A DNA stretch of 64,000 nucleotides from Candidatus Caldarchaeum sp. (GTDB lineage: Archaea > Thermoproteota > Nitrososphaeria_A > Caldarchaeales > Caldarchaeaceae), in assembly GCA_038885755.1 (NCBI GenBank), contig JAVZZH010000003.1, positions 128,432 through 192,431 on the forward strand, in the 5' to 3' direction. The notes under the pieces are model-generated. The model ran no database searches, was not told the origin of the DNA, and saw only the letters and a program-made list of their open reading frames with translations. Shown here in pieces: positions 1-64,000 of the stretch (positions are counted from its first letter, which is position 1; every line of letters starts with the position of its first letter). Position numbers and translations under genes: made by a program.

Positions 1-2
1 TG

Positions 3-1181
3 GTCGTCTTCCCCCTCCTCGGGGCAGTGTTCACCCTCGCGTCAGAAACAGGAGACGGGCCTCAAGCTCGTCAGCCCCTGCTCTTCATCGACATGGACGG
101 AGGAAGATACGCCGCAGTCCTGCAACAAGCCTTGAGGACGGCTGGCTTCAACCTAACAGTGCTACACGGCTCCAGCTTTGAAGTGGTGGGTTCGATGAAG
201 AGCCATCAAGCGAGAGCCGCCTTGGTTGTTGGGCAGGGGTTCACGCAGAGCTTGATCGACGGAAACAGGGCCGTGGCGGAGCTCTACGTATTGATAACCT
301 CAACCTCGGTCTCCGAGGTTCAGCGTGTCTCATCCATCGAATCACTTGTCCTGAAAGCCATCGAAGCCGTCGGCGAGGCCATCGCAGCCGAGTCCAACGT
401 CCCAGTCCAGCTATACAAGAAACCCATAGACTTGGCGGGCGGCCTCATCTACAGGGACAGGGTCATCACGGCCCAAGAAGCCCAGACGATGTTTCAGCAG
501 TACATATCGACGACTCTGTTCTTTCCGATTGTTCTGCTGATTGTGGTGGCTACGTCTGGAACGGTGGCGGCCACGAGCGTGGGTCTCGAGAAGGAGGCGA
601 AGACGCTCGAGATGCTGCTGACGCTTCCTATAAGTAGGATGAGCATCCTTGCTGCGAAGCTGATGGGCTCGACTCTAGTAGCTTTGCTGGGAACGGCCTC
701 TATGATGGCTGGGCTGTACTTCTACTTCTCGAGGATCGCTCCGGCTGCGGGGAACGGTGTCGGCATCCAACTCAGCCCGCTCAGCTTCGTCTTCCTCGGC
801 ATGGTTCTTTTCGTGGCCATGACTGCGACGCTCGGCATAGGGATTCTCGCCGGAGTGCTGGCTGGCGATGTGCGGGGAGGACAGCAGCTCGCAAGCTTGA
901 TGCAGATGCCGCTCATCCTGCCCCCATTCCTAGCGTTGATACTTGCGGATATCTCATCCATACCGCAGCCCTTCTCAACACTGCTGCTTTTAGACCCATA
1001 CACGCACATCATCATAGCCCTTCAGTATGTTTACGAAGAGGCTTACATGTCAGCGTTCATCCATGTTGCGGCGATGGTCGTGTTCACGCTAGGAGTTCTC
1101 ATGCTGGCTGCAGTGCTGTTCAGAGGGGAGAGGCTGATCACCATGCGGATAACTCTGGGAAAAAGAAGAAGACCCGTCTAG
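3..1181 (+). CDS. ABC-2 type transporter permease (NatB/YhfP-like), 5'-truncated by the window edge
   Basis: Frame is open to the left edge; extracellular loop followed by several TM helices; EKEAKTLEMLLTLP signature of ABC-2 permeases. Confidence 0.8.
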   Translation, partial: VVFPLLGAVFTLASETGDGPQARQPLLFIDMDGGRYAAVLQQALRTAGFNLTVLHGSSFEVVGSMKSHQARAALVVGQGFTQSLIDGNRAVAELYVLITSTSVSEVQRVSSIESLVLKAIEAVGEAIAAESNVPVQLYKKPIDLAGGLIYRDRVITAQEAQTMFQQYISTTLFFPIVLLIVVATSGTVAATSVGLEKEAKTLEMLLTLPISRMSILAAKLMGSTLVALLGTASMMAGLYFYFSRIAPAAGNGVGIQLSPLSFVFLGMVLFVAMTATLGIGILAGVLAGDVRGGQQLASLMQMPLILPPFLALILADISSIPQPFSTLLLLDPYTHIIIALQYVYEEAYMSAFIHVAAMVVFTLGVLMLAAVLFRGERLITMRITLGKRRRPV

Positions 1182-2803
1182 ACGAAGGCCTCGGCCGCCC
1201 TAACGTATCTGGCTCTCTCGGCAGCCGCTTTCACGAACCCCAGAAAAGCAGGCTCCGGCCTGTTCGGCCTAGACAGGTACTCTGGATGGAACTGCGTGGC
1301 TAGGAAGAACCTGTGGCGTGGATACTCGATTATCTCGACACGGTCTCCCTCAGGTGAAAAACCTGAAAAAACAAGCCCATGGTCGACAAGCTGGCTCCAG
1401 TACTTCTGGGATACTTCATAACGATGTCGATGGCGTTGACGAATCTCAGTAGCACCATAGAGAGTGTGTGCAAGCGTTCCCTCGACGATTCTGACGGCCG
1501 AGGCTCCCAGCCTCATCGTCCCGCCCAACCCCTTGACTCCACGCTGCTCAGGCATCAAGTCGATCACCGGATGTGGAGTAGACTGGTCAAGCTCCGTCGA
1601 GTTAGCTCCAGCTAGGCCCAGAACGTTCCTGGCGAACTCGACGACGGCGAGCTGTAATCCGAAGCAAAGCCCAAGAAAGGGGATGTTGTTCTCTCTAGTG
1701 TACCTTATGCATTCGATCATCCCCTCCGTGCCTCTTCTGCCGAACCCTCCCGGAACCAGCACGCCGCCGAACTGCTGAAGCTCCTCGACATTCCTGACTC
1801 CCCGCTCAAAATCCTCCGTGTTTATCCACTCGACGCTAACACGGTGGCCGATGTTTACCGCTGCATGGCTCAACGCCTCCTTGATGCTTACGTAGGAGTC
1901 GGCCAGCTTTGTGTACTTGCCGCAAACAGCTATCCTCAACTCGCTGGAGGCGTTCTCGTAAAGATTCATAACTCGACGCCATTCACTCCAGTCGGGAGAC
2001 GAGCACTGCAGCCCAAGCCTCCTGACTATGAAATCCCCCATCCCCTGCTCCTCGAGAATCATGGGAACCTTGTAGATGAACTCGACGTCGTAGGACGAGA
2101 AGACAGCTTTCTCGGAGATCGTTCCGAAGAGAGCGATCTTGCGCCGAGCCTCCAAGTCGACTGGGGTCTCGCTCCTCGCCACTATGATGTCGGGCTGTAT
2201 GCCCAGCGCCCTCAGCATGTTTACGCTGTGTTGAAGAGCTTTAGTCTTGAACTCGCCGGTGGCCTTCAACGTCAAAACCAAAGCCACGTGGATGAAGAGA
2301 GTGTTTTCAACACCTTCCTCCAGCCTCATCTGCCGAACAGCCTCGAGGAAAGGCTGGCCCTCGATGTCTCCCACAGTCCCGCCCACCTCGACGATCAACA
2401 CGTCCACGTCTCTCGAAGCATCCCTAATCCGCCGCTTTATCTCGTCGGTGATGTGGGGAACTATCTGGACGCACTGGCCGAGGTAGTCGCCCCGCCTCTC
2501 CCTGCTGATGACCTCGGCGTAAACCTGCCCGGTGGTTATGTTGTTGAGCTTCGTCGTCCTGATGTCTAAAAACCGCTCGTACCATCCAAGGTCTAGGTCT
2601 GTCTCCCCGCCGTCGTCTGTCACGAAGACCTCGCCGTGTGAGAAAGGGTTGAGAGTTCCGGCGTCAACGTTGACGTAAGGGTCTATCTTGACGAAGCCTG
2701 TCTTGACTCCTCTGGTTTGGAGAATTTTACCGACGGAGGCGGCGACGGTGCCCTTGCCCACGCTGCTTACTACGCCGCCGGTTACGAAGACATACTTCTG
2801 CAT
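1178..2803 (-). CDS. pyrG: CTP synthase
   Basis: KYVFVTGGVVSSVGKG, KIDPYVNVDAGT, GATase GLCFGLQ, RHRHRYE and QFHPE motifs. Confidence 0.99.
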   Translation of the reverse strand: MQKYVFVTGGVVSSVGKGTVAASVGKILQTRGVKTGFVKIDPYVNVDAGTLNPFSHGEVFVTDDGGETDLDLGWYERFLDIRTTKLNNITTGQVYAEVISRERRGDYLGQCVQIVPHITDEIKRRIRDASRDVDVLIVEVGGTVGDIEGQPFLEAVRQMRLEEGVENTLFIHVALVLTLKATGEFKTKALQHSVNMLRALGIQPDIIVARSETPVDLEARRKIALFGTISEKAVFSSYDVEFIYKVPMILEEQGMGDFIVRRLGLQCSSPDWSEWRRVMNLYENASSELRIAVCGKYTKLADSYVSIKEALSHAAVNIGHRVSVEWINTEDFERGVRNVEELQQFGGVLVPGGFGRRGTEGMIECIRYTRENNIPFLGLCFGLQLAVVEFARNVLGLAGANSTELDQSTPHPVIDLMPEQRGVKGLGGTMRLGASAVRIVEGTLAHTLYGATEIRQRHRHRYEVSQKYWSQLVDHGLVFSGFSPEGDRVEIIEYPRHRFFLATQFHPEYLSRPNRPEPAFLGFVKAAAERARYVRAAEAFV

Positions 2804-2842
2804 AGGTAGGTTTGTTCGTGGGTAGATAAAGACCTTTCGAGC

Positions 2843-4279
2843 CTATACCTGTTTTGTGCTTGACAGTTTGACGTTGGGGATGAAGAGGTAGAGGACTAGG
2901 GTTGTCAAGGCTGCGGCTAGTGCGATTATCATGGAGTAGCTGAGGGCTGAGACGAACTGGGCTTTTTCGAGGGCCGTCAACACCACTTGAGCGTCTCCAA
3001 CTCCTTCAACCCTTCTCACGACCGATGACAAAGGTATCCACATCACAGCCGCGGCTATGGCTCCTCCAATCAGACGCAGGAAGCTGAGAAGAGACGTGGC
3101 CACGCCTAGGACGCTGCGGGGTACGAGAGTCTGAGTGGTTATGAGGAACGTCGAGACCGTGAACCCCATTCCCAAACCTATCAGGGCCAGACCCGTGAGG
3201 GTGACTGGGAGGCCTAAGCCCAGCATGGTCAGCAAGGCTGCGCCGGCCACCAGTGCGATGCCGCTAACGTAGACGGGTGTTTTTACGCTGGATCTGACGA
3301 CGACTCTGGCGGCCATGTTCGCCGCAGCAACCCATCCGAGAACCAGCGGCAGCAACAGCATCCCTGAGTTGGTTGCTGAGAAGCTTAGAGCCCACTGGAG
3401 GTAGAGCGGCATGTATGCTATGACTCCGAAGAAGATGAAGCCGGCGAGGAAGTTGCCCATGAAGCCCGTTCTGAGAACCTTTTCTTTGAAGAGCTGCAGA
3501 GGTATCAGAGGTGCCTCCGACCTTCGTTCGTTGTAGAGGAAGACCGTGAACGCCGCCCCCGACAGTAGAAGCATGAGCACGAGAGGACCGCTTGCTTGCA
3601 CCTCGTTCAGATAAATCAGGAGCGTCGTCGCCGCCAACATGAACAGGACAGCTCCCTTCACATCGACCCTCGCCTTGTTGTCGACGGTGTTTTTCAACTG
3701 CTTCAGACCGATCAGCATGCAGACAACTCCTGCGGGAATGTTTATCAGGAATATCCACCGCCAGCCGACGGAGTCGACTATCAGACCTCCCAGCGGAGGG
3801 CCTACGATGCTGGCTGAAGCCCATACCGAGGAGGTGTACCCCGTCGCCCTAGCCCTCTCCTTAAGGCTGAAAAGCTCCCCGATCAACGTGAACGTGAGTA
3901 TCAGCAGGGCCCCTCCTCCAAGCCCCTGAACCGCCCTGAAAACTATCAGCTGAAGCATGTCTGACGCCAAGCCGCAGAGAAGACTCCCAGCCAAGAACAA
4001 CGCCAGCCCAACTAGGTACACTGTCTTCCTGCCATAAACATCGCTGAACCTGCCCCACAAAGGCCCTGAAACAGTCGAGGTGAGTATGTAAGCCGTGAAC
4101 GCCCAGCTGTATATCTCCAAGCCACGCAGAGAGCTTACTATGCTGGGCATGGCGACGGCCACTACGGTCGAGTCGACGGCTGCTAGGAAGATTCCCAGCA
4201 ACAGCCCAGCTAGCAGCAGTCGTTGACGGCTTTCAGCCATTAGTTTCATCGATGGAGCGCTTGGATTTAATTGTGTCAT
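2843..4279 (-). CDS. MFS transporter, EmrB/QacA (DHA2) family; start may be 4249 or 4240
   Basis: DSTVVAVAMPSI, GRFSDVYGRK motif A, FRAVQGLGGG, WRWIFLINIP. Confidence 0.92.
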   Translation of the reverse strand: MTQLNPSAPSMKLMAESRQRLLLAGLLLGIFLAAVDSTVVAVAMPSIVSSLRGLEIYSWAFTAYILTSTVSGPLWGRFSDVYGRKTVYLVGLALFLAGSLLCGLASDMLQLIVFRAVQGLGGGALLILTFTLIGELFSLKERARATGYTSSVWASASIVGPPLGGLIVDSVGWRWIFLINIPAGVVCMLIGLKQLKNTVDNKARVDVKGAVLFMLAATTLLIYLNEVQASGPLVLMLLLSGAAFTVFLYNERRSEAPLIPLQLFKEKVLRTGFMGNFLAGFIFFGVIAYMPLYLQWALSFSATNSGMLLLPLVLGWVAAANMAARVVVRSSVKTPVYVSGIALVAGAALLTMLGLGLPVTLTGLALIGLGMGFTVSTFLITTQTLVPRSVLGVATSLLSFLRLIGGAIAAAVMWIPLSSVVRRVEGVGDAQVVLTALEKAQFVSALSYSMIIALAAALTTLVLYLFIPNVKLSSTKQV

Positions 4280-4344
4280 ATGGGTTTGGATGTTTGTTTT
4301 CAGGAAAGGCTTTAAATCCCAGCGACAAAACCATGCATTAAAGT

Positions 4345-4941
4345 ATGCCTAAGAAGAAGCGTGGCAGCGAGACATCTTTCAGAACCTACTTGGCGTTCGT
4401 GCCGGCGGGTTTACTGGTCGCTTTTATCGTGTACCTAGTGGCTGTTCCACCCTCTCCCAACATCTCGACAACCGGTGGCACGGTCCAGAACACGGTTGCT
4501 ACAGGTTCTCAGGCTCCTGCCTTCAGCCTCAACCTCATAGATTCAAACGGTCTCAAGAACGAGGTCTTCGAGTTTAACCCGGCAAGCGGGAAACTCGTCT
4601 TCGTCGACTTTATTCACGAGTGGTGCGGCCACTGCCGCAACATGGCCCCAGTCATAGAAAGGCTGTACGAGAACTACAAGGACAAGGGGGTCGAGTTCAT
4701 CACGGTTGCTGGGGGGCACAACACTGATGCGCAGAAGACGTCTGACTACTTGCGACAGTTCGGAGTTAGCTGGACGACGGTTTTCGACCAGCAGCTCAGC
4801 GTCTTCAACAAATACGGCGTTAGAGGAACGCCCACCTACTTCATCATAAGCCCCGGCGGCTCTATATTAGCCAAGTTTGAGGGGGAGCAGGCTTACGAGA
4901 CGCTCGCCCGAGAGCTCGACAAGTATGTGGTCGTGAGGTAG
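4345..4941 (+). CDS. Membrane-anchored TlpA/ResA-like thioredoxin
   Basis: N-terminal TM helix, WCGHC active site, YGVRGTPT cis-Pro loop. Confidence 0.9.
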   Translation: MPKKKRGSETSFRTYLAFVPAGLLVAFIVYLVAVPPSPNISTTGGTVQNTVATGSQAPAFSLNLIDSNGLKNEVFEFNPASGKLVFVDFIHEWCGHCRNMAPVIERLYENYKDKGVEFITVAGGHNTDAQKTSDYLRQFGVSWTTVFDQQLSVFNKYGVRGTPTYFIISPGGSILAKFEGEQAYETLARELDKYVVVR

Positions 4942-4942
4942 G

Positions 4943-5380
4943 GTGCTCTCTCTCCATCTGGCTGCAGCCTTATCTCTGGCCGGCTTGGTTCTCTCGCTCT
5001 ACCTGACTGTAGCTCCTGTTCCAGAGTTCTGCGAGATCACGTCATTCGTTTCATGCGACCGAGTTCTATCAAGCCCCTACGCCAAGCTTCTAGGAATCCC
5101 AACCGCCATGTACGGAGCCGCTTGGTTCGCAGCCGCCTCCTCTACCGCTCTTCTGGCCGTTGACAGGAGGCCGGCTCTGAAGCTGTTGGTTGCGTGGTCG
5201 GCTGCAGGCGCTGCTGGAGTCGCTGTGCTTGTCTACGTCGAGCTCTTCCTCATAAACGCTGTATGCCTGCTCTGCACGGCCGCCCACGTCTTGATACTGG
5301 CAGTTCTCGGGTTGTCGGTTTACGAGCTCCGCCGACAGCAGCTAACGTTCACGACGAAGCAGACAACACAAGCGTACTAG
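4943..5380 (+). CDS. Vitamin K epoxide reductase (VKOR) family protein
   Basis: C-x7-CDRVLSSPYA and CLLC motifs, 4 TM helices. Confidence 0.92.
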   Translation: MLSLHLAAALSLAGLVLSLYLTVAPVPEFCEITSFVSCDRVLSSPYAKLLGIPTAMYGAAWFAAASSTALLAVDRRPALKLLVAWSAAGAAGVAVLVYVELFLINAVCLLCTAAHVLILAVLGLSVYELRRQQLTFTTKQTTQAY

Positions 5381-5696
5381 CCGATGCGGCTACGATGAAA
5401 AAAGAAAGCCCTAGATGTATCAGTGAGGCTGCTTCGACCTCTGCGAGTATGAACAACCCAGCGATGCCCTGAACGACGAAAAGAAGGGTGAGGAACGCCA
5501 CATCGGCTGAGATGCGTAGTTTTTCACGCCTCGTGCTTCTCGTCAAGCCCATGAGGATGAGGAATGTGACTACTCCCAGACCTATGTGAGCGGGAGTTGC
5601 CACGGCTGGGTCGGCTAGGTTCATTCTCATGGCTATTCCCTGCGCGAGTTGGGCAGCGGCCAGGGCTAGGACGAGTGCCAAGGCTCGGATTATCAT
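5349..5696 (-). CDS. Small 4-TM membrane protein resembling a CtaA/COX15 half-domain
   Basis: Repeated Q-x-x-x-G ... H pattern (QLAQG...PAH; VQGIAG...LIHLGLS). Confidence 0.4.
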   Translation of the reverse strand: MIIRALALVLALAAAQLAQGIAMRMNLADPAVATPAHIGLGVVTFLILMGLTRSTRREKLRISADVAFLTLLFVVQGIAGLFILAEVEAASLIHLGLSFFIVAASASTLVLSASS

Positions 5697-5770
5697 GGTT
5701 TGACGGATGTTTGAGGCTGTTTAAAAACCTAAAACACGGCGAATCGTTAAAAAGACGTGAATAAGCGTGT

Positions 5771-5790
5771 TTCGTTGTAAATTTGACGAA
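5771..5790. promoter_or_regulatory. Candidate operator (TTCGT-N10-ACGAA with AAATTT core) in the divergent region upstream of glnA
   Basis: Inverted repeat seen in the sequence, flanked by AATAAGC/GCTTATT. Confidence 0.3.
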
Positions 5791-5863
5791 CCAAACGAAT
5801 AAATATCGGCTTATTACCATAGTTCTTCTTGTTGATGGGGCGGACGGAAACATGCAGGAAGCC

Positions 5864-7306
5864 ATGCCTAAACAATGGTCGATGACTGTGGAGGATGTTT
5901 TCAAGGCTGTCGAGAAGAACGACATCAAGTTCATAGACCTTCAGCTCACCGACCTGCTGGGCAAGCTGCACCACATAACCATTTCAACACGCTACATGGA
6001 TGAGAAGACTTTCACGGAGGGGGTTGCGAAGCTCGACGGCTCCTCAATCAGAGGGTTCGCCGAGATACACGAATCGGACATGCTGCTCAAGCCAGACCCG
6101 TCGACGTTCGCCGTGATTCCATGGAGCCTAGACGGAAAGAGAACAGCCCGTATGCTGTGCGACGTTTACAAGGGATACGGCGGCGGAAGGTTCAGCAGAG
6201 ACCCGCGCTACGCAGCTCAGAAAGCCGAAGAATACCTCAAGACCCTCGGCTACGACACATCCTACTGGGGGCCCGAGATAGAGTTCTTCGTCTTCGACAG
6301 AGTCCAGTGGGATGCGACATCGCCCTACCAGGGAGTTAGCTACAAGATCGAATCACGGGAGGCTGCTTGGAACGGCGACGGAACATCCCTGCCCATCAGG
6401 TTCAAGGAAGGCTACTACCCTGCGCCGCCTCAGGACACGTTGATGGAGTACAGGAACGAGGTCTGCCGAGTTCTCACGGACTATTTTGGAGTGGAGATAG
6501 ATGCTCACCATCACGAGGTTGCGACAGCTGGGCAGTGCGAGATAGACATGAGGTTCGACACACTGGTCAAGATGGCTGACAAGGCCCAGACCTACAAGTA
6601 CGTCGTGAGAAACGTCGCAAGCCAGATGGGTATGGTGGCTACCTTCATGCCTAAGCCGATCTTCGGCGACAACGCTTCAGGCATGCATGTACACGTAAGC
6701 CTGTGGAACAAAGGCGTCAACCTATTCTACGACGAGAACGACGAATACGCCGAGCTCAGCCAGACGGGTAGGTACTTTGTGGGAGGGCTGCTGGAGCACA
6801 GCAGGGCCCTTACAGCCATAACAAACCCGACAACAAACTCTTACAGAAGGCTCGTCCCCGGCTACGAGGCTCCCGTGTTCATAGCTTGGAGCAGGTCCAA
6901 CAGGTCCGCCAACATAAGAGTGCCAGTCTACTACCGCGGCCGTGGAGGAAGCAAGAGCAAGCGTATTGAGTTCAGGACTCCAGACACCTCCTCAAACCCC
7001 TACCTTTGCTTCGCGGCTATAGCTGCTGCCGGGGCCGACGGAATCAAGAAGAAGATCGACCCCGGGGATCCGGTCAACGAGGACATCTACAAGCTCAGTC
7101 CTGAGAGGCGTCGCCAGCTAGGCATACGAGAGCTTCCGGGGAACCTCAGGGAGGCTGTTGAGGAGCTGCTCAGCGACAACGAGTTCCTGAAACCCGTCAT
7201 GTCCGATGACCTGCTGGAAGTGATGACCGAGCTACAGCTGAAATCCTTCATAGACGTCAGCACAAAGCCGCACCCCTACGAGTTCTACCTCTACTTCGAC
7301 GTGTGA
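5864..7306 (+). CDS. glnA: Glutamine synthetase type I (start ATG 5852 or 5864)
   Basis: [59 protein letters not shown]. Confidence 0.99.
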
Positions 7307-7312
7307 AGCCGT

Positions 7313-7567
7313 ATGGTAAAGGCCTACGTTCTGGTCTCGACGAAGCCAGGGACGTCTGAGGAGGTTACCAACTATCTCAAGGAAGCGCGAAACATCAAAG
7401 GCGTTGTCTCAGCCGACTCCGTCTTCGGAAGATACGACGCGATAATAACGGTTGAGGTCGACGGCTTGGCTGAGCTCTCGCAGCTCATATACAAAGTGAT
7501 CGAGAAAGTCCCCAACGTCGTGCGGACTGAGACGTGTATCGTTTTGTTCAGCGAGTCGGGAAGATGA
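7313..7567 (+). CDS. Stand-alone Lrp/AsnC ligand-binding (RAM) domain protein
   Basis: AYVLV...VFGRYDAII...VVRTET pattern, no HTH. Confidence 0.9.
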   Translation: MVKAYVLVSTKPGTSEEVTNYLKEARNIKGVVSADSVFGRYDAIITVEVDGLAELSQLIYKVIEKVPNVVRTETCIVLFSESGR

Positions 7568-7930
7568 ATGACCAAGATAATGGCTTACGTGCTTGTTAAG
7601 ACAGAGCCCGGAACCTCTCATGAGATAGTGGCTTCCCGCAGCCTACCCGGAGTCAAAATGGCTCACAGCGTTTTCGGACGATACGACGCCGTCCTCGTCG
7701 TGTCCGCCGACAACCTTTCAGACCTTTCGAACAAGGTTTACGAGGCTGTGGGCAAGCATCCCCGCGTGGTCAAGGTGGAGACGCTTGTATGCATGCCTAC
7801 CGTCGTCGAAGAGCCTCCCAAAAAACGGGAGGAGCTTCGCCTCGTCACCTCCTTCCACTGCCCCAGCTGCCGGTCTTTGAACGAGGTCGGGTCGAAGGTC
7901 TGCTTTTTCTGCGGCTACAGTTTTGCTTGA
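7568..7930 (+). CDS. Lrp/AsnC RAM domain with C-terminal zinc ribbon
   Basis: VFGRYDAVL RAM motif followed by CPSC...CFFCG. Confidence 0.85.
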   Translation: MTKIMAYVLVKTEPGTSHEIVASRSLPGVKMAHSVFGRYDAVLVVSADNLSDLSNKVYEAVGKHPRVVKVETLVCMPTVVEEPPKKREELRLVTSFHCPSCRSLNEVGSKVCFFCGYSFA

Positions 7931-7974
7931 CACATGTTTATATTAACGTCTGTCGGGGTTTATTGGAGGAGTGC

Positions 7975-8205
7975 ATGCCCATAGCTTTTCTCCTACTCAA
8001 CGTTAAGCTCGGACACGAAGAGGATGTAATAAACTCCCTCAAGTCTGTCAAGGAGGTGAAGTATGCTCAGCGTGTTTACGGTGTTTACGACACGGTTGTG
8101 AAGGTGGAGGCTGATTCGATGGACGCCCTCAAGCAGGTTGTCAACATGAAGATTAAGAAGATCGAGAACATCACGTCGGTTGTTTCGTTGATCGTTATGG
8201 GTTGA
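7975..8205 (+). CDS. Stand-alone Lrp/AsnC RAM domain protein
   Basis: MPIAFLLLNV...VYGVYDTVVKVE; GGAGG SD before ATG 7975. Confidence 0.9.
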   Translation: MPIAFLLLNVKLGHEEDVINSLKSVKEVKYAQRVYGVYDTVVKVEADSMDALKQVVNMKIKKIENITSVVSLIVMG

Positions 8206-8246
8206 CGGAAGTGGGTTCGCCAGCCCTCTCAGAAGGGTAGTGAAGT

Positions 8247-9827
8247 ATGTCTGCTGTACGGAGGTTTGCGATACCGAGGGGGGAGGTAAACAACATAGAG
8301 TTCAAGGAGCGTCTAGTCCCAGAGCTGCATCTGAGGGTTGAGAAGAGACAGAAGCTCGCCAGCCAGATGAAGCATCGCCTTGAGCTAGGCGACGGGACTG
8401 CGGTCTACATCCTCGGAGTGAGGAACGACGGCAGCTCGGCCGGGGTGTCGGAGATCGAGATGGAGGAAAGCCTCGGGGTGCTGAAGCAGATTGCGGCCGA
8501 CTGCGGCGCCTCGGTCGTAAAGGTTGAGAGGTTTAGCGAAAACGGCGGCGTTATCGCTAAGGTGGTTTTGTCGTCCTCTGCCGAGCCCAGCAAGAACCAT
8601 GTAGTGGTTTCGGTGGCGGGGCATGTGAACCACGGCAAATCCACTTTCCTAGCCTGCCTCATAACCGGTGAGAGGGACGACGGGAAGAAATGGCTGTATC
8701 TCGACACGCTGCCCCACGAGGTGGAGAGGAACTTGTCGGCAGACCTTCACTTCGCCGTCTTAGGGTTCAGGGGGAATCAGCCGCAGTTTTTGAAGAACCC
8801 GCTGGACCGGAACGAGAGGATCAGGGTCATCAGGGAGTCTGAGAGGATTGTCAGCTTCGTCGACACGGTGGGTCATGAGCCTTGGCTGCGGACGACGATA
8901 AGGGGGCTGCTGGGTCAGGAGATTGATTATGGTTTTTTGGTCGTTTCCGCGGACGACGGCCCGACACACATCACCAAGGAGCATCTCGGGATTATGCTGG
9001 CGATGGAGCTGCCTGTGGTTGTTTGCATAACCAAGACCGACAAAGTGAAGGCGGAGAGGGTTAAGGCTGTCGAGGAGGAGATAAGCGCCCTTCTCAAGCG
9101 AGTGGGCCGTGTACCGATATCCGTCAAGTCTGAGGACGACGTCAACCTCGTAGCCGACAAGCTTTCCGTGGTGGTTCCCGTGCTCAAGACTTCGGCGGTT
9201 TCGAGGGAGGGCTACGACTTGGTTTACTCGCTCCTCCGCTCCCTCCCCGTAAGGCCCAGAAGCCACGACCAGCCTTTCCTGCTGTACGTCGACAGAGTAT
9301 ACAACGTTGAGGGTGTTGGCGCTGTGGTGTCGGGCTCAGTCAAGCAGGGCAGGCTGAAGGCCGGTTCAGAGCTGTTGGTCGGGCCTACCGTTAAAGGCGA
9401 GTATGTGAAGGTTAGGGCTAGGAGCATAGAGATGCATTACACAAGGCTGACGGAGGCTCAGCCGGGATGCATCGTCGGCATAGCGGTTAAAGGTGTTCGA
9501 GAGGACTTGATAAGACGTGGAATGATTCTCTGCGACCCGTCGCTGGAGCCGGCCAGCGTCTGGAGCTTCGAGGCCGACGTCACTGTTCTGTCGCATCCTA
9601 CGAGGATTGGAGACGGGTACGAGCCGATAATCCACGCCCACACGATAGCCTCGACGGCCCGCCTCAAGATGCTCGATAGACCATACCTCAAAGCCGGAGA
9701 ATCGGGCAGGGTCGAGGTTAGATTCAAGTACAGGCCTTTCTTCATCCAGCAAGGCGACAGGTTTGTTTTCCGCGAGGGGAAAACTAAGGGGATTGGAGAG
9801 GTCGTTAAGCTGGTTGACGTTAACTAG
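8247..9827 (+). CDS. Translational GTPase of the GTPBP1/GPBP (EF-Tu-like) family
   Basis: NIEFKE N-terminal domain, GHVNHGKST, DTVGHE, TKTD, EF-Tu domains II/III ending FREGKTKGIG. Confidence 0.9.
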   Translation: MSAVRRFAIPRGEVNNIEFKERLVPELHLRVEKRQKLASQMKHRLELGDGTAVYILGVRNDGSSAGVSEIEMEESLGVLKQIAADCGASVVKVERFSENGGVIAKVVLSSSAEPSKNHVVVSVAGHVNHGKSTFLACLITGERDDGKKWLYLDTLPHEVERNLSADLHFAVLGFRGNQPQFLKNPLDRNERIRVIRESERIVSFVDTVGHEPWLRTTIRGLLGQEIDYGFLVVSADDGPTHITKEHLGIMLAMELPVVVCITKTDKVKAERVKAVEEEISALLKRVGRVPISVKSEDDVNLVADKLSVVVPVLKTSAVSREGYDLVYSLLRSLPVRPRSHDQPFLLYVDRVYNVEGVGAVVSGSVKQGRLKAGSELLVGPTVKGEYVKVRARSIEMHYTRLTEAQPGCIVGIAVKGVREDLIRRGMILCDPSLEPASVWSFEADVTVLSHPTRIGDGYEPIIHAHTIASTARLKMLDRPYLKAGESGRVEVRFKYRPFFIQQGDRFVFREGKTKGIGEVVKLVDVN

Positions 9828-10155
9828 CTCCTAGCTTTACCTTCAAAAAATCGGGTATGGCTCCACGTTTGGCTAGCTCGAGAGCTTGGTTGTGTGTGAA
9901 CCTCCACCACACATCACCACGGCTCTCCTTCTGAAAATCCCATGGAGAGACAAGGACGAGGTCTCCTTCTTTAATCCATATACGTCGTTTCAACTGCCCC
10001 CTGATCCTACAGATCCGCTGCTTACCGTCGGCGCAGTCCACCAACAACCTGTCATAGCCATACATCTTGCTCACCACGCCGTAGACATCGCCCGGCCCCG
10101 GCTCAACCATCTTGTCAAGCTCATCCGGCTCCGAGACTATCTTCCGCTTACCCAT
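9820..10155 (-). CDS. eif1a: Translation initiation factor aIF-1A
   Basis: CADGKQRICRIRGQLKRRIWIKEGDLVLVSPWDFQ; ATG at 10155. Confidence 0.97.
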   Translation of the reverse strand: MGKRKIVSEPDELDKMVEPGPGDVYGVVSKMYGYDRLLVDCADGKQRICRIRGQLKRRIWIKEGDLVLVSPWDFQKESRGDVWWRFTHNQALELAKRGAIPDFLKVKLGAS

Positions 10156-10205
10156 CGAGTTGACACCGGAGATCAACACCATTCAGCGGTATTTAGGCTA
10201 ATAAT

Positions 10206-10451
10206 TCCTGAAGGCTGGTTGGGCGGGATGGCGAGGGTCTACGCCGCCTCCCGTCAAGTTTAAAACAACCCTCAACCTCTCAGCAAGCTTACAGGCCGCT
10301 ACCGTCGGTCTCCATGTCTACGTCCGGCACCAGCGCTGAGCCTGTCTTTCAGCAGGCTGAAGGGCTTCTCGTCGCGAGTAGACCAGCGGGGTTGGCCGGA
10401 GGCTCCGCTCGTGATTTTTCTCGCCCTGTTAACCTCGTCTAGCGTAATCAT
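10206..10451 (-). pseudogene. Eroded remnant of a threonine/serine dehydratase (IlvA/TdcB-like)
   Basis: ATG overlaps the MFS stop (ATGA); MITLDEVNRARKI, RPTPLVYS in a shifted frame, then EKPFSLLK and KLAERLRVV; most of the gene is deleted. Confidence 0.55.
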
Positions 10452-11599
10452 GTATTCGCCGCTGACTTGTGGCGCCTCACCGCTTTGAAGAAAACCAGAA
10501 GGGCTACTGCCTGTACGGCCACTGCGTAAGCCAGCATGAATGAGACAGGCGTGTTCGTCTCTATCAGCGAGCCGTATGCTAGGCCTGCGGCTGCGCTGCC
10601 GAGACCTATTCCAAGCCCGTAAATGGCGTAGGCGTTTCCCAGCCCATCCTTTTCAGACAGCTGCGCGACAACCGCCCTGAACACAGACTCCTGAGCGCCG
10701 ACGACCACGCCTACGAGCAGAGCGCAGACCATAAGCAGCGACACCGGCGAATAGATAAACAAAGGCGGCAGAACAGCGATGAGGAAAGCTGAGACAACCA
10801 CCTTGACTCCATACTTGTCGAAGGACCTTCCCAGAACGAGGCCTGCCGCGGCGTCCACTATCATCGCAACGGTGTAGGCCGCTGGCACAAGCCATGAGGA
10901 CGAGCCTGATGTGTAAGAGACCATGTAGAGAACTAGGGGCAGGGGCAGCAGGCCTGCGCAGTTCAACGCAACCGCCGCCGAATAGAGCAACACGGGCTTC
11001 GACGGTCTTAGTTTTGAAGCTTCTCTAGCTGGCTCGCTGTAGCTGGGGAGGATAGCCAAGGCTGCCACTAGGATTGCGTATGGTATTGCTAGGGATATGA
11101 AGACGAGGGGTGTCGAGGCGAAGAGCGTCAAAACAACTATGGCTAGCAGCGGCCCGGCGGTGGCGCCGACTTGGTCCATCAACTCGTGTATGCCGAAAGC
11201 CGTGCCCAGACCCACTTCTCCCCTCATCCTAACGAGCATAGCGTCTCTGGGAGGCACTCGGAGACCCCTAAACACTCTTTCGGCGAAGGCGAACAGCACA
11301 ACCATGAACCATACGGGGATGAACCCCATCAACGGAATGACGAACAACCCTCCGTACCCCGCCTTCACGAGCGTCGAGTATTTTCCAGTCCTGTCAGCTA
11401 TCAGGCCTCCGAGGGGTCTCGCAGCCCATCCCGCAAATTCAGCCAAGCCTAGAGAAGCTCCGACGATGAACGCATTCATGCCGAGCTGCCGCATGTAGTC
11501 GGGCAGGACAGCCCTACCGCCCTCGTAGACAAAATCCCCGAGAAGGCTAACTAAACCTATCAACAGCACAGCCCGCAGGCCTGAAGCCGTCTTAACCAT
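10448..11599 (-). CDS. MFS transporter
   Basis: VSLLGDFVYEG, GLIADRTG, PPRDAML, G.AFGIHELMDQVGA. Confidence 0.9.
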   Translation of the reverse strand: MVKTASGLRAVLLIGLVSLLGDFVYEGGRAVLPDYMRQLGMNAFIVGASLGLAEFAGWAARPLGGLIADRTGKYSTLVKAGYGGLFVIPLMGFIPVWFMVVLFAFAERVFRGLRVPPRDAMLVRMRGEVGLGTAFGIHELMDQVGATAGPLLAIVVLTLFASTPLVFISLAIPYAILVAALAILPSYSEPAREASKLRPSKPVLLYSAAVALNCAGLLPLPLVLYMVSYTSGSSSWLVPAAYTVAMIVDAAAGLVLGRSFDKYGVKVVVSAFLIAVLPPLFIYSPVSLLMVCALLVGVVVGAQESVFRAVVAQLSEKDGLGNAYAIYGLGIGLGSAAAGLAYGSLIETNTPVSFMLAYAVAVQAVALLVFFKAVRRHKSAANT

Positions 11600-11600
11600 T

Positions 11601-12389
11601 CTAGCTCTTCAACCTATGAAGTGTCCTAATAAGTTCTATCACCTCTTCGAGCTCATTTTCAGACAGCTTCTCAACCATGTCCAGTTTCTTCTTGATGACT
11701 TTCTTGACCTCCTCTGATGTTGATGAGCCTGTGTTGCCGGGCGTCGTGAGTATAGCTGAGGCGAGGGTCGAGATGAAGACGCCGACAATCGCGATTCCCG
11801 TGATCATCAACACGGAGCCAACAACCCTTCCCGCGGCGCTCACAGGCACAACGTCTCCGTAACCGACAGTGGTGACGGTGGCTAGGGCCCACCAGAAAGC
11901 ATCGCTCCAATCCCTGATCCTAGATTCGGGAAGGTCTGACTCCAGCAGGTAGGCCGCCGAAGTCCCGATGAAGACAACAGCAGCAGCGAAAGAAGTCAGG
12001 TAAAGCAGGCTGCTTCGTCTCAGTATGTCGGAGTACCGTTTGAGAGTTCTTCCCGTCCTGATGACGACGAGGCCGAACCTGACTATCCTGAACAGCCGGA
12101 AGCTTCTCATCACGGCTCCGATGACTGTCTGGGTCTCGAGGGCGTAGAACAACGCCAGCGGGAGAAGAGCCAGAACCTCGTACCAGTTTTTGGCAAGGTA
12201 TCTGGAAAGGCTCCCCGAAGCCCTTGCCCGTGAATAAAGGTCTGCGGCAAGAACCAACACTATCAGCCCGTCCGCAGCCATCAAACTCAGACCTTGTTCG
12301 AAAGTCAACTCCATCAAGTAGTCGAGTATTATCAGAACTATCGAGACGACGCTTAGAGAGCTGATCACTATTTCCTTCGAGGAGACCAT
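11601..12389 (-). CDS. Voltage-gated potassium channel (KvAP-like, 6 TM)
   Basis: TTVGYGD selectivity filter; S4 [10 protein letters not shown]. Confidence 0.95.
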
Positions 12390-12403
12390 GTTCTCGAGGG
12401 TTG

Positions 12404-13441
12404 CTACTTTGCGTAAAAAGTTTTTTTAACGATGACGCTGCCGGGGCCCGTCGCTATGAAGCAAGCCACGGCGACCACCGTCAACAAGCCTGAAAGACTC
12501 CACAGGCCGAGCTGGACTGTGTAGGCCGACGCAACCCGGGCGATGGTTGAAAGCTGGAGTAGTGTGAAAGGAATGTAGAGGATTGGGGTGTAGAAATGGC
12601 TTATCTTCATGATGGCTGGGAAGATGATGGGGGCGTGGGCGAAGACCATAGAGCCTACGAAGCCTAGGAATATCGAGTGAAGCATGGCGTCGGTCGAGGA
12701 GGACGTGGCCCAGATCAAAGCCGCTACGGCGAGCCAAGCGTAGGCGACGGTAAGGCCTAGGGCCAAGTATCTGCCAAACCCCCTCCGCCCGAGGAACTTT
12801 AGAGCGACGTCATGTTTCACCGCTGTGATGAGCAGCGTCGTGAAGGCTGCTGCGAAGAAAAGCTTCTCAGCAAGGGCAAGGCCCATGAACAGAAGGGGTA
12901 TGCTGAGCGAGGCTATGAGGTAGGTATAACGGCTTGCCTTAGCTATCTTCAGCATGTCCATCCTCTCGCCTAATATGAAGGTTATGAAGAACCCTGCCCA
13001 TGCAAAGACGTAGTAGGTAGTGGGATAGTCGAGGATGAAGAACGTGTTCCCGGTCAGCAGGAGGATGCTGGCCGCTGCGAAGAATAGGTTGGAGAAGTTT
13101 TTACGGAATTTGATCACCATCCACAGGGCCCACAGAGCGAATGACAACCCTCCTCCAAGCCATAGGACTGCTGTGAGGAAATCTGATGAAAAAACCAGCA
13201 ATAGACCGCCGCAGCTGAAGAAACCGCTCGCCACTTGCATGAACACGTTGTTCAAGGCTATGGCTCGTTCAGCGGCTATGAGGGCTGCGAGAAAACCCAC
13301 AACCAGCAGAGGGCCGTGGTAGAGAACTATCTGCTGGGAGGGTGGTTGGATAACTCCCATCCTTGAAAGGCCGCCGGCCAAGCTTAAAGCGAGGCAGATG
13401 AATGAGGGAGGAAGCAGAAGCCTTCCATGGCGGCTGTTCAT
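12404..13441 (-). CDS. Multi-pass membrane protein, NnrS-like
   Basis: HGPLLVVGF...[25 protein letters not shown]. Confidence 0.6.
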
Positions 13442-13458
13442 TCTTACACGGAATAAGC

Positions 13459-14487
13459 TTAAAGCTTCTTAAGAAGGTTCTCTAAATCCTGAACCTCTCT
13501 AGCAACCCGCTTCTTCGAAAGCCTGTTCAGATGGTTTTCTATGGCCGTCTTTGACTTCTCAAGCAAGTCTTCCGCCGAGTCGGAGCTGATGACCTCTAGG
13601 TTGAAGGTTTTAGCCAGCTTGAGAAGCCTTTCATCAACTTGGCTGGTCGCCAGCAGAAGCGTGGCTCCTGCTTTCACGTCAAAGCTTTTGGTGAAAGACT
13701 CGTAGATTTTAGACTCGTTCGCCTCGGAGACTATGTCGGCGACAACGCCTGTGGACGGGTCTTCCTTGAACTTGTTGACGTACAGCGTGAATTCGTGTAG
13801 TATTCCAGACAACCCGGCTAGAGTTGCTGGGCTGGCTATGTAAATTTGCTTGGAGGCGAAGTAGCTGATCAGAGGCGAGAGGTCGATGTAGGCTCCGTAA
13901 AACTTAGACAGATTGTCGGGCAGAACAACATACCTGTAGATTCCCGTTAACGTCAGCTCCTCTTCGGCGCTGGCTCGGAAACACTTGTTGCAAACATACC
14001 TCTTGACAGTTATACCCGAAACACGTCCACACGCCAAACATTTGTAGAAAACACCTGCACGTCTGTAGTCCACGCCCAGTGCTTGAAGCTGTTTCTTGCA
14101 TTTAGGACATTCAAAGGCTTTTTTGTAGAACTCTTGCTCAAAGTCGACGTGGCCGCATACGAGGTGTTCGACCACGTTGCCCCTCAGAAGCCTTCCTGAA
14201 CCACACGTCGGGCATGCAGGCTTCAGCGAAAGGTAGATGTTGTTGCAGTCGGGGCAGGACATCACAGACTCGATGAGTATCTTGTCAAAAACCCCCTTCT
14301 CATGAAGTTGCTCCAGTATTTGGACGGCTTTTGAGCTGTCCACGTTAAGCTTCTTCTCGATGAGGATGTATCTGTAGCCTGTCTCGTCCAGCGTGGGCTC
14401 GATGCTCTCGATCTTGGAGTCGATTAAAAGCTTCGCGACTTGGCTCAACCACGACCCGTCAACCACCACTCTTGTCTCATAACTCAT
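13459..14487 (-). CDS. TackOD1-like multi-zinc-ribbon protein with C-terminal restriction-endonuclease-like domain
   Basis: GYRY...CPDC...CPTCGS...EHLVCGH...CPKC...GVDY...CLAC...CNKC; C-terminal GLSGILHEF. Confidence 0.75.
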   Translation of the reverse strand: MSYETRVVVDGSWLSQVAKLLIDSKIESIEPTLDETGYRYILIEKKLNVDSSKAVQILEQLHEKGVFDKILIESVMSCPDCNNIYLSLKPACPTCGSGRLLRGNVVEHLVCGHVDFEQEFYKKAFECPKCKKQLQALGVDYRRAGVFYKCLACGRVSGITVKRYVCNKCFRASAEEELTLTGIYRYVVLPDNLSKFYGAYIDLSPLISYFASKQIYIASPATLAGLSGILHEFTLYVNKFKEDPSTGVVADIVSEANESKIYESFTKSFDVKAGATLLLATSQVDERLLKLAKTFNLEVISSDSAEDLLEKSKTAIENHLNRLSKKRVAREVQDLENLLKKL

Positions 14488-15109
14488 CTACTAGCCGCTC
14501 CTTCAGACTCCTCAGTTTCCTATGCAGTAGATCCTTTAGTAGTTTTCTCGAAAGGTCGTCTATTCCATGACCAAGCTTGGCGGAGGTTTCGAAGTAAGCT
14601 GTGTTCGTCTCTTCGCTTATCTTGGCGGCCTCTTGGTAGGCGACTTGCCTGCTAGACTCGTCGAGTTTATTACCGATTATGTAAACTAAAGCATCAGAGC
14701 CCGCCTCACGAACCCTTCTAATGTAGTGGACACTCTTGATGAAGGTGATGCGGCGCGTGAGGTCGAAGACGACGAGAGCAGCGTCAAAACCCCCCTCACC
14801 ATCCACAAACCCCTTGGCAAGCTCCTTAAACCCGAGGTTGATTTCAAACCCGTCAAGCCTCACACTCTTCGCCAACTCCTGCGACGAACTCGGTCGTTCG
14901 CTTGCCCCAGCCAGTCTATTTATCAGAGTCGTCTTGCCGACTTCATCCTCCCCGACCACGATAACCGTGAAGCTGTAAACATACTTGGCTTGTACGGGCC
15001 GTTCCAAACCTGCGGGAGTAAGCGGCTCCCCGCAGCGCATGCAGTACTTTCCTGAAATCGTTCGAGAGCCGCATTTGCTGCAGACCACCCAAGACCATGC
15101 AGAGCTCAT
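14477..15109 (-). CDS. Rab/Ras-like small GTPase with N-terminal zinc ribbon; G2/G3 degenerate
   Basis: CSKCG/CMRCG, GEDEVGKT, VFDLT, GNKLD, ETSAK. Confidence 0.85.
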   Translation of the reverse strand: MSSAWSWVVCSKCGSRTISGKYCMRCGEPLTPAGLERPVQAKYVYSFTVIVVGEDEVGKTTLINRLAGASERPSSSQELAKSVRLDGFEINLGFKELAKGFVDGEGGFDAALVVFDLTRRITFIKSVHYIRRVREAGSDALVYIIGNKLDESSRQVAYQEAAKISEETNTAYFETSAKLGHGIDDLSRKLLKDLLHRKLRSLKERLVDEL

Positions 15110-15191
15110 GTCCTCCTGAACTCTGCATTACCCCCTCTTTGATGCATAAAAATATATAGGTGCCCGGATTTCACCGGGTTCGTCGGCTCTT

Positions 15192-15482
15192 CTACTTCTT
15201 CGCTGTCTTAGGCTGCGACAAGATTATCTCTATGGTGCTGACGTTCCGCTGTCTGCCGTCGTTCCCCACTCTCCCCTCCTCTGTTCCTATGTTGACCTTC
15301 TCGACGACTGCGTTCTGGACAAACCGTCTACGCACGACCTCGACGACGTCAACCGCCTTGGCTATGGCTCGTCCACGGGCTTTCAGCACTACTCGTTTGC
15401 CTTCAGCGAGAGGTAGAGTGGTGGCCAGCACGTAGTTCATCGTTGGTTTCTTTCCTATCAGGACAACGGAGTCTTCGACCAT
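15192..15482 (-). CDS. albA: Chromatin protein Alba
   Basis: VLIGKKPTMNYVLA, KARGRAIAKAVDV, VSTIEI. Confidence 0.97.
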   Translation of the reverse strand: MVEDSVVLIGKKPTMNYVLATTLPLAEGKRVVLKARGRAIAKAVDVVEVVRRRFVQNAVVEKVNIGTEEGRVGNDGRQRNVSTIEIILSQPKTAKK

Positions 15483-15531
15483 TCGTGTCGCCTCTGGCGC
15501 TTTATAGCTATGATATGCGTCGATAAAAATG

Positions 15532-16290
15532 TTAACGCAGGCCGGTTAACAGGCTTTGAACAAGCTGCGACGAGGGCCGTGGCTCAGCGTCGTTTAAAAC
15601 TTTTAACACGGTCTCGCCGTTCACCCGGATCGCTGGCTCTCGAAGGCTCTCGGCATGGTCTTGGCCGAGCAGGGAGACTACCGGGAACGGCTCGCCGCCG
15701 GGCTGGAGCCTGTAAGCAACATCTCTCTGGACGTGGGCGGTGAGCGGCTTGGATGATGAGGGTGGTTTGAACGAGTATAAATATGAGAGGCTTGTCCGGC
15801 CCCAGCTTACGGTTATCGAGACAGCTGAGTTGGGCCTTGCCTCGACCTTAACGAATCCGGAGGCCTTTTTTTCATCGACGCTGACGTGCTGATACAGCTT
15901 CAGGCCTTCCCATTCGACGGGGTTGCAGTCGATGGTTTCGTCGCTGTGTGCTGTGGGTTGTTTGTGGCTGAAGGTTATTTCGTTGTATGCAACGGCTTCC
16001 TCGAGAAGCGGAGTAGCCCTCGTCACGTGGAGAGTCGGGGTTTTGAATAACTGCCCGCCGAACGTGCAAGCGGTTATCTCGGCCTCTGAGTGGCGGCGCG
16101 GCTCAACTCCCAGCTCCGATATGAAGAACTCGGGGAGGAGGGCGAAGGGGAATAAGCCGAGACGTCTCCTAGGACAGACTAGCATGACGCGATAACCTTC
16201 CCTAGCAAGCCTCACCGCCTTGGCGACAGCGAATACCGACCCTCCAAGAACCAGCAAGAACTCGGCGGAAACACTTGACCGCATCGGCAT
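15532..16290 (-). CDS. Hypothetical protein with degenerate FAD/Rossmann N-terminus
   Basis: LVLGGSVFAVAKAVRLAREGYRVMLV resembles a dinucleotide-binding motif. Confidence 0.45.
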   Translation of the reverse strand: MPMRSSVSAEFLLVLGGSVFAVAKAVRLAREGYRVMLVCPRRRLGLFPFALLPEFFISELGVEPRRHSEAEITACTFGGQLFKTPTLHVTRATPLLEEAVAYNEITFSHKQPTAHSDETIDCNPVEWEGLKLYQHVSVDEKKASGFVKVEARPNSAVSITVSWGRTSLSYLYSFKPPSSSKPLTAHVQRDVAYRLQPGGEPFPVVSLLGQDHAESLREPAIRVNGETVLKVLNDAEPRPSSQLVQSLLTGLR

Positions 16291-16347
16291 AAAAGGTTGA
16301 CGTAGGCCGTGTCATGTTTTTTAACATCTCCATCCAGCCTATTCACC

Positions 16348-17220
16348 GTGATTTCCCCGTACAGGGAAGCGTCCGAAGAGGACTTGGCCAAGGCGTGTCT
16401 TCCGAGACGGGTGTCGTCTAGGAAAGGCGAGAACGGCGTTGTACTCGTGGTTGGTGGGAGCTGGCTTTACCACGGAGCTCCATACCTTGCAGCCATCGCT
16501 GCCATGCGCACGGGCGTCGACCTCGTCTACGTAGCGGTCCCCGAGAAAATAGCCACAGCCATCCGCGCGATGTCGCCGTCCCTCATAGTTTTCCCGCTTC
16601 CCGACTCAAAGCTTACAGCCCGGAGCATAGACAGGTTGGGCAAAGCTCTGGACGACGCAACCGCTGCAGCTGTGGGTCCGGGGTTGGCGAGGGGCAGTGA
16701 GAAAGGGTTGCTGAAGCTCGTCGGACACCTGTCCGAGACCGGCATCCCCATGGTCCTCGACGCCACCGCACTATTCGCCGAAGTACTCCTGCGTGTTTCT
16801 GGAAGAAAGTGCGTGCTGACCCCTCACGCAGGCGAGTTCAGAAGGCTTTACGGCTCTGACCCCGGGTCGGAAGTGGAGCAGAGAGTTGACAGAGTGCTCG
16901 AGGTCAGCAGGCTGCACAAGGTGGTGACGATTCTGAAGGGCCCTGTGGATGTTGTTTCGGACGGTGTCGAAGCCGTCGTCAACCGGAAACCAGCCATAGC
17001 TGCAGCCATGACTGTCGGCGGGACCGGCGACGTATTGACAGGAATTGTCGCCGGCTTCTTGGCGAAGAAAGTTCCCGAGATGAACGCCGCAGTGGCGGGT
17101 GTTTACGCCAACGGCCTCGCAGGCGTTGCCGCTGCGCAGAGGAAAGGCCTCCACATAACTCCGGAGGATGTTTTGGAGGAGATTCCGCTTGTTTTGAAGA
17201 AATACGACCATGTTGTCTGA
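16348..17220 (+). CDS. nnrD: ADP-dependent NAD(P)H-hydrate dehydratase
   Basis: KGENGVVLVVGGS, GPGL, VLDA, LTPHAGEF, GGTGDVLTG; probable GTG start downstream of a TATA-like box. Confidence 0.93.
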   Translation: MISPYREASEEDLAKACLPRRVSSRKGENGVVLVVGGSWLYHGAPYLAAIAAMRTGVDLVYVAVPEKIATAIRAMSPSLIVFPLPDSKLTARSIDRLGKALDDATAAAVGPGLARGSEKGLLKLVGHLSETGIPMVLDATALFAEVLLRVSGRKCVLTPHAGEFRRLYGSDPGSEVEQRVDRVLEVSRLHKVVTILKGPVDVVSDGVEAVVNRKPAIAAAMTVGGTGDVLTGIVAGFLAKKVPEMNAAVAGVYANGLAGVAAAQRKGLHITPEDVLEEIPLVLKKYDHVV

Positions 17221-17277
17221 CCTCTAGAACGTGCATAAAGTTTTTCACAGACTAAAACCTTCTGTAGACGTGCCGGG

Positions 17278-18495
17278 ATGACCGTCCGAATAGGGTTAAT
17301 CGGTAAAACCAACACGGGCAAGACCACTTTCTTCAACGCAGCCACCCTCCAGTACGCCGAAGTCTCCTCCTATCCTTTCACCACGAAACAGCCGAACTAC
17401 GGAACAACCTACGCGATAACTCCCTGCGTCTGCAGAGAGTTCAACGTCAAAGACAACCCGCGCAACTCTCTGTGCGTAGAGGGGTACAGACACATCCCGG
17501 TCGAGCTCATCGACCTTCCCGGTCTGATCAAGGGCGCTTGGGCCGGTAAGGGGTTGGGCAACCAGTTTCTCTCGGTCGCGTCTCAAGCCGACGCCCTCAT
17601 CCACGTCATAGATGCTTCGGGCAGCGTTGACGAAGAGGGCCGCATCACCAAGATGGGCGTGGGCAACCCGCTCGCCGACTTCTACGACATTCAGGAGGAG
17701 CTGGTGATGTGGTTGATGCGGCTCATCGACAGGCAGGAGGACAAGATTCTGCGGAGCCTGAAGTCTGGAAAGGCGCTTCCCGAAGCCATGGCGGACGTCC
17801 TCCACGGCATCAAGATAACCAGTGCTCACGTGTCCACGGCTCTGAAGAGCTCCGGACTCCAAGACAAGGATTTCGAAAGCTGGACGATGATCGAGGACAA
17901 GAAATTCGCCGAGAGATTGCTGGAGGTGTCCAAGCCGATGATAGTGCTTGCTAACAAGATGGACTTGGAGACCGCTTCATCGAACTTCGAGGTCCTGCGT
18001 GAAAGCCTCACGAACTACATGGTTATTCCGGCGAGCGCAGAGGCGGAGCTTGCCCTCCGCAGAGCCGTTCAGAAAGGCTTCATCAAGTACATCCCCGGGC
18101 AGGAGGATTTCGACATAGTAAAGCCTGAGATGCTGACAGACGAGCAGAAGAAGGCGCTTGAGTTCATAGAGTCTAGGGTTCTGGGCGAGTACATGCGGAC
18201 GGGTGTACAGTTCGCCATAAACGTGGCGGTGTTCAAGCTTCTCGGCATGGGTGTGGTGTACCCTGTCTCCGACGCTGCCAAGCTCTCAGACAAGTCCGGC
18301 AACGTTCTTCCAGACGCCTACCTCATGCCTCCCAACTCAACGGTCAGAGACCTCGCCAGAAGCATCCACTCAGAGCTCGAGAAGGGCCTTCTCTACGCGG
18401 TAGACGTCAGAACCGGTCTTCGTCTGCCCGGAGACTACAGGCTGAAGGACCGCGACGTGCTGTCGATCGTTTCAGCTCTCCGCAGAGCTGGCTAG
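17278..18495 (+). CDS. ychF: Obg-family ATPase/GTPase YchF (archaeal type) with TGS domain
   Basis: GKTNTGKT, YPFTT, DLPGL, GLGNQFL, NKMD, C-terminal TGS. Confidence 0.93.
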   Translation: MTVRIGLIGKTNTGKTTFFNAATLQYAEVSSYPFTTKQPNYGTTYAITPCVCREFNVKDNPRNSLCVEGYRHIPVELIDLPGLIKGAWAGKGLGNQFLSVASQADALIHVIDASGSVDEEGRITKMGVGNPLADFYDIQEELVMWLMRLIDRQEDKILRSLKSGKALPEAMADVLHGIKITSAHVSTALKSSGLQDKDFESWTMIEDKKFAERLLEVSKPMIVLANKMDLETASSNFEVLRESLTNYMVIPASAEAELALRRAVQKGFIKYIPGQEDFDIVKPEMLTDEQKKALEFIESRVLGEYMRTGVQFAINVAVFKLLGMGVVYPVSDAAKLSDKSGNVLPDAYLMPPNSTVRDLARSIHSELEKGLLYAVDVRTGLRLPGDYRLKDRDVLSIVSALRRAG

Positions 18496-19028
18496 ACGGG
18501 CTCGAGATAGTAGGTGAAGAATCCTTCCGGCTCTCTCCTTTTGACCACGAGCCTCACAGGCATGCCTATTTTCAGCGTCTTCACGTCTTCCACAGCCATC
18601 CAGCACAGCAGGTTGAAGCCTTCCTCCAGCCTCGCGATTGCCACCACGTAGTCGGGGTAGTGGAGGTAGCTGGCAGGCTTGACGTTGATCACGGTGTATG
18701 TTAATAGTTGGCCCTTCCCGGACAACTCAACCCATTCCAAGTTCTCGTCCATGCATGCGGGACAGTCGGCTTGAGGTGGGAAGTAGTAGACATTGTTGAC
18801 CGGGCAGCGTGTTGCGTAGATTTTCCCCTCCCGCAGACCGTCGAAGAACCTCTTGATCCGTGCTATCGGCAGAAGATATTTGAGCCGGAGCTCTCTCACG
18901 TCAACCCATAGAGGGTCTCCTGTCTTCTCGTCAGGAACGACTGGAAGCCCTTCACTGCGTGTAATCTGCTCAACGGTCTCAAGCCACGCCTTAACCATCT
19001 GGTCGACCGCCTCCTTCGAAAGGCTCAT
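18492..19028 (-). CDS. DUF35 zinc-ribbon/OB-fold protein (thiolase partner)
   Basis: RCP...YFPPQADCPAC, GQLLTYT; adjacent to a thiolase. Confidence 0.9.
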   Translation of the reverse strand: MSLSKEAVDQMVKAWLETVEQITRSEGLPVVPDEKTGDPLWVDVRELRLKYLLPIARIKRFFDGLREGKIYATRCPVNNVYYFPPQADCPACMDENLEWVELSGKGQLLTYTVINVKPASYLHYPDYVVAIARLEEGFNLLCWMAVEDVKTLKIGMPVRLVVKRREPEGFFTYYLEPV

Positions 19029-19032
19029 CGAA

Positions 19033-20217
19033 TCACCCGTTCTTCTTCAGCGAGAAGACGGAGACGTAGGCGTAATGTCCTGTTCCGCCGACGTTGTGGG
19101 CGAGACCAACACCGTTAACCACGTCCGCCTGCCTCGCCCCTCCAACCTGCTGGCGGAGCTGCTTGGTTATCTCAGCAGCCATGCTTATGCCCGTAGCTCC
19201 TATGGGATGGCCCTTCGCCTTGAGCCCGCCATCCAGATTAACGGCGATCAAACCGCCCTTGTAGGTCTCCCCCTCCCGTGCGAGAAGATAGCCTCCGCCG
19301 CGTTGGGCGAAGCCGAGGTCTTCGTAGGCAAGGATCTCCGCTATCGTGAAACAGTCATGCACCTCCGCGACGTCTATCTGCTTGTGAGGCCTGGAAGGGT
19401 CGATTCCCGATTTTTTGTAGGCTTGAGCTGCCGCGTCCCGGGCTGCTCTGAGGCCTAGGAAGTGGGGTCGTTTGCTCAGGTTGGAGGTGTCTGAACCATA
19501 GCCTATCCCCCTTATCCACACAGGTGTGTCTGTGAGCTTTCGAGCTGCTTCAGCCGATGCCAACACCACTGCAGCCGCCCCGTCCGTTATGGGGCTGCAG
19601 TCGTAAAGCTTCAACGGCCATGCAACATACTTGCTTTTCATCACATCCTCGACAGTTATCTTCTTCCTGAAAGAAGCTATCTCGTTGAATGAAGCGTAGT
19701 AGTGGTTTTTCACTGCCACGGCCGCCAAGTCCTCCTCCCTCGCCCCGTATTCGTTCATGTAAGCTGTTGCGTACAAGGCGTAGTATCCGGGGAACGTAAG
19801 GCCGAACTGGCTGAACTCCCAGAAGTAGTTTCCAGCCCTGCCTATCAACTCGACAGCCATCGGCGTGGGCACTTCGTTCATCTTCTCCACCCCCACGGCT
19901 AGGGCGATGTCTGCGTTCCCTGAGGCGACCATGCTGTGAGCCGTCGCAAGGGCCGCTGAGCCCGACGCGCATGCTGCCTCGATGCGGTACGTCCCGACGC
20001 CTGAAAGGCCTGAATACTCGTTTACAGCGATCGCCGGTAGGGGCTCGGCGCTCCATCCGCCGACGTTGGAGAACGAAACCATCTGAACGTCTTTCTGTGT
20101 TATGCCTGCGTCCTGCAGCGCCTTCTTGACCGCCTGCCACGCCAGCTCGGCGAGTGTCATGTCGGTGATGCGCCCGAACCTTGACTGGCCGACGCCGACT
20201 ATCGCTACATCTCTCAC
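19033..20217 (-). CDS. Acetyl-CoA acetyltransferase (SCP-x type thiolase)
   Basis: EAACASG, CSPITDGAAA, EVHDCF, GHPIGATG, HNVGG. Confidence 0.96.
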   Translation of the reverse strand: MRDVAIVGVGQSRFGRITDMTLAELAWQAVKKALQDAGITQKDVQMVSFSNVGGWSAEPLPAIAVNEYSGLSGVGTYRIEAACASGSAALATAHSMVASGNADIALAVGVEKMNEVPTPMAVELIGRAGNYFWEFSQFGLTFPGYYALYATAYMNEYGAREEDLAAVAVKNHYYASFNEIASFRKKITVEDVMKSKYVAWPLKLYDCSPITDGAAAVVLASAEAARKLTDTPVWIRGIGYGSDTSNLSKRPHFLGLRAARDAAAQAYKKSGIDPSRPHKQIDVAEVHDCFTIAEILAYEDLGFAQRGGGYLLAREGETYKGGLIAVNLDGGLKAKGHPIGATGISMAAEITKQLRQQVGGARQADVVNGVGLAHNVGGTGHYAYVSVFSLKKNG

Positions 20218-20279
20218 AGCAGTACAAGTTTATCATGCACTTATTATGGATACTTATCGGTTGAGGGGTATACGATGGA

Positions 20280-22745
20280 ATGGTGAGGAGTTCGGCGATT
20301 GTGGTATTCGACCTCGACGGAACTCTGACGGAGTTCAAGCTAGAATTAGCCACGGCACGTAGAAAAATAGCGGAGACGGCGAAAGGCTACGGCCTCGAGA
20401 TGCGTGATAGAGAATCGATTCAGGAACTCCTCGAAAAAGCCAGCCAGACTCTCTCACCCGAACAGCTGGAAACGCTGAAGCAGCAAGTGATGAGCTTGAT
20501 GGCTGAGAGCGAGATGAAAGCAGCTGGCGAGGCTGCGGCTAGGAGAGACATTCCCGAGGTGCTGGAGAAGCTGAGGAGAGCTGGGTTCAGGCTGGCTGTC
20601 GCAACTAACACAAACGAGAAGGCTGCCGCCGAGACGTTGGCAAGGACAGGCCTTGCAGAGTTCTTCGAAACAGTCGTCACAAGGAACGACGTTGAGAGGA
20701 TGAAGCCACGGCCTGACGTCTTGCTTGAAGTTGCTAGGAGGATGCAGGTTCCTCCCTCCGAGCTTGTTTACGTCGGGGACAGCGTCAACGACTACAGGGC
20801 CGCCGTCGAGGCTGGGGCCCGTTTCATAGGACTTGACGGGGGCGTACACAGCAGTGAAGAGCTGAAGGCCGCCGGAGTCAGGGATGTGGCCTCCAACCCC
20901 GCCGAGCTTCTCAACCATCTAGGCGTAGAGAACAGACCGAAGCTTGTCGTCCCAGACACGTCGGTAATAATAAACGGGACGATAACCCAGCTTGTTGAAA
21001 AAGGCGAGCTCGACAACTCAGAGCTGGTTATCCCGGTCGCTGTCATAGACGAACTCCAAGCACAGGCCTCCCAGAAGAGGGAGCCGGGCTTCATCGGGTT
21101 GAACGAGCTGAAGAAGATTAGGGCTTCCGCAGAGCAGTACGGCTTGAGCATCAGGTTTTCAGGGGAGAGGCCTAGCTTGGACGACATCAGGCTCGCTAGG
21201 AAGGGGAGGATAGATGCTCTGATCAGGGAGGTGGCCGGTAAGGAGGGAGGTGTTCTCTACACTTCGGACTACGTCCAAGCCCTGGTGGCTGAAACCGAGG
21301 GCGTGGCCGTCCGCTACTTCCCGCCCAGCGAGCTGCCGTCCATCATGTCCTTTGAGCAGCACTTCACGGACGAAACTCTCAGCCTCCACTACAAGGAGGG
21401 GGCGCCGCTGATGGCCAAGAGAGGAAAGCCCGGCAACTTCCAGCTCGTCAGGCTTGGCGAAAAACCGCTCGACGCAGCTGAGCTCAACAACCTCATCAGA
21501 GAGATAACCGAGCACGCTAGGCTGAGGCCTGATGGAAGCATCGAGATAGTGAGGAGCGGGGCCTTCGTCGCACAGATAGGCAACTACCGGATCGCTGTGG
21601 CGAGGCCTCCTTTCAGCGACGGGCTGGAGGTCACGATCGTGAGGCCGATAGTCAAGCTGAGGCTCGACGACTACAGGCTTCCGCAGAAGCTGATGGAGAG
21701 GTTTGAGAAGAGCGCCGAAGGAATCTTAATCGCAGGACCGCCTGGGAGCGGGAAGTCGACCTTCGCCGCAAGCCTAGCCGAGTTCTACGGTTCGAGAGGC
21801 AAGATAGTCAAGACGCTCGAATCCCCCAGAGACCTCCAAGTAGGGCCTGAGATAACCCAGTACGGGCCTCTGGAGGGTGATTTTGAGAAGACGGCTGAAA
21901 TACTGCTGCTCGTCAGGCCTGACTACACGGTTTATGACGAGATAAGGAAGAACAAGGATTTCATGATATTCAGCGACATGAGGCTGGCAGGGGTTGGAAT
22001 GATTGGCGTGGTTCACTCGAGCAACGCCGTCGGCGCCATCCAGCGGTTCATAGGCAGGGTTGAGCTGGGGATGATACCCCACATAATCGACACGGTGGTG
22101 TTCCTCGAAGCCGGACGCGTGTCTAAGGTCTACACGCTTTCGCTCGTAGTTAGAGTTCCGACAGGCATGACGGAGTCCGACCTAGCGCGGCCGCTTGTCG
22201 AGGTGAGGGATTTTCTCAACGACAGACTGGAGTATGAAATATACACCTACGGAGAGGAAAACGTGATCATCCCCGTCGGAAAGGTTTCGGAGGATTTGAG
22301 GCAGGAATATCAGGAGCTGGAGCAGAGGATTAAGAAGGCGCTATCGAGGTTCGACGAAGAGGTTGAGGTGAGGATTGTCGGTAGGAACAAAGCCGTCGTG
22401 CGTGTTGACAGGGCTGTCATGCCGAAGCTGATTGGCCGTAAGGGTGAGAATATAAAAAGGCTGGAGGAGGAGCTGGGGGTCTCGCTCGACGTTGAGCCGA
22501 AGATAACAAGCTTGGGAAGCGAGCTGGCCTGCGAAGTGCGTGAGAGCGGCAACACCATACGGGTGGAGGTCGGCGAGGATAACGCAGGCAGAAAAGTCAA
22601 CGTATACGCAGGAGACACATACCTCTTCTCAGCCACCGTCGGGAGGAAAGGCGTCATAGCTGTCAGAAAGAACTCCGAGAACGGCAGGTCGTTGGTGAAG
22701 GCGCTCCTAGCCGGCGAATCCATACGAGTGATTAAAACGGACTGA
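20280..22745 (+). CDS. PINA-family ATPase (PIN + ATPase + KH) with fused N-terminal HAD phosphatase
   Basis: DLDGTL, KPRP and GDSVND (HAD); VPDTSVII (PIN); GPPGSGKST; LIGRKGENIK (KH); single continuous ORF. Confidence 0.92.
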   Translation: MVRSSAIVVFDLDGTLTEFKLELATARRKIAETAKGYGLEMRDRESIQELLEKASQTLSPEQLETLKQQVMSLMAESEMKAAGEAAARRDIPEVLEKLRRAGFRLAVATNTNEKAAAETLARTGLAEFFETVVTRNDVERMKPRPDVLLEVARRMQVPPSELVYVGDSVNDYRAAVEAGARFIGLDGGVHSSEELKAAGVRDVASNPAELLNHLGVENRPKLVVPDTSVIINGTITQLVEKGELDNSELVIPVAVIDELQAQASQKREPGFIGLNELKKIRASAEQYGLSIRFSGERPSLDDIRLARKGRIDALIREVAGKEGGVLYTSDYVQALVAETEGVAVRYFPPSELPSIMSFEQHFTDETLSLHYKEGAPLMAKRGKPGNFQLVRLGEKPLDAAELNNLIREITEHARLRPDGSIEIVRSGAFVAQIGNYRIAVARPPFSDGLEVTIVRPIVKLRLDDYRLPQKLMERFEKSAEGILIAGPPGSGKSTFAASLAEFYGSRGKIVKTLESPRDLQVGPEITQYGPLEGDFEKTAEILLLVRPDYTVYDEIRKNKDFMIFSDMRLAGVGMIGVVHSSNAVGAIQRFIGRVELGMIPHIIDTVVFLEAGRVSKVYTLSLVVRVPTGMTESDLARPLVEVRDFLNDRLEYEIYTYGEENVIIPVGKVSEDLRQEYQELEQRIKKALSRFDEEVEVRIVGRNKAVVRVDRAVMPKLIGRKGENIKRLEEELGVSLDVEPKITSLGSELACEVRESGNTIRVEVGEDNAGRKVNVYAGDTYLFSATVGRKGVIAVRKNSENGRSLVKALLAGESIRVIKTD

Positions 22746-22750
22746 AAACC

Positions 22751-22996
22751 TCACTGCTTCAGCTTACAGTAAGGGCATATGCCTGCATCAGCAGGTATCA
22801 TCTCGTAGCAGTACCAGCAGAATTTCTTACCTTTCTCAGGCTCAACAGAGGGTGGGGGAGCGATGAAGAACCCCAGCACGGTCATGATAAGCCCTGAGAA
22901 TATGAAGATGTAGGAGAAAGGCAGGCCGGCTATTGCTAGGAAGACCCCGAACAAAAACACTATCCCGCCTGAGAAGAGGAGAGGCGAGCGTTTCAA
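22751..22996 (-). CDS. Small membrane protein with C-terminal zinc ribbon
   Basis: Two TM helices followed by CWYC...CPYC. Confidence 0.7.
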   Translation of the reverse strand: MKRSPLLFSGGIVFLFGVFLAIAGLPFSYIFIFSGLIMTVLGFFIAPPPSVEPEKGKKFCWYCYEMIPADAGICPYCKLKQ

Positions 22997-23241
22997 GCTC
23001 TCATCCTTCTCTCCAGACCAGCGCAGTGGACGACTCCCCTAACTCTCCTGATGTGGCTTACGCAGACAAAGCAGCTGAGGAAAGGCACCTGAGCACCTGC
23101 CACCGGGCAGTCAACATACTCCTTCTTCATCCGGGCCAGCATCTTCCCCTTGACAACCCCCTTAACCGTTTCCAGAACATCCGCATCAGCCTTCAACGCC
23201 TTTTCAGCAGTCTTGACCTCGACGTAGAATTTGGTCTCCAA
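22993..23241 (-). CDS. Small Cys-rich hypothetical protein
   Basis: CP...CFVC...HC; overlaps the next gene by 4 nt. Confidence 0.65.
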   Translation of the reverse strand: METKFYVEVKTAEKALKADADVLETVKGVVKGKMLARMKKEYVDCPVAGAQVPFLSCFVCVSHIRRVRGVVHCAGLERRMRA

Positions 23242-23302
23242 ACCGTCAAAAGCTGGAGCAGGCCTAAATATAAGCCGGAGCTCGTCTGTTGAAAAACGGG
23301 TG

Positions 23303-24682
23303 ATGTCTGTAGATTACCTGGCCGCTAAATTAAGGGACGGAGAGATAACCTGCAGAGAGGTCGTGGCATCCTGCTTGGAGATGCTGGCCGGGAGGAATGC
23401 TTCGCTGAATGCGTTCGTGAAAGTTCTTCACGAGGAGGCTCTGAGGGAGGCTTCCAAGGCCGACGAGGATCTGAGGGCGGGCAGGTACAGAGGGCCTTTG
23501 CACGGCATACCTGTCTCGGTCAAAGACGTCTTCCACGTCAGGAACGTGGCATGCACGGCTGGGTCGAGACTCCTAGCTGACAACATTCAGGCACGGGACT
23601 CGACGGTGGTAAGGAGGCTGAGGGAGGCTGGGGCGATAATCGTGGGGACGAACAACCTAGACGAGTTCTCGCTAGGGGTTGCGGGCCTGAACCCTTTCTA
23701 CGGCCCCGTCAGGAACCCTTGGAACCCGGAATACTTGGCCGGAGGGTCGAGCGGCGGCTCGGCGGCTGCTGTGGCTGCGGGGCTTGTCGCCGTGGCTATC
23801 GGAACCGACGCGGACGGGTCTGTCAGAATTCCCTCGTCTTTCTGCGGAGCGGTCGGCTTCAAGCCGAGCTACGGTCGGGTAAGCATGAACGGCGTACTAC
23901 CGGTTTGCCGAAGCCTCGAAGCGGTGGGGATAATCGCCTCCACCGTGAGAGACGTCGCCATCGTCCTCAAACATGTCGCTGGATACGACCCGGAGGACGA
24001 TTCAACAGTCTACGCAGAGGTCGAAGACTACACCGCACTGCTCAGCCATGACGTGGATGGGGATAAACTGTGTATGCCTGAGGAGGTTGGTGGATGCAGC
24101 CGTGACGTCGTGGCCAAGTTCATGGACTTCGTCAGGGTTCTCGAGAAAGTCGGGGTCGTCGTGGAGGCTGTGAAGCTCAAGCATTCAGACTATTTCGATT
24201 TATTCAGCCCTTTGATGTTCGGAGAGGCTGCGGCCATACATGATGAATGGTTCACGGTCAACTCGGATAGGTACGGTGAATCGGCTAGGATGGCGGTGGA
24301 GTATGGTCGCCGTGTCTCGGCGGTTGAGTATCTGAAGGCATGGGATGGGGTTCGGAGTTTGAAGAGAGAGTTCCACAAACTACTGGAACAGTACCACGGC
24401 GTCGTCTGCCCAACCACTCCCACGCCGGCGGTCAAGCCGGCAGATCTGGAGACAAAAAGCCTCGACACCTACAGGAAGCTGGCATCCTACACGATTCTAT
24501 ACAACTTGACCGAGCTGCCGGTCATATCGATACCTGTCGGCCTGTCATCTCAGGGACTTCCCGTCGGAGTCCAGATAGCTGGCCGGTTTTTTGACGAATC
24601 TAGAGTTCTGAGGATAGCTCATCAAGCCATGAAGAGGGTCGGTTTTACTCCGAAAGCTAGCCCTGCTTCTTTCCCCGGTTGA
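23303..24682 (+). CDS. Amidase signature family enzyme
   Basis: LHGIPVSVKD, GGSSGGSAAA, GTDADGSVRIP. Confidence 0.95.
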   Translation: MSVDYLAAKLRDGEITCREVVASCLEMLAGRNASLNAFVKVLHEEALREASKADEDLRAGRYRGPLHGIPVSVKDVFHVRNVACTAGSRLLADNIQARDSTVVRRLREAGAIIVGTNNLDEFSLGVAGLNPFYGPVRNPWNPEYLAGGSSGGSAAAVAAGLVAVAIGTDADGSVRIPSSFCGAVGFKPSYGRVSMNGVLPVCRSLEAVGIIASTVRDVAIVLKHVAGYDPEDDSTVYAEVEDYTALLSHDVDGDKLCMPEEVGGCSRDVVAKFMDFVRVLEKVGVVVEAVKLKHSDYFDLFSPLMFGEAAAIHDEWFTVNSDRYGESARMAVEYGRRVSAVEYLKAWDGVRSLKREFHKLLEQYHGVVCPTTPTPAVKPADLETKSLDTYRKLASYTILYNLTELPVISIPVGLSSQGLPVGVQIAGRFFDESRVLRIAHQAMKRVGFTPKASPASFPG

Positions 24683-25316
24683 AATTCATCAAGACGCCGA
24701 GGTTCTTGAAAACACCTCTCCAGCCCGACTCCCTCACAATCTTGAGGGCCAGCTCCCAGTCGACGCGCAGGAGTATCACCGTTATCACCGTCATGGCTGC
24801 TATGGCGAAGATGACGGAGATTAGGCTTGACTCGCCCAGAAAGATCGCTGTGTAGTGGAAGTAGGTTCTGCCGAGGTAGGCCACGGCTGTGGCGAGGAGG
24901 ATCTTTCCAAGAGTGTTGGCTATCAGAAACCTTGCGAAGCTTAGCTTAATCATCCCCGCCGGTATGATGTAGACGTCGTCGGGCAGCGGAGTCAGAGCGA
25001 ACACAAACACGCCCACGTCGCCGTACTTTCCGATGATCTCCCTCAACGCATCCATCCTGTTCTTGCTACCCTGTCCGAGGAACCGGTAGCCGAGCCTGCC
25101 CAGTGTGTAGGAGGTTATCTTGCCCAGAGAACCGCCCACGCCGGCGACCAACCCCAGTATCAACGGGTCGATGGTTTCGCTCAGCAAAACAACCACGAAC
25201 AAGTAGGGGACTGGGAGAAAGGGTATCAGGCTTCCTAGAACAGAGACGGCGAAGACGCCGGCGGGGCCGTATGTGAGAGCCAGCTCGTTTAACCAGTTCA
25301 ACCCGTCCCGAGGCAT
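24657..25316 (-). CDS. DedA/VTT (SNARE-associated) membrane protein
   Basis: FLPVPY, YTLGR, FALTPLPDD, GKI motifs. Confidence 0.85.
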   Translation of the reverse strand: MPRDGLNWLNELALTYGPAGVFAVSVLGSLIPFLPVPYLFVVVLLSETIDPLILGLVAGVGGSLGKITSYTLGRLGYRFLGQGSKNRMDALREIIGKYGDVGVFVFALTPLPDDVYIIPAGMIKLSFARFLIANTLGKILLATAVAYLGRTYFHYTAIFLGESSLISVIFAIAAMTVITVILLRVDWELALKIVRESGWRGVFKNLGVLMNFNRGKKQG

Positions 25317-26674
25317 GAAATCTCCTCGGTTATTAAACGCTCCCCAAGCTTCCGCAGCTCCTCAAGCCTGCCGACCGTAGTAGCCTCGGCGCTCATCTTA
25401 ACTTGGGGCATCGTGTTCGAGGCTCTTACGAGAATCCACCCGTCCTCGGCATACGCCTTCACCCCGTCCAGCCTGCTTGTTCTGAAGCCCATGCTTTCAA
25501 GCCGTGAACTAATCCTCTCGACTACCCTAAACTTGTGTTCGTCGGGGCAGTCGAAGACGATTATAGGGGTGGCTGGGTAGGAGGGGATTTCGTCGACGTG
25601 GGCTGAGAGAGGTTTTCGGCTCGTGTGTAGAAGCTCAGCCATCTTGAGGGCTGCGTAGACGGCGTCGTCGTCGCCGTCCAGCTCTCCGAAGTAGATGTGG
25701 TTGCTCTTCTCACCCCCAAGCACGGCTCCCAGCTCCTTGACCTTCCTCTGGATGAAAGCCCTGCCGACCTTCCACTCAACGGGAATGAACCCGAGCCTCT
25801 CAGCCACGTGTCTTAGAGCCGTTGAGGAGTTCACGTCGTAGACTACGTAGCCCTTGAGCCTCATCGTTTTTAGCAAAACGGCCACCGCCACGTCTCCTGC
25901 GAGAACCCTTCCAGCGTCGTCGACGAAAACAGCTCTGTCGGCGTCGCCGTCGAATGAGACCCCCATGTCGAAACCCTTGTCCACGACGAGTTTTCTCAGG
26001 GGTTCGATGTTCTTCTCAGTCGGCTCCGGCTCATGGCTTCTGAACAAGCCGTCCGGATTGTTGTTCAAAGCCACGTAATCTATTCCGAGGGCTTTTAGGA
26101 TGTCTGGAAACACAAGCGCCGCTGCCCCGTCGCTCAGGTCAACCGCAACCCTGAGGCCGTCCATTCTCGGGAATGATTGAATCAAGTGGTCTGAGTAGAT
26201 TTTTAGGAGGCCTACCCCTGTTATCGTTCCCTTCCTGTCCGAAGCCGGGCCGTAAGCCTCGTTCATCACCATGTCGCGTATTGCTTCCATCCCTGCTCCC
26301 TCTGAAATTGTCTCGCCGTTGCCGAGGAACATTTTGAAGCCGTTCCATTCCCGGGGATTGTGGCTGGCTGTTATCATCACTCCACCAAGCGTTTTGAAGT
26401 GGCGTGCTCCGAAGTAGCATGATGGCGTGGTGCACATGCCTGCGTCGAGGACGTCGACACCCGAGTCGGTCAACCCCTCGGTCAAAGCTCTAGCCAGCCT
26501 AGGCCCGCTGGTTCTTACGTCTCTGCCCACGATAGTCAACCCTCCAACCCTTTTACCGAAAGCCCTACCAACCTTGTAGGCGACATCCTCGTCGATGTCT
26601 CTGCCGTAAACGCCCCGTATGTCGTAGGCTCTGAAGATGTGCGGCGAAGGCCTCAAAACCCCCATTTCCTCCAA
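25298..26674 (-). CDS. Phosphomannomutase/phosphoglucomutase
   Basis: FRAYDIRG, TASHNP, DGDADR, GEKSNH, RASNT. Confidence 0.95.
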   Translation of the reverse strand: MEEMGVLRPSPHIFRAYDIRGVYGRDIDEDVAYKVGRAFGKRVGGLTIVGRDVRTSGPRLARALTEGLTDSGVDVLDAGMCTTPSCYFGARHFKTLGGVMITASHNPREWNGFKMFLGNGETISEGAGMEAIRDMVMNEAYGPASDRKGTITGVGLLKIYSDHLIQSFPRMDGLRVAVDLSDGAAALVFPDILKALGIDYVALNNNPDGLFRSHEPEPTEKNIEPLRKLVVDKGFDMGVSFDGDADRAVFVDDAGRVLAGDVAVAVLLKTMRLKGYVVYDVNSSTALRHVAERLGFIPVEWKVGRAFIQRKVKELGAVLGGEKSNHIYFGELDGDDDAVYAALKMAELLHTSRKPLSAHVDEIPSYPATPIIVFDCPDEHKFRVVERISSRLESMGFRTSRLDGVKAYAEDGWILVRASNTMPQVKMSAEATTVGRLEELRKLGERLITEEISCLGTG

Positions 26675-27312
26675 ACAGCGTCGTCTCTTAAACCCGTCAC
26701 TCTAAGCCCTGCATCGCTCAGCCCGTACCTTTTGTTGACGCCTATTAGGAAGCGGGTGAAAGCCTCCCCATACTTGGAGTTTTTCAAAGGCCCGCCGTCG
26801 ACAGGCCGGAGACCCGAGATCTGGCGGAGCAGCCCGACGACCGTCCTCTTCTCATCGAACCCGTCCCCGAAGACAAACGTGTCGGAGTCAATAGGCCTGT
26901 CTAGGTCTTGGATGATCTGGGCGCTCACCGTATGGAGGGCGGCGACGACTTTGACTGATTTGGGCAGGCGTTCAGCTAAAAGCTCAGCGGCCGAACCGTT
27001 GACGCCGGCGGGCGGCACGATGCATGAGACTGCGATGCAGTCCTGCTCAAGGCCTGCGGCCACGTCGTCCACGATCGGGGCTAAAGCCTCGTATGGGATG
27101 GTGAAGAAGACGACCCTGCATCCCTTCACCGCATTTCTGTTCGAGGCCCCTGAAACCACGGCGCTCCCCAATATTTCAACCGCCCTCCTAGCGGCCTGCG
27201 ATGCCCTCCCTTCATCCCTCGACCCGATCACAACCTCTACACCTGCTCTGGCGAGCCTGAGCACGAGCCCGAAACCGAGGTCGCCCGTCCCGCCTACTAC
27301 ACCGACCTTCAT
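26653..27312 (-). CDS. npdG: F420H2:NADP+ oxidoreductase
   Basis: VVGGTGDLGFGL, IGSR, SAAE, DGGPL. Confidence 0.88.
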   Translation of the reverse strand: MKVGVVGGTGDLGFGLVLRLARAGVEVVIGSRDEGRASQAARRAVEILGSAVVSGASNRNAVKGCRVVFFTIPYEALAPIVDDVAAGLEQDCIAVSCIVPPAGVNGSAAELLAERLPKSVKVVAALHTVSAQIIQDLDRPIDSDTFVFGDGFDEKRTVVGLLRQISGLRPVDGGPLKNSKYGEAFTRFLIGVNKRYGLSDAGLRVTGLRDDAVWRKWGF

Positions 27313-27417
27313 CAGCGGTTACGGCGATGAAAATTATTTAAACACATCAGGATGTTTAGTGGCCGGGCTGCTTGCTTTTGGATACAGTATAAAAGCTGGC
27401 TTTGCGATGTTTGAAAC

Positions 27418-28035
27418 ATGGACGACACAGTGCTGGCCGTCTCGATGATTTTGATCGTGATGGGTGTAGCTGGAATATTCATACCGTTCTCCGGAATCTC
27501 GGAGACTATGAGGCCGCTGGCCGAGTTCTCAGGCTTCATGCTGGCTCTGGGCGTCATCATGCTGCCCATAGGCTTGTTCAGGGGAGGGCTTCCGCAGCTG
27601 AGCAGCGGTAAAACATATGTTTTGACATCGCTGGGGATAGGGCTTGTTTCCTTCGTTCTTGTCTCCGCAGCTCTCCAAGTCGGTCCTTTCACCAAAATAG
27701 AGAAGTTAGAAGCCACAGGCCCTACGCCGTTCAACGTCACGGTTATCATCCTCCCCGGCTCGTTCGACCCGAGCGCTACGGAGACATACTCCCCGGCCAG
27801 CGTTAAGGTGCTCGCAGGATACAACAGCACCGTGATATGGATTAACGCCGAGAACGTCAACGTAGCCCACACAGTCACGTCCGACCAAGGGCTTTTCGAC
27901 TCAGGGTTGTTCGGCTCGAACGAAAGGTGGGTGTTTACGTTCGCCAGAGCCGGAATATACCCGTACCACTGCACACCCCATCCGTGGATGGTTGGGACGG
28001 TGACGGTAGTCGAGGGGCCGATGCCGGAAGGGTGA
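27418..28035 (+). CDS. Membrane-anchored blue-copper (cupredoxin) protein
   Basis: Three N-terminal TM helices; type 1 Cu ligands AHTVT and YHCTPHPWM. Confidence 0.9.
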   Translation: MDDTVLAVSMILIVMGVAGIFIPFSGISETMRPLAEFSGFMLALGVIMLPIGLFRGGLPQLSSGKTYVLTSLGIGLVSFVLVSAALQVGPFTKIEKLEATGPTPFNVTVIILPGSFDPSATETYSPASVKVLAGYNSTVIWINAENVNVAHTVTSDQGLFDSGLFGSNERWVFTFARAGIYPYHCTPHPWMVGTVTVVEGPMPEG

Positions 28036-28038
28036 ATC

Positions 28039-29331
28039 CTAGCAGGCTTGGACGAGACGAGCCTTTAGATAGGTTTTCTCAGCTTCGACCACTTCGGCTT
28101 CAACAAACCTGCCCAGCAGGTTTTCCCTCGTGTTCAGGATTATCGGTCTGTAGGCGTGGTTCCTAGCGGCCATAAAGCCGTTCTTCCCAACCTCGTCCAC
28201 GAGCACCTCTCCAGACCAGCCCACCCATCTCTCGTTGAGCTTCAGCTGAACCTCTTCAACCAGCTCTTTGACAGCGGCAACTCTACGGGCCACCACGCTG
28301 TGCGGCAGCGGCTTAAGCTTCTCGGCGGGGGTGTCGGGACGTGGAAAGTAGCGTGAAATGTTGACCACGTGAGGCTTGGCCCTCTCGAGGAGGCGCAGCG
28401 TCCGCTCAAAGTCGTCGTCATCCTCCGTCGGATACCCGACTATGATGTCCGTCGCAAGAGTTAGGTCTGGAATTTTTTCACGGAACCTCTCCACTATTTG
28501 GATGAACATGCTTGACGTGTGGCCGCGATTCATGTCTCGGAGCACTTTGTCCGAGCCGGACTGCACGGGCAGATGTATGAACTTGAAAACTTTCTCGCAG
28601 AGGTATGCCTCGACAAGCTGGGTCAGTATGGGGTTGAGGTATATGGGGTTCATCATCCCCACGCGGACGTAGAACCGGCCCTCCACAGCGTTGACGGCTT
28701 GCAGCAGCTGGGGAAGCAGGTTTTTTCCCGACTCAAGGCCGTAGCTGCCCATGTCTTGGCTGGTCAGCCAAACCTCCCTGCATCCCTCTGACACGCTGCG
28801 GCGCACCTCCTCCACGACCGCCCTGACCGGGTAGCTCTGGTAGCCGGGCCTTGTGTTGGGGACGATGCAGAAGCTGCACCTACTCCAGCGACAGCCCTCC
28901 GAGACAGGAACGATCGAAACAACAGGGTTGCGTCTAACCCTCGGCAATCCCGTCTTCAACACAGCAGGCTCGCCCGCATCCACGCCTCCAACCATCTCAG
29001 CGATGGCTGTGATTTTCTTGGGAGGTATCAGCAAGGCTTCCGGAGCTGCTCTCCTAACCCTCTCTCCCTCGCCCGAAACCATGCATCCAGCCACAACCAG
29101 CCTGCTGCCCATCTTAGCGAACCGCCTGACCCGGGAGACCATACGGTCGGCGGTGGGTTTCTTGACGGCGCAAGTCACCAAAACAACGTAGTCGGCTTCC
29201 TCCGGCTTCTCCACAACTTTGTACCCCCTACTCCTCAGCAGGCCTAGGGCTATCTCGCCGTCGGCTTGGTTGGCTGAGCAGCCGTAAACCTCTGCGTAAA
29301 CCCTTCCAGCAGCACCCTGCAAGGCCCGCAC
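28039..29331 (-). CDS. MiaB/MtaB-like tRNA methylthiotransferase (radical SAM + TRAM)
   Basis: YGCSANQAD, TCAVK, AGC, CRWSRCSFC, HLPVQSGSD. Confidence 0.93.
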   Translation of the reverse strand: MRALQGAAGRVYAEVYGCSANQADGEIALGLLRSRGYKVVEKPEEADYVVLVTCAVKKPTADRMVSRVRRFAKMGSRLVVAGCMVSGEGERVRRAAPEALLIPPKKITAIAEMVGGVDAGEPAVLKTGLPRVRRNPVVSIVPVSEGCRWSRCSFCIVPNTRPGYQSYPVRAVVEEVRRSVSEGCREVWLTSQDMGSYGLESGKNLLPQLLQAVNAVEGRFYVRVGMMNPIYLNPILTQLVEAYLCEKVFKFIHLPVQSGSDKVLRDMNRGHTSSMFIQIVERFREKIPDLTLATDIIVGYPTEDDDDFERTLRLLERAKPHVVNISRYFPRPDTPAEKLKPLPHSVVARRVAAVKELVEEVQLKLNERWVGWSGEVLVDEVGKNGFMAARNHAYRPIILNTRENLLGRFVEAEVVEAEKTYLKARLVQAC

Positions 29332-29624
29332 CTAGAAGCCGGGTCTTTTTAATAAGTGCGTCGCAAGCATTCAATAAATGTAGCGGTTGACGCGGCCGGA
29401 ATGGGGTGAAGGACCGCTTCAGGAAGTTATACCAAGAAAGATGAGACAAGCCTGAAGGCAATTACCATCTTTGCGTCTGCAGGATGCCTAGGAGCTGTCT
29501 GTGTTGTGGCTAGTCATTAAGTTCAACCCAAACATGATGATCGCTTGGATGTAATGCGGGTTGAGCTGTCCCTTCCTCTGGTGTCCATGCTGCCCGCCGA
29601 AGTAAGTGTGCATCCATGATGCTG

Positions 29625-30233
29625 TCAAGATATGGTGCAGAAATTTTTGACGGCCTCTACTATCTTTTCCTCTTCAAGCCTTGACAACGACGCCAGCTGC
29701 TTGACCGCTTCGTCCACCCCGTATTCTTCGACAAAAATCTTAGCAACCGCCTTCACCGTCTCCATCCTCTCCCATGGAAAAACAATCCATGCATCGGTTG
29801 ACTCGACGACGTAGTCGGGGCGCATGCGGCTCCAAGGCTTTACAAGCAGGGTCGCGGTTCTAACAGCTTCTGGTTGACGGGGTTTCAAAACCATGTTTAC
29901 CGCAGCATCTAGAGTTGCCCCTGTGTCGGCCACGTCGTCGACCAGCAGTATGTTCCTGCCTGTTAAATCTCTCAGCTCGAGGTCGTGGTAGATCTTAAGA
30001 TCCTTCCTCTCGGTGTCTGAGTATGACTTGCATCCCACTACGTAGACCTCCCTGACTCCGAGAACGTCGGACAGAAGGTTGGCCACGACCATCCCGCCCC
30101 GCAGAACTCCTACGATTGTGTCGACGCAGTAGCCGTCCGATTCTATCAGTCGTTCAAGACGGTCCACAAACATCTCCACGTCCGTCCACGTAAGAACAAG
30201 GAATTTCCGCCGCCCGACGGCTTTCGTCTCCAT
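29625..30233 (-). CDS. Purine phosphoribosyltransferase family protein
   Basis: LRGG, LLVDDVADTGAT, WIVFPWE. Confidence 0.92.
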   Translation of the reverse strand: METKAVGRRKFLVLTWTDVEMFVDRLERLIESDGYCVDTIVGVLRGGMVVANLLSDVLGVREVYVVGCKSYSDTERKDLKIYHDLELRDLTGRNILLVDDVADTGATLDAAVNMVLKPRQPEAVRTATLLVKPWSRMRPDYVVESTDAWIVFPWERMETVKAVAKIFVEEYGVDEAVKQLASLSRLEEEKIVEAVKNFCTIS

Positions 30234-30326
30234 GTTAACCTTATCCAGCCGGCTGAATTTTAGTTATCCTGCCCAGCTGCTCTAGCCGCTAATATCTATT
30301 TATGATGACTCTTCAAGCATAACTCT

Positions 30327-31580
30327 ATGAGCAGCGGTAGTCTCTTTCTTAGAAACACGCTAGAATCAGTCCGTCAAGCTGTTGAACATCTAAACATAGA
30401 CCCCGGTATTCAAGAGGTTCTCAGGACTCCAAAAAGAGTCGTGGTGGTGTCGTTGCCTGTGAAGATGGACGACGGCTCTATCAAAGTCTTCACCGGGGTG
30501 CGGGTTCAGCATTCTAACGCTAGAGGTCCTTACAAGGGTGGAGTTAGATACTACCCGACGTTGGATGTCGACGAGGTTACTGCTCTGGCCATGTTGATGA
30601 CTTGGAAATGCGCTGTCGTCGACCTTCCTTACGGCGGTGCCAAGGGAGGTGTTGCATGCGACCCCAAGAACCTCAGCAAGTCAGAGCTTGAACGGATAAC
30701 TCGGCGATACACGGCCATGATTTACGAGGTCATAGGCCCTTACGTCGACATCCCCGGCCCAGACGTCTACACCGATGCTCAAACCATGGCTTGGATGGTT
30801 GACACCTACAGCATGATGCGAGGTGTTTTCACTCCCGAGGTTGCGACCGGCAAGCCCGTAAGCCTTTACGGGAGCTTGGGGAGGTTGGAGGCAACCTCTA
30901 GAGGCTTGACGATCGCGATGAGGGAGCTGGCGAGGACCATGAACAAGCCCCTGAAGGATGCGAGGATAGTCGTCCAAGGGTTTGGAAACGTGGGGTACAA
31001 CGCAGCAAGGATTCTCCACAACGAATACGGGGCCCGGATAATCGCTGTCAGCGACTCGAAAGGCGGCATATTCAGCGAGAGGGGTTTGAACCCTGAGGCT
31101 GTCAGCGAGCATAAGTCTAAGACAGGGTCTGTGGTTGGGTTCAAGGACTCTAAGCCTGTTTCGAACGAAGAGTTGTTGACGATTCCATGCGACTTTCTCA
31201 TCCCGGCTGCCTTGGAGAACGTGATAACCAAGGAGGTGGCTGAGAAGATTGAGGCCCGTGCCGTGGTCGAAGGTGCCAACGGGCCAACCACCTCCGAGGG
31301 AGACAGAGTCTTGAACGAGCGCGGTATTCCCGTGGTTCCCGACATACTGGCGAACGCCGGCGGCGTGGCTGTCAGCTACCTCGAATGGGTTCAGAACCTT
31401 AAAAGGGAGAGCTGGAGCCTCGAGGAAGTCAACTCTAAATTGGAGGCCAAGATAGTCAAGGGCTTCAGAGACACGCTGGAAACGTCGAGGAAACACGGCG
31501 TCTCTATGAGGCTGGGCGCTATGGTCCTCGCGGTGGGGAAGGTCGCGGAAGCCATTAACTACTTGGGGATCTGGCCGTAG
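30327..31580 (+). CDS. gdhA: Glutamate dehydrogenase
   Basis: GPYKGGVRY, GGAKGG, QGFGNVG, EGANGPTT, PDILANAGGV. Confidence 0.98.
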   Translation: MSSGSLFLRNTLESVRQAVEHLNIDPGIQEVLRTPKRVVVVSLPVKMDDGSIKVFTGVRVQHSNARGPYKGGVRYYPTLDVDEVTALAMLMTWKCAVVDLPYGGAKGGVACDPKNLSKSELERITRRYTAMIYEVIGPYVDIPGPDVYTDAQTMAWMVDTYSMMRGVFTPEVATGKPVSLYGSLGRLEATSRGLTIAMRELARTMNKPLKDARIVVQGFGNVGYNAARILHNEYGARIIAVSDSKGGIFSERGLNPEAVSEHKSKTGSVVGFKDSKPVSNEELLTIPCDFLIPAALENVITKEVAEKIEARAVVEGANGPTTSEGDRVLNERGIPVVPDILANAGGVAVSYLEWVQNLKRESWSLEEVNSKLEAKIVKGFRDTLETSRKHGVSMRLGAMVLAVGKVAEAINYLGIWP

Positions 31581-31586
31581 GCTGAG

Positions 31587-32291
31587 ATGGAGCCGTGGAG
31601 CACGTTTATAACCGCATCAACACTTCTGTACGCCTCATACCTAGATGTCAGGAAGCGTGAAGTCGACGACTACGTGTGGGTAGTTCCGGCTATCCTAGGC
31701 TTGCTGCTGAACTCGCTAAACATCTACAACTCTGGTTTCGAAGAGCTTCTCCGCTACGTCGTCGCAGTCGTGGCCTCGGGTGCTGTAGGCTACGGTCTCT
31801 ACTATGCAGGGCTGTACGGAGGCGCTGACGGGAAAGCTCTCCTAACGATCTCCCTAGTCCAGCCATACGTCTATGTATGGCCATACCTCCACGGCATCAA
31901 CGCCCTAACTGTGTTGACCAACGGAATGCTCCTCTCCGCGTCGCTCCCATTATCCTTCGCAGTCTACAATCTATACATGCTGTTGAGAGGCAGAAAAATC
32001 TTTGAAGGGTTTGAGGCTGAGAGCAGCCTCCGGAAGATGGCAGCCTGCTTCATAGGGGTTCGTCTTTCTAAATCTGCGGGCAAGGTCTTCTGGAGCCCGG
32101 TGGAGAAGACTGTAAACGGGGTTAGACGGTTTGATTTTAAGCTGGCTATCGACGAGATCGACAGGGTTGAGGCGGATGACTTGTGGATCACTCCGGGCAT
32201 CCCGTTGCTGGTTTTCTTCACCGCCGGATACTTCGTCAACCTTGTGTTGGGAGACTTGATGGGCTGGGTTCTGTACTCGCTAGCTAGGTAG
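31587..32291 (+). CDS. Prepilin/prearchaellin peptidase (A24, FlaK/PibD-like)
   Basis: SYLDVRKREVDD, GGADGKAL, WITPGIPLL. Confidence 0.9.
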   Translation: MEPWSTFITASTLLYASYLDVRKREVDDYVWVVPAILGLLLNSLNIYNSGFEELLRYVVAVVASGAVGYGLYYAGLYGGADGKALLTISLVQPYVYVWPYLHGINALTVLTNGMLLSASLPLSFAVYNLYMLLRGRKIFEGFEAESSLRKMAACFIGVRLSKSAGKVFWSPVEKTVNGVRRFDFKLAIDEIDRVEADDLWITPGIPLLVFFTAGYFVNLVLGDLMGWVLYSLAR

Positions 32292-32822
32292 GAATGTCTG
32301 GAAGAACTCGATGAGCAGCCACTCGATAACAGCGGCAACACCCAGCAAGACCACGACAACAACCAATACGTAGGGAACGACTCTCACCTCACTCCTGAAC
32401 CTCCTCCTGACAACCGCGGAGGTAAGGAAGAAGCTTTCGGAAACAGCGAAGCCGTAGGCGAGCATTTCGACGAAGCCGTATAAAGTCAGGAACGGGATTA
32501 GCAGCGACAGCCCAACCGGTATGTTTGAAGTGATTGAGACAGCTCCGATGACGAGGCCTGTGTTGTAAACTATGAAGGCCGCCAGAGCCATGCCCAAAGC
32601 CGGTATAATCATCAACAGCGATGCGACAAGGTTGTTGAAGAATATGCCTGCAGGGCTGGCTGTTAGGCTTGCCACCAGTTCCTCGAAACCTTCAACCATG
32701 CTTTGGGCGTCTGGGACCGGGATGGGGGTTAAGGCTCCTGCGGCTAGCAGGATTATTAACACCGCCGTGGCTGCTAGAGCTGAAAGAAATCGTGAGACTG
32801 CGAACGGAGATAGCTCGGGCAT
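32280..32822 (-). CDS. SpoIIM-like membrane protein
   Basis: IFFNN, YGFVEM, AAVIE. Confidence 0.8.
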   Translation of the reverse strand: MPELSPFAVSRFLSALAATAVLIILLAAGALTPIPVPDAQSMVEGFEELVASLTASPAGIFFNNLVASLLMIIPALGMALAAFIVYNTGLVIGAVSITSNIPVGLSLLIPFLTLYGFVEMLAYGFAVSESFFLTSAVVRRRFRSEVRVVPYVLVVVVVLLGVAAVIEWLLIEFFQTFLPS

Positions 32823-32867
32823 GGGGCGTGACCTGTCGTACCGGGCTATTTGAGTTTGTCTAGGAAC

Positions 32868-33196
32868 GGTGGCGGCGGCTCCCGGAGGTGGCTAGGACCC
32901 GACACCAGCCCCACGTGCTGCATGAGCTCTCGAACACGCTTCTGGATAGGCTGCGTCGCTGCATCTTAGTGCTGCTCCCTCCCGGGCCTGACACGGTTCG
33001 ACGCATGAGGAGGTTTGGAGCCCCCCTACAGGGGCCTTGACCTCCTACGACGCCCCTACCCGGCGTGTTCTCATCGCCTCTGTGCAGCACGGCAGGCAGG
33101 CCGGCCGCAAGCGCCCCCACAGGTTGTCCGGCCCCCGCATGTAGCCCGTCTCGGGTGCAGGGAAGGGCTAGCTCCCCGGCCTTTCCCGCCGCCACC
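32868..33196 (-). ncRNA. ffs: Archaeal SRP (7S) RNA
   Basis: Terminal stem GGTGGCGGCGG/CCGCCGCCACC; Alu-like 5' AGGCCGGGG...ATGCGGGGGCCG; helix 8 TCAGGCCCGGGAGGGAGCAGCA. Confidence 0.95.
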
Positions 33197-33248
33197 AACC
33201 CTACCTTCAGCATGAGTGTTTTTAAGGTTTCAACCCGTTGTTCCACTC

Positions 33249-34010
33249 GTGGGAAGGGTTCTGGTCGGGTGTTGCGGCTGGGCTGTCAAAGGAGGTAGGA
33301 GCGCTTATTTCAGCAGGTTTCCCATCATCGAGGTTCAGGAGACTTTCTACAGGCTTCCGAGATTAGAGACAGCGCGGCGTTGGAGGCAGGAGGCGCCGGA
33401 AGGCTTTGTGTTCTGCATGAAGGCTTGGCAGGCGGTCTCCCATCCCGTCTCAAGCCCTACTTGGCGTAGGGCTGGGCTGAAGCTCGTCAAGGAGAAGCAA
33501 CACAGATACGGGTTTCTGAGACCTGTGAAAGAGAACTTTGAGGCCTGGGACATGTCGACCGACGTGGCCAAGGCTCTCGGAGCTAGGGTTGTCGTTGTCC
33601 AGACCCCGCCCACCATGCCCGCTGACGACCAGTCGGTTAGGAACGCCGTCGAGTTCTTCAGGTATGCTTCGTCTTCCGGGCTGGTCGTGGGCTGGGAGCC
33701 TAGGGGTAAGATCGCGGAGCTAAAGCACGTAGTCTCGGACGTATGCAGCAAAACAAACATCATACACATCACGGACCTGCTTCGGGCAAACCCTGCGGTG
33801 GAGTCGCCGATTCTCTACACAAGGCTCCATGGACTCGGGAGAAAAGAAGTCAACTACTCATACAAATACACCGACGAAGACCTGAGAAGGCTCGCCGAGA
33901 AGGTCAGCGAATCCGTCGTCGAGGATGCGTTCGTTCTTTTCAACAACGTTTCGATGGCTGATGATGCGGAGCGGTTCACCAAACTTCTGCAGCTAGAGTG
34001 GAAGTGTTAG
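33249..34010 (+). CDS. DUF72 domain protein
   Basis: VGCCGW, EVQETFY, KAWQ, QTPP, WEPRG, RLHG, FNN. Confidence 0.93.
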   Translation: MGRVLVGCCGWAVKGGRSAYFSRFPIIEVQETFYRLPRLETARRWRQEAPEGFVFCMKAWQAVSHPVSSPTWRRAGLKLVKEKQHRYGFLRPVKENFEAWDMSTDVAKALGARVVVVQTPPTMPADDQSVRNAVEFFRYASSSGLVVGWEPRGKIAELKHVVSDVCSKTNIIHITDLLRANPAVESPILYTRLHGLGRKEVNYSYKYTDEDLRRLAEKVSESVVEDAFVLFNNVSMADDAERFTKLLQLEWKC

Positions 34011-34313
34011 ACGGCCGAGGAACCTGCGTATGCCGTCGCTCTCCATCTTGGCGGCAAGGCTTTCCGCAAGCCTGCAAGGGATGGTGTTGGACATGGCTTT
34101 CACGTATCCGTCGCCGTCGCACAAAACCAGCAGACATAGGTTCTCATCCTTGTTGACCACCGCGTAATAGTTTTCACCGCCCACCGGAGCCCAGCCGCCG
34201 GGGGTTTCTTTCACAACCATCGCCGCCATAGCCATTCCGGTGTACTTCGCCAGAAGGCTCTGCGACCTTAAAGCCTCCGCCTCACCGAGCCTAACCGCTT
34301 GATAATACTGCAT
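33993..34313 (-). CDS. Hypothetical protein
   Basis: ATG-started ORF filling the space between neighbours. Confidence 0.6.
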   Translation of the reverse strand: MQYYQAVRLGEAEALRSQSLLAKYTGMAMAAMVVKETPGGWAPVGGENYYAVVNKDENLCLLVLCDGDGYVKAMSNTIPCRLAESLAAKMESDGIRRFLGRLTLPL

Positions 34314-34386
34314 GAAGGCAGACCTTCACGGCTGAATTAAACTTCTGCGGCTAAAGCTTATCAACAGTCCTCAAGCTGTCTCAGTC

Positions 34387-34662
34387 ATGATCATTCGTGT
34401 ATGGACGTGTCGCTTGAAGACCGGGGCCGAGAAAGCTTTTCAAAAGTTCGCTCTGGAGGATGCGTTGCCGCTGTTGAGGAGGCAGGACGGCTGTTTGAAC
34501 GGGTTTTTCGGCTTGGACGATTCTCAGCCAGCGAAGGCCGTGGTGGTCACGGTTTGGCGGGACCTCGAGGCCCTGAAGGGTTTCACGGGCGAGGACTGGA
34601 GGGAGCCCTTCATCCACCCCAACGAAGCAGGGCTTCTGGCTGAGAAGCCTACAGTCTCCTAG
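34387..34662 (+). CDS. Antibiotic-biosynthesis monooxygenase (ABM)-like protein, possibly truncated by an amber codon
   Basis: MIIRVW...VTVWRDLEALKGFTGEDW; frame continues ALYDFVY... to 34707 after the TAG. Confidence 0.75.
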   Translation: MIIRVWTCRLKTGAEKAFQKFALEDALPLLRRQDGCLNGFFGLDDSQPAKAVVVTVWRDLEALKGFTGEDWREPFIHPNEAGLLAEKPTVS

Positions 34663-34763
34663 GCACTCTATGACTTCGTTTACACGGAGCGCCCTCCCGG
34701 AGAATAATAGTGCCCGGCGTATTAACCGGGCAATACCTTGATAATGCCAGCCTGCAGCGGAGA

Positions 34764-34785
34764 GAAAAGCCTTTAAAGCCTTTTC
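34764..34785 (+). promoter_or_regulatory. BRE/TATA promoter of the histone gene within a near-perfect palindrome
   Basis: GAAAAGCCTTTAAAGCCTTTTC (one mismatched pair), TTTAAA about 30 nt upstream of ATG 34808. Confidence 0.55.
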
Positions 34786-34807
34786 AAGCCCTTAACCACG
34801 ACCGGAA

Positions 34808-34984
34808 ATGGGTAAAGAACTGCTGGTTGTGGAGTCTAGAGTGAGAGAAGCCCTACCTGAGGGGATAAGGCTCAGCGCTGACGCGTTGGAGGGCCTCGAC
34901 GCCGTTGTCAGGGAGCTGATTGCGAAAGCCGTCAAGAGATGTCAGGCTAACGGCAGGAAGACGCTTGTCAAGGAAGACTTTTGA
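34808..34984 (+). CDS. Short histone-fold protein (58 aa, face-to-face/HTkC-like), absent from the ORF track
   Basis: MGKELLVVESRVREALPEGIRLSADALEGLDAVVRELIAKAVKRCQANGRKTLVKEDF; RKTxxxxD at the C-terminus, no alpha3 helix. Confidence 0.9.
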   Translation: MGKELLVVESRVREALPEGIRLSADALEGLDAVVRELIAKAVKRCQANGRKTLVKEDF

Positions 34985-34993
34985 ACGCTGTCC

Positions 34994-35014
34994 CCCTGCG
35001 GTTTCGACGTAGGG
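34994..35014. terminator. Hairpin between the convergent histone and fbp genes
   Basis: CCCTGCG-gtttcga-CGTAGGG stem-loop. Confidence 0.3.
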
Positions 35015-35020
35015 CTCAGG

Positions 35021-36160
35021 CTATTTTTTAGAAGTTTTGACCTCCAGCGGCTTGAACCTAGGCTTCAGTTTCTCGATTATCTGAGGAAGCGTCGTGTACT
35101 CCATCTCCTCATGACCAAGCCTTGCCGGCTCGAACTCGCCCATGCTCCGCAGCATGATGGCTGTCTCAGCTGCCTTCGCTCTGACAAAATCCCAGAACGA
35201 GTCTTCAAACAGGTCGGAGGGCTCCAGCCCGTCAACACCCACCAGCCTTCCGTGAGAGACCTGCCAGCCCATCGCGATAACCCGGGGAGGCCCGTCGAAG
35301 TAGGAGACGACGTTCTGACCCCTGCGGAAGGACACGGGCGTGAGCGGCCCTCTGTGAGAGCCTCTCATCCAGCCTGAAACAATCGGAGGCTGTGCGAAAG
35401 CGCTCAGGATCTCGCCGACAGCCGGAAACCCTGCCTGAGCCCTGACAACCATCACAGGGTCGTCCTTGCCGACATACCTTCCAGCGATCAGGCTTAAACG
35501 GGTCGTGCTCGCAGCGGCTGCAGGCTCGTCGTCGGATGCTCTGTAAATCTTCGAAACAGCATACCTGCCGACAGTGCCTATCAAAGCAATCAAGTCGTAA
35601 ACCTCCTCGGGTGTTTTGAGAAGCACGGACCATGATTCGATGAGGTCGAGGACTTCGAACTTGAACCCGTCGTGAAGCGTTGGGTCGATGACCAAGCCGG
35701 CAGTGTTGTCCGGCGATGCGAAAATCCTGTACAGGGGTAGGTTCCACGCTCCGGGCTCTGTCTTGTCCGCGGCGAAGACTATTACCGGGTCTGACCTCCG
35801 TTCATGGAACTCCAATTCAGCAACCCCCGGCCCCAGACCCTTGACGTTGCCGCTGAACGCGTCGGATAGCAGGTCCTGGCCTGCGCCGTAAAGCTTGAAC
35901 GGCTTAGCCACCTTGTCCGCGACCTCTTTGAAAATGTTCCATGCAAGACCATGCACTTCAGGATTGTCCTCCCCCCGGAAGTGGGTCATGACGAGCACGA
36001 TATCGTCTCCGCAGTGGGTGGCGTACCCGCTGTTGATTACCCCCGTCTCCTCAGCCTCCCTTAACTTGTAAGCAGCCATCTCTAGCATTTTTGAATGGGG
36101 TTTATGATGTCCAGCAACGCTTCCCACGTCAGCTTTTATGACAGATATAGTCGTCCTCAT
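35021..36160 (-). CDS. fbp: Fructose-1,6-bisphosphate aldolase/phosphatase
   Basis: SVIKADVGS, GDD, YGAGQDLL, DKTEPG, YVGKDDP, GWMRGSH, FDGPP. Confidence 0.98.
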   Translation of the reverse strand: MRTTISVIKADVGSVAGHHKPHSKMLEMAAYKLREAEETGVINSGYATHCGDDIVLVMTHFRGEDNPEVHGLAWNIFKEVADKVAKPFKLYGAGQDLLSDAFSGNVKGLGPGVAELEFHERRSDPVIVFAADKTEPGAWNLPLYRIFASPDNTAGLVIDPTLHDGFKFEVLDLIESWSVLLKTPEEVYDLIALIGTVGRYAVSKIYRASDDEPAAAASTTRLSLIAGRYVGKDDPVMVVRAQAGFPAVGEILSAFAQPPIVSGWMRGSHRGPLTPVSFRRGQNVVSYFDGPPRVIAMGWQVSHGRLVGVDGLEPSDLFEDSFWDFVRAKAAETAIMLRSMGEFEPARLGHEEMEYTTLPQIIEKLKPRFKPLEVKTSKK

Positions 36161-36171
36161 AAGCCATCACA

Positions 36172-37689
36172 CTACCCGCTACGAGCTCGGTAAAAGGTCT
36201 TACGTATCCTAAACAGCCTGAAGGAAGCGTATCCAGCAAGCAGGGCCATGAACAGGGCCGAAACCCTCAGAGAAGCCAGGGCTTCAGCGTTCTCCAGAAC
36301 CATGATGGTCAAAACTGTGTCCGAAGTAAGCGTGTAAGTGGCTGGGGCGAAGCTTTTAGGATCCAGAGCCCTGATGACGTAGTTCTCCGGCGGCAGCAGG
36401 TAGGGCCTTTCGCCCAAGTCTCTAAACGTCATGCCGTTGACCTCCACGACCCGTGTCCCGGGGTGGACAGAGCCGTTGGGGTAGACGAGCCGCAGAACGA
36501 GGCTATACAGCTTGAGGTCTATGGTCGTGGGCACGCCCGGGGTGAACTCGAAGTTGTTATACTCCACGGCACGGCCGTCGAACGCCAGAGTAAAGCTTGC
36601 GACTCTGGAGGGTTCTAGGTAAGTGTTGTTGTCGTAATCCTGTATGCTGAGAGAGTTGTAGAAGGCCAGCAGCGTTGTGTCCCCTGTTTTCAGGCTGCTG
36701 GAGTTTTCGAGGAAGAGCTGGTACCTGTCTATCCGCCGGCTGTGCGTCCTGTCGTAGACGTTGAAGACCGTGACAGGCAGCCTTAAATGCAGAACCCAGA
36801 CATCACCCAGCTCGTTCCCGACTAAGAGTGTGAAATTCCTCGACATGGCTTGGTGAATGTCTACCCGGACGCTTCTCGACAGGCCGCCGAAGCCCCGGAA
36901 ACGCTCCGGCACAACAGTAATCTCCCTCTCGGCAACAAGCCTGCTTTCCCCCGTGGCCACAAGCCTCGCCACGTACTGTCCATACCCCAACACCCTCAGC
37001 CCCTGCGGCCCTGAAGAATCCTTCGCAGGCATTTGGAGGGACACTGACCCTCCTCTAACTTGAACAAACTGAGACGCCACAACTTGGTCGAGCTCAACCG
37101 TGAACTGGATTTGATTGAGTTTTCCAGCATACCTGATGCGGTCGGCTTTCTTCAGCAAGTCAAACCTAACAACCTGCAGGTTCAACCCTCGAATCTCCAT
37201 ACTTACAGTAGACCTTGGAGTGTAGACGTCTTCGCCTCCACCATCCATGAACACTGCGAAGGCGTGCGGGCTTGTTGCGACCGTGGCGACGACCGTTGTG
37301 TTCTCTATCCAGACGTTTAGAAAGACTGGTGGCTTTAGTTCAGGCGCCTCGACCACGATCGTAAGTCTCGCTCCCTCGTCCGTCTCAACAACCCATTCTC
37401 CAACGTCGTCGACTGTAAACTTCTTCAAAACCGTAAGCAAGCCGTCCCGGATCAACTCCCTCCTAACCTCCCCCTGCGGTGAGATGACGCTCAACAAACC
37501 GTCCCTGCCCATCAACCGGACTGCAAGGCTCTCGCCGACTCTTGCCGTGAGCACCCCCCCATCCAGAAGCGGAAGCATCTCCTCTCCTCCCAAGCCGACG
37601 AGCCAAAAATGAGGAAGTGCTTGGTTTACGTAGAAGAGGCTGGTAAGAAGCATCGAGAGGACGAGCAGCACGCTAACCATGGGTGCCAC
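36172..37689 (-). CDS. Secreted, C-terminally anchored surface protein (MoxR operon)
   Basis: Signal peptide, beta-rich body, C-terminal TM helix and basic tail. Confidence 0.7.
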   Translation of the reverse strand: MAPMVSVLLVLSMLLTSLFYVNQALPHFWLVGLGGEEMLPLLDGGVLTARVGESLAVRLMGRDGLLSVISPQGEVRRELIRDGLLTVLKKFTVDDVGEWVVETDEGARLTIVVEAPELKPPVFLNVWIENTTVVATVATSPHAFAVFMDGGGEDVYTPRSTVSMEIRGLNLQVVRFDLLKKADRIRYAGKLNQIQFTVELDQVVASQFVQVRGGSVSLQMPAKDSSGPQGLRVLGYGQYVARLVATGESRLVAEREITVVPERFRGFGGLSRSVRVDIHQAMSRNFTLLVGNELGDVWVLHLRLPVTVFNVYDRTHSRRIDRYQLFLENSSSLKTGDTTLLAFYNSLSIQDYDNNTYLEPSRVASFTLAFDGRAVEYNNFEFTPGVPTTIDLKLYSLVLRLVYPNGSVHPGTRVVEVNGMTFRDLGERPYLLPPENYVIRALDPKSFAPATYTLTSDTVLTIMVLENAEALASLRVSALFMALLAGYASFRLFRIRKTFYRARSG

Positions 37690-38392
37690 GCATCGTCAAA
37701 GCCATCATCACAGCCAAGGAGGCGACGGTTGTCAACAGGATGATAGACGCGAGCGTTGGGAGGGAAGAGGAGGCTGCGGTGATTACAACCATTATGGCGA
37801 TAGTTATGACGAGAGGCTTGAGAAAAACCGGCTTCAAACTCAGCTTGTCGGAAGCCCTTCTGAAGACTATCATGAGCATGAGGGCGAGAGTTGCCACGGA
37901 CGTTGCTGAGGCCAGCAGGAACGAGGGCGGTGTCTCGGGCGGGATTACGTTCACATTTTCTTGGTTGATAAAGCCTGCGATGTTTCTAACAAGGTGTATG
38001 AAAAGGTATTCAGGCCTCGCGGGGCTGCCTTCGACACCGTAGATGAGCAGGGCTATGATGTATGCTGAGAAGTAGCCTGAAAGAATGCCGGAAGGGCTTC
38101 GGCTCGAGTAGGTGGATATCGATACCACCAGCGGCGACGCTAGTATGTAGCCGGCTGCAAGGCCTAGGAAGGGTGCTGCGCTGCCTGTGAGCAGCAGGCC
38201 CACTGTGTATATAGCTGGGATGTAGACGAGGCTTACAGCCATCCACTTGACTCTCTCGGTCATGGATATTAGGAGAAGCGAGACTATTCCCACGGCCACG
38301 TAGTAGTTGCTGAAGTCGAACTTAGCGAACGACATCACGGAGATTAACACAGGAGGAGCCAGCGCAGCCATCCTGACGAGCTTCAGCATCAA
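37673..38392 (-). CDS. Multi-pass membrane protein (MoxR operon)
   Basis: Hydrophobic helices; overlaps both neighbours. Confidence 0.7.
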   Translation of the reverse strand: MMLKLVRMAALAPPVLISVMSFAKFDFSNYYVAVGIVSLLLISMTERVKWMAVSLVYIPAIYTVGLLLTGSAAPFLGLAAGYILASPLVVSISTYSSRSPSGILSGYFSAYIIALLIYGVEGSPARPEYLFIHLVRNIAGFINQENVNVIPPETPPSFLLASATSVATLALMLMIVFRRASDKLSLKPVFLKPLVITIAIMVVITAASSSLPTLASIILLTTVASLAVMMALTMRGTHG

Positions 38393-39645
38393 GCCACAGC
38401 CCTCAGCATTCTGTGGAGATGAGCTATGTACTGTGGTAGGTCGGCTGCATCTACCATTGAGACGGACACTGCGTGTGTTTTGAGGTTTTCGACTCTAAGC
38501 ATCTCCAGCTGGTTGAGCGTCCGCATAAAGTCCCCCACATCCTCCAGCACCGGGATTATCGTGAAGAGCACCCCCTTCCTTCTTCTAACCTCGTCCTCAA
38601 CCAGCTTGACCCCGTTTGCGTCGACCGAAGCCAATCGCCCTAACAGGAAAACAACGTCGAACTTGTCCAACCTCTTTACCTCCTCCAGCAAGTCAAACCC
38701 CAGCCCTGGCTTCAGCCTCGTCAGGAAAACAATCAGTCTCTCGAAATCCGCTGTGCTTGAGGCGTTGAACACGCCCGGCTCGGCCGCCCCTAGTGGTTTG
38801 ACGACCACGGCGTCGCCTTTTTCAAGCATGGAGAAGGCGGTGGAGGCGACAGACGCCAAACAAGAGTCCATCAAGCTGGGCTTTCCGACGGCGTTGGAGA
38901 CCGTGCAGTCGATCAGGAAAGCTATTCGCAGCCTGTTGAGCTTGTCGTACTTCCGCACGTAGATTTCCCCGTCCTCTCTAGCGGTCCTCCTCCAGTCTAT
39001 GCTTTTCAAATTCTGCCCCTCCTCAGCCTTGCTTATCTCACGGAAGAGGTCGTCAGCCCCGAACCTCGTGGAAAAACCTGAACCCGTGATAAAGAGCGTC
39101 TGAGCCCTCCTCACGCTGTCTAGCAGCTTAGTTCTCTCCACCATCCTCGGCCTGACAAAAACCTTGGCCTCACGCTCCAGCGTGATATATCTGCAGCACA
39201 GCCCGTAATCATCGGCCACCCTGACGGTCAAAGGCCCCAGCGAGTAGACTCCCCGCCTCTCCGCCGCCACGGTGTACTGGACCTCTACTCCTTCACCATG
39301 CTTAACCTGTTTCTCAGCCACCATGCTTCCCCTCACTAGATTCAACCCCTCGAGGCCGTCGATAACCGTCAGGACAAGCTCTCGCCCCGATTTGTTGACC
39401 ACCGAGACTTTCACCTCGATGAGTTCACCCGGCTTAGGGTCTTGGTTGTTTATCGTGCGGACGAACGTGAAGTCTGTGGGTTTTAACGATTTAAGGCTTC
39501 TAGTAGTCAACAGCATGTACACTATGCTGAAGATTGCTGCTGCGAATAGGGACAGCGTCAGTGGAGGATAAACGATGGCCGTCGAGGTTAGAGCCGTTAG
39601 AATGAAGGCTGTGAGGGCCAGTCCATAACCCTCACGTGTAAGCAT
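38389..39645 (-). CDS. DUF58 (vWA-like) protein
   Basis: RRGVY.LGP, FREI, IDWRRTAR, LIDCTVS; follows MoxR. Confidence 0.9.
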   Translation of the reverse strand: MLTREGYGLALTAFILTALTSTAIVYPPLTLSLFAAAIFSIVYMLLTTRSLKSLKPTDFTFVRTINNQDPKPGELIEVKVSVVNKSGRELVLTVIDGLEGLNLVRGSMVAEKQVKHGEGVEVQYTVAAERRGVYSLGPLTVRVADDYGLCCRYITLEREAKVFVRPRMVERTKLLDSVRRAQTLFITGSGFSTRFGADDLFREISKAEEGQNLKSIDWRRTAREDGEIYVRKYDKLNRLRIAFLIDCTVSNAVGKPSLMDSCLASVASTAFSMLEKGDAVVVKPLGAAEPGVFNASSTADFERLIVFLTRLKPGLGFDLLEEVKRLDKFDVVFLLGRLASVDANGVKLVEDEVRRRKGVLFTIIPVLEDVGDFMRTLNQLEMLRVENLKTHAVSVSMVDAADLPQYIAHLHRMLRAVA

Positions 39646-40604
39646 CAGAGAGGCACCTCAACCGAATCTAGGTACTCTTTTAAAATCTTCGACAGAAAGC
39701 TGTAGTCCGGTGTCTTGGACAGGCCGGAGAACTCGGGCTTTGGCTGCAAGCGATGGTTTAGAACTCTGAAGAACACTTTCTTCACGTCGTCCGGGGTTGT
39801 GTACATTCTTCCGCTGAGAGCTGCATGAGCCTTCGCTGCGTACAGCAGCGCTATTTCTGCTCTAGTGCTCGCCCCCAGCGCAAGCCGGCTATCCCTACGA
39901 CTCGTCGACACAACATCAACTATGTATTTAATCACTTCAGGCACAACAACCACGTTCCGCACCTCGTCCATGGCGGTCCTCACCGCTTCAAGGTCTACGA
40001 CTGGAGAAATCGGCACCTCCTCGCCTAAGATGTTTTTCATCTCGAGTATCATTCGTTCCTCCTCGGCAGTAGGGTAGGGCACGATCACGCGCATCATGAA
40101 CCTGTCAAGCTCAGCCTCGGGCAGGGGGAAAGTTCCCTCCAGCTCGACGGGGTTCTGGGTGGCCACCACGAGAAACGGGTCAGGCAGGCTGTGGGAAACA
40201 CCTTCAACGGTTACCTGCCTCTCCTGCATGGCTTCAAGCAGCGCAGACTGGCTTCTCGGAGGCGCTCTGTTTATCTCGTCAATCAGCACTATGTTGGCGA
40301 AGATAGGGCCCGGCCTGAACTCCAGCTCCCCAGACCTTCTGTTGAACACCAGACCGCCTATGATGTCTGACGGCAGGATGTCTGAAGTGAACTGTATCCT
40401 CTTGAACTTAAGCCCCAGAGACATGGCGAAAGATTTCGCAAGAAGTGTCTTGGCCAGACCCGGAACCCCCTCCATGATTACATGACCGCCTGTAAGGAAA
40501 GCTATCAGAAGCGATTCGATCGGCTCACCCATACCCACTATGACCCTACCGACCTCTCGCTTAACATTCCTAGCTATTGCGGAGGCAACAGTGGTTTCAT
40601 GCAT
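39645..40604 (-). CDS. MoxR-family AAA+ ATPase
   Basis: EGVPGLAKT, RIQFT, DEINRAPP, ATQNPVELEGTFPLPEAELDRF. Confidence 0.97.
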   Translation of the reverse strand: MHETTVASAIARNVKREVGRVIVGMGEPIESLLIAFLTGGHVIMEGVPGLAKTLLAKSFAMSLGLKFKRIQFTSDILPSDIIGGLVFNRRSGELEFRPGPIFANIVLIDEINRAPPRSQSALLEAMQERQVTVEGVSHSLPDPFLVVATQNPVELEGTFPLPEAELDRFMMRVIVPYPTAEEERMILEMKNILGEEVPISPVVDLEAVRTAMDEVRNVVVVPEVIKYIVDVVSTSRRDSRLALGASTRAEIALLYAAKAHAALSGRMYTTPDDVKKVFFRVLNHRLQPKPEFSGLSKTPDYSFLSKILKEYLDSVEVPL

Positions 40605-40869
40605 TCCTTCTCACGACCGTCTCAAGCTTCTTGAGAACTGATTTCCTCTCGGCGTTGATGGTTTTTCCCGCGAGTCGTTTAATGGTCTTCAAAAGTTCTT
40701 TACGCCTACCGTGCACGTGAAGCATGTAGAGCAGAGCGTAGTCGTCAAGTCCTTCGATGTTTAGGTTCGTAGGTTTCTGCCTCCTGCTCCTTTCACGGGG
40801 GGTTAGAAGGATGGCCAGTGTTCCGGCTGCTGAGAGGAGAACGACCGCCGTCAGCTGAGGCTCCAGCAT
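40597..40869 (-). CDS. Small membrane-anchored hypothetical protein
   Basis: N-terminal TM helix; operonic position. Confidence 0.6.
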   Translation of the reverse strand: MLEPQLTAVVLLSAAGTLAILLTPRERSRRQKPTNLNIEGLDDYALLYMLHVHGRRKELLKTIKRLAGKTINAERKSVLKKLETVVRRNA

Positions 40870-40871
40870 AT

Positions 40872-41315
40872 CTAAACACTCTCCAGCAGCTTGGCTAGGC
40901 TTCTGCGGAAGACCTCTATTTCATCGTTGTTTGGCTGTTTAAGGCCGTACCTTACAGGCTCGTAGACAGCATACATCTCGGTCAAGGCCTGCCTGATGTG
41001 TTCAGGTAGTTTCCCGCCCTCAATGACCTCCATGGCCGTCGAAAACCTAGGGTCGACACCGTTCATCTCGCATACTTTCTTGAAGAGGCTTGCGAAGGTC
41101 TCCGACACGGCTTTAGAAAAATCTCCCTGCTGCACAAGCTCCTCGAACCGCTCTACGTACTCAACGAGGCTAGGCTTCTTCTCAACCCTCTCTACACGAA
41201 CAGCCGACCGCTCCATCGAATACTTTATCAGAACAAGCCCTATCACGGCGATGGCTAGAAACAGGTTGACAACAACCCAGAAAGATACGTCGTAAAGGTA
41301 GGACGCCATCTTCAA
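40872..41315 (-). CDS. DUF4129-like membrane-anchored protein
   Basis: STAME...LTEMYAVYEPVRYG pattern. Confidence 0.7.
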   Translation of the reverse strand: MKMASYLYDVSFWVVVNLFLAIAVIGLVLIKYSMERSAVRVERVEKKPSLVEYVERFEELVQQGDFSKAVSETFASLFKKVCEMNGVDPRFSTAMEVIEGGKLPEHIRQALTEMYAVYEPVRYGLKQPNNDEIEVFRRSLAKLLESV

Positions 41316-42058
41316 CTCAGCCTCAGAAGCTGGTTCTCAACCCTGTAAGCAGGTATGTAGCTGTATGGAGAAATGATCACTTGAATCAGGTCTTGGACCG
41401 TTGATTCTGAAACCAGAGAAGCCCCCTCCTCGGTGGGGATCATGATGTTGAAAGGCCCTCGATAACTATCCTCGATGTTTGGCGTGTAGGCTGTTATGCT
41501 GTCGCCGTTGAATATCTTGAAGTATTGCTCAAAATTGACGTAAACTAGGTAGGGAGACCCAACGTAGTAGGTTGTGTTGAACGGGATGGTGTAGAATGCT
41601 CTTACGTGGGAGGTCTGGGATACGCTATCGATAGAGACGCTGGCCGCCTCGATCCTGAACCTCTCCTCAATGTAGAGAACCCTAAGCTCTGTGATGTAGT
41701 CTTGAATGTCGACGTCCACGCTGTAGGTGGGTAGGATGAGCTGGGGCGAGCTGATGGTGATGACATGCTTTCCCGGAGTTGTGGCGAACGTGGCGTAGCC
41801 GTTGGAGTTGGTGACGCCGGTCTTGTCGTCGAGCCTAACGATCATTCTAGCGACGGGCGCGGTGGCGGTATAAAACTCATCAATCAGCCTTGTTTTCTCA
41901 ACCCTAACCCTCAGTATGTAGGGCCTCGACGCTGACTCGCCGAAGGAAAAATCAATCACTAGGGAATTTCTCGAGAGGGGTGGAACGAGCTGGAATAGGT
42001 TAAACAGTATAATGAGCGCTGCGGCTACCAGAACAAGGCTTGCCTGCTTTCTGTCCAA
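41312..42058 (-). CDS. Secreted/membrane-anchored protein with a carboxypeptidase-regulatory-like beta domain
   Basis: N-terminal TM helix, TNSNGYATF...PGKH. Confidence 0.6.
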   Translation of the reverse strand: MDRKQASLVLVAAALIILFNLFQLVPPLSRNSLVIDFSFGESASRPYILRVRVEKTRLIDEFYTATAPVARMIVRLDDKTGVTNSNGYATFATTPGKHVITISSPQLILPTYSVDVDIQDYITELRVLYIEERFRIEAASVSIDSVSQTSHVRAFYTIPFNTTYYVGSPYLVYVNFEQYFKIFNGDSITAYTPNIEDSYRGPFNIMIPTEEGASLVSESTVQDLIQVIISPYSYIPAYRVENQLLRLS

Positions 42059-42169
42059 CCAGCTTAAACGACTGAGGCTTTGTTTTTAACTATTTCCATG
42101 ATACGTGGTAGGGCTTAACGCATCACCGGGTTCATGTATTTATATGGTTCGTTGAGTTTTTGTCTGGTA

Positions 42170-42724
42170 TTGAACGACGAGGAATCGGTCTCGGTTGCGG
42201 TAGCCAGCAGCCTGAAGCTGTTGGATGACGGGTCGGTGGTTTTCGTGGAGGGCGACCTGTCATGGTTCCAGGCTAGAGGGTACGGGGACAAGCGTCCGGA
42301 CGGCGGCTGGGGGTTCAGCCCCGTCGAAACACTCTACTTGGTCGAGAACGGCAGGGCTGAGGTCTATCGGCTCAACACACGGCTGGGGTTCAACGACCTC
42401 CTAACTTTTTTCATTCAAAAAGATGCGAACGTCTGGAGGGATTACGTCATCTACATGGACCTGCGTAAGAGACGGTACGTTGTAAAGGAGGGGTTTGGGC
42501 CTAAGCTACGGTTCAGGGTCTTCGACAGGGGCGAGTATCTTGAAAAGCCTGCAAAGTACTTGGTGATACCTCTGTACGAAGGCGAGAGCATCTACGTTGA
42601 AGAGCTTCTCGACCTTCTCAGGTCCTGCAGAGCCATGAACAAGCAGGCTGTGGTGGCTGTCCTAGACAGACGCAACGAAGTCGTCTACTACAACGCAGCC
42701 CTAGCAGACCTTCAGAACAAGTAA
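42170..42724 (+). CDS. tRNA-splicing endonuclease subunit, probably structural (non-catalytic)
   Basis: SPVETLYL, YMDLRKRRYVVKEGFG, VVYY; catalytic Tyr/His positions appear replaced (FRVFDRG, KPAKY). Confidence 0.8.
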   Translation: MNDEESVSVAVASSLKLLDDGSVVFVEGDLSWFQARGYGDKRPDGGWGFSPVETLYLVENGRAEVYRLNTRLGFNDLLTFFIQKDANVWRDYVIYMDLRKRRYVVKEGFGPKLRFRVFDRGEYLEKPAKYLVIPLYEGESIYVEELLDLLRSCRAMNKQAVVAVLDRRNEVVYYNAALADLQNK

Positions 42725-42735
42725 GATGACCTGAG

Positions 42736-43578
42736 TTGAATCTGCCGGCTTTCATACGCATAACTAGGCCTCCGAACAGCTTGATGATGTTCTTCGCCGT
42801 AATCGTGGGAATGGTTGTCTCAGACTCATACCTCCCCTCCCTTGAAACAATCATCCTAACTCTAGCAACCTCTTACGGGCTCACGAGCTCCTCGATGATT
42901 CTGAACGACTACTTCGACAGGGAGGTTGACGCAGTCAACAACCCCTCAAGACCCATACCCTCCGGCTCGGTGTCGCCCAGCTCGGCGCTAACGCTTTCTT
43001 TCATCACAGCCGGCCTAGGCCTGTCGTCAGCCCTACTCACCAGCCTTCCATGCTTCACGCTGGCTTTGACGGCTTACGGCGTTGCTGCAGCCTACAACTG
43101 GCGTTTGAAGAAGACGGGTTTTCTGGGAAACATGGCTGTGAGCTTTACGGTGGTTGCTCCGTTTCTATACGGCTCGCTGGTAGCCGGAGGCCCGATTCTC
43201 GGTAGAGTGGCTGTCTTCGCTCTGCTGGCGTTCTTGGCTAACACAGGGAGGGAGGTTGTTAAGGGGATGTCGGACGTGGCCGGCGACGCAAAGAGAGACG
43301 TGAGGACTGTGGCGAGGGTTTATGGTGTTGAAAAAGCTGCTCAGGTCGGGTCAGCGCTTTACATGGCTGCCGTGGCCTTAAGCCCGCTTCCATATCTTCT
43401 GAACCTTGTGAGCCCGTTGTATCTTTTGGTGGTCGCTGCGTCGGATGCAGGCTTCATCTACTCCAGCATCAAGCTCATCAAAAGCCCGAGCCCGGAGCAA
43501 GGAAGGAGGCAGAAGAACCTCACGCTTTTGTGGATGTTCACGGCTTTGGTAGCTTTCCTAACATCCTCCGTAGCCTAG
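42736..43578 (+). CDS. UbiA-family digeranylgeranylglyceryl phosphate synthase
   Basis: TRPPN, NDYFDREVDAVNNPSRPIPSG, REVVKGMSDVAGD. Confidence 0.9.
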   Translation: MNLPAFIRITRPPNSLMMFFAVIVGMVVSDSYLPSLETIILTLATSYGLTSSSMILNDYFDREVDAVNNPSRPIPSGSVSPSSALTLSFITAGLGLSSALLTSLPCFTLALTAYGVAAAYNWRLKKTGFLGNMAVSFTVVAPFLYGSLVAGGPILGRVAVFALLAFLANTGREVVKGMSDVAGDAKRDVRTVARVYGVEKAAQVGSALYMAAVALSPLPYLLNLVSPLYLLVVAASDAGFIYSSIKLIKSPSPEQGRRQKNLTLLWMFTALVAFLTSSVA

Positions 43579-43587
43579 TCCCCTTCC

Positions 43588-44241
43588 TCAGGCCTCGCCC
43601 AGAACCGTGCACGGGGCGCTGTCAACCTCCTCAATCAGCAGAGGTGAAACAACCACCCTCCTGTACTTGGACGGCTTGTCCAGCAAGTCCATGTCCTCGA
43701 TTATCAGGAAGCTCCGACCCCTCAACAGTATGCGGTGAGCCTCCCTCCCCTGCTCACGGTTGATGGGAGAGGAGATGGAGATCATGTCGACGCCGAGAGC
43801 CCTCAGACCGCTGAAGTTTCTCAAGAAGCTGGCCGCATCAGACGACAGGCAGGGCCCTCTCTTCATGAAGACCTCGGGCCTAGACTCTCTCAAAGCCTGG
43901 AACCCAGTCCGTATCAGCAGCAGGTCTGCAGAGGCTATCTCCCCGCCGTAGGGCCTCAGGTCGTTCTCGGTGATCAGCTCCCCCTCTTTCTTGGGCAGGT
44001 CGATTAGAAGAGGCCTGCTGAATAAAAGCTCCTCAGCGGTGTAAGATGCTATTCTCCGACCTGCTTCGTCGAAGTGGTGGGGCGCGTCTACATGCGTCCC
44101 CAAGTGGTTGAAAAGCTTCACCAAGTAGCTGTTGCTGCTGTCTCCTCTGGAGATCTGCTTGACGGGATAGAGTTCAAGCCTGGGCCCGTCGTCGTAGCAA
44201 GGCGTCATCGTGGATAACTTATGCGACAGCAAAACCCACAC
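43588..44241 (-). CDS. Cyclase-family metallohydrolase (kynurenine formamidase-like)
   Basis: HLGTHVDAPHH, GVD, H, IIE. Confidence 0.9.
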   Translation of the reverse strand: MWVLLSHKLSTMTPCYDDGPRLELYPVKQISRGDSSNSYLVKLFNHLGTHVDAPHHFDEAGRRIASYTAEELLFSRPLLIDLPKKEGELITENDLRPYGGEIASADLLLIRTGFQALRESRPEVFMKRGPCLSSDAASFLRNFSGLRALGVDMISISSPINREQGREAHRILLRGRSFLIIEDMDLLDKPSKYRRVVVSPLLIEEVDSAPCTVLGEA

Positions 44242-44288
44242 AAGCCGGACAACGAGAAACCACTATATCAAACTTTTATCATACATAA

Positions 44289-44699
44289 TCATAAAAGCCC
44301 TCTACCATTCTGCTGCAAAAAATCTGAACGACCGTGTTCACGCAGTCGAGGCCGTCTTCCGCCGATTACCGCTCAGATCGGAGGTTGCTCATCTAAAGCT
44401 TACAGGGTAGGAAAGTAGACATGATCAAGAGGAAGGACGGCGAGCACGTATCTCCCTACGTGGTCATCACCGCTCTCGACCATATACAGGGCATACGCAA
44501 GTTCCGGGTTGTTCAAAAACCCGACTACACCGTCGTCGTCGTTTTGTCAAGCAGCTTTAGGGAGAACGAACTTGTTGAGAGCATCGAAAGATGTTTGGCC
44601 GACGTTTTGAAGGGGCTGCAGGTGCGCGTCAAGCCTGTTGACGCCATCGAGCCCGGGCCAGGTATCAAGCAAAAACTAGTCGAGTCCCGAGTTGTTTGA
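44289..44699 (+). pseudogene. C-terminal remnant of a phenylacetate-CoA ligase (PaaK/CapK)-like gene
   Basis: CSRSRGRLP and LQGRKVDMIKRKDGEHVSP...FRVVQ...GIKQKLVES in shifting frames; N-terminus missing. Confidence 0.65.
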
Positions 44700-44760
44700 G
44701 GATGTTATCCTAGTATTACTCGTAATCCATCTTTAATATCAGCTGTTCGTAGGAGATCAC

Positions 44761-45804
44761 GTGGCCCCGGAGAACGTGCTTAGGCTTGGCTACTGGGCCG
44801 GCATGGAGCAATACCCGCCTGAAAGGCTTCTGGCGCACGCCATACACGCGGAAGCGGTCGGCTTCGACATCATAGTCGCGAGCGACCACTTTCATCCCTG
44901 GAGCGACACGGGGGGTCAGGCGGGGTTTCCGTGGATTTTCTGCAGCGCCGTCGCTGAGAGGACGAGGAGAGTCGAGGTAGGCACAGCGGTCACTACGCCG
45001 ATGTTCCGCTACCATCCAGCCATAGTAGCTCAAGCCTTCGCAACGCTCAACCACCTCTATCCGGGCAGAGTGTTCATCACCGTCGGCACGGGGCATGCTA
45101 TGAACGAGACGCCGCTTGGCTTCGAATGGCCTGGGTTCAGGGAGAAGGTTCAGAGGCTTAGGGAGGCCATCGAGATCATGCACCTGCTCTGGGCCGGCGA
45201 CTTCGTAAACTACGAGGGAAAATACTACCGGATAAGGACGGCCAAGCTCTACACGAGGCCCAAGACCAAGATACCGGTCTACGTCGCAACGTCCAACGCA
45301 GCCGTGGCTGAGATTGCGGGGGAGCTCTGCGACGGCATACTCACCAACCCACGTGGGTTGGAGAAATATCTCGAGATAATCGACGCATTGGAGAGGGGCG
45401 CTAGGAAGGCCGGTAAAGACCCTGCGAAGACGAGTAAATGTCTGGAGTTCAAGGTGTCCTACGACCATGACTATGAGAGGGCCTTCAGGTCGGCTCTTTT
45501 CTGGGCGCCCACAGCCATTCCGCGTGAGAAACGGGAGAAAGTCTCAGACCCAAGGGTTCTGGAAGCCATGGTGGGTGAGGCTGAGAAGCAGAAGATCAAG
45601 CAGACGTGGCTGATCACCACGGACGTCGATGACATCTTTAAGTCGCTGGCCGATTTCCTCAAGCTCGGGTTCGACAGGGTTTACATCCACAGCGCAAGCC
45701 CCAACGAGGAGCGGTTCCTAAACCTTCTCGGCAGGGACATACTTCCCTGGATGCGTGAGTTCTACGAGCAGCTCGGCCGGCCCATAAGGCCGGTGATGGA
45801 GTAG
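44761..45804 (+). CDS. F420-dependent LLM-class oxidoreductase (G6PDH/Mer-like)
   Basis: EQYPP, SDHFHPW, GTAVTTP, QAFATL, GTGHAMNE. Confidence 0.9.
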   Translation: MAPENVLRLGYWAGMEQYPPERLLAHAIHAEAVGFDIIVASDHFHPWSDTGGQAGFPWIFCSAVAERTRRVEVGTAVTTPMFRYHPAIVAQAFATLNHLYPGRVFITVGTGHAMNETPLGFEWPGFREKVQRLREAIEIMHLLWAGDFVNYEGKYYRIRTAKLYTRPKTKIPVYVATSNAAVAEIAGELCDGILTNPRGLEKYLEIIDALERGARKAGKDPAKTSKCLEFKVSYDHDYERAFRSALFWAPTAIPREKREKVSDPRVLEAMVGEAEKQKIKQTWLITTDVDDIFKSLADFLKLGFDRVYIHSASPNEERFLNLLGRDILPWMREFYEQLGRPIRPVME

Positions 45805-46968
45805 CTACGCCGTCACGCTCTGATGCCAGCGTAGGATGTATTCAGGCAGCCTGAACCCCTTGGTCTCGAGGCTCTCCACCAGAAGAATGGGCAGAGGGCT
45901 CAGGGCGAAGGCGGCGTAGATGTAAAACCTGCTGGGCCTGCCGGGCTCATGCTTCGTAGGTATCTCGAGGACGGAGTCAGCCATCGAGGCTATCGTGCTG
46001 TCGGCGTTGCCGACGACGGCGGCCAGCTGTCCTCCCATTCGTTTAAAGCTCTTACACCACGCGGCAACTATCTCGGTTTCGCCGCTGCTCGAGATGACGA
46101 TCAGCAGGTCTCCATGCCTCGGGCCCGGCGTGCTGGATTCTCTAGCCACGTAGACCTGGTCTCCGAGAGCTCGTTTAATGTGGCCAACCCTTACAGCAGT
46201 CATCCTAGCGACTTCGTAGCTGCTTCCCAGGCCCGCGAAGAAGCATGTGCTCCGTGTTTCAAGCCTCCGGGTGACGAAACCGTAGAACTCGGAGTTGATG
46301 CTCTTGTCCACAACCTTGGCTGCTTCCAGACATACTTCTTTTGCGTACTCGAGGGCCTTGGAGGGGAGAGTTTTGTCGTGGAGGGCTTCCGCCACTGCGT
46401 GCAGGAGCGCTCCGCTTCCGAGTATGAAGGTGTCCTCCATTATGCCAACGTCCCGGAAGACCTTGGCCTCCTCGGCCTCGTGAACCTCCTCCCTGCCCAT
46501 CAGCTCGAGGACGCTTCCGTACTTGGATGCTATCTTGGCCAGCGGGGAATCCACGTCGGAGGTGACCAGGTCTATCATGTAGTCTCTGTGGGCGCCGGTT
46601 TTTCCGATGTAGGACGCGAGGTTCTGAGCATCGACGAGGGGGGTCATAGACCTGCCGGATCCGGAGTTTATCAGTAGACAAACCCGGCCGAACCGCTGCT
46701 TGAGAACCGGTGCTGCGTCGCTTATCTCTCTTCCGGGGAACCCGACATCCCCACGGTCTACCACGATCTTGCCGTCCCGCATCTTAGCCATCTCGCTGGC
46801 AGCTATGCTCAAAGCCCCCTTCGACCTCCCCTCACCCAAAGGTATGATCACTCCAGCTGACTGAATGTCGTGGAGGAGGCGCTCCAGCTCGTCGAGGTTC
46901 ACGTTGCTGACGTTGTGAAAAATGCGGTTAACATACCCCAGGCTGCATACCGTCTCGGTCAAATCCAC
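45805..46968 (-). CDS. Tandem SIS-domain protein (3-hexulose-6-phosphate isomerase-like)
   Basis: GEGRS, NSGSGRS, GLGSS, ISSSGET; probable GTG start at 46968 (the longer ORF reads antisense through the tRNA). Confidence 0.75.
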   Translation of the reverse strand: MDLTETVCSLGYVNRIFHNVSNVNLDELERLLHDIQSAGVIIPLGEGRSKGALSIAASEMAKMRDGKIVVDRGDVGFPGREISDAAPVLKQRFGRVCLLINSGSGRSMTPLVDAQNLASYIGKTGAHRDYMIDLVTSDVDSPLAKIASKYGSVLELMGREEVHEAEEAKVFRDVGIMEDTFILGSGALLHAVAEALHDKTLPSKALEYAKEVCLEAAKVVDKSINSEFYGFVTRRLETRSTCFFAGLGSSYEVARMTAVRVGHIKRALGDQVYVARESSTPGPRHGDLLIVISSSGETEIVAAWCKSFKRMGGQLAAVVGNADSTIASMADSVLEIPTKHEPGRPSRFYIYAAFALSPLPILLVESLETKGFRLPEYILRWHQSVTA

Positions 46969-47084
46969 CAAACCAGACCACGACGTCCGAGGATAAAAGC
47001 ATATGCGCCACAGCGGAAATACATCCAACATCTCTCTCCCAGTACTAAGATATTTATTAACGGCTGAACAACAGACTCTGAAAA

Positions 47085-47162
47085 GCTCCGGTAGTATAGT
47101 CCGGTCAAGTATGGCGGCCTCTCGAGCCGCAGACCCGGGTTCAAATCCCGGCCGGAGCACCA
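47085..47162 (+). tRNA. tRNA-Glu(CTC)
   Basis: GCTCCGG/CCGGAGC acceptor stem, GCGGC-CT-CTC-GA-GCCGC anticodon arm, GGTTCAAATCC, encoded CCA; TTTATTAA box upstream. Confidence 0.97.
47119..47159 (+). repeat. Left att copy (3' half of tRNA-Glu)
   Basis: CTCTCGAGCCGCAGACCCGGGTTCAAATCCCGGCCGGAGCA. Confidence 0.95.
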
Positions 47163-47742
47163 AAAGAAGCCCGATTCGGGGCGGAAAACGAGACGGTCCT
47201 AGAACCGTCCCCGGGGCTGAAAGGTTTGAGCGTAAGGGACTAGGCTGAAGCGTATCGTGTGGCCGAGCGTGTAATTAGGGGCGAGACGGAAGCAGGTATT
47301 GTCTGGAATGCTGAGAAAAAGGAGAAATTCAAGCGGTGGCTCGAGGCTGAGGGTAAGAGCCATGGACTGATATCGTTACCTCAATAGGTATGTTACCACG
47401 GTAAACAGTCCTGAGGACGTCTTGGAGGTTTTCAAGCGTTGTGAAAGGGGTAAGCCGCATTTGGCAAAGGCGTTTAGGGCGCTTCTGAAATACTATGAGA
47501 TTGTAGTCGGTTTCCCTGTGAACCGCCTAGAGCAGCTTAGAAAAGCCATTCCGAAAGTAAGGGCTGGCGTGGACTGCCGCGAGGTGGACGAGAGCGCCGT
47601 GCTTGAAACCTTTAAAACCTTTAAAGGGCTTTCTGGAAAGCTGGAGAAGTACCGCCTGATCTGGCTTCTCATCCTTGACTCAGGCGTCCGGCTTTCCCAC
47701 GCTGTAGAAGCTGTGGAAAACTTCAAGCCTGAAATGCTTTGA
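47160..47742 (+). pseudogene. Int(C) fragment of a tyrosine integrase, decayed and truncated
   Basis: KEKFKRWLE, YLNRY, AKAFRALLKY, LILDSGVRLSHAV (first catalytic Arg); TAG at 47241, frameshift near 47370, no HxxR/Tyr region. Confidence 0.85.
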
Positions 47743-47892
47743 AACTTATCTGAAAAGTGGCATATTAGCATAATAGGATTGAATTGACATTGAATGGGCA
47801 GAAGATTTACAGATGAATTTCAATAAGGGCTTTAACTGTCATTTTGCTTAGTTGTCTTAAACTTATAAACAACTTGTTAGAATTGGTTATTA

Positions 47893-48762
47893 GTGAAGTC
47901 GAAGTCGATGGACGATCAAGAGGTTCAGGCGACGCTTAAGAAAAAGGAAAGGCTGAATGAGCTAGACGGGAAAACATGGGAAAGATATTCCATTAGTATA
48001 TGGGAGATTGTGAAGTCGAGAGAAGAAAGCAAACTTAAGCATCCTGCCATGTTTCCAGTGGAATTATGTCGGAGATTAATTGAAATATATACAAGGAAGG
48101 GCGATGTAGTTCTGGATCCTTTTATGGGTAGCGGCAGCGCAATAATTGCCGCTAGGGATTTGGAACGAAAGGGGATTGGTTTTGACATTAATCCGGATTT
48201 CGTCGAACTTGCGAAGAAGAGACTTTCTCAGCAGAAGCTCATACATCTTGGAGTTGAAGATCCCGATATTTTTTGTGAAGATGCTAAAAACCTTTTGAGG
48301 TATATTAAACCTAACTCTGTTGATTTAGTAATAACTTCTCCTCCATACTGGAATATCCATACAAGGAAAAGAACGGCGGACTACAAAGAGCCAAGACCGT
48401 ATTCTTCCCTAGAAAGAGACCTTGGAAACATTTCAGATTTTAATAGATTCATGGACGAGTTAAAATCCATTTTTGAAAAGGTTCATACAGTTCTGAGAGG
48501 CGGTAAACGATGTATAGTTATTGTGATGGATATTCGCCAAGGCTCCCAGTTTATTCCATTTCATATGAATATAGTCACCATGATGACGGAAATAGGGTTT
48601 ATTCTTGAAGACATAATCATTTGGGACAGGCGAAAAGAATATAGTAATTTGCGACCACTGGGTTATCCATACGTTTTCATAGTGAATAAGATCCATGAGT
48701 ATGTCCTAATATTCAGGAAGAATAGGGTTGAAGAAGTTGAAGACGAAGAAACCCTCGCTTGA
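47893..48762 (+). CDS. Amino-DNA methyltransferase (probably N4-cytosine)
   Basis: HPAMFP, VLDPFMGSGS (motif I) before TSPPYW (motif IV), IIIWD, HEYVLIFRK. Confidence 0.95.
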   Translation: MKSKSMDDQEVQATLKKKERLNELDGKTWERYSISIWEIVKSREESKLKHPAMFPVELCRRLIEIYTRKGDVVLDPFMGSGSAIIAARDLERKGIGFDINPDFVELAKKRLSQQKLIHLGVEDPDIFCEDAKNLLRYIKPNSVDLVITSPPYWNIHTRKRTADYKEPRPYSSLERDLGNISDFNRFMDELKSIFEKVHTVLRGGKRCIVIVMDIRQGSQFIPFHMNIVTMMTEIGFILEDIIIWDRRKEYSNLRPLGYPYVFIVNKIHEYVLIFRKNRVEEVEDEETLA

Positions 48763-49714
48763 CTACATTGATGAGGATGTAGCATATTTTATTGGATTAA
48801 TAACCGCTCGAGGGGAAATATCTGACCAAGGAGGCGTAAAGCGAATTTCCATAGAGTTTCCTTTTAGAAACTTAGAGGTTGAGGGAATAAAAAAGAAGAT
48901 CACCCAGAAAGATAAGATACTATTAAGCTTAGACAATGTTATAAACAGGGTTAATGAACTAGCAGATGTTAACGTCAGAAAAACTGAAAGCGAACGTTCA
49001 ATATACCTAGTTCTTGAAACATTAAAGAACACAATGTTTCTGCGGAACGTGAAGATGCTCATGAAGGGACGAAGTTCCTATTACGAATTTGAAGTCCCAG
49101 ATCAAATTTTCCAGTCAAGCGATTCCATAAAGAAGGAATTCGTTCGAGGATTTGCAGATGTAGCCGGATCCGCGAGGTGGGCAAACAGGAACAGATGGGG
49201 AAAATGCCGAGTTTACTTAGATGTTCTTAATAGTCCCTCTAATTGGCGTTTACCAGTTCAAATGTGCCATCTTTTGCAGGATCATTTGGGAATCCCCATA
49301 GATGTTATACAATGGGGACACCCTAACACTAGAGACCCAAGCCTAAAGGAATACCAAGCTGGAAGAAAAGATGCTTGGGCAAGAGAGCATCAAATAAAAA
49401 TTTTTGCAGATGATTTTGAAAAAATAGGGTTCTACATGTCTCATAAGCAAGAAATACTTGAAGAACTCGCTGAATACAACAGAGAACAAGGGTTTACAAA
49501 GGCAAATTTTTGCAATCCTCCGAAAAGAAGAAAAACTAAGCCAAGACACCCCTCTGAGGCGTCAGAAAAATTGCCTCCAGAAATCCGTGGAAAACATTAC
49601 GATTCCTACTGGCAGATTTGTGCCGATTTAGGCTGCTTTAGATACGCGAACTTTCTTGAAAGCCATAAACAGTTGACAAAATGGGTTAAATCTGAAGAGA
49701 GAGAAAAGAGGTGA
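48728..49714 (+). CDS. LAGLIDADG-fold-like protein lacking catalytic acids; putative RM specificity subunit
   Basis: VAYFIGLITARG and VPDQIF...KKEFVRGFADVAGS resemble two LAGLIDADG blocks; overlaps the MTase. Confidence 0.6.
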   Translation: MKKLKTKKPSLDYIDEDVAYFIGLITARGEISDQGGVKRISIEFPFRNLEVEGIKKKITQKDKILLSLDNVINRVNELADVNVRKTESERSIYLVLETLKNTMFLRNVKMLMKGRSSYYEFEVPDQIFQSSDSIKKEFVRGFADVAGSARWANRNRWGKCRVYLDVLNSPSNWRLPVQMCHLLQDHLGIPIDVIQWGHPNTRDPSLKEYQAGRKDAWAREHQIKIFADDFEKIGFYMSHKQEILEELAEYNREQGFTKANFCNPPKRRKTKPRHPSEASEKLPPEIRGKHYDSYWQICADLGCFRYANFLESHKQLTKWVKSEEREKR

Positions 49715-50217
49715 GCATCGTGTATAAAAATGAGAAAGAAATGTATTCCTATGTGTGTTCATGGTTCAGGAAAATGTTGCAGAGCAAGTTTAAGGATGCC
49801 AAAATATGTGTTGAAGACACTTCTAAAAAGGTTTTGTCAAAATGGCTTCTAGAGAAAGGATTCCATACTTACTTTCCGGATTACCAAACATACGAAGTTG
49901 AGGTTGACGTAACCGGGGTCGTTGTGAAATCGGATAAAGAAGCACATTTAGGGTTTATAGAATGTAAGCTTGGTAGGATCAACCTTAGAGATTTTTCACA
50001 ATTATTAGGGTATAGTAAAGTTGCCATACCCCTCTATTCTATAATACTCTCACCGAAAGGAATCTCCCAATCTCTAAATCTCCTTTTTAACATAGCCAGA
50101 AGAAACGACATACTCTACTATTCAGCGGATAAACACATTTTTATCACTAAATGGCTTGAGCGGAAAAAAGAAATAGACTTTTCAACGATAATCCCTAAGG
50201 GAGCAAGCATTCTATAA
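49711..50217 (+). CDS. Small PD-(D/E)XK-type nuclease
   Basis: NEKEM helix, EVDVTG, FIECK, QLLGY; GTGA overlap with the upstream gene. Confidence 0.7.
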   Translation: MSIVYKNEKEMYSYVCSWFRKMLQSKFKDAKICVEDTSKKVLSKWLLEKGFHTYFPDYQTYEVEVDVTGVVVKSDKEAHLGFIECKLGRINLRDFSQLLGYSKVAIPLYSIILSPKGISQSLNLLFNIARRNDILYYSADKHIFITKWLERKKEIDFSTIIPKGASIL

Positions 50218-50395
50218 AATTGACAGTTTGTCTATTAAGATAAATTTGAGCTTAAAGAACGTTTGGCGTATTATGCTTATGCAAAATTTTCTTTTAACTG
50301 CAACTTTCAGAGGCTTCATAAAATCGGGTGGCGAAAGTTTTTTAGGGCGTGGCGGGGCGGAACTTCGGCTCAAACAGTGCAGCTGGTGGGTATGT

Positions 50396-50560
50396 ATGCC
50401 TAAACAGGGTTATATGTCTGAGACGTTGAAGCGGGAGGTGGCTGAGCTTCTACGCGTCAGGGCTAGGCTTTCAGGCTTAGGCCTGAACGAGTTTCTTTTG
50501 TGTTGTTTGCGGGACGGTTCTCTCGAGTCGCAGACCCGGGTTCAAATCCCGGCCGGAGCA
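50396..50560 (+). pseudogene. Int(N) fragment reading in frame through the att site
   Basis: MPKQGYMSETLKREVAELLRVRARLSGLGLNEFL...SLESQTRVQIPAGA; joins codon 47160 in frame after excision. Confidence 0.75.
50520..50560 (+). repeat. Right att copy (one mismatch, C>T at 50528)
   Basis: CTCTCGAGTCGCAGACCCGGGTTCAAATCCCGGCCGGAGCA. Confidence 0.95.
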
Positions 50561-50569
50561 TGGAATACT

Positions 50570-51078
50570 TATCTGTCTGCTTTTTTCTTTCTTGGGTTTT
50601 TCTCAGGGTTCTGCTGCATTTCGGGTATCTGTCGCCGTTCGGCTTGCTGCTGGTCCTGTTCTCCTCCAGCCATGCTAGTGTCGCCGTCTCCCTAGCCTTC
50701 TCCAGAACCCATCTGAGGTCTTCGGCAAGGTTGTTAAAGATTGTTGGCGGTATGAACCTCCTGAAGTCTGCGAAAGAATCTATTCTCTTCTCAAGGTCTT
50801 ACAATGTCATGAGCTTGGCTATAACCCCTGCGTCGTTGGAGCAGGCTACAGCTCCGGCAGTACCCCGGTCCGCTGACGTTCTTCAACCATCCTCCGCACG
50901 TCGGGCAGAGATTCACCTTCTTCGAGACATGTACTCTATATCCAGCTAGAAGACCGAGGAATATCAGCAGACAGCCTTCAACCCTTTCCTGCTGGACCAG
51001 CGGCAAGCCGAAGTATATCAGCTGCCAAAGGTCAGACCTACTTAAGTCCACCAGCCTTGCGCAGGGCTGGCTAATCAC
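50570..51078 (-). pseudogene. Frameshifted remnant of an unknown Cys-containing protein
   Basis: CPTCGG...CRSC ORF followed by coding-like sequence in another frame. Confidence 0.3.
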
Positions 51079-51434
51079 CAGCGGGGTTGCTGGAGGGGGC
51101 GATGCCGTCTGTGACCAGTGGCTGAAACGCCACTATTGATGCGTCGGTGAGGAATAGTTCTGTCCTCCGTCTGGCCACTGGTGTATGGTCTGATGGCATG
51201 TGTCCCCTCTCCTGAAAGAATCGTATGAAGTCTCTCCTCGCATCCGCCACCGACAGGACGCGGGTTATGTATCTCCTCAGCATGAAACCGTAGTTGACAC
51301 AGGGAGCCTCGTTGCAGACCGTCTTGGACTCGTCAACTGTCTAGGAGAAATCTCCGCAGACAGAACGTGCCCTACTTTGAAACCCGGTTCTCAAGAAAAT
51401 ACTCTAATCGGTATTCATCTGGTTCAAACCTCAT
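51071..51434 (-). pseudogene. alaS: 5' fragment of archaeal alanyl-tRNA synthetase, frameshifted
   Basis: MRFEPDEYRLEYFLEN... and RRDFIRFFQERGH...PVAR..LFLTDASIVAFQPLVTDG. Confidence 0.85.
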
Positions 51435-51464
51435 GAATAGGACGCAGGGGTCATCCGAACAGGT

Positions 51465-51714
51465 GCCTAGTCCAGCCAGAGCCTCCTCCTTTCTCTCCTC
51501 TTCCTTGGTCGGCGCCGCCGGAGCTGCCGCCGCAACTGGTACCGGTGCGACAGGTGCAGCCGTAGCTTTCACTTCCGACGGGTTGCCGCTAGAGATTGAC
51601 CCTCGCCTGGTCTGGCGTGGCTCCAGCCGCCTCCAGCACCCTAATTAGGCTAGCCTCGTCTATCTGCTTCCCCGATTTGTGGATTAGTAATGCGGCGTAG
51701 ACTTATTCCAACAT
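51465..51714 (-). pseudogene. rpl12: Ribosomal stalk protein P1/L12 pseudogene
   Basis: [38 protein letters not shown]... then AAAAPAAPTKEEERKEEALAGLG; internal stop and deletion. Confidence 0.9.
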
Positions 51715-51760
51715 CTTTTGGGCTTGTGGTGGACTGGTTTAAGTGTTCCGGCCTGCCCTG

Positions 51761-52672
51761 TCAATGGGCCTCTCCTGAGAGTTTATCATAGAACTGGGCG
51801 ATGGCTGCGAAGTCAAAGTCTCCCAAGCCCATTGAAGCGCATGACTTATAAAGCTCTCTCACCACACCTCCCAAGAATAGCGGGAATGCCAGCTCCTCAG
51901 CCAGCTCCGAAAGGATATGCAGGTCTTTAAGCGCCAAATCGACCGTGAAGGCTGCCTTCCAATCATTTTTTAAGATCTTGGGCCCCTTGGTCTCGGATAT
52001 GTATGTCTTTTGGTTGGAGCTATTCCAGATCTCCAGTGTGAGACTTGGGTCAAGTCCAGCCCTCTTGGCCAGGGTGAAGGCCTCGGCAAACGCTGCTGTC
52101 ATCAGCCATAGGTGGAGGTTGAATATTATTTTAAGGGACGAGGCCCGGCCCACATCACCCAGATACCAGACCCTCCTCCCCATAGACTCGAGGATGGGCC
52201 TCACTTTTTCAAACGTTGACGGGTTGCCTGAAGCCAGTATAGTCAGCGATGCCTCAGCAGCCGCCTGCACACTTCCCATCACCGGTGCGTCCAGAAGATC
52301 CACATTCCTAGAGGATAGCTCCACAGCCATTCTCCGCACCACAATAGGTGAGTTGGTGCTCATATCCACAACGACTTTACCCGGGGATAATCCATCCAAC
52401 ACGCCCACCCCCCTGTAGGGTCCACGGCCCAGAATCACGTCGGTAGTTGCCTCAGGTGTGGCTAGCATGCTGATTATCACTGTGCTTTTTCTGGCCAATT
52501 CTGCAGGTGAGCTGGCCGCAATCGCTCCCTTCGCAGACAGTTCCGCTGTCTTCGAAACTGTGCGGTTCCAGACAACTGTCTCGTATTTCTTCAAAAGGTT
52601 TTCGGCAAGCTTGGAGCCCATCCTACCAAGCCCGATGACTCCGACTACTTCCACGTAAGCGCCCTGTCCCAC
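51761..52672 (-). CDS. NAD(P)-dependent beta-hydroxyacid dehydrogenase (3-hydroxyisobutyrate dehydrogenase family)
   Basis: IGLGRMG, WNRT, DMST, DAPVMGS, KDL. Confidence 0.92.
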   Translation of the reverse strand: MGQGAYVEVVGVIGLGRMGSKLAENLLKKYETVVWNRTVSKTAELSAKGAIAASSPAELARKSTVIISMLATPEATTDVILGRGPYRGVGVLDGLSPGKVVVDMSTNSPIVVRRMAVELSSRNVDLLDAPVMGSVQAAAEASLTILASGNPSTFEKVRPILESMGRRVWYLGDVGRASSLKIIFNLHLWLMTAAFAEAFTLAKRAGLDPSLTLEIWNSSNQKTYISETKGPKILKNDWKAAFTVDLALKDLHILSELAEELAFPLFLGGVVRELYKSCASMGLGDFDFAAIAQFYDKLSGEAH

Positions 52673-52737
52673 CGGCTATATGAGCGTTTCATCCACCGCG
52701 CAACTAAATTTAAATACATAGCTAGAGCCTCACAACC

Positions 52738-53616
52738 GTGCTCTTCGGAATCAATCTTCCCACATATGGAAACAAGATGTCAGCCTCTGGAATAGCTGAG
52801 GTAGCTTCCGAGGCTGAGAGACTGGGCTTCTCGGATGTCTGGACAGTAGACCACACCATCATGGCACGCCAATACGGCTATCCCTATGGCCGGATATTTG
52901 AGTCGCTCACGGTTTTATCATATGTGGCTGCCAAGACATCAAAAGTGAGGATAGGTACGTCAATCCTCTCACTCCCCCTCAGAAACCCCATTCTCGTAGC
53001 CAAACAAGTGGTGACACTCGACCACCTCTCAGGCGGACGATTCATCTTCGGGGTGGGGCTGGGGAAGGGTGAGGACGATATACCTGAGTTCAATTTCCTC
53101 GGAGCCGACTACCGCCGCAGGGGAGAATATGCCACTGAGGCGATCAAGATAATGAAGATTCTTTGGACCTCGGACAACCCCTCCTTCCACGGAAGATACT
53201 ACAGCTTTGAAGACTGCGTCTTCGAGCCTAAACCTGTTCAGAAGCCCCACCCACCTATATGGTGGGCCGGCTCCTCGGAAAAGGCTCTCAGCAGGGTTGT
53301 AGAGTCGGGTGATGGATGGCAGCCCATAACCTATAAGGACAAACCCATAACGCCGCAGGACTACCACATGCTTAGGGACAGGCTTGAAGAAATGCTTGGT
53401 GGAAGAAAGATAACATACTCCCTCAGAATACATCTAGACCTCCACGTATTCAGTAAATACCGATACACAACATTGATTGATGAGCTCGGGCCGAGACTTT
53501 CAGCCTTCGAAAAGGCCGGCGTCGAGCATGTCGTGATTGATATGGGAGACCTAAGCGCCGATGAATACAAACAGCTAATGGCTCAATTCATGATGGAAAT
53601 AGCGCCCACCATTTGA
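52738..53616 (+). CDS. F420-dependent LLM-class oxidoreductase
   Basis: WTVDH, IGTSIL, AKQVVTLDHLSGGR, PKPVQKPHPPIW. Confidence 0.9.
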   Translation: MLFGINLPTYGNKMSASGIAEVASEAERLGFSDVWTVDHTIMARQYGYPYGRIFESLTVLSYVAAKTSKVRIGTSILSLPLRNPILVAKQVVTLDHLSGGRFIFGVGLGKGEDDIPEFNFLGADYRRRGEYATEAIKIMKILWTSDNPSFHGRYYSFEDCVFEPKPVQKPHPPIWWAGSSEKALSRVVESGDGWQPITYKDKPITPQDYHMLRDRLEEMLGGRKITYSLRIHLDLHVFSKYRYTTLIDELGPRLSAFEKAGVEHVVIDMGDLSADEYKQLMAQFMMEIAPTI

Positions 53617-53817
53617 AAGCGGAGCTATGCCCTACCAGGAGAGGTCTGCTGACGCCGCCAGCCAAACACTCCCCTCATACCATCCTAAATCATTGTTTAA
53701 ATGGTATATGGGGGCAACCACTCCAACATAATTTATATAAAGGTGTGGCGTTGTGGGTTGCTGTCTGTGCCACCGGCTTTTTCACCAGCATCTATATTAT
53801 GTCGCTAGGTTCATGGT

Positions 53818-55170
53818 TTGATGATTCCCCCGCCCGAGTTCATGAGGCCTGAACGCATCCATGTTAGGAAAGTGGTTCCGGAGGGTCGGGGTGAATTTGT
53901 TCTGTATGTGATGGATGCGTGTCAGAGGAGTCTGGGCAACTTTGCCTTGGAATACGCTGTCTATCAAGCCGACCGTCTAGGTTATCCTCTTGTGGTGGTT
54001 GTTCCTGTCGACGAAAAGATGCCGCACGCCAACTTGAGGCGTTTCAAATTCATGCTCGAGGGACTGGCTAGGCTAGGAGAAGTGCTTGAGACGAGAAAGA
54101 TTCGGCTTTTAGTCGAGAAAGCCGACCGCATCAAGCGGTTTCTGGCTGAATCGTGTTTCACTGTTTTGGATATGGCGTATCTTGGTTTTCAGAGGACTTT
54201 TCGCAGTAAAATCATCGAGTCGTCGCAGTGTTCTGTTGTCGAAGTTGAGGGAAACGTCGTGGTGCCGGTCGAGCTGGCGTCGAAAAAACCCGAGCCCTAC
54301 GCACGGACAATCAGGCCCAAACTCATTAAACATCTAAACCAGTTCATAGAAGACCTACCCATCCAAACACCGAAACACTCCTCTACTCAACTCGACTTGG
54401 AGCAGGACGTTGAGAAACTGATGCAGTCCGTCAAAATAGACCGAACTGTTTCCCCGGTCGACTACTTTACCGGCGGGGAGGATAATGCCTTGAGCCGGCT
54501 CAAGGTTTTCACGGAGAAAAAGATTCAGAGATACGCTGAAGGCAGGTCAGACCCCGGTGAAGATTTTTCCTCCGAGCTCAGCCCCTACCTCAGGTTTGGT
54601 ATGGTTTCACCTGTTCAAGTTGTCAGAGCGGCGCTGGAGGCCGTCGGCCCAAACGACGTCAACTTTAACAGCCTAGTGAACGAGCTCGTTGTTTGGCGTG
54701 AGCTGGCCCGCAACGCTGCATACTACAATCCGCTTTTCGGCAGCTATGACGGGCTGCCTGAATGGGCTAAACAGACTCTCGAGACACACAAAGCCGACCG
54801 ACGGGAATACGTCTACGACCTGCAGACCTTGGAAAAAGCAGAGACACACGACATCTACTGGAACGCTGCACAACGCGAGCTCCTCTACACGGGAAAAATT
54901 CACAACTACATGCGGATGTATTGGTGTAAAAAGCTTATCGAATGGACGGACGACCCACGGACAGCTTTCGAATACGCTGTATATCTCAACGACCGGTATG
55001 GGTTGGACGGCGTCGACCCCAACAGCTACCTCGGCATCAGCTGGTGTTTCGGCGCGTTCGACCGACCGTTCTTCGAATCAAAAATCTACGGAAAGATAAG
55101 AAAAATGACCGAAGAAAGCTTGAAAAGAAAACCAGGAATCAGCCGTTACCTCAAAAAATACGAGGCCTGA
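53818..55170 (+). CDS. phrB: Class II CPD photolyase
   Basis: NFALEYA, FMLEGL, ARTIRPK, SELSPYLRFG, THDIYWNAAQ, HNYMRMYWCKK, DGVDPN. Confidence 0.95.
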   Translation: MMIPPPEFMRPERIHVRKVVPEGRGEFVLYVMDACQRSLGNFALEYAVYQADRLGYPLVVVVPVDEKMPHANLRRFKFMLEGLARLGEVLETRKIRLLVEKADRIKRFLAESCFTVLDMAYLGFQRTFRSKIIESSQCSVVEVEGNVVVPVELASKKPEPYARTIRPKLIKHLNQFIEDLPIQTPKHSSTQLDLEQDVEKLMQSVKIDRTVSPVDYFTGGEDNALSRLKVFTEKKIQRYAEGRSDPGEDFSSELSPYLRFGMVSPVQVVRAALEAVGPNDVNFNSLVNELVVWRELARNAAYYNPLFGSYDGLPEWAKQTLETHKADRREYVYDLQTLEKAETHDIYWNAAQRELLYTGKIHNYMRMYWCKKLIEWTDDPRTAFEYAVYLNDRYGLDGVDPNSYLGISWCFGAFDRPFFESKIYGKIRKMTEESLKRKPGISRYLKKYEA

Positions 55171-55187
55171 CGGCCGGAAATTCCTTG

Positions 55188-55261
55188 TGGACCGGCGGGG
55201 ATTTGAACCCCGGACCTTCCGCGTGCGAGGCGGACGATCTTCCAGGCTGATCTACCGGCCC
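55188..55261 (-). tRNA. tRNA-Ala(CGC)
   Basis: GGGCCGG/CCGGTCC with G3:U70 pair, TCCGC-CT-CGC-AC-GCGGA, GGTTCAAATCC. Confidence 0.96.
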
Positions 55262-55350
55262 TGTTGTTTTCTGTGTTTTGCCGGTAAAAAGCTTATGCGT
55301 GCGCCGGGCTGAAAAACTATTAATTTCAACCGTGGATTTGACGGGTGGAG

Positions 55351-55465
55351 GCGGGGGTCGCCAAGCCTGGTCAAATTGGTCCAGCGTAAGCTGGACAAAG
55401 CCAGCGGCGCAGGGTTCAGGCCCCTGTCCCGAAGGGGTTCGTGGGTTCAAATCCCACCCCCCGCA
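55351..55465 (+). tRNA. tRNA-Leu(CAG) with a ~30-nt non-canonical D-arm intron (~55376-55405)
   Basis: GCGGGGG/CCCCCGC stem, CAGGG-TT-CAG-GC-CCCTG, long variable arm; insert contains the GTCCAGC/GCTGGAC hairpin. Confidence 0.92.
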
Positions 55466-55559
55466 TAGAATATTGTGATGCCTAGGTTCATGCATCTTGG
55501 AAGACCTGCCATGATGTCGTAGCTGAGTGCAAGTGTTCCGTAGGTGAAGAGAAAAATCA

Positions 55560-55753
55560 ACAAGCTCTGATAATAAGGTGATGAAAACAATTCCAGTGGG
55601 AATGTGGCACCATTCCCCATAGACCGGCTTGATGTTCATCACCGTCCTCGTCGTAAGTGTTTCGGATGATTCCAGCGCCAAGCCTCCGGCCAAGGAGCCG
55701 ATCAACTTCCCCGCCCCACCCAAAACGAGGACAGTCAGAGCCTTGACCGTGCC
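55560..55753 (-). pseudogene. Remnant of a branched-chain amino acid ABC permease (LivH-like)
   Basis: KALTVLVLGGAGKLIGSLAGGLALESSETL...GIVFITLL matches the LivH C-terminal pattern. Confidence 0.55.
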
Positions 55754-56088
55754 GGGAATCCTGACCTCAGATAGGAGTTGGCTTCAGCCACTGCCGATAA
55801 GCCTGCAACCCTCATGTCGACTCAAGCTTAACTGCGCGCCTGTAAGCTCGTAGGCTAATCCTATCGTGTAATCGGTTATTTTTCGACCGACCCTACACCG
55901 TCCGGGTAAGCGTGGTGGCTGCCGGAGTCTGGGCTCCCATAGTCGCGTATTCTGTCGCTGCCTGACCTGCTCCCTACTGGGGCGTTATTCAAACATACCT
56001 AGTGCTTCTCGCAGAGTTGATGGGCTGTGTCTACGGGCTTGGGATGCGAGAGGGTTTTATGCAGCTATGCGGCGTCTGTGGTGGCTGT

Positions 56089-56664
56089 TTACATCGTTCC
56101 TTTCGTTGAGGGTGCGCTGGTTGTTCTTGGGTCGGGTTCGGCTGCATGCCTCAGCGCTACGGCCAGCGCCTTGAACCCTGCCTCTACCTTATGGTGGTCG
56201 TCCGCCCCATCCAATACTTTTACGTGAATGGTTGCGTTCATGCTGGTTGCAAGCGTTTCGAGGAAATGAACAACCTCGGAGACAGGTATGTCTTCGACAA
56301 CGTCCGCCTTCGTCCTGAGGTCTATGACTGGCTTAGGCCTCCTGACCAGGTCCACGGCTGCGTATGCCACCGCCTCGTCCATGGGGATTAAGGCGTATCC
56401 AAACCTCCTGATGCTTTTCCTGTCGGCCAGGGCCTTCTCCAGAGCCGTGCCCAGCACAATCGCTGTGTCTTCGACGACATGATGCCGCAGGTCGCCCGAG
56501 GCTGATACCGAAATGTCGATCATGCTGTGTTTTGCTAGTGTTTCAACCATGTGGTCGAGAAACCTGTAGCCTGTTGAGACGCTGCAAACACCTGCGCCGT
56601 CGATGTTGACCTCGGCCTCCACCCTTGTCTCCCTTGTTTCTCTGAAGGCTCGCCCCGTCCTCAG
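56089..56664 (-). CDS. hisB: Imidazoleglycerol-phosphate dehydratase; probable CTG start
   Basis: RETRET, FLDHM, DLRHHVVED, PMDEA, DHHKVEAGFKA, PSTKG. Confidence 0.95.
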   Translation of the reverse strand: MRTGRAFRETRETRVEAEVNIDGAGVCSVSTGYRFLDHMVETLAKHSMIDISVSASGDLRHHVVEDTAIVLGTALEKALADRKSIRRFGYALIPMDEAVAYAAVDLVRRPKPVIDLRTKADVVEDIPVSEVVHFLETLATSMNATIHVKVLDGADDHHKVEAGFKALAVALRHAAEPDPRTTSAPSTKGTM

Positions 56665-57644
56665 GACTGGCCACCGCTCCGCTGAAGTATCTCCTCGAGC
56701 GGTAGGAGTAGGTTTGGCTCGTGAACGACAAGCCCTTGAGCAAGCCTTCTGAGCGTGGGCAGAATTTTGAGGAACTCTGTCTTGGAGACCACTGTGTTTA
56801 TGGCGTACCATCCCTTTTCGGATAGCTGGCTTACCGTTGGGCTCTTCAAAGCAGGCAAGGCTTTGAGAAGGGTTTCAAGGTTGTCTTGACGCACGTTGGC
56901 GAAGATGTGCAGCTTCTTACTGCTCTCGACCACCCCTTTGAACAGCGTCATGATGTCGAGGATCTTCTCACGCTTGACCGGGTCTGCGTAGGACTGTTTG
57001 TTTGCGATAAGCATGGCGGTCGACTCGGAGATTACCTCCAACACCTTGAGGTTGTTCTGCTCAAGAGTAATCCCCGTCGCCGACGCGTCGACGATCAAGT
57101 CAGCTTCCTCGGGCGGCTTTGCCTCCGTCGCCCCAAAGCTGAGATAAATCTCCACCATCTCGTTCTCGCCCTTCCTCCACCAGGGAGTGACGATCAAGGG
57201 CCGTTTTCCCCCGTAGTATTTCCTGTAAGCCGGTGTCGAGGAAACATATTCAGCGGTTGTGTTCAGGTATTCTGTCGAGATCCTCAAAGGCTTCCGCTTC
57301 AAGGCATGCTCCTCGACGTATTCGTTCAGGGAAGAGAGGGTGGAGGTTTTCGGAGCTGCGGCGACAAGACGCACGTATCCATACTCTAGGTCCAGCAGGA
57401 TGTTGACGTCGGCCTTCGTTTCGTTGATCCAGTCAACCCCAGTTATGCCTATGTCGTAGGCTCCGCCGCCCACCAGCAGAGGGATCTCCTGCGGCCTGAG
57501 GATCTTGACCTCTATCTCCCTGTCGTCGACCACCGGCCTGTATGTCCTCTCCACCCCTCTAAGCCTAAGCATCGCCTTGGACAGGAGTTCCTGCGTCCCA
57601 GCCTCCAACGAGCCCTTGGGTATGGCGAACTTTACAACAGCCAA
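56661..57644 (-). CDS. hisG: ATP phosphoribosyltransferase (long form)
   Basis: FAIPKGSL, DIGITGVD, GATEA, TGITL, PALKSPTVS. Confidence 0.96.
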   Translation of the reverse strand: MAVVKFAIPKGSLEAGTQELLSKAMLRLRGVERTYRPVVDDREIEVKILRPQEIPLLVGGGAYDIGITGVDWINETKADVNILLDLEYGYVRLVAAAPKTSTLSSLNEYVEEHALKRKPLRISTEYLNTTAEYVSSTPAYRKYYGGKRPLIVTPWWRKGENEMVEIYLSFGATEAKPPEEADLIVDASATGITLEQNNLKVLEVISESTAMLIANKQSYADPVKREKILDIMTLFKGVVESSKKLHIFANVRQDNLETLLKALPALKSPTVSQLSEKGWYAINTVVSKTEFLKILPTLRRLAQGLVVHEPNLLLPLEEILQRSGGQS

Positions 57645-57724
57645 CTCGGTCCCTTACCCTGTCCCGCACAACCGCTTATTTAAACACAATACATGCTGAG
57701 AAACGGTAATATGGCCGCGTCGGG

Positions 57725-58333
57725 GTGTCGGGAGACGGGTTGAAGGCATTCGTCCTCCACTACGGCGTGGGCAACGTCTTCAGCGTCGAGAAGGCTTTCA
57801 AGGGGCTTGGGTTCGACGTCGAGGTTGGGAGGAAGCTCCACGGCGGAGTCGACTGCCTAGTCTTGCCGGGAGTGGGCAGCTTTCAAGCCGCCGCCGAAGA
57901 CATCTCCTCCTACCGTGGCGAGCTCGTCGACTTGATAAGGTCCGGGCTTCCCGTCTTGGGAATATGCTTGGGCATGCAGATTTTGTTCGAGGAGAGTCAG
58001 GAGGGCCCCGGTAGGGGGCTTTCTCTGTTCAGGGGGCGTGTTGTCTCCCTGCCCGAGAATGTGAAGAGGCCTCACATGGGCTGGAACAGGATATGGAAGA
58101 CAGGCTCGAGCATGCTTCTGGAAGGCGTCGGGCATGAGTGGGTTTACTTCAACCACACCTACTACCCGTCGCCCGAGGACTCTGGATTGGTGTTGGCTAG
58201 GACTTCCTACGGTGTGGAGTTTCCATCGGTGATCGGGTCGGGGAATGTTTACGGGACGCAGTTCCACCCCGAAAAGTCTTCGAAGACGGGGTTGAAGATT
58301 CTCCAAAACTTTCGGAGCATCGTCAGGGTTTGA
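57725..58333 (+). CDS. hisH: Imidazole glycerol phosphate synthase, glutaminase subunit
   Basis: YGVGN, LPGVG, GICLGMQ, PHMGWN, QFHPEKS. Confidence 0.97.
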
Positions 58334-58646
58334 GCGTGTTGTGGAAGCAGGTTTTCGCTCCCGTGTGGCATGCGGGGCCCCGGGGATGGACTAAGTAGAG
58401 GACGGCGTCCCCGTCGCAGTCAGCCCTCACCTCTACTACGTCTTGGTAGTTGCCCGACTCCTCGCCTTTCAGCCACAGCCTTTGCCGAGACCTGCTCCAA
58501 AAATGAGCTCTTCCCGTCTCCATCGTCAAACGCAGGGCTTGCTGGTTGGCGTAGGCGAGCATCAAAACCTCTCTCGTATCGACGTCCTGAACAACCACGG
58601 GCACAAGGCCTTGCTCGTCCTTAAACCTCAGCTCCTCAATCCTCAA
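58323..58646 (-). CDS. hisI: Phosphoribosyl-AMP cyclohydrolase
   Basis: FWSRSR, KGEESGN, DCDGD, ACHTG..CF. Confidence 0.97.
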
Positions 58647-59407
58647 AACCTCACCGCAACGCCTCTCTCAGCAAGATACCTTTTAACTTCTTCGATGCTG
58701 TATCTGCCGTAGTGGAAGATCCCGGCCGCGAGCGCTGCGTCAGCTCCTCCCTCGGTAAGCACGGCGTAGAAGTGCTCGGGGCCTCCGGCTCCACCGCTCG
58801 CTATCACCGGGACGTCCAGCGAACCAGCGACTAGCTTTGTGAGCTTGACGTCGTAGCCCTGCCGTGTTCCATCGTTGTCGATGGACGTCAGCAGTATCTC
58901 GCCAGCCCCCAGCTCCGCAGCCCTCACAGCCCAGTCGACGGCGTCCAACCCCGTCGCAGACCGGCCGCCGTAGACGTAGACCTCGTAGCCCGATGGCATC
59001 TCCGGGTTAGACTTGGCGTCTATCGCGACGACGACGCACTGGGATCCGTAGGTCTCAGCCAGCCGTTTTATCAGCTGCGGGTTGTTGACCGCGGAGGTGT
59101 TGACGGAGGTTTTGTCTGCGCCGTTTCTCAGGACTAGGTCGGCGTCCTCCAAGCTTCTTATGCCTCCGCCTACTGTGAACGGGATGTTGATGACGCTGGC
59201 AACGTCTCTGACGACCTTCACAAGTATCTCTCTCTTCTGGGCTGATGCGGTGATGTCGAGGAAGACAAGCTCGTCAGCCCCCTCCTCCGAGTACCTGGCA
59301 GCCAGCTCCGCCGGGTCTCCCGCATCCATGAGGTTAACGAACCTTCTTCCCTTGACCACTCTGCCCGCGTCGACGTCTAGGCATGGGATTATTCTCTTGG
59401 CCAGCAC
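58643..59407 (-). CDS. hisF: Imidazole glycerol phosphate synthase, cyclase subunit
   Basis: [41 protein letters not shown]. Confidence 0.98.
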
Positions 59408-59436
59408 TTCGGGTAAACAGCGCGGGCGGGGTTTAT

Positions 59437-60165
59437 TTAGTTTAGCGTCGGCTCGAGGGCGTTTCTGACTCTTTCGAGGCTGAGTGTTTCTTCGTAGAGG
59501 GCTTTGCCCAGTATGGCTCCCTCGTATCCGAGGCGGCGGAGAGTGAGGACGTCTTCGACGGAGGACACGCCGCCGGCGTATGTTATGTGGCTGCGGTGGC
59601 TCTCTTCAACCGCATGCACAAGCTTAGGGTTCACTCCTAGGAGCGTTCCGTCCCTCGACGTGTCGGTCAGAACGATGTGTCTGAAGCCGTCGGACAGAGC
59701 CGCCTCCACGGCCTCCGCCAGCCTCGTCTCCGTCTTCACGCTCCATCCACGAACCACAACAAAGCCGTCGCGGCAGTCCAGCGACAGGGCGAGGTGCTCG
59801 GCTCCAAGAATGTCAAGAATCTTCAGAGCCTCCTCCCTTCTCGTGAAGTAAAGGCTCGAGACGATGATTCTAGACGCTCCAGCATCTCTCAGGGCCGTGG
59901 CTCTCGCTAGGCTCCGGACTCCTCCGCCCACTTGGACGAATGCGTTGAGGCTTTTCACGAAGCTGGTTATGATTTCCGTGTTGTCGCCCAGCTCGAGGGC
60001 CGCGTTGAGGTCTACCACGTGTAGGGCATCCGCTCCCTCGCTCAGCCATCTTCTGGCGTAGTGGTACGGGCCGTAAGGGTAGTAGGTTGCCTTAGCCGGG
60101 TCTCCCTTCCAAAGCCTTGCCACACGGCCGTTGAAAAGGTCTATTCCCGCGTAGACCGTGAACAC
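59437..60165 (-). CDS. hisA: ProFAR isomerase
   Basis: [40 protein letters not shown]. Confidence 0.95.
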
Positions 60166-60248
60166 TCCGGGTTGAGGTCTCGGCTGTCAGGCATTAAACG
60201 TTGCGTAGAAAACATCTTAACTTACTCGTCGCATGGGTTTAGCCGGGC

Positions 60249-61175
60249 TTGGACACCGCTGGCTTGGTGGAGTTGGTGGTCTCCACGGATTATAACATGC
60301 GAGGAGTCGTCAAGCATCTACATCGAGCTGCACGGGAGAAGCTTGGAGGTTCGTTATGCTTGATGGCTGCCGAGAAGCTGGCTCGTTCCAGCAAGCCTCT
60401 GCTGGCCACGGGCTTCAGGATCCGACGGTTCAACGCAGCCTTGGAGACCGACGGCCCCGTCTCGGCGACGCTTCTAGCCACGTGCCTCGAGAAAATACTC
60501 GGCGTCGAGCCTGTAATAGCCACTGACACGGGGTTTGAGCGTGTATTGGAGAAGGGGTTGCAGGCCGCTGACGCCAAGCACGTCCGAGTCCTAGGGCTTC
60601 CGGTTGACCCGGAACTTTCGCGGCGTGTTTTTATGAACTACGTCGATGAGGAGTCCCCCGACATAGCCGTCGCTATCGAGAGGCCCGCCGCCAACAAGCT
60701 CAGCGTTTACCACAACGCGGCTGGCGAGGATGTGTCAGGCCTGCACGCCCCTCTCGACAAGCTTCTTGAATGGCTGCGGGGGAATAAAGCTCCGTTGGTT
60801 GCGTTCGGCGACGGAGGGAACGAGGTTGGTATGGGTCTAGTGATGGACGCTGTGCAGAAACACGTCGAGTACGGCGGTGTTTGCAGATGTAGTTGCGGAG
60901 GAGGAATAGCGTCGAACACAGGATGCGACGTCCTCGTCGTATCGTCTTTCTCCGACCTAGGTGTTTACGGCACGATGGCTTTGATGCAGGAGTCGATGCT
61001 CGACTTGGTCGTCGACAAGATCGGCGACGTGATGAAGGTTTTAGTGGATGCGGGGTGCGTTGACGCACGTAAAGGTCCTGGATACCTTGGTGTCGACGGT
61101 CTAAGCCTCGAAGGCATCAAGTCCATCGTTCATCTGCTGCGGAGCGTCAGCCGCAGTGATGCTCAACCGCTATGA
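60249..61175 (+). CDS. D-glutamate cyclase-like (DUF4392) protein
   Basis: TGF, ETDGP, IERP, GDGGNEVGMG. Confidence 0.85.
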   Translation: MDTAGLVELVVSTDYNMRGVVKHLHRAAREKLGGSLCLMAAEKLARSSKPLLATGFRIRRFNAALETDGPVSATLLATCLEKILGVEPVIATDTGFERVLEKGLQAADAKHVRVLGLPVDPELSRRVFMNYVDEESPDIAVAIERPAANKLSVYHNAAGEDVSGLHAPLDKLLEWLRGNKAPLVAFGDGGNEVGMGLVMDAVQKHVEYGGVCRCSCGGGIASNTGCDVLVVSSFSDLGVYGTMALMQESMLDLVVDKIGDVMKVLVDAGCVDARKGPGYLGVDGLSLEGIKSIVHLLRSVSRSDAQPL

Positions 61176-61488
61176 TGTATTTCTCGCCGTCGACTTCGAT
61201 GACCGCCGATGCGTCGTAGAGTTCTCTTCCGGTCCTCTGCCTGATCAGCTGGTTGAGATGTTTCAGCTTCTCGGCGTCCACTACAGCCACCACCGGCGTC
61301 GGGTTTAGAGCCTCGAACTGCACGGGGTAGAACTCTGTCGAAGCCCTCCGCCTGCTTTCCGCAAGAGCCTCTAGCAAGCCTTCAACCTCGCTGTTCGACA
61401 AGACCACGTCAGGCCTAGCGTTCCTGACGTGAACCAGCTTGATCCTAACTCTTTCCGGAGCCGACCGCAGGTAGTTCTCCTCGAGCAT
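61147..61488 (-). CDS. Hypothetical protein co-transcribed with aRF1
   Basis: ATG immediately after the aRF1 stop; ends EHHCG. Confidence 0.65.
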   Translation of the reverse strand: MLEENYLRSAPERVRIKLVHVRNARPDVVLSNSEVEGLLEALAESRRRASTEFYPVQFEALNPTPVVAVVDAEKLKHLNQLIRQRTGRELYDASAVIEVDGEKYIIAVEHHCG

Positions 61489-62751
61489 CTAATACCCCCC
61501 TCTATGTCTGAGAAAGCCTGCGACACCTTTGAAGGCTTTCATGAACATTTCACCCTCCTCATGCTCCGACGACACAAGCTCAACCTTCACGTTCATCTTC
61601 TCAGCCTCCGCGATAAGCTTGTCGAGCATCAGCGTCGTCTGCTTGAGCGCAAGGCTCTGGTTCAAACATTTGGGGCATTTCTCCGCAAGCTTCTTGGGAA
61701 CCTCCGACTGTATCTGGTCTTGGTCGAGTATGGTTGTTTCTTGATACCCACAGTTTTGGCACTGTATTAATACCTCTACTCTGTCGAGGTCTTCTGAGAT
61801 TATGAGAAGGTCGAGCATGTTTTTACGGAGGGCTTCGAGAACCTGCTGCTCGCCGTAGACCGCAAGCCCTTCCGGCCTAGTGGCTTCATTCATCAGCTTC
61901 TGGATGAGCATCTGCTCTTCAACCAGCCTCAGCTCTCGGAGAAAGTCCGCCGACTTCGCCACAGCCTCGCGAACACCGCTCTCGCCTGAATACGAGGTGT
62001 CCACTACGTGGATTTTGTTGCGAAGCGTGTAGTGGAGATATTCGCCTTGAGCGAAGATGTCCTTGGTTGGCCCCGGCCCGGCTAGGATAACACCCTTCAT
62101 CTCAGGGTACTGGAGGAAGAGCTCGTTGGCTTTCTCAGCCACTCGCTTGTAGAATTCGTTAAGCGTCATCTCCCTAAGCCTTTCAAACCTTCTCGCCGAC
62201 TGGCCTCCTGCGTGATGCTTGCCGGGAACGCCCGAGGTGTAGGTTTTGAGCTGGGAGATGCTGCGGCCCTTGACAACGGCCACGGCCGCCTCCTCGTTGT
62301 CGATAACTAGGACGCCGTAAACAGCTTTCTCCTTCAGAAGGTCCTTCAATCCTTCGACGTGAAACCTGCTGTCGCAGCGGTAAAGGAAAGTGGTGATCGG
62401 CTCAGGCGGAATGATGTGGTACACCTCAATCTTGCTGGTGAGCCCGCCGTTCTGGGGAACGGCTCCGCTGAACACGACGAGGCCCGTAGGTCCGGGGTTG
62501 TCGAAGAGCTTAAGCCTCTGGATGGCGCTCTCTATGGCGTCTTGGACGTTTTTACGGGTCTGCTTCGACTTGATGTTCGAGGCTGTGGCGTACTCCTGAC
62601 GTAGATAGTTTATGACCTCCGAGATCGACTTGTCTGGAGGTATGTAGAGGGTGACCAGCTCGGTCCCCCTGCCCTCGAGCTTCTCGATTGACTCGAGAAG
62701 GCGGCGGAACCTGTACAGAGAGACAGAATCCTTTTTCACCGAGTTCAACAT
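61489..62751 (-). CDS. prf1: Peptide chain release factor aRF1
   Basis: GTELVTLYIP, ASNIKS, YRCDSRF, GGQSARRF. Confidence 0.99.
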   Translation of the reverse strand: MLNSVKKDSVSLYRFRRLLESIEKLEGRGTELVTLYIPPDKSISEVINYLRQEYATASNIKSKQTRKNVQDAIESAIQRLKLFDNPGPTGLVVFSGAVPQNGGLTSKIEVYHIIPPEPITTFLYRCDSRFHVEGLKDLLKEKAVYGVLVIDNEEAAVAVVKGRSISQLKTYTSGVPGKHHAGGQSARRFERLREMTLNEFYKRVAEKANELFLQYPEMKGVILAGPGPTKDIFAQGEYLHYTLRNKIHVVDTSYSGESGVREAVAKSADFLRELRLVEEQMLIQKLMNEATRPEGLAVYGEQQVLEALRKNMLDLLIISEDLDRVEVLIQCQNCGYQETTILDQDQIQSEVPKKLAEKCPKCLNQSLALKQTTLMLDKLIAEAEKMNVKVELVSSEHEEGEMFMKAFKGVAGFLRHRGGY

Positions 62752-62802
62752 AGAACACCCCGGGAAGGCAAACGCTAGCGGAGCTGGACATCGGTTGACA
62801 AG

Positions 62803-62811
62803 CTAGCCCAT
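62803..62811 (-). other. Mini-uORF ATG-GGC-TAG in frame with aRF1
   Basis: 60 nt upstream of the aRF1 ATG, SD-like GAGGGG before it, no further stop before aRF1. Confidence 0.4.
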
Positions 62812-62908
62812 CGACCCCTCTACACAGTAGGTAAAATAGGTTTATCTAAGCCGGTGGGGGCGATATGTATTAATGACCGGTTAAAACCGCGTTTACAGAC
62901 GACCGCCG

Positions 62909-64000
62909 ATGTCAGAGCCTCGTCCCTGGCACGCCTTAACCGTTGAAGAAACCATCTCCCTGATGGCAACAGACCCTGTGCGAGGCCTTTCCTCCGAGGA
63001 AGCTCGCGCCCGTCTGTCGAAGTATGGCCTCAACCTGCTCGAGCCCATCCCAAGGCCCTCGGCGTTGAGAATCTTCCTCAAACAGTTCTCCAACATTCTT
63101 GTGGGGGTTCTGCTGGCTGCGCTGCTGATATCTGGTTTGCTGGGCGAGGTGGTGGACTCGGTCGTGATAGGGGTCATCGTCTTCTTCGTCGCCGTCGTCG
63201 GCTTCGTGCAGGAATACCGTGCTGAGAAAACCCTCGAAATCCTGAAGAAAATGCTCACGCCAACCACCTCCGTCGTCAGGGACGGTGTGGAAAAGGAGGT
63301 CGCTGTGAAGGAGGTTGTGCCGGGCGACGTGGTGGTCTTAGAAGCCGGGTCGAAGGTTCCAGCAGACCTCAGGCTCATAGAGGTCGTGAACCTCCAACTC
63401 GACGAATCTCCTCTCACAGGCGAGTCGACCCCCGTATCTAAAACAACCCGCCCCGTCCCAGAGGAGACAGCGGTGGGCGACCGCGTCAACATGGCCTTCG
63501 CCGGGACGACCGCAACCTACGGAAGAGGACGTGGCGTCGTAGTCGCTACAGGTAGTTCGACGGAGTTTGGAAAGATAGCAAAGGCTGCTGCAAGCGTTGA
63601 GGAGGAAAAAACCCCTCTCGAGGTCAGGATGAACGAGGTCGGGAAGAAGTTCGCCTTGTTGGCGGCCGTGATAATCGCAACCATAACAATCGCTGAGCTG
63701 GTTAGCGAATTATTGGCCGGCCATCTGTCTCTGGGTTTTTTGGTGGAGGTAATGTTGTTTGCTGTAGCTTTGGCGGTGGCGGTCGTGCCTGAGGCCTTGC
63801 CTGGAATAGTCACGGCAACGCTGGCCATAGGGATGGGCATCATGGCTAAGAGGAACGCCTTGGTCAGGAGGATGCCGGCTGTCGAGACGCTCGGGTCGAC
63901 TCAGGTGATATGCTTCGACAAGACGGGTACGCTGACGATGAACCAGATGACTGTCAGGAAGATTTATGTGGATGGCGAGGTTTTCGACGTCAAGTCTTTC
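62909..64000 (+). CDS. P-type cation-transporting ATPase (type II, Ca2+-like), truncated by the window end
   Basis: MSEPRPWH, YGLN, VPGD, DESPLTGES, VPEALP, DKTGTLT; absent from the ORF track because it has no stop in the window. Confidence 0.96.
   Translation, partial: MSEPRPWHALTVEETISLMATDPVRGLSSEEARARLSKYGLNLLEPIPRPSALRIFLKQFSNILVGVLLAALLISGLLGEVVDSVVIGVIVFFVAVVGFVQEYRAEKTLEILKKMLTPTTSVVRDGVEKEVAVKEVVPGDVVVLEAGSKVPADLRLIEVVNLQLDESPLTGESTPVSKTTRPVPEETAVGDRVNMAFAGTTATYGRGRGVVVATGSSTEFGKIAKAAASVEEEKTPLEVRMNEVGKKFALLAAVIIATITIAELVSELLAGHLSLGFLVEVMLFAVALAVAVVPEALPGIVTATLAIGMGIMAKRNALVRRMPAVETLGSTQVICFDKTGTLTMNQMTVRKIYVDGEVFDVKSF

Follow-up and report, generated by a model that had tools for sequence, protein, structure and literature searches.

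The Locus and Its Mobile Element

Within the window, by which the whole analysed stretch of 64,000 nucleotides is meant, three genes lie end to end at 47893–50217 and overlap one another, by 35 nt between genes 1 and 2 and by 4 nt between genes 2 and 3. No internal stops occur in any of them. The GC content is 0.37–0.43 over 47500–50500, compared with 0.51–0.59 in both flanks. The first-pass annotation had described three overlapping, intact, AT-rich genes, and the reading frames, the overlaps, and the dip in GC are all as it claimed.

The same annotation held that the trio is the sole cargo of a decayed element. This is borne out by a tRNA-Glu gene, a pair of 41-nt direct repeats, and a partial integrase reading frame (Table 1). 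The tRNA-Glu(CTC) gene is the integration target, and attL, the left repeat copy, is formed by its 3′ half. The two copies of the repeat are identical at 40 of 41 positions (98%), and the AT-rich element that they bound measures 3.4 kb. In five genomes of the same genus, the tRNA-Glu gene and the gene upstream of it are differently placed, so these genomes offer no empty-site comparison. The integrase remnant matches the archaeal phage integrase family PF16795 with an E-value of 2.1e-5 and 24.9 bits, which is below the curated cut-off of 27 bits. Its residues 58–105 cover only positions 7–51 of the 161 positions of the profile; as far as this alignment indicates, no more than the first third of the catalytic domain has been retained. 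The reading frame stops at 47742 and is followed by an AT-rich spacer. A further reading frame, which runs through the right repeat, may be the other piece of a split integrase gene. At the nucleotide level, the match to eight relatives is confined to the cassette (approximately 47746–50240, with 71–93% identity), and gene 2 is present in 2 of 41 related genomes. The cassette is mobile.

Table 1. Positions of the genes and of the element features in the window.
Feature	Position	Strand	Remarks	Source
tRNA-Glu (anticodon CTC)	47085–47162	+		ARAGORN
Left copy (attL) of the 41-nt direct repeat	47119–47159			
Integrase remnant, archaeal (SSV-type)	47422–47742	+		PF16795
Gene 1	47893–48762	+	289 aa, GTG start	ORF list
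Gene 2	48728–49714	+	328 aa, TTG start	ORF list
Gene 3	49711–50217	+	168 aa, GTG start	ORF list
ORF reading through the right repeat	50228–50695	+		ORF list
Right copy (attR) of the 41-nt direct repeat	50520–50560		marks the element end	

The Three Proteins

Gene 1 matches PF01555 (E 5.9e-39) and the PADLOC model MTase_II (2.8e-53). When it is aligned with the beta-class methylase 2zie, residues 21–114 of the query correspond to residues 189–280 of the chain, and residues 107–251 correspond to residues 7–143. Gene 1 encodes an N4/N6 DNA methyltransferase of the beta type in circularly permuted order, with motif X-I first and an SPPY motif IV after it. It is because of this permutation, seen in the order of the 2zie alignment, that motif I stands before motif IV. 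The earlier description of an SPPY methyltransferase with motif I ahead of motif IV is thus supported by both the family match and the permuted alignment.

The AF2 model of gene 2 (pLDDT 83.9, pTM 0.87) displays a doubled helix-strand-strand-helix-strand-strand-helix arrangement. Foldseek returned 94 PDB matches at E ≤ 0.001, and LAGLIDADG enzymes lead among the matches listed. In the VIA structure search, all 50 listed rows are LAGLIDADG proteins with Z values of 10.4–16.3, including an intein endonuclease (2cw7, Z 16.3), I-Tsp061I (Z 16.0, 186 residues aligned on a chain of 204), I-DmoI (Z of approximately 15), and WhiA (Z 13.4–14.9). Gene 2 can be predicted with confidence to adopt a two-domain LAGLIDADG fold, with a core at about residues 11–258. 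The model and both structure searches agree on this fold, on which the first-pass annotation depended. No family of Pfam, NCBIfam, or PADLOC was matched by gene 2, and neither gene 2 nor gene 3 gave anything below E 0.04 against the PDB in sequence and profile searches. Homologues are numerous: one search found 721 for gene 2 at E ≤ 0.001 and a second search 1217, and 184 were found for gene 3 at E ≤ 0.001. Because there are 721 homologues of the one gene and 184 of the other, the feature is not a product of chance.

The two LAGLIDADG-like blocks that had been pointed out, AYFIGLITARG and EFVRGFADVAG, are present in gene 2. Its canonical catalytic positions are occupied by R28 and A146, and this replacement of the acids extends to the whole family. 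At position 28, there are 145 R and 122 K, and Asp or Glu occurs in 0 of the 276 rows having a residue there; at position 146, there are 150 A and 130 T, and Asp or Glu occurs in 0 of 309 such rows. The gene 2 family is without both canonical metal-binding acids of LAGLIDADG enzymes. Gene 2 as an active homing endonuclease was also considered, and the absent acids rule out this reading.

Other positions are strongly conserved. The family signature can be written as W-G-H198-P-N200...R-E220-H221-Q222-x-K224. Among 314 members, H198 is kept in 311, N200 in 303, E220 and H221 in 306 each, and Q222 in 301; R161 (308) and K240 (307) are kept as well. This polar cluster sits in the second domain and is near-invariant across subfamilies with different methylases. 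Base-reading residues would be expected to change with specificity, so the cluster looks, from its conservation pattern, more like a site for catalysis, metal binding, or docking. The C-terminal tail contains conserved Cys and His residues (C262, C298, C303, H274) in only part of the family. The three to four Cys positions are often lost, and C262 is found in 168 and C303 in 175 of 314 members.

For gene 3, the AF2 model reaches a pLDDT of 93.5. The best VIA matches are all PD-(D/E)XK enzymes, namely NucS (Z 8.5), BsaWI (7.8), the small subunit of R.BspD6I (2p14, 7.3), PaqCI (7.3), and FokI (6.7), values that are moderate when taken one by one. Foldseek gave no match at E ≤ 0.001 (the best was 1.3e-3), and nothing significant was found in Pfam, NCBIfam, or PADLOC. 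Conservation in the family is nearly complete, with D66 in 143 of 144 members and E84, K86, and Q97 in all 144, in the layout D66-X17-E84-x-K86. Gene 3 is a predicted single-domain PD-(D/E)XK nuclease (D66, E84-x-K86, Q97). The string E..VD..ECK..Q.LGY, reported earlier for a protein of 168 aa, is found in the translation, and the nuclease core is supported. The suspicion that the protein is too small to carry a recognition domain was also well placed: all 168 residues align within nuclease cores, which leaves no room for such a domain.

Distribution and Partners of the Family

The genome survey yielded 52 loci with gene 2, 18 of them archaeal and 34 bacterial. Of these, 44 have a methylase resembling gene 1, 47 have a domain resembling gene 3, and 42 have the complete trio. 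Gene 3 follows gene 2 in all 15 non-giant metagenome loci. Two related loci (L022 and L040) are without gene 3. A single protein of 535–578 aa (approximately 540 aa) combines genes 2 and 3 at 22 of the 52 genome loci, and 22 of 149 cluster representatives are fusions of this kind with 539–557 aa. The three genes therefore do co-occur elsewhere, and this can be seen in the genome trios, the metagenome pairs, and the fusions alike. Distance matrices over 38 loci are correlated with r of 0.87–0.94 (0.94 between genes 2 and 3, 0.92 between genes 2 and 1).

Relatives with the fused architecture (type B) have an additional small gene 3 paralogue with N-x-S in place of E-x-K. Since the E-x-K of this paralogue is degenerate, the complex of the fused form has one canonical PD-(D/E)XK site only. 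In giant forms, the gene 2 domain is at the C-terminus of proteins of 991–1299 aa that adjoin a methylase. For their N-terminal part (700–1000 aa), the ESM Atlas gave unnamed clusters only, with a score of 0.86. A metagenome scan with one giant protein had no matches; a scan with an alignment of five giant proteins found 17 loci. Cassette carriers include archaea, bacteria, plasmids, and one phage, and one locus (L023) is in a cultured member of the Bacillaceae. At other loci, the cassette has Shedu, HamA, GmrSD, Cap15, SIR2, and toxin-antitoxin genes among its neighbours. Patescibacteria proteins are among the relatives. The family is large, spans both domains of life, and occurs in split, fused, and giant forms.

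Four methylase configurations were seen, and genes 2 and 3 stay paired throughout. The gene-1 type can be alone, accompanied by a D12 m6A methylase, or accompanied by a gamma m6A methylase. In the fourth configuration, an EcoRI-type m6A methylase and a C5 methylase are joined in one protein of 700 aa, which is carried by Lactiplantibacillus plantarum plasmids and a Lachnospiraceae phage; NZ_CP060181.1 is an L. plantarum plasmid with the cassette. The first-pass annotation had raised the exchange of the nuclease partner. Exchange does occur, but of another subunit: genes 2 and 3 remain together, and it is the methylase that is swapped among the four configurations. Two methylases are found in 27 of the 52 genome loci, including most bacterial versions. 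Type IIS/IIT systems with asymmetric sites have such a pair as well, and the second methylase of most bacterial versions suggests that their target is asymmetric. A single methylase is present in the window's version. In its own genome, which is 86.5% complete, no D12-type methylase was found besides gene 1, and other methylases exist, none of which is adjacent to the cassette.

A Candidate Restriction–Modification System

The cassette is best explained as a Type II, IIS/IIT-like restriction–modification system in which the DNA-recognition module would be a domesticated LAGLIDADG scaffold. On sequence comparison and structure models, we give this reading a probability of roughly 0.6. It builds on established features: the anatomy of the genes and their folds, the loss of the canonical acids from gene 2, and the D...ExK motif kept by gene 3. 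In addition, the genes are inherited together, genes 2 and 3 also occur in nature as one fused protein, and the cassette is mobile. A methyltransferase and an endonuclease stand side by side and are co-inherited, as expected of Type II systems (the trio in 42 of 52 loci, the correlated distances, and the shared cassette), and gene 3 has a recognised PD-(D/E)XK core.

In such a system, gene 1 would be the modification subunit that methylates the host copies of a short target site and presumably protects them from cutting. Gene 2, as a monomeric, pseudo-dimeric LAGLIDADG scaffold, would bind the unmethylated site in a sequence-specific manner. It would have no activity of its own and would recruit gene 3, in the split form through a protein contact. 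Gene 3 would be a small PD-(D/E)XK nuclease without its own recognition domain, probably acting as a dimer, and the cut would fall at or beside the site.

Some points count against this explanation. Homing LAGLIDADG enzymes read long sites, and short ones are needed for restriction. The invariance of the polar cluster, the one PD-(D/E)XK site in the fused complex, the two loci without gene 3, and the single methylase with which the window's version would have to protect both strands, compared with two in 27 of the 52 loci, are further observations on this side.

A broader suggestion, which we regard as tentative, is that the gene 2 family forms a new functional class of LAGLIDADG proteins, a portable scaffold for short asymmetric sites, with H-P-N...E-H-Q-x-K possibly being a new nuclease site in place of the lost acids. 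The module would then have at least three kinds of partners: a separate PD-(D/E)XK subunit, a fused PD-(D/E)XK domain together with the extra paralogue, and the N-terminal region of 700–1000 aa.

Alternative Explanations

A near-invariant polar cluster in the second domain of gene 2 makes a relocated active site possible. Gene 2 could nick one strand through H198, N200, E220, H221, Q222, and K224, and gene 3 could cut the other, in the manner of BtsI and BsrDI, whose large subunit recognises the site and nicks and whose small PD-ExK subunit is inactive alone (PMC1950550, PMC3017599). The cluster is found in 301–313 of 314 members despite their differing methylase partners, and the degenerate E-x-K of the paralogue in the fused form means that a second catalytic site must come from elsewhere. 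The anatomy of BtsI is also similar, with R reading frames of 987 and 495 bp (PMC1950550) compared with 987 and 507 bp for genes 2 and 3. Nevertheless, a search of 313 proteins of the gene 2 family (250–600 aa) for the motif of the BtsI and BsrDI large subunits, D-X13-18-E-X12-QR, gave 0 hits, and no known nuclease motif was found in gene 2 with Pfam, NCBIfam, PADLOC, or PDB profiles. The fused form already has a canonical nuclease domain, and the second cut could be provided by FokI-like pairing of two complexes. A nicking gene 2 is the main rival reading, though a rather doubtful one.

It is unlikely that genes 2 and 3 are orthologues of a characterised two-subunit REBASE enzyme (BtsI, BsrDI, or BslI). 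The subunit sizes do agree with those of BtsI (38 and 18 kDa; PMC3017599, PMC1950550), an m6A methylase is paired with an m4C methylase as in BsrDI, and one family locus is in the cultured Bacillaceae member. However, every homologue with a name is annotated as "hypothetical protein", and this holds for the RefSeq entries from Calidifontibacillus oryziterrae and L. plantarum too. Four different members of the subfamilies had no PADLOC REase_II or NCBIfam match (best E 0.036, without a matched stretch). The large-subunit motif is absent, and the gene order of BtsI was seen in 0 of 69 loci. For BslI, Cys4 zinc motifs are described (PMC4081073); the three to four Cys positions of gene 2 are patchy in the family. 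The first-pass proposal that the trio matches no characterised system is upheld, within the libraries searched, by the empty family and PDB searches and by the missing motif.

Gene 2 is very improbable as a WhiA-like regulator of methylase and nuclease expression, comparable to C proteins, with gene 3 being a complete restriction enzyme alone: WhiA is indeed a transcription factor derived from a LAGLIDADG domain, has the same first-position arginine (PMC3384342), and matches structurally at Z 13.4–14.9, but a regulator and its target enzyme would not be expected in one polypeptide, as genes 2 and 3 are at 22 of 52 loci, the 168 residues of gene 3 are all nuclease core with no recognition domain left, no WhiA or helix-turn-helix family was matched to gene 2 in Pfam at E-values up to 1, and the giant forms carry the gene 2 domain at the C-terminus of large proteins next to a methylase.

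Significance

The cassette appears to represent a design of restriction enzyme that has not been described before. In reviews of Type II restriction enzymes, the principal catalytic classes are PD-(D/E)XK, HNH, and GIY-YIG, to which the half-pipe fold is added, and the word LAGLIDADG is absent from the 2014 survey. A review of the relatives of homing endonucleases names, in its section 4, three folds that restriction enzymes have in common with them, PD-(D/E)XK, GIY-YIG, and beta-beta-alpha-metal, and no others (PMC3384342). No paper on a LAGLIDADG-based restriction system was found in the open-access literature.

If the preferred explanation is true, the LAGLIDADG scaffold adds a fold to the restriction-enzyme repertoire and provides a second example of a domesticated homing endonuclease, after WhiA. 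Evolution would have reached the design of a "dead meganuclease plus nuclease domain" that protein engineers built later. Should the scaffold recognise short sites with high fidelity, it would offer a new basis for the design of nickases and nucleases. If the relocated catalytic cluster is true, this would be the first restriction enzyme with catalysis and recognition both on a LAGLIDADG fold. Small plasmids of a lactic acid bacterium that is harmless and can be cultivated carry the family, which makes it directly testable.

Comparison with Known Systems

Among the known restriction enzymes, BtsI and BsrDI are similar in several respects. Their small subunit of approximately 164 aa has a PD-Xn-ExK motif (D65/E78/K80 in BtsI; PMC1950550), as the 168 aa of gene 3 do, and the site is asymmetric. 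The spacing from D to E is 12 residues in BtsI, 14 in BsrDI, and 17 in gene 3. BtsI has two amino-methyltransferases, and BsrDI has one m6A and one m4C methylase (PMC1950550), a pair like that of the 27 relatives with two methylases. In contrast, the large subunit of these enzymes consists of a PD-Xn-E-X12-QR nuclease domain (D58, E72, and Q85/R86 in BtsI; PMC1950550), followed by a recognition domain, and nicks alone, whereas gene 2 has the predicted LAGLIDADG fold. The window's system also has a single methylase and differs from the BtsI gene order of M1, small subunit, M2, and large subunit (PMC1950550). These systems are set apart here by their published descriptions and by the motif.

BspD6I and BstNBI are similar in having a small stand-alone nuclease subunit, to which the gene 3 model corresponds at Z 7.3 (2p14), and their large-plus-small layout resembles that of the fused-plus-small type B relatives. 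Recognition in their large, nicking subunit is by a FokI-like domain (PMC3017599) and not by a LAGLIDADG fold, and there was no sequence match in the PDB. BslI, an alpha2-beta2 enzyme for which Cys4 zinc motifs are described (PMC4081073), was considered and set aside, though not rejected; the Cys residues of gene 2 are kept in part of the family only.

On the side of LAGLIDADG proteins, WhiA/DUF199 provides a precedent. It is a monomeric double LAGLIDADG protein without catalytic acids, with arginine at the first and glycine at the second of these positions, and it does not digest DNA (PMC3384342). Unlike WhiA, gene 2 is sporadic and mobile, stands beside a methylase, is fused to a nuclease in many genomes, and matches no WhiA or helix-turn-helix family. 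The homing endonucleases (I-DmoI, I-Tsp061I, and the intein endonucleases) agree with gene 2 in fold, in the two-helix interface motifs, and in being monomers of two domains, a layout that suits asymmetric DNA. In these enzymes, the last residue but one of each LAGLIDADG motif is an acid that binds metal (PMC3384342), and gene 2 is without acids at both positions. Moreover, gene 2 is outside any intron or intein and is not free-standing; it is found in methylase-nuclease cassettes. The engineered fusion of dead I-SceI with PvuII (PMC3258161) is built on the principle of the proposed system, in that an inactive LAGLIDADG binder is combined with a PD-(D/E)XK cutter. That fusion is man-made and has very long sites, whereas the gene 2 family is natural and presumably reads short sites, given its small methylases.

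The Cassette and Its Element

The first-pass annotation described three overlapping, intact, AT-rich genes as the only cargo of a decayed element, and the ORF list, the dip in G+C content and the repeats at the tRNA-Glu gene all agree with this. Genes 1 and 2 overlap by 35 nt and genes 2 and 3 by 4 nt, and the G+C content is 37–43% over 47500–50500 against 51–59% on either flank. Apart from the three genes, the interval between the repeats has only an integrase remnant and a short ORF that continues across the right repeat. The three genes are the sole cargo of this decayed integrative element, which is 3.4 kb long and sits in a tRNA gene. The short ORF and some broken frames beside the tRNA gene look like two halves of an SSV-type integrase gene that was split by integration and has since decayed.

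Nucleotide-level sharing with eight relatives is restricted to the cassette (about 47746–50240; 71–93% identity). Within the genus, gene 2 occurs in the window's genome and in one of 12 others; it was found in none of 28 more from the order, many of the genomes searched being incomplete. Elsewhere, the neighbours of gene 2 loci include Shedu, HamA, GmrSD, Cap15, SIR2, PIN, MazF and recombinases.

Features of the cassette, its element and related loci (bare positions refer to the window; L handles are loci with gene 2 relatives)
Feature	Position	Strand	Remarks
Gene 1, methyltransferase	47893-48762	+	289 aa, intact ORF
Gene 2, LAGLIDADG-like protein	48728-49714	+	328 aa, intact ORF
Gene 3, PD-(D/E)XK nuclease	49711-50217	+	168 aa, intact ORF
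tRNA-Glu(CTC)	47085-47162
Direct repeat, left copy	47119-47159		41 nt, end of tRNA-Glu(CTC); one mismatch between copies
Direct repeat, right copy	50520-50560		41 nt
Broken frames	47160-47420
Integrase-remnant ORF	47422-47742		PF16795 (archaeal phage integrase), first third only, E 2.1e-5, below curated cut-off
ORF reading through right repeat	50228-50695		short
Terminator-like hairpin	50470-50487
Gene 2 Cys/His residues 262-303	49511-49636		C262, H274, C298, C303
HNH_2 ORF after gene 2	L022:4633-5544; L040:535-1410		PF13391, 291-303 aa, convergent
Type B gene 3 paralogue	e.g. L043:7633-8136		156-183 aa; L026, L028, L029, L031-L037, L039, L041-L051
Loci with giant protein, metagenomes	L065:736-5226; L066:763-5253		followed by methylase
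Extra ORF upstream of methylase	L070:1693-2619; L074:5117-6046		308-309 aa
Methylase fusion, Cytophagia genome	L019:3676-5601		641 aa
Loci of L. plantarum plasmids (6.5 and 8.8 kb) and Lachnospiraceae phage	L063 (NZ_CP060181.1), 690-4316; L064 (PV036410.1)

A LAGLIDADG Fold without Its Acids

Gene 2 belongs to a large, widespread family, with 721 homologues at E ≤ 0.001; those that carry a name in their source are all called “hypothetical protein”. The protein matched no family in Pfam, NCBIfam or PADLOC at E up to 1, and nothing in the PDB by sequence or by profile. Its fold was recognized from an AF2 model built on 25 homologues (pLDDT 83.9, pTM 0.87), in which a helix-strand-strand-helix-strand-strand-helix pattern is doubled. 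Foldseek returned 94 PDB matches at E ≤ 0.001, with LAGLIDADG proteins leading among the matches listed, and the best 50 listed by VIA were all LAGLIDADG proteins. These include the intein endonuclease 2cw7 (Z 16.3), I-Tsp061I (Z 16.0; 186 residues aligned to a chain of 204), I-DmoI (about Z 15) and WhiA (Z 13.4–14.9). The LAGLIDADG core spans approximately residues 11–258.

The catalytic Asp/Glu positions had been noted as replaced in the window's protein, and an hmmalign alignment of 314 distinct members extends this to the family. At position 28, the first acid position, there is R in 145, K in 122 and N, G, M or S in 9 members, with no D or E among the 276 rows with a residue. At position 146, the second, A (150), T (130) and other small residues (29) fill all 309 rows, again without D or E, so the canonical LAGLIDADG active site is gone family-wide. 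The same loss is found in WhiA, where the Thermotoga protein has arginine and glycine at these positions.

Beyond the core, four Cys/His residues are invariant in the 25 closest homologues and replaced in many distant members (of 314 members, 168 still have C262 and 175 have C303). Residues 262–303 may form a zinc site confined to part of the family.

A Single-Domain Nuclease

Searches of gene 3 against Pfam, NCBIfam and PADLOC gave no significant family, and those against PDB sequences gave no match; two of its relatives bear evidently wrong automatic names. Foldseek found weak matches (best E 1.3e-3) for its AF2 model (pLDDT 93.5). The VIA search of 48,161 chains was topped by the PD-(D/E)XK nucleases NucS (Z 8.5), BsaWI (7.8) and Can2 (7.4–7.5), followed by the R.BspD6I small subunit (7.3), PaqCI (7.3), NgoMIV (7.2) and FokI (6.7); the values are moderate singly, but the list is consistent and the alignments cover residues 1–168. 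Conservation is nearly complete at D66 (143/144) and complete at E84, K86 and Q97 (144/144). Both parts of the initial proposal, a PD-(D/E)XK enzyme and a size too small for a separate recognition domain, are borne out, and the modelled protein is a single nuclease domain with no space for a recognition domain.

Genes 2 and 3 as a Probable Single Enzyme

The co-occurrence of the three genes elsewhere was surveyed with one genome per species, which gave 52 loci with a gene 2 relative (18 archaeal and 34 bacterial by record titles). In profile searches of all their ORFs, 44 loci had a methylase like gene 1, 47 a domain like gene 3 and 42 the complete trio. Most of the ten incomplete loci are interrupted by the end of the contig where the missing gene would lie, and L027 and L030 are visibly degraded. 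In two related Clostridia (L022 and L040), the methylase and gene 2 are present and gene 3 is truly absent; an HNH_2 ORF directly after gene 2 may have taken over as the nuclease partner, or it may be a Type IV enzyme that is unrelated and simply adjacent. A second, independent collection gave 17 metagenome loci, and gene 3 comes after gene 2 in all 15 non-giant ones. Across 38 loci, pairwise protein distances correlate most closely between genes 2 and 3 (r = 0.94), then between genes 2 and 1 (0.92) and genes 3 and 1 (0.87). None of 999 permutations reached any of these values, with the reservation that related loci are not independent.

The strongest evidence that the gene 2 and gene 3 proteins of the window would act as one enzyme comes from natural, Rosetta-stone fusions. 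Both genes form one ORF of 535–578 aa in 22 of the 52 loci (type B, as opposed to the split type A of the window), and 22 of 149 cluster representatives, with 539–557 aa, match both profiles. Type B proteins carry a four-cysteine insert in the first LAGLIDADG domain, and their methylase lies downstream and convergent. A stand-alone second gene 3 paralogue follows the fusion; it keeps the Asp but has N-x-S for E-x-K and Glu for Q97, residues by which it would be either an inactive partner or an enzyme with a rearranged active site.

In a giant form, the gene-2-like domain stands at the C-terminus of 991–1299 aa proteins (P0280–P0282, P0285 and P0322), whose N-terminal 700–1000 residues matched no Pfam family. 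Two metagenome loci have such a protein with a gene-1-like permuted methylase directly after it, and no gene 3. The giant form could be the system condensed into a single chain that includes an unknown effector domain. Two other loci (L070 and L074) have an extra, weakly gene-2-like ORF (E about 2e-17 to 5e-17), which would be a second LAGLIDADG-like protein in one cassette.

An Exchangeable Methylase

Gene 1 matches the N6_N4 methylase family (PF01555, E 5.9e-39) and the PADLOC Type II methylase models (E 2.8e-53). On the beta-class enzyme 2zie, its residues 21–114 align to chain positions 189–280 and residues 107–251 to 7–143. These swapped blocks identify gene 1 as circularly permuted, its motif I preceding the SPPY motif IV, which is the order read at first from the sequence.

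In 19 of 22 type B loci, and in 8 loci of type A, the gene-1-like methylase has a second methylase as its immediate neighbour; the remaining three type B loci are truncated by contig ends. This second enzyme belongs to the D12 class or is a gamma-class N6-adenine methylase that carries a TaqI_C domain. Only one methylase is present in the window and in the 13 other type A loci whose upstream sequence can be seen. In one Cytophagia locus, a single ORF joins the gene-1-like methylase to an adenine methylase of the D12 class. Two small L. plantarum plasmids and a Lachnospiraceae phage carry a 700-aa protein in which an EcoRI-type m6A adenine methylase is joined to a C5-cytosine methylase; behind it come ORFs that resemble genes 2 and 3, each annotated “hypothetical protein”. 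Since several methylase types accompany the same pair, genes 2 and 3 stay constant while the methylase is exchanged; where swapping of the nuclease had been considered, the methylase is the partner that changes. Type IIS/IIT systems that act on asymmetric sites have a pair of methylases that differ in type (PMC4081073), and asymmetry is inherent in a LAGLIDADG protein with two domains in one monomer (PMC3017599).

A Proposed Division of Labour

The cassette is judged to be a restriction-modification system that is modular, with split and fused architectures, and whose proposed recognition fold is undescribed. The interpretation first put forward came through all the tests applied to it. Gene 2 would bind the unmethylated site and hold gene 3, which would cut; a probability of about 60% is given to this division of labour. 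The main doubt about a pure recognition role is a polar cluster in the second domain of gene 2 (W-G-H198-P-N200, R-E220-H221-Q222-x-K224, R161 and K240). It is kept in 301–313 of 314 members, across subfamilies that have different methylases and presumably different target sites, and invariance is not expected of residues that read bases. It may serve as a docking surface for the nuclease, as a structural site or as a relocated active site. In the last case, the work on the two DNA strands would be divided as in BtsI, with a nick in one by gene 2 and a cut in the other by gene 3. Going by the I-CreI structure, the protein strands that bear the cluster would lie near the shell of the active site in homing enzymes, which keeps this explanation alive. 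Under it, the small type B paralogue with its degenerate motif could be understood as a partner without catalysis. A nicking gene 2 is rated as the main rival, at less than half the weight of recognition by gene 2 with cleavage by gene 3. The members on L. plantarum plasmids, whose host is harmless and cultivable, are directly testable.

Comparison with Known Systems

The trio was also compared with characterised restriction-modification systems. Members of four subfamilies, searched against the NCBIfam and PADLOC restriction-enzyme models, gave only REase_II (L025, E 0.036), with no matched stretch. Matches to unrelated families were CARF_PIN of PADLOC (L050) and, weakly, the NCBIfam HAD hydrolase (L025) and Elf1 (L026). 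The word “LAGLIDADG” is absent from a large 2014 review of Type II enzymes and was not found in a 2008 fold classification, and no paper on a LAGLIDADG-based restriction system was found in the open-access literature. The large-subunit motif of BtsI and BsrDI, D-X13-18-E-X12-QR, occurs in none of 313 gene 2 family proteins, and the gene order reported for BtsI was not seen among gene 2 loci. It is quite improbable that the family has already been characterised under another name, its separation from BtsI and BsrDI being by these motif and gene-order descriptions only.

In organisation, these heterodimeric Type IIS/IIT enzymes are the closest. Their description (PMC1950550) gives two amino-methyltransferases for BtsI, an m6A and an m4C methylase for BsrDI, and a BtsI small subunit with D65, E78 and K80 that is inactive alone. 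The BtsI ORFs of 987 bp (large subunit) and 495 bp (small subunit) reported there are strikingly close in size to genes 2 and 3.
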